Shown here: one piece after another, positions 1 through 58,403 of the stretch
How positions within the stretch are numbered: position 1 is the first letter of the stretch
How the letters are laid out: each line of letters begins with the position of its first letter
Source: Octopus bimaculoides
Lineage: Eukaryota
Length of the DNA: 58,403 nucleotides
Assembly: GCF_001194135.2 (NCBI RefSeq)
Contig: NC_069000.1
Span: 32,504,834 to 32,563,236 of the forward strand
Direction: 5' to 3'
Notes under the pieces: generated by a model
What the model saw: only the letters and a program-made list of their open reading frames with translations
Database searches by the model: none
Told to the model about the DNA's origin: nothing
Program-made: the position numbers and the translations under genes

Positions 1-55
<55 letters not shown>

Positions 56-78
56 GCGTGCGTGCGCGCGCGCGTATG
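1..78. repeat. (TG)n/(CG) microsatellite
   Basis: Direct reading. Confidence 0.97.
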
Positions 79-264
79 TGTGTGTGCATGCTCTCCTATA
101 CTACATATGGGTTTCTGACTGTTTCATCCAAGCCCTTAATAAAATCATTGTTATAGCAGAAGAATCTTACACGAAGCGCGACCGAACGGAGAACCTTAGG
201 TTATGAAACGAAATTTTAGAACATACTTTTAAGCGCCTATGTTATTCACGAGATCTTATTTTTT

Positions 265-397
265 AAACTTATTTTATCGACCCCGAAGAAATGAAAGATG
301 AAGCTGACTTCAGCGGAATTTAGAACGTAAAAACGGATGAAATTCCGATAAGCATTTCGCTCAGCCTGCTCAAGATTCTACCGGCTCACGACCTTAA
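265..397 (-). mobile_element. tRNA-derived SINE family A, partial
   Basis: Reverse complement of the head (gagc.gg.agaat), the B-box region and the central ttcatt/ccttcggggtcgataaaataag block. Confidence 0.75.
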
Positions 398-424
398 AGC
401 AACTGAATATTATTATAGGCAGAT

Positions 425-640
425 TAAGGCGGTGAGCTGGCAGAATCGTTATGTCGCTTGGCATAATAATTTGCAGCATTTCGTCCTTCGTTACGTTCTG
501 AGTTCAAATTGCGCCGAGGTCTACTTAGATTTCATCCCTTCGAATTCGATACAATAAATAGCAGTTGAATACTGGAGTTGAAGACTTACTCCTCTCCCCG
601 AAGTTGCTGTCTGAGCCAAAATTTGAAACCAATATAATCG
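425..640 (+). mobile_element. tRNA-derived SINE family A
   Basis: taaggcggtgagctggcagaatcgtt...ctgagttcaaatt...ttcatcccttcgaattcgata...aaaatttgaaaccaata. The central block resembles, from memory, the MetaSINE/Sauria-type domain; not verified by search. Confidence 0.85.
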
Positions 641-1654
641 TCAGATTATGTCTTTAATTTCGCTTCGTAGTTAAGATTGTTTATTTCTTAATATAGATTC
701 AAAAATAATTGATAATAATTTCCAAAGTAGGTGAGGTGATAAGTGTGTAGCAAGGAGTGTGTAGCATTCAGTGATGTATAGTCATAAAACTGTATAATCT
801 CTTAAGACTTTTACACTCTCTAAATAATTAAATATCTTAAATAAGATACAATTCCTAAAGAAATTATGTTTTATGGTTCTCTGTAGACTTCAACCATCAT
901 ACAGTTGTTAAAATCACTGAGGAATTACCACAAGAACTGCCGCTGGTAATGAAATAGTTACAAGTGTTAAGTTTTAAACAGTCGATGACATATAAATGTA
1001 ATATTTAACATAATGAAGGAATCGTATTTAGTGTGCTACATTTTAAATATATATAACTATAGTACAAAATCGAAAGAATAAACGGAATCTTGAATATAAT
1101 GAAACATATTTGACGAGTTACACTTTAAATAACCTTACCTGAGGAACTGAATTAAAGATATATTTGAAATTCTGAATATGATGAAATAATATTATGAAAA
1201 TGTGTTGATATACGTATGAAAAGGCAAACAATGAAGCTTCTGGAATATGTATTCGTGACACGTTGTAATAATTAAAACAACAATAACAATTATGTTAATG
1301 AGTTGCTACAACTTAGACAGAATGGCACAAACTGTATTGTGGTAGGGAATTAGTAATAATGGTACAGCCCTCCCATGTGACGAGTGGAAACAACCACCAC
1401 AAGTAAGGTGACGTCGCCCAGTATCGGAGTGTACGTAGTAGGCGCTGAAGACATAGTCGTGTCTTTATTGGTACTAAGTATACTGTGTACTGAAGTGGGC
1501 GTTATAATAATCAAAGATAAGGCTTATTAACAAGTATATGACTGGGGCTAATAAAATTGTTAGCAATTCAGCTCCAATATTTCATACAGTCCTAGAGTGG
1601 CGAGCCAGCAAAATCGTTAGAACGACGAGCAAAGTGTTCAGTGACATTTCGTGG

Positions 1655-2877
1655 CGAACGTTTTTGAAATGGTTATTGCCCAGCCCCATGAGCAGGGACC
1701 TATGTCCGACAGGTACCATTTGGTCCGTGGTGTCTTAGCATTTTTGTTTCTCTTTTCAGGTGAAGCCATGGCCTTGTGGACGATAACGCATCGCGTATTT
1801 ACCTTCGACAGTTACGTGAAGAATAACGCGTCTGTCACAGCGGTTCAGCGTGAGTTTCGGCTCCATTTCAACATTCACCGAAATCAGGCTGTTCCTAGCC
1901 GTAACACAATCTTACTTTGGGAGAATGCACATCGTACATGAGGTACACTAATGAATAGGAGACTGGTGGGGGCGCTACGAACGGAAAATGTGGACGCGTC
2001 AGACAAGCTTCGATACGGGGTCCGAATCGCTCTGATCGGAGGCATTCCACTGAATCGATCGGTAAGGTGTATTTTGCATGAAGACCTGCATTTCCACCCG
2101 TACAAATTGGTTTTTGGGACTATTCCCAGCGACTTAACTTTGCACGTCAGATAGAAGTAATTTTTGAGGCTAATGACAACCTCATTTTGTTAATGAGTGA
2201 TAACGTTCATTTTCATCTCAATGGCACTGTGAATCAACAGAACTGTCGTTGTAGAGAACTGCACGAAAGACCAAAGTGACTTACTGGTGTACTGTTGGAA
2301 AAGCTACTAACATTGGTCCTTACTTTTTTGAAGACAATAATGGAACTGCTGTTACTGTGAACCCCGAGCGTTACATCGAGATGATAAGCAACTTCTTTGT
2401 GTCTTAATTACAACGAAAACGTGTGCCCGTTTGGCGTGTGTGTTTTCAGCATGATGTCGTCCACGGCACACACATACAGAGCATCAATGGACGTTCTTCG
2501 CCCTCACTTCGGTGACCGCTTCATTTCCAGGTTTGCTGATATTCCTTGGCTTCCTTGGTGCTCTGATTTGTCCAAGTGATTATATCTTGTGGCGAAACCT
2601 TAAGATTATGCGGACGATTTGAAAGAAGCTATTCGCGCGGAAGTCGCCCAAATCGACAGAGCAATGCTGGAAAGAATAGAGGCCAACTTCGAAGAACGCC
2701 TTCAGAAATGCATCAATGAAAACGGACACTACATGATGGATGTTATTTTCCACACTTAATTTTAACAAATGCTAAATCAATACAGCCTCATTGATGTCGA
2801 TAAAATTTGTTTGCAACTAAAATTAATGATTTTGTGAATTTTTCAAGAACGTCCGTCCTCTCTACCCCCACTCTGTA
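1655..2877 (+). mobile_element. Decayed Tc1/mariner DNA transposon, DD41D (rosa)-like transposase pseudogene
   Basis: Frameshifted pieces: N-terminal SVTAVQREFRLHFNIHRNQAVPSRNTILLW, ILHEDLHFHPYKL, LMSD.VHFHLNGTVNQQNCR, GPYFFEDNNGTAVTVN.ERY, FQHD..TAHT, W.P..SDLS..D. About 41 residues between D2 and D3 after manual frameshift repair. 3' end is ...ccccactctgTA. Only part of the 5' TIR remains (acgtttttgaaa versus acgttcttgaaa). Confidence 0.85.
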
Positions 2878-3277
2878 TGTAGCATATAATCATCATCATT
2901 AGTTGTAACATGTGTCAACTCCCACCGAGAAACATAAATATAAATAAAGAAAGCCACATTAATATGCTTACATAAGCTGCTAGTAATAGAAGCCAAATCT
3001 CCTTCAGATTACATAACATCATTATAACTAAGGAAACAACAAACTTAACCTAACCCTAATTACACAATCTTCAATAAATTTTGGAGGGTAAAGATGAAAT
3101 GCCTTTGGTTTTAGAGATCTACTCGATCAGGATTTACCTTGAACTAAATAAAAATTTGACTGTCATTGTTTGAAAGCCTTTGACCATGGTTCAACTCAAT
3201 GAGGTAGGTAGCGACACAGGGCTGAACAACATAATTAGCTATAGTGAAAATGAAGTGGTTACTATGCATAATAGATT

Positions 3278-3497
3278 GAAGGCGGCAAGCTGGCGAGAAT
3301 CGTTAGGACGCCGGGCGAAATGCCTTGCCGCAGTTCGTCCACCTGCAGATTCTGAGTTCAAATTCGGCCCAGGTTGATTTTGCCTTTCATCCTTTAGGGT
3401 CAATAAAAATAATAATAAGTACCAGTTGAACACTGGAGGCGGTGTAATCGACTTATCTCCCGATATTGCTGGCCTTGTACCAAAATTTGAAATAAAT
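3278..3497 (+). mobile_element. tRNA-derived SINE family A
   Basis: Full head, gagttcaaat B-box, gcctttcatccttt...gtaccagt and the ctggccttgtaccaaaatttgaaa tail. Confidence 0.88.
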
Positions 3498-4210
3498 ATG
3501 TATAACAGATTGTGCTGATTACAACGTGATATTATATAGTCCCTTGTTTACGGGAGAGTCAGGTGTGGAGCGTCTTTGTTCATATGTTTGTTCGATTAGA
3601 GCTAACCACTGGTTAAGCAACAAGAGCAATAACTTGTAGGATATTATTTCTATTTGTATATTTTTAGTTTTGCCACAACTAAACGACTTCCATAGAAGTT
3701 TTCATAAATGTTTAATTTCATGTCTGAATAAACAAGAAAATTAGAGAAGCGGGGAAGGCGGATAAATATAATAAATCGCCTGCAAAGAAAACCGTATTAT
3801 AAAATATTTTCTGTGTACACAGAATATCTAATAAGACTTTATTCCAATACGCAATGTTATGTTTGTTTGCCTGTTACATAATCAACTGTGTGACCTCATG
3901 TGTCATTAAAAAATTCCCTTTATCTGTAGTTTATCAAAAGACTATCAGCCGGTTGGATTATGGTTTCTTGTCAATACAGAAGAAATACTGACAACATATG
4001 TGATAAAAACATTTCAGTGAATACTCTGTGAATCCCACACTTTCCCATTGTATAACCGACAAGGATTTCCGTAACGTCTAAAATTATATCCCACCACGCC
4101 TATTGATCGCAGGTCTATGGGCCTCACCCGAGCAAACAATTGATAGAAATATGAAGATTTCTTATAGTGTTTCATGTTCTCCATACCATTATATACTTAT
4201 ATGACTTACT

Positions 4211-4424
4211 GATTTCAAAATTTTGCACCACGCTAGCATTTTCGGGAGAGGGAATATGTCGATTTAATGGACCCCAGTGTTTATTCAACTGGTGTTTATT
4301 TTATCGATCGCGAAAAGATAATGTTGACCTCGGCGGAATTTGAACACAGAACTTTAAATCGGAAGAAATGCATCTAAGAAATTATTTTCCGGCGTGTTAA
4401 CGATTTTGTCAGCTCGTCTCCTTC
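4211..4424 (-). mobile_element. tRNA-derived SINE family A
   Basis: Reverse complement of the same family blocks (gacctcggcggaatttgaac; ttaacgattttgtcagctcg). Confidence 0.8.
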
Positions 4425-4916
4425 CTTATTGTATTTTATTATTGGATTTGCTTATTATGATAACATATAAGAGAAGGGCTTCATCAGAACGATGAGGTAA
4501 TTCAACTTGATAAATTGTAGAAAATATGGAAAATTCACACTCAGGTATTAATCATTTAACTTTCAACAGGTTGAATCACTAACGTTCATATTTGATGAAC
4601 GACTTTGATATTTGTAAGATACGCAAACCTTATTGAATGAAAATTCACTTGATCAACGACAAAATATGAAATAAAACAATGTACGCCTATTTCAATGTTT
4701 ATACATATTCATACACACAGAAATGCACAAATACATAGATACATTCATACATATATGTGTGTGTGTGTATGTGTGTGAGTATTCACGTATGCATGTATGT
4801 TTGTGTGTATGTGTGTGAAATGAATGCTAGAGAAATAGAAAAACAAACTGATCGTGGTAAAATTAGAAGGTATAATACGGCAGGTATGTCTTTTAAAAGA
4901 AAATAATAACTACAAT

Positions 4917-5020
4917 TACAGGGTGAACACTCACACTCAACAAAATACCTTTAATGAGGAACCGAAACCCTTCTGTGAAGCAAATTTAGTTGGGTGTTTA
5001 CGTCGAAATGTGACCCTGTA
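4917..5020. mobile_element. Possible small degenerate mariner-type MITE
   Basis: Bounded by tacagggt ... accctgta. The inverted match is only 8 bp. Confidence 0.35.
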
Positions 5021-5305
5021 TTGGATCGATTTTATTAGATGAATTGAGATATTAAGATCAGAAAGAAAAAAAAACTGCAAGAGAGAGAGAGAGAGACAAG
5101 GGAAGAGAGAGGAGTTTCACAAATTTTCATATAGTTAATTGACAATTACGACGATTCTACTCTTTTTCAGATACTCGTTGGTTTTGTACCTATGTAATTT
5201 AATTTTCATCTTCTTAAAGAGGGGCGTTTACTGAAAAGTAAATTCATTACAACCCTAATTGATATACCCTCCATTTTATCAGGGTTTCTTGGCAGCAGCG
5301 GCAAT

Positions 5306-5372
<67 letters not shown>

Positions 5373-7030
5373 CATGTGGACCCTCTTACACTAACCAAAC
5401 TAAATCGTACAGTTGCTTATATAGGAAATTATTATTTTCTTAACTGAAAATATGATGCACGGCTCCAGCCATGCCCATAAACTAAAGATGATAACTCAAG
5501 AATAGTTCACAGGCAAATCCCGATATGATACTTAGTGTTGTATATTCATTTGCGGTCACATTGAGGAATAGCTGCAGATCTTCCTCCTGCTGGTTATTGG
5601 TGCAGTGCTGCACCTTGTATAGACAATATATATTGCTTTGTACATTTTAATGAAAAAAATTCCTTTAAGTCAAGAAGTCGACGTCATTTTTTGACAACAC
5701 GAGTACACTAGCTATTTCTTTGGTTGTCGTATTGTAAAGCAAACATTTTGTAATGTTTTACTAGTAAAACTAATTTTGCTAGTAATACATCACGACAAAT
5801 TTCTCACTAAGATATATTTGCTACAGAGCTTAGAGAGATGAAAATTTTATTCTGAGAATCTTGGGAGATTTAGGTTAATATCTGTACGAAATAAGTGAAA
5901 AACCCGAGGTAGTTACAGGGCAGAAGGTTAGAGCATTTTTTTCCCATTGACTCGCAAGAATCGATAAAATATATTACATCAACTACTAGAAGATCGTCTC
6001 TTGAAATACTCCTTGCGTAAATGTTGAAAATAATTTTATTGTGAATGTTGATTTCCAAACAAAATGGCAATTGTTGAATGCATGACAGTGTCCGTTTTGT
6101 CTGATATTAAGATAGTAGGAGCATTTATTATTTATTGTCTCCTTTATATTCTATGTTCAAATCTTATGAGGGTTAGCTTTATCTTTTCTCCCGTAACCCT
6201 CTGGCCCAGAGAAGAAATAAAAGAAAGAAGATTCAGTCAAATATATACATCTTCCCCTCAAAAACTGACAGAATAGTTATCTTTTGGGATTGAATGTATG
6301 CCATATATTCACCTTACGCTTCAACATACATCGATTTAATTAAATATCAGTAATCTATTGGGGAAATCATTCTCTAACTTTTATAAGTTTATAGCCTTGT
6401 CATCTTCCTAGAATAACTTTTGTGAAGCAGCATCTGAAACAGTAGATTCACATGTTTAATTCCTTACCATATATATGCTGTGTCCTTCAACATCACAAGT
6501 TCAAACAATCGAATGCAAGTAACTTTGCCAACCCATTTGAAAAGATTGGCGGCTTTTGTTTACCTCAACATTTCAGCCATGAGCATCTCATAGTTTTATA
6601 TAAATAGATCGACATTGTCCAAAACACGCTGTCGTTTTTTTGTTTTTTTTTTAAAGACAATATGATTTCGAATAAATGTTCTACAAAAAAAAGAGGTTCG
6701 ACAGTTGATTTCTTCCGGCCATGACGATCCGTACTTTTGTACATCAGGAACTACATTGTCCAATGTATCCCTTACTATTTTAAGATGGTCATATGAGATA
6801 TGAAAGGCAAATATTTGTTATCGCTAACAACGCATACAACTACGTAACTGTTCCTCAGCGGTTCACATATGAATGAAGAATTCATTGATTTACATGGTTG
6901 AATGGTTTCTGAATCGTTTCATTATTTGAGCAAATAGATTCTCGCTAAAAGATTCAATGAAAATTGTTTATCATCAAAGGCCACTCGAAAAACTTCAACG
7001 CCTGTCTTTTCCTGTTATTGTTGAAACTTA

Positions 7031-7250
7031 AATTGGTTTCAGATTTTGACGCAAGGCCAGCAAGTTCTGGGTAGAATATAATTAACTACATCGACCCCAG
7101 TGCTCAACGGCTACTTATTCTATCAACCCCGAAATGTATGAAAGGAAAAGTCAACCTCTGTGAAATTTCATCTCAGAACGTGAAGACGGACGAAATGGCG
7201 GTAAAAAGTTTGGCCGACGTACTAAAAGTTCTGCCCGTTCGCCGCCTTTT
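7031..7250 (-). mobile_element. tRNA-derived SINE family A
   Basis: caaggccag...atcgaccccagtgctcaac...atgaaagg...ctcagaacgt...gttcgccgcct. Confidence 0.82.
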
Positions 7251-7482
7251 TTTAACCTTAATTCAGTAGTTGCTTTTGTTATTTAAAATTTACTGAGACC
7301 CAATCGAGCAGTTCTCTGTTCTAAGGAATTCATGTCTTTAAGACTAATGCTTCCTAGTATAATGTGTCCTCATTTCTAACAAGAGGGTACGGGTGATTTA
7401 TAAGAGGAATTTGGTTGTTATTTTTAGCGGGTTGAGTGGTAGTGGTATTCTAGGGATAAAAGTATGTAAGGTACATAACTGC

Positions 7483-7534
<52 letters not shown>

Positions 7535-8625
7535 TTGGTGGTGTTGCTGGTAGTAGTAGTAGTAGTAGTAGTGGGTAATGAACAGCAGCAGCAACAGTAA
7601 TTATAAGAGGAGAGGAGGAGATGGAGAAGAGAAAGAAGGGCATACAGTAGCATGAAGATAACGGTTTGGGGAAGAGACGAGTCGTAGAAAAAGTAACAGT
7701 AGTGTTGTGATACTAGTTATAGAAAGGATGGTTGTTGTGGAGATAGTAATAGTAGTAGTAGTAGTAGTTTTAGTTCTTCCTTGTTCTAGTTATAGCTGTT
7801 GTGGAATATTACAGCGATAAACAAAACCGTTCAATCAATAAGCGTTAAACTGGATACTGATAAGAACAACAAGCAACAGTAACAATGACAAAAACAAAGA
7901 AATATAATACAAAAAGAACAATCAGCTAAACGTTGGGAAAATATAATGAAAATATATGAAAAGTAAAAAAGTAAAAAATCAATCAAACAACGTTGTATTT
8001 ACAAATAAAAGAAACGGGAAAAAAGGAGAAACAAACAGATTAAGGCGAAAACCTTCGAGATAACATTGAATTTTTATTTCCTGATTGATAAAAACTAAAC
8101 AAAATGGCGGGTAGCTGAAAAAAGGCAAGAAAAAGATGTAATTGTATTTCATAAATAATTGTATTTATTACAAATAAAAGAGCAAAAATTGTATTGATAG
8201 AAATGGAATTTTGATTGGGTTCGAATCGAAAAGGAATATAACACATCACCGATCTATGCCCTCATTTCAAGCAAAAGATATGTTTAAAAAGAAGAGTATG
8301 AGATGAATATATATATATGAAATAATGTGAAAATTTGATGAGGCATCGTTTTAGAAGAATCTCTGAATAAACACAGATTACTTAATGTTGTAGAGAAATA
8401 CTGGTGCGAAAGAGACAGAAGAAAAGAGGGAGAAAGAGAGAGAGAGAAAGAGAGAAACTGACAGACAGAAGGATTGAAAGAGATACGTGTATACTGAATG
8501 AGATTGGGAAAGAAACAAGAACGAAATGTTACATTAGATATTAGTTAGATAGGTATTTTGAGTGCGTATGCGGATGGGTTGAGTATGTAAGTGTGTATTT
8601 ATATATATATATATATGTGTATATA

Positions 8626-8672
<47 letters not shown>

Positions 8673-8887
8673 CGAGGGTATGAGACGTATTGGTGTCAAG
8701 AAGACTCAAAAGGTGTCGGATAATGCTAAGCGCTATGGACAGACGGTGGTTTAAGCTCAAGGATTGATAATGATACGAATGAGGAGTCCAACGTGGATCA
8801 TGTATTAACATGCATATATAAATTGACAGAATGCAATAAAAATATCCAAGGCTGTAAACAGTTTTGAGAACATTTATAAGGAAAAGG

Positions 8888-8935
8888 TCTTACAGCTGTT
8901 TCCACGATATTTTATATATATCCCTTCATCAGAGA
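8888..8935 (-). ncRNA. Type I minimal hammerhead-ribozyme-like motif (Penelope-type), stem II base eroded
   Basis: Minus strand tct-CTGATGA-agggatat-atataaa-atatcgtg-GAAA-c-agct-GTA-aga. Core, palindromic helix III and 3-bp stem I are present. Confidence 0.55.
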
Positions 8936-9854
8936 GGGTGCGAGAAAATGTTTGAGCATTAATTATTGTAGAGAAGATATGAAATCCAGAGGGAAGTAAG
9001 AGAATGAAAATAGAAGTGAGGTACCTAAGGATATTGTATTTGCAGTTCCATATATACATGCATTGAAGAAATAAGGATAAACAGAAATTTATATTATAGT
9101 TCCTGCCCGTTTCACCTTGGAGCACACCAATAGTGTTCCATTTGCATTTAAAAGCTCAACCACAACGTATCATCAGGAAATATTTTATTGCATAAAGTGA
9201 TAACTATGTCCCGCACCACACACACACACGCGTTGTCATTGTTAATCGGCGAATGTTACAGAGTAACTCAAGAGCTGTGAATTCTGTGCATTGTCATTTA
9301 TGAAACTGGTTTCCAATCAAAAGGATTACATTTAGATACCTGTGACAATGATATTTCCCCGGATTGTTCTAGAACAAATTATATGAAAGCCAATACAACG
9401 TCACGTGGATGATGCATATTCTTCAAAAGTTTTGCCCGTTACAATGTTCAGTAATATATATATAAGTAAATAACAAAAATATAAAAATATTTATTCATAT
9501 ATACACACGCACAAATGGTAATGCGTGTATGTAAACACTTCCTTTATTTGTTTCATTTATTCGGTCATGCTGGAGCACCGCATTGAAAATGTTTAGTCGA
9601 TCAAACCATTTGCTAAGGAAAACCATTTCAGGTTGTTTCAATTTACTCAGCTGAAAATGAGCCCCATCAGAGTACTGGCACAGCTCACTATTCAACCAAC
9701 TACCGTACACTGAATGTTTCTCTGGATCGAAAGACGAAGGTATCGGCGAAGTGTCTATGTCTGCTCGTGACTCCATAGGTGCCAAAACAATGATATAATT
9801 TTCAAAGCCATACTCGTTGGCGGCTGACAGTTGGCTCTTATAGCGTAACATAGG

Positions 9855-10218
9855 CGAGCTGGCAGAATTGTTGTTGTTGTTGTACAGAATGCTTTACGGT
9901 ATTACTTCTGATATTTAACATTCTGAGTTCAAATACTGCCTAGGTAAAATACAGTACGAACTCAATTATAGGGTTCAATGTAATCAACTAACCACCCTTC
10001 AAAACTTCTGGTCTTGTGCCTGAGCTAGCATGCTTACTTAGCGTTATTTCGTCCGTCGCTACGTTCTGAGTTCAAATTCCACCGAGGTCGATTTTGCCTT
10101 TCATCCTTTCGGAGTCGATAAATTAAATACCAGTGAAATACTGGGGTCAATGTAATGGACTAGTTGACTCCCTAAAATTTCAGGCCTTGTGCTTTTAATA
10201 GAAAGGATTATTATTATT
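9855..10218 (+). mobile_element. Two tandem SINE family A copies (9855-10022 internally deleted; 10030-10218 headless)
   Basis: Two ttctgagttcaaat B-box blocks and two ggtc(c)ttgtgc tails. Confidence 0.8.
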
Positions 10219-12087
10219 AAGAATGCTAAAGTAATACCATCGCCAATAAGAACACAGAAAAGGGTAATGGTTAACAGAAGTTAGGTAGTCATATATATTC
10301 TCAGAACTTGACTGGTAATATTTTATTTATGCTTGAACAATGAAAGGTGAGATCAACCTGAGTGGGAATTGGAATTAAACGAAAGCAACTAAATACCTTG
10401 AGGAATTGTGTTTCACTATATACTATAATTCCGATAATCGTCTTTTTCTTTTTAAACACAGATCAAATAAGATCGATACAGACTTAATTGATCCTCCTCT
10501 TTACCAGTCACTACAAAATAGTAAATTTCTGTGAGACCATAATATGATATTGTGGATGTAGATTTTTTTATATCTCGACAGTCAGTAATCTTTAGCGTTG
10601 TACATAGTGTTAAACTAAACTAGAGCTGGTGAATGAAATCTGTTCGTTTTCATGGGCATTGCAATAGAGCTTAACATCAATTTTCGCTGCAGTTCGAAGA
10701 AATATCTTTTATTCTAATCATTCTCCGACTATACTTCTTAACCAAAACGTTAGAACACATTTCTCTTCCAGCTACATCAGTCGTAATGGTTTTCTGTTAT
10801 TTATAATTGTTGACTGACCGCCGTAGCCCTTCCCTGATTTTCTACTGTTTAAAACACAGTCTTTATATGTTACTTAGGAATAACTACGTATGCTATACTC
10901 ACCATCCTCCACATCTCTCTGTACCATTATGTTACATAATATGAAGAAATATTTGACCTGTTACGAACAGAGACCGGAACGAATGAAATATAATGATTTT
11001 GTTTTTCTCTCTTCAGATGTAGTCAGTAATTGAATTTATTTTACATTATTACTATAATGGTTTCTATAAAGAAAGCATTATTACTCTAATGGTTTCTAAT
11101 ATATGACAGTAATTGTGAATGTTATGTAACTAACTATATACAATTGCTAAAATGAAATAAACTTATTTCCCGTGAAGAGAAATGAATTCTGAAGTAGAGG
11201 ATAGGTCTCTTCTTCAAAGAATTATGAAATTTATATCATAATACTCTATTCAGGAAGTTTGAGTGTGAAGAGGGATTGAAGAAAAGGAAGCATAACAAAT
11301 AATGTTTCATGGGGTGGTTACGTGGGAAATAGAGATAACGGGGGGTTGCTTATATGTCTCATAAAGGAAAAGTGTGCGTAGATTTTTTTAATATATTTTC
11401 TAGATGTGCTTTGCGTCATCCTTTCTCAGCCCTATGGAACAAATGTAGTCGATCGAACAACTATGTACAACTCACAGATTCAGTGATCATCTATATACAC
11501 ATCATGCTTTAACTTAGTTGTGTTCTATATTATGAACACTCTCATGTTTTAAATTAGGAATGTTGTGTGGAAACTCGACTATATTGCAGTTTTACCTCTT
11601 CAGTTGAATTGAGAAAAACAGGGTGGACCATTAACAGGGTCATTAGGGTTTCCTTTAGAATGCATTGTGTTATTTACTACAGATCTCCGTTCAGAGTTCA
11701 AATCGTGAGGTAGGCAATTTATACAAAATGGACGTATTTTTGCGGATAGAGAAACAGATTTTTTCATCCATTTGCTGCTAAGTAATCTGACGTACATTTG
11801 GGCGAAAGAAAAAAATACGTGAACGCCTCTGCAAAAGGCCTGGTAGTATTTGTTGGGGTTCTTTACATATGATATATTAGTTTGTTGTAAGATAATGGAA
11901 AAAAAACTAGAGTTCGGGAGGGTGGTTGGGTGGATCGAGATTTAAGATGTTGGAATCTCTAAAGAATATACTGTGTGTGTGCTGATGTTGTTGTTGTTGT
12001 TGGGTATCTGAATAAGTGATTGTTGGATATTCGAATAAGTGATTTGTAAGAGTGATGAAACCACAAGTCAAATATTGATGTTTGAAT

Positions 12088-12290
12088 TGTTATCGTTTAG
12101 CCTTGAAGCCACACTCGATCGAGCAGTTACATGATCCAAGGCTTTCAAGATTCCATTAGCAACGCCATCGCCATATATTTATTTATTGCAGAGAATATGT
12201 TTGTTATATTTTTAAGGCAGTGGAGTGTAATATGAGGCCTATTTCGCTGCTATTTATAGTGAAACAAATGACAACCTAACTGTTCTCTCT
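12088..12290 (+). repeat. Unclassified dispersed repeat family E; other copies at ~2955-3150 (-), ~6706-6880 (+) and ~25860-26095 (-)
   Basis: Shared blocks gatcgagcag..c.atgatc.aaggc and g.g..agatttggct.ctatt..tag between copies. Strand is relative. Confidence 0.55.
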
Positions 12291-12964
12291 CACTCGATCG
12301 TTAAATATAAATCTATATTTATATTTTAGCTTGCTAATCGTGCAGTTCCTCCTTATGTCGATTGAGGCTGGTCTAGCTTAGAATTAATCGTTGCACGAGA
12401 TATTAAATTAAACCAAAAGGCGATTATATTCTCAGAAAATGTTCAAAAATCTCATTAATTCTAAATATAGTAAGGTACATGCTGAACTAGCATTGCCCGC
12501 CATTTCTTTTGATTGCATACACACTCCAATAATTCAAGAATTGCTGAAATATTTTTGTTTTAATTTAAAAACAGTCTCCAAACTAAGCTCTGTATTATCA
12601 TATTCTTCGAATTCAGCTTGCAATCATTCAGTTCGTCATTTTTTTGCTGGTATTTATTCAAATCGCTACTTTTTTCTATTGTTTATTATTTTTTAAATTT
12701 AATTTTTTTTATATTTGTATTTTCAAATTCCTGCTAATGCCTTTCCAATAAGAAAGCTGAAACTATCCGCGCATCCAATTTCAGCAGGCTAATTTGTTAT
12801 GTAATGACTTTCCTCTTTCTCTCTTTTATCTTTTTTTCAAAGCAAATTCCATTCTTCCTGTCTTTTTGTTACTCTTACTTTCCTTCTTCCATCGCTCTTC
12901 TCTATCTAATTCTTTTATTTTATCGCTTTAATTATTAATTTACTTCTTTATTTCTCTGTATTTT

Positions 12965-14715
12965 CTAGACTGGTGACTGGCAGAATCAGCAAAGCTAGAA
13001 TGAAAATGACTTTGGGGTATTCAGTTAAATTTCTTTACATTCTGAGATCAAATCAAGCTAAATATGGTGTTGTCTTATCAAGCTTCCTTGCTTAAGTACC
13101 GGAATATATTCTGCTACAGTTCACCCATCATTCGTAAAGCATACGTAAATCGTTATGTCCGCGTTACGATATGTTCGATTGTCTCTGTCACGTTATGTTC
13201 GAGTGTCGAACATAAGGCGTATAGCCTTTAGTTACGTGCCATCAGAATATGAGTTAAAAGCCAATCAAAGTCAACCTTGCTTTTCAGCCTTCCAAGTTTA
13301 ACAGCGGATGTGGAGAGTGAATTATATCAACAATATCCTTTACGTCCATGTAGTGCCTGAAAACGTTTCTTTAGTTAAGAACAACCATTATTATTAATGC
13401 TGTTTATAAAGCAGCGAGCTGGCTGAGACATTAGCACATAGGCAAACACCTGGTGGCATTTCGTCTGTGCTTACGTTCTGAGTTCAAATTCTGTCCAGGT
13501 CAGCTTTGCCTTTCATCATTTTAGGGGTCGATACATTAAGCAACAGTCGAGCACTGGGGGTCGATGTAACCGACTTATCACTTCCCCTAAAATTTCAGGC
13601 CTTCTGCCTAGAAGAGAAAGGGGTATTGATACCGTTTAAAAGTCGGTGAGGTGGCAGAATCGTTAGCACACGGTCCAAAATACTTAGCGGCATTTACCCT
13701 TCCTTGATATTGCTGGCCTTGTCCCGAAATTTAAACCATTTCTAATATTGCTTATAAAGCGGTGAGGTGGCAGAATCGTTAGCATGCTGGGAAAGATGCT
13801 TAGCAGCATTTCGTCCGTCTGTAACTTCTGAGTTCAAATGCCACCGAAGTCGACTTTACCTTACATCCTTCCAGAGTCAATAAAATAAGTAGCAGTTGAA
13901 TTCTGGGGCCATGTAATCGATTTGCTCCCGCCCCACCACAATTTAGGCGTTGTGCCTATAGCAGAAAGGATTATTTGTCCTAGAATCTGTAGAGTATCGA
14001 ATAAAATGTCATGCGATATCTTTTTTTTCCTGTTTTTTAAGTTCTGAATTCAATTCACTCTGGAGTCCAATTTACATTTCGTCCTTCCCGGTTCGAATAA
14101 CATAAGGTGTCAATCAAGTGTTGAGATCAATGGTACTGACTGCTCTGCATCCCATTAAAATTATTGTCCTTGTTCCTAAATTAGAAATTACTATTTTTAT
14201 TAAGGTAGTAAATTGGCAGTGCTGTCAGCGCATCTAAAAGGAATCTTTAGCGACATTTCTACCGGTTCTTTACATTCTAGGTTCAAATCACGCCGAGGTT
14301 AACTTTATCCCACATTTCATTGAGGTCGATAAAATGAGATACAAATGAAGTACAAGGGACAATGTAATCAAGTAACCCAAACCCAACTCACTCTCAAAAA
14401 CAATTCAGACCTTCCGTTTATTGTAGAAAGGGTGGTTATCTTGATTATTATTATTATATTTAAGGTGGGGAGCTGGCAGAATCGTTAGCGCGCTGGATGA
14501 AATACTTAGCGCTATTTCGCCTGTTGCTACGTTGAGTTCAAATTCCGCCGAGGTGGACTTTTCATCCTTCGGATTCGATAAATTAAGCACCAGTGTAACA
14601 CTTTCATCCTTCCGGGGTCAATAAAATAAGTTCCAGTTACGCACTGGAGTCGATGTAATCGACAGTCCCCTTCCCGCCAAAACTTTCCAGGCCTTGTGCT
14701 AAGAGTAGAAATAAT
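12965..14715 (+). mobile_element. Head-to-tail train of at least 7 SINE family A copies
   Basis: Starts near 12965, 13408, 13640, 13756, ~13981, 14201 and 14461. All are on the + strand and mutually diverged. Confidence 0.88.
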
Positions 14716-15949
14716 AATTATTATTTATTATCACCATTACCATCCCAGATATTAATTAATTCAGGGGTCATTCTCAACATTTTGATTAATGTTTTAGCTT
14801 CATCGATTCCTATTATTTTTACTTTGTAATTATGTGAGTTCACGCACTTTATCATAGTTGTTGGTGTTATGTTTGATAGTGGCTTTCTTGTGGTTGTAAT
14901 CATCATCATCGTCATTTCTTCTGCCGCTGCTGCTGTAATTGTTGTTGTTATTGTTATTGTTGTTGTTTAGTCGCCTTTTCAGCTCCGATCAAAGCCATTT
15001 TCAACTATAACCATTTTGTCCTATTTAAACATCAGGGATTTCATTGACGAATATTCCCTACTTTCTTAAAAATAATACCGTGTAATATGAATAGGATTTG
15101 GATGCTATTTGTAAGATGCTTTGTTTTCGTAATAATTATCCCTAACGTTGTTTTGGATGCTTTTGCTCCTTTTACTACATCTGTTCTTAGAGATATTTCT
15201 TTTGATTTTGCTTAAAAATTCACTGCAATAATTTTGTTATTGTTGTTGTTCCTTAAAGTATTATCCCTTGTTTCCTTGATTAAAGAACTGTTATTCTTAT
15301 TCTTGTTAATGTTATTAATGAGGTTATGTATTTTTTTAAATCGCTAATTTTATTAAGCTACTTTTCTTATTTTGATTTTAGCTATTATTTGAGTTATCAT
15401 TTCTTAGAATACGACTTAAGGGGTAGTTGTTGTGGTTGGTGTGGTTGTTGTGGTTATTCTGCTTGTAGTTGCCGCTGTTATAGCTGAAATTGCAATTATG
15501 GCTCTATTTCATCAATAAATGTTATAATTATTATAATTATCAGAATTATAATAATTATGACGATAATAACTTCATTAAAAGAAGTCAGCTGTTATTTCCT
15601 GTTCTCCCAATACAACTCAGCAACAACAAATAATAAGAACAATAAAACTAACAATGAATATAATGAGTCATATATTTATAGATATTATTACATACATACA
15701 CACACACAACACACACATACACATTGTATACGAGAGATGGTCAAAGGAAGTAGCATTCTACTCTGTAGGTAGGAATTAGATATAATTTTTAATGTCAGTT
15801 TGATTCCGCTCCATGCAACATATAAGCTCGTTGGTGTGTAGAAGGGGCCTATCTTGCGTCAGGCATATAGGTTCATTCTACGAACCAAGAAAGCCTGAGA
15901 TTGCATAGAATAGTTATTTGATATTAAAATCCACCCACTGTTGTCAATT

Positions 15950-16109
15950 GGCGCAGGCGTGGCTGTGTAGTAAGAAGTTTGCTTCACAACCACATGGTTC
16001 CGGGTTCAGTCCCATTGCGTGGCCCCTTGGGCAAGTGTCTTTTACTATAATCTCGGACCGACCAAAGCCGTGCGAGCGGATTTGGTAGACGGAAACAGAA
16101 ATAAGACTG

Positions 16110-16144
<35 letters not shown>

Positions 16145-16330
16145 TTGTGTGTCTGTGTCTGTGTTTGAATCACTTGCAAACCAATGTTGGTGTACTTACA
16201 TCCCAGTAACTTAGCAGTTCGGCAAAAGAGGTGGATAGAATAAGTACTAGGCTTACAAAGAATAAGTCTTTAAGACGGTGCTCCAGCATGGCTGCAATCA
16301 TATGACTGAAACAAGTAAAAGAGTAAGAGA
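15950..16330 (+). mobile_element. tRNA-derived SINE family B (CORE-like block) with internal (TA)n
   Basis: Head ggcgcaggcgtggctgtgt.gtaag...gggttcagtccc, then ccttgggcaagtgtctt, internal (TA)n, and 3' body ...ggtgctccagcatggctgca...gaaacaagtaaaaga. Confidence 0.88.
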
Positions 16331-17602
16331 GTATATGAAGGATTCACTTTCGAAGATCAGATCAAAGGTGGAATATACCTGTCCGGAAAACCATGCTGTG
16401 GATGGATATTTTGAAGGCACGCGATTGGAGATAAAACAACGTAGCCATTTAAGAAGCCTACCGATCAATCTCTCGTGAAATCGCCTCCCGCGACTTCGTT
16501 ACGACTTTTTTCACAGCGTCAACAAACTTGATGTGATAATATCTCACCTCCAACAACAGAGAGCAGTCGCCTTTTATGTTTCTGCTTTAACATCCTTGCA
16601 AGTAGAGGCTCGTGCATCAAATAGCCAGCTTTATATCAAATATCCAGTGGTCTAATATCCGGTGGAAAACCGATTGGAAAGATCAGGTATGATGGATTTA
16701 TAATATATGAGTTATATATCCACTCTATTCACAAATAAACGAATGTGTATTTGCTCTTACTTATGAATTCCTAGACGTATATAGCATACGTGTGTATGTG
16801 TTTTGTATGTGAATGTATACATGCTTATATTGGTCTCTTATATGTACGACTCTATTATTCTTCTACGACTCTATTATTCTTCTCATTCTTTCTTTCTTTC
16901 TATCAGCCCCTTCACACTTACTTCGTTCTTTCCACTCTTCTTTCTTTCGTTCCCCCTCTCTCACATTTCCTGGCTTTCTCTTCATCCTCACCTTCCCTCC
17001 CCTTTCATTTCATTTTGTCCCTTTTTTTCTCGGCCCTCCCCCTAATTCTTCTATCCCTTTGCCTCTATCTCTCTCTCTCTCTCTCTGTTCTCTCTCCACA
17101 TGACCGGTGTTCGGTCAAGCCTGGCCTTTCTTTCTTGGCTCGACTACCATCTGTTATGTCCATCTGTTATGACTCTGCCATAAAGCTTCACTTCCACACG
17201 CCAGCTTAATTTAATTTGTCCTTAGTCGAAAAGCGCCTGTTGTTAATGCCCTTCATTTGCATATGTATTTGTGTACCATTTCTCTGTCTTTTCCGTCCTT
17301 GTTTTTGTATACATTCGCTGCTTTCTTCCAAGGAATCTAATGCTCTTAGCTTAGTTTTTCCTTGGGGCTGACCAGATTGGGTCAATCTCGAATATAACCA
17401 GCCGAAATTGCAAGGATAATCTGGATCTCGACTGAAGAAAGAAAACTCCGAATGACCCGTCCTTGTTTTTTTTTTTGTTTTTTGTTTTTTGTATCGTCTG
17501 TCTGGATGTTTTGTTGCCCTTTTTTTGTATCATCTGTCTGGATGTCTTGCGTTTTTGTCCCATTTTTGGTATTACTTTTTTATACAGATAAAATATATAT
17601 AC

Positions 17603-17628
17603 ACATATCTATCTATCTATCTATCTAC

Positions 17629-17669
<41 letters not shown>

Positions 17670-17696
17670 AATCTACCTATCTATCTATCTATCTAC

Positions 17697-17748
<52 letters not shown>
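17603..17748. repeat. (ATCT)n microsatellite; a (GATA)n/(GACA)n tract lies at ~18680-18790
   Basis: Direct reading. Confidence 0.97.
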
Positions 17749-17750
<2 letters not shown>

Positions 17751-17809
17751 CACTACGCTGAATATACAAGCATGCATTCAGACATACATGCGTACACTCA
17801 TACATACAT

Positions 17810-18020
17810 TCTTTTATTCTTTTATTTGTTTCAGACTGAGGCCATGCTGGAGCACCGCTTTTAGTCGAGCGAGTCGACCCTAGGACTTATTCTTAATAAG
17901 CCTAGAACTTATTCTATCGTTCATTTTTGCCGAACCGCTAAGTTACAGGGACGCAAACACTCCAGCAACGGTTGTAAAGTGATGTGGGGTGGGCACAAAC
18001 AGAGACACACGCACGCACGC

Positions 18021-18063
<43 letters not shown>

Positions 18064-18245
18064 GATATAGATATGTAGATATACGACGGGTTTCTTTTAG
18101 TTTCCGTCTACCAAATCCAGTCACAAGGCTTTGGTCACCCGAAGCTATAGTTGAAGACACTTACCCAAGGTGCAACGCAGTGGGACTGAGCCCAGAACCG
18201 TGTGGTTGGTAAGCAAGCTGCTTGCCACACAACCACCCCAGCGCC
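17810..18245 (-). mobile_element. tRNA-derived SINE family B with internal (CA)n/(TA)n
   Basis: Full reverse-complement copy of the 15950 family. Confidence 0.9.
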
Positions 18246-18397
18246 AATACATACATACATACACATATGTATATATATTTATATTAATGTTTACTTTTAT
18301 ATTCAGTTATAATAAAATCTATTTGGCATTAATCTGATGAGTTACACTACAATTTTGTATTGTACAAACTTATTCTTAAACAAGAATGTTGATGAAA

Positions 18398-18461
18398 GTG
18401 ACTTCGGAGTTTCTGCCTGCTAAGCCGATGTTGGATTAGCTGGCAGAAACTTCGAAGTCAC
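18398..18461 (+). ncRNA. 64-nt pre-miRNA-like hairpin (candidate only)
   Basis: 20-bp stem whose only deviation is a G.U pair on the + strand, then a U/U mismatch, 5 more bp and a 12-nt loop. No expression evidence. Confidence 0.35.
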
Positions 18462-18717
18462 AATCTACCATATCCTTGCTTAATATATATATATATATAT
18501 ATATATACAGAGAGAGAGAGAGAGAGAGAGAAGTGAGAGAGAGACGTGTGTGTGTGTGTGTGTGTATTTGTGCGTGCATGTGCGTGAAATAAACAACGTG
18601 CGCACAAACACATACGTAAGTTCACACACACGCATATATGCATGTAGATGGACAGACAGACGTACAGAGAGAGCGAAACAGACAGACATATAGATAGATA
18701 GATAGATAGATACATAC

Positions 18718-18792
<75 letters not shown>

Positions 18793-19167
18793 GGAAGAGC
18801 GTTTAGAATATGAAGATTTTACAACAATACCCAGCATGAATAAGTTTAGTATTTCCCGTTCCTATTTTGCCAGAGGAGACCACACAGATTTTATGTACAA
18901 CCACAGCAACACATGCATGCGCACCCCACATACGCACGTAAACACACACACACATGTGGAACACTCACTCAGGCACACAGGCATACACACACATACACAC
19001 ACATACACACACATACACACTTACATGCATATATCTATCCTATAATGCGCGAACCGATAATCCCAATTTACTGATTACTTCCCGATTACATCAGCTTTGT
19101 TAAGACACACCTCGTATATCCTCACGTCTCTCTGACTTTATCTCTCTCTCCTTCTCTGTTTGTCTGT

Positions 19168-19207
<40 letters not shown>

Positions 19208-19422
19208 ACGTGATGCCTATTCAATCATTTTCATTTCATAACAAAGCTTCCGCCACCTTATTCTATACTTTCCTTAAACATTCACAAACACACATTGATA
19301 TAATCATAAGATATATGAGTATGTTTGTGCGCAAATAATTTCATACACTTCTGCGTGTGTATGCGACATCTCTTGGTTAACGATGCACAGCTGTATCCGA
19401 TAATATTGCGAGCAGAAGAGCG

Positions 19423-20129
19423 NNNNNNNNNNNNNNNNNNNNNNNNNNNNNNNNNNNNNNNNNNNNNNNNNNNNNNNNNNNNNNNNNNNNNNNNNNNNNN
19501 NNNNNNNNNNNNNNNNNNNNNNNNNNNNNNNNNNNNNNNNNNNNNNNNNNNNNNNNNNNNNNNNNNNNNNNNNNNNNNNNNNNNNNNNNNNNNNNNNNNN
19601 NNNNNNNNNNNNNNNNNNNNNNNNNNNNNNNNNNNNNNNNNNNNNNNNNNNNNNNNNNNNNNNNNNNNNNNNNNNNNNNNNNNNNNNNNNNNNNNNNNNN
19701 NNNNNNNNNNNNNNNNNNNNNNNNNNNNNNNNNNNNNNNNNNNNNNNNNNNNNNNNNNNNNNNNNNNNNNNNNNNNNNNNNNNNNNNNNNNNNNNNNNNN
19801 NNNNNNNNNNNNNNNNNNNNNNNNNNNNNNNNNNNNNNNNNNNNNNNNNNNNNNNNNNNNNNNNNNNNNNNNNNNNNNNNNNNNNNNNNNNNNNNNNNNN
19901 NNNNNNNNNNNNNNNNNNNNNNNNNNNNNNNNNNNNNNNNNNNNNNNNNNNNNNNNNNNNNNNNNNNNNNNNNNNNNNNNNNNNNNNNNNNNNNNNNNNN
20001 NNNNNNNNNNNNNNNNNNNNNNNNNNNNNNNNNNNNNNNNNNNNNNNNNNNNNNNNNNNNNNNNNNNNNNNNNNNNNNNNNNNNNNNNNNNNNNNNNNNN
20101 NNNNNNNNNNNNNNNNNNNNNNNNNNNNN
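19423..20129. other. Assembly gap; further gaps at 32102-32849, 35992-36456, 46633-46663, 47771-48168 and 54253-54763
   Basis: Runs of N. Most abut a (TA)n tract on at least one side. Confidence 0.99.
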
Positions 20130-20837
20130 ATATATATATATATATACATATATACATACTTATTCTTGTATTTGAAGGTTTGGAGGTGATGTACAAGTAT
20201 TATATATTAGAAAAAATAAGGTACTCAGAGATCTGGATGGTTGTACATTTACAGATTTTTATTTATATGTCACATGTTCTTATACATCATATATTAGCGC
20301 TTGCATCTATTCTAGTAGAATCTCCAGAAAACGGGAGAGGTATGCAGTGATATATGTGTAGAAGAAGCTAAATGGGCTGATACCAAACTTTGGGATTGAG
20401 AGTTATACCAGACCTCGAATTGTACGTCCCTGCACTGTTCCAAATGTCTCAGTTGTCTCATCTAAGGTCAGGACCATGTAGTGCGATAGCTGGGATTCAA
20501 GGGCCCATAGCCATTTAACGCCTTTCCAAAACATCTGTGGGATCTCTATGCTGTCAAAATCTCAAAACCAATATTCAGGTAGGAAACTGAAAAGAGGGCA
20601 GCAGTATCGAACTCCTTCCTTCACCAAAAGCCAATCACATAAAATTGACCAATTAAAGGGTGATTACACTGGAGGTGCCGCAGCATGGCCACAGTTTTAG
20701 GGCTGAAACGCATAATAGAATAACAGAATATGCATGTATACATATACATAGAAGTTTACATTTAGGTATATGTATTTACATATAAATATATGTGCATATA
20801 TATATACTTATATATTTACGTACACGCACACACATAT

Positions 20838-20945
20838 GTATGTATATATTCATATGTATATATTCATATGTATATATTCATATGTATATATTCATATGTA
20901 TATATTCATATGTATATATTCATGTATGTATATATTCATATGTGT
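20838..20945. repeat. 14-bp minisatellite (catatgtatatatt), about 7 copies
   Basis: Direct reading. Confidence 0.9.
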
Positions 20946-21339
20946 GTGGGTGTGCGCGTCCGTATGTGTATGAGCCGCGTGTGTGTGTGTTTGTATGTAT
21001 GTATGTACGTGTTTACATACATTTGATATGATATCAGGTAATGTCATATTGTATCAAGTAATGAATTTTTTAATCGTAAATTCACCTCTTACTTGCTAAT
21101 ACTCCACACTGCTGAACGGAATGCAACAAGTTATGAATGACCTATGAATGACCACTTTTAAGATATTATTTTTGTTAGTTCTTCAAAGTGGAATAAGCGT
21201 GAAGCTAACGATAAATATGTGTTTTTATTGGATTGTGACACTCTGAGATTTGTCTTTTATGTTGGAACCATATACTGCAATAAATCTCTCTACAATATTC
21301 TATAACCAAAGGGCGTAGTTATCGTTTTATATCAAAGAA

Positions 21340-21477
21340 TTTCGGAAGCTCATTTCAAACCCACGCAATTTCCGGTCGTGTGTCACTGTGCGGCACGTTG
21401 GGCAAGTGTCTTCTATTATAACCCCGGCCAGATCAATAAGTGAATTTGCCTATCGGTAACAGTATGGAATCCTGTGT

Positions 21478-21478
<1 letters not shown>
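21340..21478 (+). mobile_element. SINE family B head fragment
   Basis: cacgttgggcaagtgtcttctattataaccccggcc, followed by (CA)n. Confidence 0.65.
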
Positions 21479-21535
<57 letters not shown>

Positions 21536-22749
21536 CACACACACAGACACTCACAAGAACATACACACACATACATATAAATTTTTTGTACGATATATGA
21601 ACTTAACCCTGTCGTACTCACAAAATAGCTCATTTACTGCACCAGGCTACAAACAATACAGTAAACCTATACAGAGGCGTATAACGTATAATCATATGTA
21701 GTTAAAATCCAGTAAGTCTAATTGTTAATGATTATTGCATCATCATAAAACATAAAACCAGGAGGTGTCAGATAAATATATTGATTTCATTTTATTTCAC
21801 CAGTTCACATCCATGAGATTACGATCATTCCTCAGTCAACGTCATGGGAAAATAATTTATTTTAGAAGTATTAGTGTATATGTTGTAAATTATTTAGTAC
21901 TACTATACAATATACAAGGTAATACAGGTAAAGAAGATCAGCTCTTCAGATCATAAAATATCATGGTTACATATATTCTTTAACTCAATATATACTTACA
22001 AAGCGAGAAAGTCATCATATGGAGACGACAACATATATACTAGTACAGAAAACCCAAATAGTTTATTATACACTAAAATAAAGCATTTTTTCTATGATGG
22101 CTGCAAAAGTATCTTAATCTTATAGATATGAATTGGTACAATAAATATATTCATCTCATACCTCCTAACCTTATATTTCATATATAGGTGCATATCTGCA
22201 TGCGATTTTTGGAGATTCACGGCAGTATTTTAAGGGTCAATGAAAAATTGTGCTTTAGATGTATTTATTGCCCCCACCACCACCACCACCACCACTAAAA
22301 AAAAAGAAAAAGGTTTACACGGATCACCATGTTTCCAGTCACAGAAATATGTTCACTCAGAGAGGGCTATTTCAAACCCGCACAAGTTAATTTGTAAAAA
22401 AAAAACAAAAGAGAAATTTTGAAAGCAGTGTCTATAAATCTTTTAAAACATCAAATGGCTATGTGGGTTCACCATCGTAAAAAAGTAATCAAAGAGGACC
22501 GTAGGTAAAAAATTGGTTCAGAACTAGAGTAAAACCTTGAAGGTAATGCCCCAGCATGGTCGCAGTCCAGTGATTCAAACAAGTAATAATAAACATTAAA
22601 AGTTATATTAAGACGTGAGGTCAAATGGTAGAGTGACTAATGGTGATCCTCTCAGTCAGGAACAACCGATTGGCTGTGGGTTGGCAAGGCGAAAACATCA
22701 AAGCAGCCAGAGGACATAAAAGGGAATAAGCTATTTTTTGGTAAGCATT

Positions 22750-23555
22750 TCTTTATATTTTACTTGACAGCAGCCATACTGGGGTACTGTTTTCATGTGG
22801 TGTAGTCGAACAAATCAACCCCTGACTTATTTTGTTTTAAGCCTAGTACATATTATATCCGTAAGTTTGGCCGAACTGCTAAGACACGTGCACGAAATCA
22901 CAGCAACATCTGTAATAAAGACACACACCCATAGATATATATACATACACACACACACACACACACACATACACACACACACACCTCCCCCAGACACTTG
23001 ATGTAGGCTTCCGTGTTCAGTCTGAGGCCGTGTGAGATGAATGGAGGCATAACGTCGCCATCACTAGTGATCACTCCAAACACGGGATGTTGACTGGATG
23101 TTTGATTTTTATCACTGTCGGTACATGCACTGTCTCAGATTAACACCCAATCACTCTGAAATGTTTGTGTCGGAGCTTCTGGCGCAAATGCCAGGCAGTA
23201 CAGCATGTCGTTCCCAAATTTCTAGCAGAGTGAATTATGTCATGGTGCTGTTTTTATTTTTCACAGACGGTGCCCAATTGACCCTACTATACTGTGCAGT
23301 TGACAAAATCAAAAGCAAGCAATGCACATGCGCAAAATTAAAAATATAAAATGGTGACAATTTACTCATCATCTACTGTATATATATATAATACGAGCTG
23401 CTTTCAGTTTCCGTCTACCAAGTCTACTCACAAAGTTTTGGCCGGCCCGAGGCTATAGTAGAAGACACTTGCCCATGGTGCCACGCAGTGGGACCGAACT
23501 TGGATGTATGTGATTATGAAGTAAGCTTCTTACCATAAACCTAGGCCTGGGCCTA
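22750..23555 (-). mobile_element. SINE family B split by a mariner fragment at its internal microsatellite
   Basis: 3' body at 22750-22920 and head at 23385-23555; the mariner fragment 22985-23380 lies between them. Confidence 0.8.
22985..23380 (-). mobile_element. Internally deleted mariner-like fragment (5' TIR, HTH start, mid-transposase)
   Basis: Encodes FGVITSDGDVMPPFI.HGLRLNTEAYIKCL. 5' end tacagtagatgatgagtaaattgtcaccattttatattt is shared with the copy at 48222. Confidence 0.85.
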
Positions 23556-24479
23556 TGCATCATTTTTACAAGTAGCATCAGTCATGCATTGGATCATTAG
23601 TGTTGACTATGCTACTCACGTGTAAAAAGCATATTATGAGGCATAGAGCGACACAGAGGAGGATAAGAGAATGCGGTGGAGAAAAAGAGAGATACTGTAC
23701 ACACTGCCGAAGTGGTATGTCTTGAAATACTGAATATGATGACGTAAGCAATTCTGCGGTCCCTACGAATTACCGGACAGCAGAATTCCCTTTTCATTAC
23801 GATTTTATTAAAGCTGGAAGTCTTTGAGTTAGCCGCTATCTCTTCACCTCTGGAGTAAATAATTCAATATTTCTCTCCTCCCCTTTCTTCCTCACTCTTC
23901 ACCTTTCTCTCTGTCTCTGGCTCTCTCTTTCTCACTCTCTCTTATTCTGTTATTGTCTCTTTTTTCGCTCCGTCTCATTTTCTATGTCTTTCATTTTCTA
24001 CTCCACCTTCCCCTTATTTTCTTTCTTTCTTTCTTTCTCTCTCCCTCCCTGACATCCTCCGTCCCTTCTTTCTCTCTCTCTCCCTTTCTCTCTCCCCACC
24101 GCGTCTGTTTCTCTGCTAATATCTTTCTCGAATCACACCAATCACTAGATCTGAGCCGAAAGTTGATTAGATTTCAAAAGACCTTCCGCCACCGACGCTC
24201 TCTCACCAAAAATTAAATACAAAAACGACGACGACGAAAACAACAACAACAGCAAAAACAACAACAACAACAACGATGATGATGCTGATGATGATGTGTG
24301 CTCGTGAAAGCAAATCTGGTAAATGTCGTGTACAGAGATAAATTGAACATGTCAGCTGTCCTCTCAGCATTTGATTTACAGTAGTTAATTATTTGGCAGC
24401 TCTGCTAAACCTCAGCTATGATTGCTTTAGACGTTTAACAATCCTCGCACGCTTTGAGCGTGTGAGGTGTCAAACATCG

Positions 24480-24698
24480 TCATGTTCGTCGACGTTCGTT
24501 GTCATCCACCACTTCCTCTTCCTCCTCCAAGTTACCAGCATCATCATCATCATCATCATCATTGTCGACTTCGCTGCCACCGACATCTTCGTCATCATAT
24601 TCACCATCGTCAACATTATCTTCCAAACACCACTACCACTACCATCGCCGTCGTCGTCGTCGTTGTCGTCGTCGTTGTCGTCGTCGTCATCATCATCG

Positions 24699-24734
<36 letters not shown>

Positions 24735-25000
24735 CCATCATTGTCGTCGTCTTCGCCACCACTAACACTGCCTTTTAATTATCACTACTATACCGTCACC
24801 TCCACCCACCATTGTCATCGCTGCCACTTCTACCATCATCAGAAGCAGCAGCATCGGCAGCACTTGCAACACCACTTGTACCACCAGCACCACCGCCACC
24901 ACCACCACCATCCTTATCATTATTGCTACTACATCATTACCACCCTTATCATATTTCCACTACCACCACCAGCAAAACCACTATCATCATCGTCATCATT
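24480..25000. repeat. Compound and cryptic trinucleotide tract (CAT/CGT/CAC)
   Basis: Direct reading. Similar tracts lie at ~30270-30420 and ~39040-39330. Confidence 0.9.
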
Positions 25001-25400
25001 ATTAATCGTCCTATTTGTTCACTTAATTAAACAGAATCAGAAATCAGTATATTATCAAGCAAGGCACCTATTTAGCTTTAAGAAGATTATCGATAAAATG
25101 CATTACGAATGAATTCCCACTTTGGCCTAATGGAGAGAATCTCCTGAAATGTAAGCAACATAGTCGATTGATTCGATTCGTATATGACTGGTATGTAATT
25201 TAAGCATCCCTCGACAGTCGACTGAAGTGCAATTTCAAATCTGAGATTTAAGGCATGGCAGTTTTACTTTATTTGAGATCGTGTATTGAAACTGGAAATA
25301 TTCCTTCATTATGTAATAAATCACAGATTAGAAGTTAATTACTCGGAAAGATAAATGTATAGCTAATGACAAAACAAATGGAAAAGCTTAAAGAAAATAT

Positions 25401-50479: not shown

Positions 50480-53400
50480 AGTCAAACAGATTTAAATGTA
50501 AAACTATTTACAATCCACTGTCCCTGTAAGCACCCACGCGTCTACAACGAAATACTAAGATACGCAGCATCTCTTTACGCGCTAGACTTCGCATATACCG
50601 GGAGTGCAATTTCCCTCATCTACCAGGTACAAGACCCTAATGAATAAAAACAACTCCAACCATAGCACTTTTGCTACATCTGCACCAACACCAAAATCTA
50701 AATCAATTTGTAACCCTAAAATCTGCTACTATCCTCATCACTGGGGATTATGTCTACAACAAAAGTGTACGTTTACGCATCTACCCGGGACTTGAAATAT
50801 CATCGTTATCAACATATTCATCCATCCTCAAAGTCTCCATAAAACACACCGTTTTGCAGAAGTACCAGCATGTGCTTTTCCCTCAACTGAGGTCCCAAGA
50901 CCGCACCCAGCAAGAGCAAAGGCAAAACAAAGTCAACGGCCCCGACACAAATCTTTCCACCAACTCGGGAAACTGGAGAACATTTAGTAGGGACCTTAGC
51001 AAATCAAACAATCAACAGAACTGTCAGTGTAACCACAACTTCAGCCAACAAATTCTCCCTAGCAAGATAAATTGTTTTGTTTTTTCATTCATGCGCAACC
51101 TTACAAAAGAAATTCAGAAAAGTATCTAGGCTATCACATACAACCAACCCCTGACATTACCCCTGTACAGAAACTACCTTCCTCGCTGCCATTAAGCCTT
51201 AGGAATCTTTTGAGCACCACTCCAATCTCAACGTGTTTGCTGAATGCACAAAGCATCAGTCCATTTTTCAACTAAAAATTATAGGTTTAGTTATTAAGCT
51301 TCGGGTTACCGACTATCTTCATCATATTCCATTCTTGGTTTTTACTGAGACTCACCTTAACGACACTCGTAAACTGAAATAAAAGAGAGGAATTACACCA
51401 CCGTTCTCGCAGACTGCACCGGTAAAACAAAGGGAGGAGTTGCTATTTTTCTCCACGACTCATCTATTGCAGATACAAGTGTTTCTTTCTCCAATGGTTG
51501 TAATGAATCTATGTATACCAAAAGTAATGATATAGCAATGATTTTGCGCTACAGTCCACCCGAAGCACCATTACCGTGTTTCAAATATTACCGCATAAAT
51601 ACTAAGCCTTCCATTCACCAATTCCAATTTGATAATATTTTAGTAATGATTGACTGGTCTACTTATTCCTTGAAGAGAGCTGTATGCAATTCAGTCTCAG
51701 AGAAAGCAGCAAAGGAATCATTTTTCGAATTCCTGAACGAATTTTTCCTGTCCATACTCATGCTCGTGCCAACAAGATTCAATAAAAATACATTGGACTT
51801 AGTGTTTAGTAACCCCTTTTACTCTGAACATAATATTATAGAAGAAAAACTTTCTCTTCCGACCACGATATGGTTTTCTGTATTTTGAGATTCCGGCAAA
51901 CAAAACTGATGAAGTACGATCTCACTCCAGCACACCCGTTTGGCCTCATAGAGCAACACAGTGCTAAAAGGAATGCAGTTACACACGATCTTTCCGTCAT
52001 TGATTGGACTTTTACTCTCTGTCTCTCTCTCACTCCAAGTAGTATCAATACATCCTGGCAGCTATTTGTGAATGTTGTCACAAGTATATGTTCACACTGC
52101 ACTCCACTACGGACCAAGAGCAAAACTAAACACGGGCTCCCAGTAACAGAAGAGCACATATAATAATAAAAACGACTAACTGAAAAACCAACTGGCGAGA
52201 ATATTGTCAACTGCAATGCCCGCACTTGACAGATATAGTCTTATTGGAATCGAAGAAACATTATCTTCAAAACTGCATAAGGACTATCATTGATAGTCAA
52301 AGAATAGCAGGTGAAAGTGGGCCATTGAGAAAATAAAAGTCAATACCAAATTGTTTTCGTTCGCTAAAAAGCTGTGTCATCTGTTGGACCTGTGGTGGAT
52401 GAAGACAACAGCCCGCACAGAAACATGGTTGAGAATTTGCAGAAACAATGCTGTTCCACTTTCTACAATCCCAGCTTGGTCAGTCCTGACAGTATCGGTG
52501 AAACAAAGCCCCATCACACCCTCTAATATATCATTTGGCACCACAGATCTCATAGCAGCTATAAACAAAATTACAAACAACTTAGAAGCTGGTTATATTC
52601 CTGAAAATTTCCTTTCCCAGCCGATTATCCCACTTTTCAAAAAGGCAACCAATTGCTAACAGTGAATTACCGACCGATGTCACTTACCTTTCATATCATC
52701 AAATTATATTGAGCGTGATGAGATATCAAGTAACTCACTTCGTGTTGTCATCTATCTGGACTCCAGCAAGGCCTTCGGCCAAGGTGACCGCAGCATCCTG
52801 CTAAAGAAACTATCGAACACCGGAGTCCGAGGGAAACCATTAAAGTTGATTAAATGAATTCTGGTGAAGAGAACCCAGCATGTGGTGATAGATGGTGTTC
52901 GATCAAGCTCGGTAAGAGTTATCAGTGGAGTCCCACAATACACTGTACTGGGTCCAAACCCTTTTTATTTACGTCAATGATATCATTGACGCCATCAGCA
53001 GCATTAGAATATTCGCAGATGACGTTAAGCTTCTGAAATTCTTTCGGCAATGCAGGAGACCGAACTAATCTCTAATAGGATCTGCTGGCTTTTATCGGAT
53101 GCGCGGGAAAACACAATATGTAGCTAAATGAAAATAAATTTTAACTAATCTACTTTAGTAAAGAGTCTACACTTAAACTATCATACACTCTTCCCTCGAG
53201 CGAAAACCTTGTCGCATCGAACACAGCTAGGGAGCTCGCAGTAACTGTCAACAACTTAAGCTGGTGTGTCAACATAAACAATTAATTCGACATGGCCGAC
53301 AGGGCGTGTTCCTGAATCGTTGAAGACTTTTCGGTCTTGAGACCCTCCTACCATTATCTTTGTGTTCTTGATTTTCACCTGTCTTCACCTTAAATATTGT

Positions 53401-53870
53401 TCTCAGTTGTGGTCTCCCTAGAAGAAATAAAGTATAAAAAATGAAGCACCCAAGGGATCGAGTGAAAGGAAAGTAGACGACATAACAAGTCTTGATTATT
53501 GGGATCGTCTTGAGAATCTCAAACGTTCTTTCCGCCAACGCTGCTATGAGCGCTAGATCATTTCTATGATGCTCAAAATATTCCAGCAGATATTGGCATC
53601 GACTCTAGAATTCACCCAAGGTTTGGTCCCCGTGCCACCCATCCTTTACAAAAATCATGCTCGCGTCACCTCACAACACTAAGACAGAGTTATTTCGCTT
53701 CAGCTGGTCCTGCTGTCTTTAATGTCATGTCAAGATGCATAAGAGAATCAAAAGTTCGCATAAAATCCAAACGGGCCCTGAACGAATATCTCCAACAAAT
53801 ACTAGATAAACCCCTACACTTGGATATATCTCTGCAAGCAATAACGCATTACTCAAATGGGCAATGCTGT
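50480..53870 (+). mobile_element. Decayed CR1-type LINE (ORF1 remnant, APE endonuclease, reverse transcriptase)
   Basis: Broken motifs in the expected order: LLNAQSI (~51235), FTETHLND, KGGVAIFLH, PTRFNKNTLDLVFSN, IIPLFKK...NYRPMSLT, VIYLDSSKAF (~52750), SGVPQ.TVLGP (~52930), IRIFADDVKL (~53010), LKYCSQLWSP, DYWDRLENL. May extend 5' to about 49760. Confidence 0.9.
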
Positions 53871-54974
53871 TCAAAGAATGATTGTAAGAAGGAAATATTA
53901 TTAAATATCTTTTCCAAATGGTACTATTAATTTCGACATATCCTGGGCCAGTTCTTAGCGAAACTTATCTAAGTATATATAAGTTTTACACGCATGTATA
54001 GATACAATACTAGAACACATTATCAGTCCTGTATACTTTGATTCAGTGGATATCTGGACATTACAATAACCAACTTCAGTCAGGTGACCCGAGATAAGAC
54101 ACGAACACCAAATGACTGCATGATGCATTATTGAAGATATGCTCAAGAAGTACATCTGTAGATCTATATAGAACACACATAATTACACAAGCACAAACAC
54201 GCACACACCAACACATACACACACACGTATATATATATATATATATATATATNNNNNNNNNNNNNNNNNNNNNNNNNNNNNNNNNNNNNNNNNNNNNNNN
54301 NNNNNNNNNNNNNNNNNNNNNNNNNNNNNNNNNNNNNNNNNNNNNNNNNNNNNNNNNNNNNNNNNNNNNNNNNNNNNNNNNNNNNNNNNNNNNNNNNNNN
54401 NNNNNNNNNNNNNNNNNNNNNNNNNNNNNNNNNNNNNNNNNNNNNNNNNNNNNNNNNNNNNNNNNNNNNNNNNNNNNNNNNNNNNNNNNNNNNNNNNNNN
54501 NNNNNNNNNNNNNNNNNNNNNNNNNNNNNNNNNNNNNNNNNNNNNNNNNNNNNNNNNNNNNNNNNNNNNNNNNNNNNNNNNNNNNNNNNNNNNNNNNNNN
54601 NNNNNNNNNNNNNNNNNNNNNNNNNNNNNNNNNNNNNNNNNNNNNNNNNNNNNNNNNNNNNNNNNNNNNNNNNNNNNNNNNNNNNNNNNNNNNNNNNNNN
54701 NNNNNNNNNNNNNNNNNNNNNNNNNNNNNNNNNNNNNNNNNNNNNNNNNNNNNNNNNNNNNNNTATACACGCACATATACTTACATATAGATGTATGTAT
54801 GCGGGCATGCAAAAATGTATGCATATTCTCGATTTGTGATAACCATTTGTCATAGAGTTTATGAAACTCTTGGCTATCGGCATATAACATCTACGTAATA
54901 TAAGTAAACTCTATATTCTGTATTGAATACTTTCTTGTTCGATATAAACAATACTTATATATATATATATATAT

Positions 54975-55160
54975 GGGAGAATTCACGAAAAAACAACAGA
55001 CGAAGACAGGTGGTGTAAACAACAAATGGATGTATTAGTATTACGCTCAGGAATAGAGAAAGTCTTTAACGTTTCGAGCCTACGCTCTTCAACAGAAAGG
55101 AACACAGAAAGAAACAAGGAGAGAAAAAAAATATATGTATTGGTCAGCGATCTATCATAT
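54975..55160 (-). mobile_element. Penelope-like terminal-repeat remnant carrying a minimal hammerhead-like motif (55064-55099)
   Basis: Minus strand cttt-ctgttga-a-gagc-gtag-gctc-gaaa-c-gtt-aaag. Confidence 0.6.
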
Positions 55161-55257
55161 ACCTACATACATACATATACATATGTTCGTATATATATTG
55201 TATATATATATGTGTGTGTGTAAGTGTATACATCTATGTATAAAGATTGAAACGTAC

Positions 55258-56159
55258 CTCGGACTAGAATATCTTCCTTTTCAATTTTGTCTCCTGTTAT
55301 CTGATTCTGTACTTCCGATTCTTTAGACTGAATGCCATTGTCTCTGACGCAGAATTTCGCTGCACACACCTCCTTTGTTTGAATCTCGTTGCGCATTTGT
55401 AAAGCTTGTCTGGAATATTGCTGAGGCTCAACTTGTAATTGTGGGCGCTGTTGTCGAGGAAGTGGTGGTTTTTGATGTAGATGTTGATGTTGTTGTTGAA
55501 GTTGTTGTTGTTGGTGGTGGTGGTTTTGTTGGTTTGGTGGGGGTTGTTGTTGTTGTTGTTGCTGGTGTTGTTGTGGTGATTTCCTGTGTTGTTCTTGTAG
55601 TTGTAAATGTTGTTGTTGCTGGTGTGGAGGCGACTTATTTTGTTGCGATTGTGGCGGATGCTGTGAAGGGTGCTGTTGAGGTTGCAGTTGTTGATGTTGT
55701 TGTGGTGAATGGGGTGAGTTGGGTGACTTTGGCGATTTTGGCGATATCGGTGACTTTGGTGATTTTGGCGATTTGGGTGATTTTGGCGATTGCGGTGGTG
55801 CTTGTTGATTATATTGCTGTTGTGGATGTAGAGGATGCTGCTGCGGTTGTAGTTGCAAATGATGCTCTTGTGGTAATTGTAGCTGCCTTAGATTTAGAGG
55901 AGAGGAACGCAAGTTTAATGGAGAGTTTCTGGTGATCATCTGTTCATCATTTTGTTCCGGTTGTTGCTTCTGCTTTTGAAGCTGATACTGTGGCTGCTGT
56001 GTCTGCTGATGAAGATGATGATGCTGAAGAAGATGATGTTGATGATGAAGAAGATGATGAGGTTGTTGCTGTTGTTGTTGCTGTTGCTGCTGCTGATGTT
56101 GCTGTTGTTGTTGCTGTTGCGGTTGTTGTGGATGTTGTTGCTGCTGTTTTTGCTGTTGC

Positions 56160-56199
<40 letters not shown>

Positions 56200-56290
56200 G
56201 CTGTTGTTGTTGTTGTTGTTGTTGTTGTTGTAACTCATAACGGTGTGGAGAGCAATTGGTCACAATATCATGTTCTTGTTTTGGCAACAT
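55258..56290 (-). CDS. Candidate protein-coding exon: polyQ/His/Pro-rich region with (S-P-K)n repeats and tandem SPLNLR motifs; product unknown, possibly a nuclear regulatory protein
   Basis: Frame open across 55163-56344. ATG at 56290-56288 (MLPKQEHDIV) in aaaacgATG context. SPLNLR is encoded twice with 7 differences, all synonymous (55886-55924). All Ser and Pro variation across 10 SP units is synonymous (55703-55789). Complex tail QMRNEIQTKEVCAAKFCVRDNGIQSKESEVQNQITGDKIEKEDILVR ends at donor GAG|GTACGT (GT at 55257-55256, phase 1). The 5' boundary is uncertain. Confidence 0.6.
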
Positions 56291-56783
56291 CGTTTTAGAA
56301 ATGCTTTTGTTGGTTTGTTTGTTTTTTTTTCTGCTTTTCTTCAAAATTTTAATTATAACTCTATTTATAATAACTACAATTTATTTTAATTTTTATATTC
56401 TACAAATTTCTGAGGATTATTCAGAAATCTTACTTCGTCAACACAAACCAACTGTGCTACAGAGATACTAAGATGTTGATGCTAAAAGCAATAAATTTAA
56501 TATTAATGTTGATATTACTGTTTCTATTTTTGGAGCTCTGGATAATGTTGGTGTTGACCCTGGTGCTGTTGCTGAAGCTGCTGTCCTAGGCGTAGTTGTT
56601 ATTGATATTGGTGGTGTTATAATAGATGGTGCTGATGATGGTGATGCTGCTGTAAATGGTAGTGATAGTTTTGGTGCGGTTGCTTGTGTTCTCGCTGTTG
56701 TTTTACACCGAGTCATTATGTTACTAATGCATCATCCATTGATTTACAATAGCTAGTTAGAAGTACATATAGAAATAAACACA

Positions 56784-56816
<33 letters not shown>

Positions 56817-58016
56817 GTATATATATATGTATATTTATATATATATATATATATGTATTTATATTTACGTATAGAACTCTATATACATAAATATATTCAT
56901 ATATCTATGTATGTTGATGGTGATCTAATGATATCTTTCGTTTTTACTGTGTGTTTTGAAATGGAAGGAAAACAACGCCAATAACAGATGTTCATACAAC
57001 GAAATCCATGATATTCTTGGCACATTTGGATGGGTTATTTCTAGTATTTCACTGTACTTGGCAGCAAGTTATTATGTATGTGTAAGTGTTAGTGTCTAGA
57101 TACATGTATATGCGTTATTTCTGAAACAGCATAGTACTTTGTAGCAAGTTATCTTCAATGATGTTTTATAGTTTTCGTATATGAAGATATCATTTGCAGC
57201 GTTTCATAGTACTCGGTGGCGAGTGATTTTTTTTTCTTGTGGAAAATAGATTATTCTCTAGGTAAACACATATTATTGCTGTTGATTCATTGTACTTAGG
57301 TAGAGTTAGAGACTCTGACTCTGATATGTTACTGTCTTGGCACATATATAGATATGTATGTGTTATTTCTTGTAATGCATTGTAGTTAGCTTGGAGTTAA
57401 CCTGTGTTGTCTTTTATTGACTTGGTATTCATACGTATGCATTAGTCCCGGCGGTACAGTATACTTGGCTGCGAAACATCATTCGTAATGATATACTATG
57501 GTCATTTATATTGGAGTATAGATGTAGTTTTTCCCAGTCAATACCTTATTTTCAGGAGTCGTTATTCTCGGTTGTGTTATTTCTTGGGTTGCTTTTACTC
57601 TTGGAATGTTATTCCTGGAATGATTTTAGTCCCTACAGAAAAAAGGATGGCGTTAAGTCAGCGACCCCGAATTATTTGGAAATCGAAAACATTTGAAAAT
57701 ATATAAATAATCCGTAAAATATTAAAAATGGAACTAACAAAATGCTATAAGGAATGTTTATATATTTATGAGCAATTTTTGCGGTTTCAGTCCATACCAT
57801 TGTTTCATGCAAACTTACAACGCGCAGAAACAAACTCTCTGACAGAGGGGAAAGATTTATCTCGATGGGTTCAAGGGAATGAACATCGATAACCTTCAGG
57901 CTTGTTGAGTTTTCGGTAACATGTGTATCTATGATATTCTGCAAGTTATACACAAATTCACAAACATACACAAACACGCACACATGCATACACACGCGCG
58001 CGGGCATATATATCGG

Positions 58017-58287
58017 TATACTTGGGGATGGCCATACGTTGCCAATTAAGTGCACACGCTATATTGGTTTTCACTTCAGCTGTGATATCATTATTTTAGA
58101 TTATTTGCCAAAGATCTTTCGTCACACATCCTATAACCACTTCAACGATTCCCTACCCCAATATGGTAGGTGTGCCGAAAGAAATTTGACAAATAAACAG
58201 ACTGAAATAATGATAATAAAGTTGAAGTGAAGATCAAATCTATAGTGCGTGCGTTTAATTGGCAAAATATGACCAACCCCAAGTATA
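58017..58287. mobile_element. Older fold-back MITE-like element
   Basis: Arms of about 120 bp, roughly 75-80% complementary (tatacttggggatggccata... / ...tatgaccaaccccaagtata), a short spacer and TA termini. Confidence 0.7.
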
Positions 58288-58403
58288 ACAATATTTGGTT
58301 CAACACATGATTTCACGAGTTCACGATTTTCGAAAACAAATACGTACGTACATACATACGTACATACATACATATATATATATATATAAATATATATATA
58401 TAT

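What the first reader, a model, noticed from the sequence alone, without database searches (positions are those of the whole stretch)
55258..56290. Coding exon hidden in apparent simple repeat: polyQ/His protein segment ending at a splice donor
Seen: about 344 codons rich in CAA/CAG contain no TAA/TAG reversion. The neighbouring CAN-type tract (56468-56716) has three such stops in about 70 codons of the equivalent frame, which acts as an internal control. The other two minus frames are broken. After the low-complexity part comes a ~50-aa normal-complexity segment and a GAG|GTACGT donor. Inference: this is a large first or early coding exon of a gene running leftwards, which repeat masking would likely hide. 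Positions 1-55 kb could then be largely its intron(s).
Basis: partly seen in the sequence, partly recalled or inferred. Interest (0 to 1): 0.72.

Follow-up and report, generated by a model that had tools for sequence, protein, structure and literature searches.

The report
Probable polyglutamine-rich first coding exon
A 1-kb glutamine/histidine/proline-rich open reading frame on the minus strand is most likely a real but ordinary low-complexity protein-coding exon of an animal gene, although no transcript or related sequence could be found to prove it.

Summary
From ATG 56290 the minus strand reads 344 codons without a stop, down to GAG|GTACGT (intron GT at 55257-55256). The stop-free frame (55166-56380, 405 codons) is the longest in the window. 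The other two minus frames have 7 and 9 stops.

Tests calibrated inside the window favour selection for an open, translated frame:
- Three other CAN-type tracts carry 22 in-frame stops in 232 codons; the exon has 0 in 344 (Fisher p = 2.5e-9).
- A tandem peptide repeat, SPLNLR x2, differs at 7 of 18 bases, all synonymous.

Two arguments proved weak. Third-position bias inside the CAA array also occurs in non-coding arrays here. A 245-codon open frame also occurs in junk-like low-complexity DNA at 24375-25109.

The exon end is ambiguous: GAG|GTGTGT at 55369 scores the same as the proposed donor. The start looks like a first coding exon.

No homologue, Pfam domain or downstream exon was found. 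The databases do not seem to hold this animal, so that silence says little.

The predicted product is disordered, an opa/CAX-like Q/H-rich N-terminus with 15 Ser-Pro sites. This is a known kind of feature and of low interest. The claim that 1-55 kb is intron is untested.

The parts
55258..56290 (-). Proposed coding exon: ATG plus 344 codons plus 1 nt (phase 1), encoding a Q/P/H/L/S-rich low-complexity polypeptide
   Evidence: no stop; 37.5% Q; stop depletion against control tracts, p = 2.5e-9.
56288..56290 (-). Candidate initiator ATG (context aaaacgATGt, A at -3)
   Evidence: first ATG after the upstream in-frame stop; no ATG in any frame between 56400 and 56291.
56381..56383 (-). Upstream in-frame stop that closes the open frame on the 5' side
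   Evidence: the stop-free frame spans 55166-56380.
56362..56369 (-). TATAAATA, a possible TATA box 79 nt upstream of the ATG (inferred, not shown)
   Evidence: 21 matches in the window on both strands (9.4 expected), so the chance of one in a given 80-nt window on one strand is about 1-2%; the local DNA is 22% GC.
56063..56233 (-). Main CAA/CAG (opa/CAX-like) tract, residues 20-76, with a longest run of 27 Q, interrupted by K, H and P
   Evidence: The third-position bias here ([2,3,15]) is not diagnostic, because non-coding arrays show the same bias.
56003..56062 (-). His/Leu tract PHHLLHHQHHLLQHHHLHQQ (CAT/CTT repeats)
55883..55924 (-). Tandem peptide repeat SPLNLR(S)/SPLNLR(Q): 7 of 18 bases differ, all synonymous
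   Evidence: codons; simulation, P about 3e-5; the most DNA-diverged of 328 identical hexapeptide pairs in all six frames of the window.
55700..55789 (-). Ten 9-bp units encoding SPK/SPI/SPN/SPH/SPQ (Ser-Pro repeats)
   Evidence: 12 of 15 differences from the consensus unit lie at third codon positions. Higher-order periods of 18, 27 and 36 mean the differences are not independent events.
55478..55618 (-). Second, more degenerate Q/H/P-rich tract (residues 225-271), in the same reading phase as the first
55259..55471 (-). Normal-complexity C-terminal segment of the exon (71 aa, KPPLPR...EDILVR)
   Evidence: the composition score ranks 4th of 138 ORFs in the window, but its last 37 aa rank 95th of 726; helix predicted for residues 294-307 at low confidence.
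55252..55260 (-).
   Evidence: 9.6 bits, tied for best among the 26 GT sites scored.
55364..55372 (-). Alternative donor GAG|GTGTGT (GT at 55369-55368), phase 0; the exon would then be 307 codons
   Evidence: the same score, 9.6 bits.
54957..55158 (.). Dispersed repeat copy about 100 nt beyond the proposed donor; marks non-coding (intron-like) DNA
   Evidence: 83% identical over 207 bp to 48904-49109, in the same orientation.
56452..56748 (-). Decayed CAN (Q/H-like) tract upstream of the ATG; serves as an internal control
   Evidence: 9 stops in 99 codons of the CAN frame.

Best explanation
The interval is a genuine protein-coding exon on the minus strand, most likely the first coding exon of a spliced animal gene. 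It begins at ATG 56290. It ends at one of two consensus GT donors, 55257 (phase 1) or 55369 (phase 0). It encodes about 310-345 residues of intrinsically disordered, glutamine/histidine/proline-rich sequence. This comprises an opa/CAX-like polyQ tract with His interruptions, a His/Leu tract, a duplicated SPLNLR motif, ten Ser-Pro-Lys-type units, and a short charged tail.

Shown here:
- The open frame.
- Its depletion of stops relative to sister tracts in the same window.
- Conservation of a peptide repeat despite diverged DNA.
- The consensus donors.
- The absence of a confident fold.

Inferred:
- That it is transcribed and spliced.
- That the ATG is the initiator.
- That the product is the flexible N-terminal region of a nuclear regulatory protein. 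In that reading the Q/H-rich part would be an interaction or activation region and the Ser-Pro sites would be targets of proline-directed kinases. The structured domains would be encoded further left, beyond what could be recognised in or outside the window.
For: - ORF anatomy.
- Internal controls: the three other CAN tracts of the window have 22 stops in 232 codons and the exon has 0 in 344. On non-CAN codons this is 0/183 against 22/136, Fisher p = 2.5e-9. Among NAA/NAG codons, T is the commonest non-C first base in the controls (13 of 28) and is absent from the exon (0 of 31).
- The open frame is the CAA frame. This is the only phase of a CAA repeat that a single C-to-T change turns into a stop, yet the other two phases carry the stops (7 and 9).
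- SPLNLR x2: 7 synonymous and 0 non-synonymous differences. Simulation gives P about 3e-5, and the pair is the top outlier of 328 pairs in all six frames.
- Only 38% of codons are still CAA/CAG, so the sequence has diverged far from a pure array without acquiring a stop.
- Exon-like edges: two 9.6-bit donors; a dispersed repeat starts 100 nt beyond the second donor; an ATG with A at -3, no upstream ATG, no good acceptor, and TATAAATA at -79.
- GC is 43% in the ORF, against 30% and 22% in the flanks.
- AlphaFold2 on the single sequence gives mean pLDDT 45.8 and pTM 0.22, with 279 of 344 residues below 50. This is consistent with disorder.
Against: - There is no external support at all. A word-indexed search with the C-terminal 74 aa found nothing.
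- phmmer of the whole exon against 1.84 billion representative proteins gave only 2 spurious repeat matches.
- No exact gene product is on record. Metagenome contigs gave nothing.
- There is no Pfam family. The only PDB matches are repeat artefacts.
- No downstream minus-strand ORF has a Pfam domain or a homologue.
- A 245-codon open frame with the same 0/7/9 stop pattern occurs in junk-like low-complexity DNA at 24375-25109. Long open frames therefore do arise here without obvious coding.
- Third-position bias in the polyQ array is matched by non-coding arrays.
- The last 37 residues are compositionally indistinguishable from non-coding translation.
- The frame stays open for 31 codons past the proposed donor, into TA/CA microsatellite.
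- The region was selected because it is open, which inflates every p-value by a modest multiple-testing factor.
Confidence: 0.7

Rival explanations
1. Non-coding, cryptically simple DNA: a cluster of CAA/CAT/CCA-type microsatellites and their decay products that happens to be open in one frame. It would be intronic, intergenic, or part of a non-coding transcript or UTR.
For: - The window is full of trinucleotide arrays. 13.5% of it lies in tandem repeats, with 31 period-3 arrays.
- A second long open frame (245 codons, stops 0/7/9) lies in low-complexity DNA at 24375-25109.
- Position bias within arrays is not specific to coding sequence.
- No homologue or domain was found anywhere.
Against: - Every other CAN tract in the window is riddled with in-frame stops (22 in 232 codons) while this one has none in 344 (p = 2.5e-9).
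- The open frame is the mutationally most vulnerable one.
- The SPLNLR peptide is kept across 39% DNA divergence.
- At 405 codons the frame is far beyond the window's empirical tail (245, 187, 171, 164 ...).
- Consensus donors sit exactly where complexity and GC content drop.
Confidence: 0.15
2. A translated ORF with a different architecture from the one proposed. It could be an unspliced single-exon or lineage-restricted (orphan, possibly microsatellite-born) gene ending at the stop at 55163-55165. It could be an internal exon entered from an upstream 5' exon. Or it could be a recently inactivated gene fragment.
For: - The frame continues 31 codons beyond the donor to a stop at 55163.
- There is no detectable relative among 1.84 billion representatives and no recognisable downstream exon in 55 kb.
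- A decayed sister tract lies just upstream at 56452-56748, which suggests local birth and decay of such sequence.
Against: - The 31-codon tail is TA/CA microsatellite (GTFQSLYIDVYTYTHTYIYTIYIRTYVYVCM), which is unlike the rest.
- Two strong donors precede it.
- There is no acceptor with a pyrimidine tract in the open stretch upstream of the ATG.
- The absence of homologues is uninformative. Even the window's mariner-like transposase finds nothing closer than 57% identity, so the collections seem to lack this animal.
Confidence: 0.15

Closest known systems
opa (CAX) repeats: polyglutamine tracts with histidine interruptions encoded in exons of Notch and many transcriptional regulators (Wharton et al. 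1985, as reviewed in PMC4632060)
   Same: - A run of CAA/CAG codons with CAY (His) interruptions, read as poly-Q/H.
- It is embedded in a larger disordered region.
- The tract is long enough (27 uninterrupted Q, 57-codon array) to trouble short-read assembly and masking, as that paper describes for Notch.
   Different: - CAA, not CAG, is the main codon here (95 against 34).
- The Q/H/P-rich low-complexity region spans about 270 residues rather than about 31.
- It sits at the N-terminus of an unidentified product.
- No DNA-binding, cofactor or signalling domain has been linked to it, and expression is not shown.
Q/H/P-rich intrinsically disordered (prion-like or activation-type) N-terminal regions of animal nuclear proteins (general knowledge, not tested here)
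   Same: - The composition (37.5% Q, 11.6% P, 9.3% H).
- No confident fold (pLDDT 45.8).
- Many Ser-Pro sites (15).
   Different: Nuclear localisation, partners and function are all unknown. There is no homologue to transfer annotation from.
Non-coding trinucleotide microsatellites of the same window (for example (TAG)96 at 27635-27922, and the CAN tracts at 14840-14983, 39130-39384 and 56452-56748)
   Same: - Period-3 arrays with no indels.
- Position-biased mismatches.
   Different: Those tracts carry stops in the corresponding frame (22 in 232 codons) and are 150-300 bp long. This one is stop-free over 1 kb and includes non-repetitive segments and a conserved peptide repeat.

Membership tests
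opa/CAX-type coding polyglutamine repeat | A tandem run of CAR codons, with occasional CAY, read in the Gln/His frame | tested here: met
   Residues 20-76 are 57 codons, mostly CAA/CAG, with H, K and P interruptions; the longest run is 27 Q.
opa/CAX-type coding polyglutamine repeat | The repeat lies in a translated exon, with the frame kept open by selection | tested here: inconclusive
   The internal controls strongly favour selection against stops, and a peptide repeat is conserved. There are no transcript, orthologue or peptide data, and a 245-codon open frame in junk-like DNA shows the null distribution has a heavy tail.
opa/CAX-type coding polyglutamine repeat | The host protein is a regulatory protein with recognisable functional domains | tested here: inconclusive
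   No Pfam domain in the exon or in minus-strand ORFs of the window, and no homologue. Exon-sized fragments are hard to detect: the window's own transposase pieces also missed Pfam at E <= 0.01.
First coding exon of a GT-AG spliced gene | An initiator ATG in a favourable context, with no upstream ATG and no acceptor in front of it | tested here: met
   A at -3; no ATG between 56400 and 56291; an in-frame stop at 56381-56383; the AG sites upstream have a pyrimidine fraction of 0.53 or less within the open stretch.
First coding exon of a GT-AG spliced gene | A consensus 5' splice site at the end of the coding segment | tested here: met
   GAG|GTACGT at 55257 scores 9.6 bits; but GAG|GTGTGT at 55369 scores the same, so the boundary is ambiguous.
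First coding exon of a GT-AG spliced gene | Transcription and a splice junction to a downstream exon | not testable with these tools
Neutral (non-coding) microsatellite cluster | Stops and frame breaks accumulate in every frame as the array decays | tested here: not met
   0 stops in 344 codons although 62% of the codons are no longer CAR. The control tracts have 9.5% stops.
Transposable-element ORF | Other copies in the genome, or similarity to transposase, RT or gag-like proteins | tested here: not met
   The only self-matches in the window are simple-repeat matches. There is no Pfam hit and no homologue.

The most novel reading that the evidence does not exclude
The ORF is a lineage-restricted gene, or gene extension, whose coding sequence was built largely by expansion and divergence of CAA-type microsatellites. 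The decayed CAN tract just upstream (56452-56748) would be a discarded sibling. On this reading, the absence of the ORF from 1.84 billion representative proteins is real and not a gap in database coverage.
Probability: 0.12. Interest if true: 0.45.

Novelty: new member of a known kind. Interest (0 to 1): 0.2.

Why it matters
If real, this is one more low-complexity N-terminal exon that automated annotation could truncate or miss. That matters locally for the gene model of this locus. It also illustrates that hard-masking of simple repeats can remove coding sequence. It does not change any concept, because polyQ/His (opa-like) coding repeats in animal regulatory genes have been known since 1985.

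The most reusable result is methodological. Sister tracts of the same repeat type in the same window make a good calibrated control for the question 'is this repeat coding?'. By contrast, ORF length and third-position bias inside arrays are poor evidence in microsatellite-rich genomes.

Tried and rejected
- Homology searches gave nothing useful:
  - C-terminal 74 aa by word-indexed search: no candidate.
  - Whole exon by phmmer against 1.84e9 representatives: 2 hits, both repeat artefacts (an FN3-repeat protein and a PKG/KAP-repeat protein).
  - Exact-product look-ups for the ATG-start and TTG-start ORFs: none.
  - Back-translated scan of JGI metagenome contigs: none.
  - PDB sequences: only (PKG)10/collagen peptides and the polyQ of FAM155A.
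  - Pfam on the exon: none.
- Search for the rest of the gene:
  - Pfam on all minus-strand ORFs of at least 45 aa, concatenated: no family.
  - A 4.9-kaa concatenate of 68 downstream minus-strand ORFs against 5.8e9 proteins: nothing.
- Organism and database-coverage test: the mariner-like transposase at 37.6-38.5 kb found only relatives at 57% identity or less. The collections therefore probably lack this animal, and the negative results above are weak.
- Arguments I first liked and then rejected after calibration:
  - CAG (34) against CGA (2), and third-position mismatch bias in the polyQ array. Non-coding arrays show equal or stronger bias.
  - The base-composition expectation of 13.8 stops. 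The comparator ORF at 24375-25109 beats the same null.
  - Amino-acid composition of the last 37 residues, which is not distinctive.
- Rfam and tRNA scans of the window were empty.
- No other copy of the exon exists in the window, so it is not a dispersed repeat.
- The literature search found nothing specific to polyQ exons in cephalopods.

Full report
**What is there**

The window is a gapped eukaryotic scaffold. It has six runs of N and is about 36% G+C. 13.5% of it lies in tandem repeats, including 31 period-3 arrays.

On the minus strand an ATG at 56290 opens 344 codons without a stop. The frame runs down to CGAG|GTACGT, with the last exon base at 55258 and the intron GT at 55257-55256. 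The stop-free frame as a whole spans 55166-56380 (405 codons). It is the longest in any of the six frames; the next independent one has 245 codons. The other two minus frames have 7 and 9 stops, and the plus frames have 3, 22 and 26.

The translation is 37.5% Q, 11.6% P, 9.3% H, 7.6% L and 6.1% S. Its parts, in order:
- a 19-residue ordinary N-terminus;
- a 57-codon CAA/CAG tract with a run of 27 Q;
- a His/Leu tract;
- a mixed segment with SPLNLR twice in tandem;
- ten Ser-Pro-Lys-type 9-bp units;
- a second degenerate Q/H/P tract;
- a 71-residue tail of normal complexity.

Only 49% of the codons lie in arrays that Tandem Repeats Finder reports. The neighbouring control tract has 8 stops in 82 codons of the equivalent frame, not three.

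**Is it more than chance?**

I tried to calibrate each argument inside the window. Two arguments failed.

First, the excess of third-position changes in the polyQ array ([2,3,15] by codon position; CAG 34 against CGA 2) is not a coding signal here. Non-coding arrays show the same or stronger bias: [24,3,3] at 27635-27922, [24,1,4] at 50186-50327 and [2,2,15] at 24645-24741.

Second, 'no stop where base composition predicts 13.8' is also true of a 245-codon frame in junk-like I/S/H-rich DNA at 24375-25109 (+). That frame has the same 0/7/9 stop pattern and 180 codons outside tandem arrays. Long open frames do arise in this kind of DNA.

Two arguments survived.

(a) Sister tracts. The three other CAN-type tracts of the window (14840-14983, 39130-39384, 56452-56748) carry 22 in-frame stops in 232 codons. 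Among their NAA/NAG codons, T is the commonest non-C first base (13 of 28), as expected from C-to-T transitions. The exon has C 129, A 18, G 13 and T 0. On non-CAN codons the comparison is 0/183 against 22/136, Fisher p = 2.5e-9. This holds even though 62% of the exon's codons are no longer CAA/CAG. It also holds although the CAA phase is the only phase of a CAA repeat that one substitution can turn into a stop.

(b) A peptide-level repeat. SPLNLR occurs twice in tandem (55883-55924). It is encoded by TCT CCA TTA AAC TTG CGT and TCT CCT CTA AAT CTA AGG, which differ at 7 of 18 bases, all synonymous. Random placement of 7 substitutions keeps the peptide in about 3e-5 of trials. Among all 328 pairs of identical hexapeptides (at least 4 residue types, 6-60 residues apart) in all six frames of the window, this pair is the most diverged at the DNA level. 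The next pairs have 5, 5 and 4 differences.

The SPK units add weaker support: 12 of 15 differences are at third positions. The units are not independent, because the array has higher-order periods.

**Edges**

At the 3' end a simple donor matrix gives two tied best sites among the 26 GT sites scored.

The 71-residue tail as a whole looks protein-like by composition (rank 4 of 138). Its last 37 residues, which are coding only if the second donor is used, do not (rank 95 of 726). The frame then runs 31 more codons through TA/CA microsatellite to a stop at 55163. A dispersed repeat, 83% identical to 48904-49109, begins about 100 nt beyond the second donor. G+C falls from 43% in the ORF to 30% downstream and 22% upstream.

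At the 5' end the ATG has A at -3, and no ATG in any frame occurs in the 110 nt upstream. An in-frame stop lies at 56381-56383, and no AG in the open stretch has a pyrimidine tract. TATAAATA lies 79 nt upstream. That motif occurs 21 times in the window, so this is only a hint. Together these features fit a first coding exon.

**External evidence**

There is none.
- The C-terminal 74 residues found no candidate in the word-indexed search.
- phmmer of the whole exon against 1.84 billion representatives returned two repeat artefacts.
- Exact-product look-ups found nothing, and metagenome contigs gave nothing.
- Pfam gave nothing, and the PDB gave only repeat artefacts.
- No minus-strand ORF downstream has a Pfam family or a homologue.

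I do not read this as evidence against coding. The window's own mariner-like transposase (37.6-38.5 kb) finds nothing closer than 57% identity, so the collections appear not to contain this animal or its close relatives. Exon-sized fragments are also hard to detect: the transposase pieces missed Pfam too.

**What it most likely is and does**

The best explanation (confidence about 0.7) is a genuine first coding exon encoding a disordered Q/H/P/S-rich N-terminal region. AlphaFold2 on the single sequence gives mean pLDDT 45.8 and pTM 0.22. Only the polyQ run is modelled as a helix, at moderate confidence.

By analogy with opa/CAX repeats and Q-rich regions of transcriptional regulators (PMC4632060), the product may be the flexible interaction or activation region of a nuclear regulator. 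This rests on general knowledge and is not shown here. Its 15 Ser-Pro sites could be targets of proline-directed kinases.

The rivals are a fortuitously open cluster of decayed microsatellites (0.15) and a translated ORF with a different architecture, namely unspliced or orphan, an internal exon, or a recent pseudogene (0.15).

**Comparison and novelty**

The tract meets the sequence definition of an opa/CAX repeat. Membership of the class 'coding polyQ repeat in a regulatory gene' lacks the decisive features, which are expression and a linked functional domain. It is a new member of a known kind. The idea that masking could hide it is reasonable but only half applies, and I could not check any annotation. 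The suggestion that 1-55 kb is this gene's intron remains untested. Interest is low (0.2).

Noticed in passing
window 24375-25109 (+): A 245-codon stop-free frame in I/S/H-rich low-complexity DNA. Its stops per frame are 0/7/9, the same as the exon, and 180 codons lie outside tandem arrays. The translation looks junk-like. It is either a striking chance event or another low-complexity coding piece. It weakens arguments based on ORF length.
   Followed up: partly
window 56452-56748 (-): A decayed Q/H-like CAN tract about 160 nt upstream of the candidate ATG, with 9 stops in 99 codons. It resembles the exon's His/Gln composition (HHHHQHHLL) but has no detectable DNA homology to it beyond simple repeats. 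It may be a dead sibling tract or part of the 5' region.
   Followed up: partly
window about 37600-38500 (-): A frameshifted Tc1/mariner-like DDE_3 transposase remnant, with an HTH part and DDE pieces in three frames. The best database relatives are 46-57% identical and carry PF13358. Further short transposase-like pieces lie at 22901-23134 (-) and 48228-48581 (+).
   Followed up: partly
window about 51370-53070 (+): Fragments of a non-LTR retrotransposon. There is a weak Exo_endo_phos_2 match (E = 0.015). RT-like motifs seen by eye (YLDSSKAFG..., IFADDVKL) appear in neighbouring plus-strand ORFs. It lies 2-4 kb to the left of the exon, on the opposite strand.
   Followed up: no
window 54957-55158 and 48904-49109: Two copies of a dispersed repeat of about 205 bp, 83% identical and in the same orientation.
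   Followed up: partly
window 28964-29469 (-); also 3242-3547, 13687-13833, 26249-26383 (-): A SINE-like repeat family, recognisable by similar pseudo-translations (WSLIYRPRKDERQSRPRWNLKSE..., GTRPAIS...). Three tandem copies about 184 bp apart lie at 28964-29469. No tRNA-like hit was found by ARAGORN or Rfam.
   Followed up: no
window 27635-27922 (+): A very long (TAG)n array of 96 units, 90% pure, plus many other trinucleotide arrays (AGT, TTA, ATT, CTT, GTG). Their mismatches are strongly biased to one position of the unit, although they are non-coding.
   Followed up: yes
window 9495-9893 (-): A normal-complexity open frame of 118-131 codons (MLRYKSQLSAANEYGFENYIIVLAPMESRADIDTSP...). It has no Pfam family and no homologue. 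Its length is within chance expectation for this window (my own rough estimate from base composition, not a tool result).
   Followed up: partly
window 19423-20129, 32102-32849, 35992-36456, 46633-46663, 47771-48168, 54253-54763: Six assembly gaps (runs of N), mostly flanked by TA/CA microsatellites. The gap at 54253-54763 lies only 0.5 kb beyond the exon's proposed donor, so nearby downstream sequence is incomplete.
   Followed up: no
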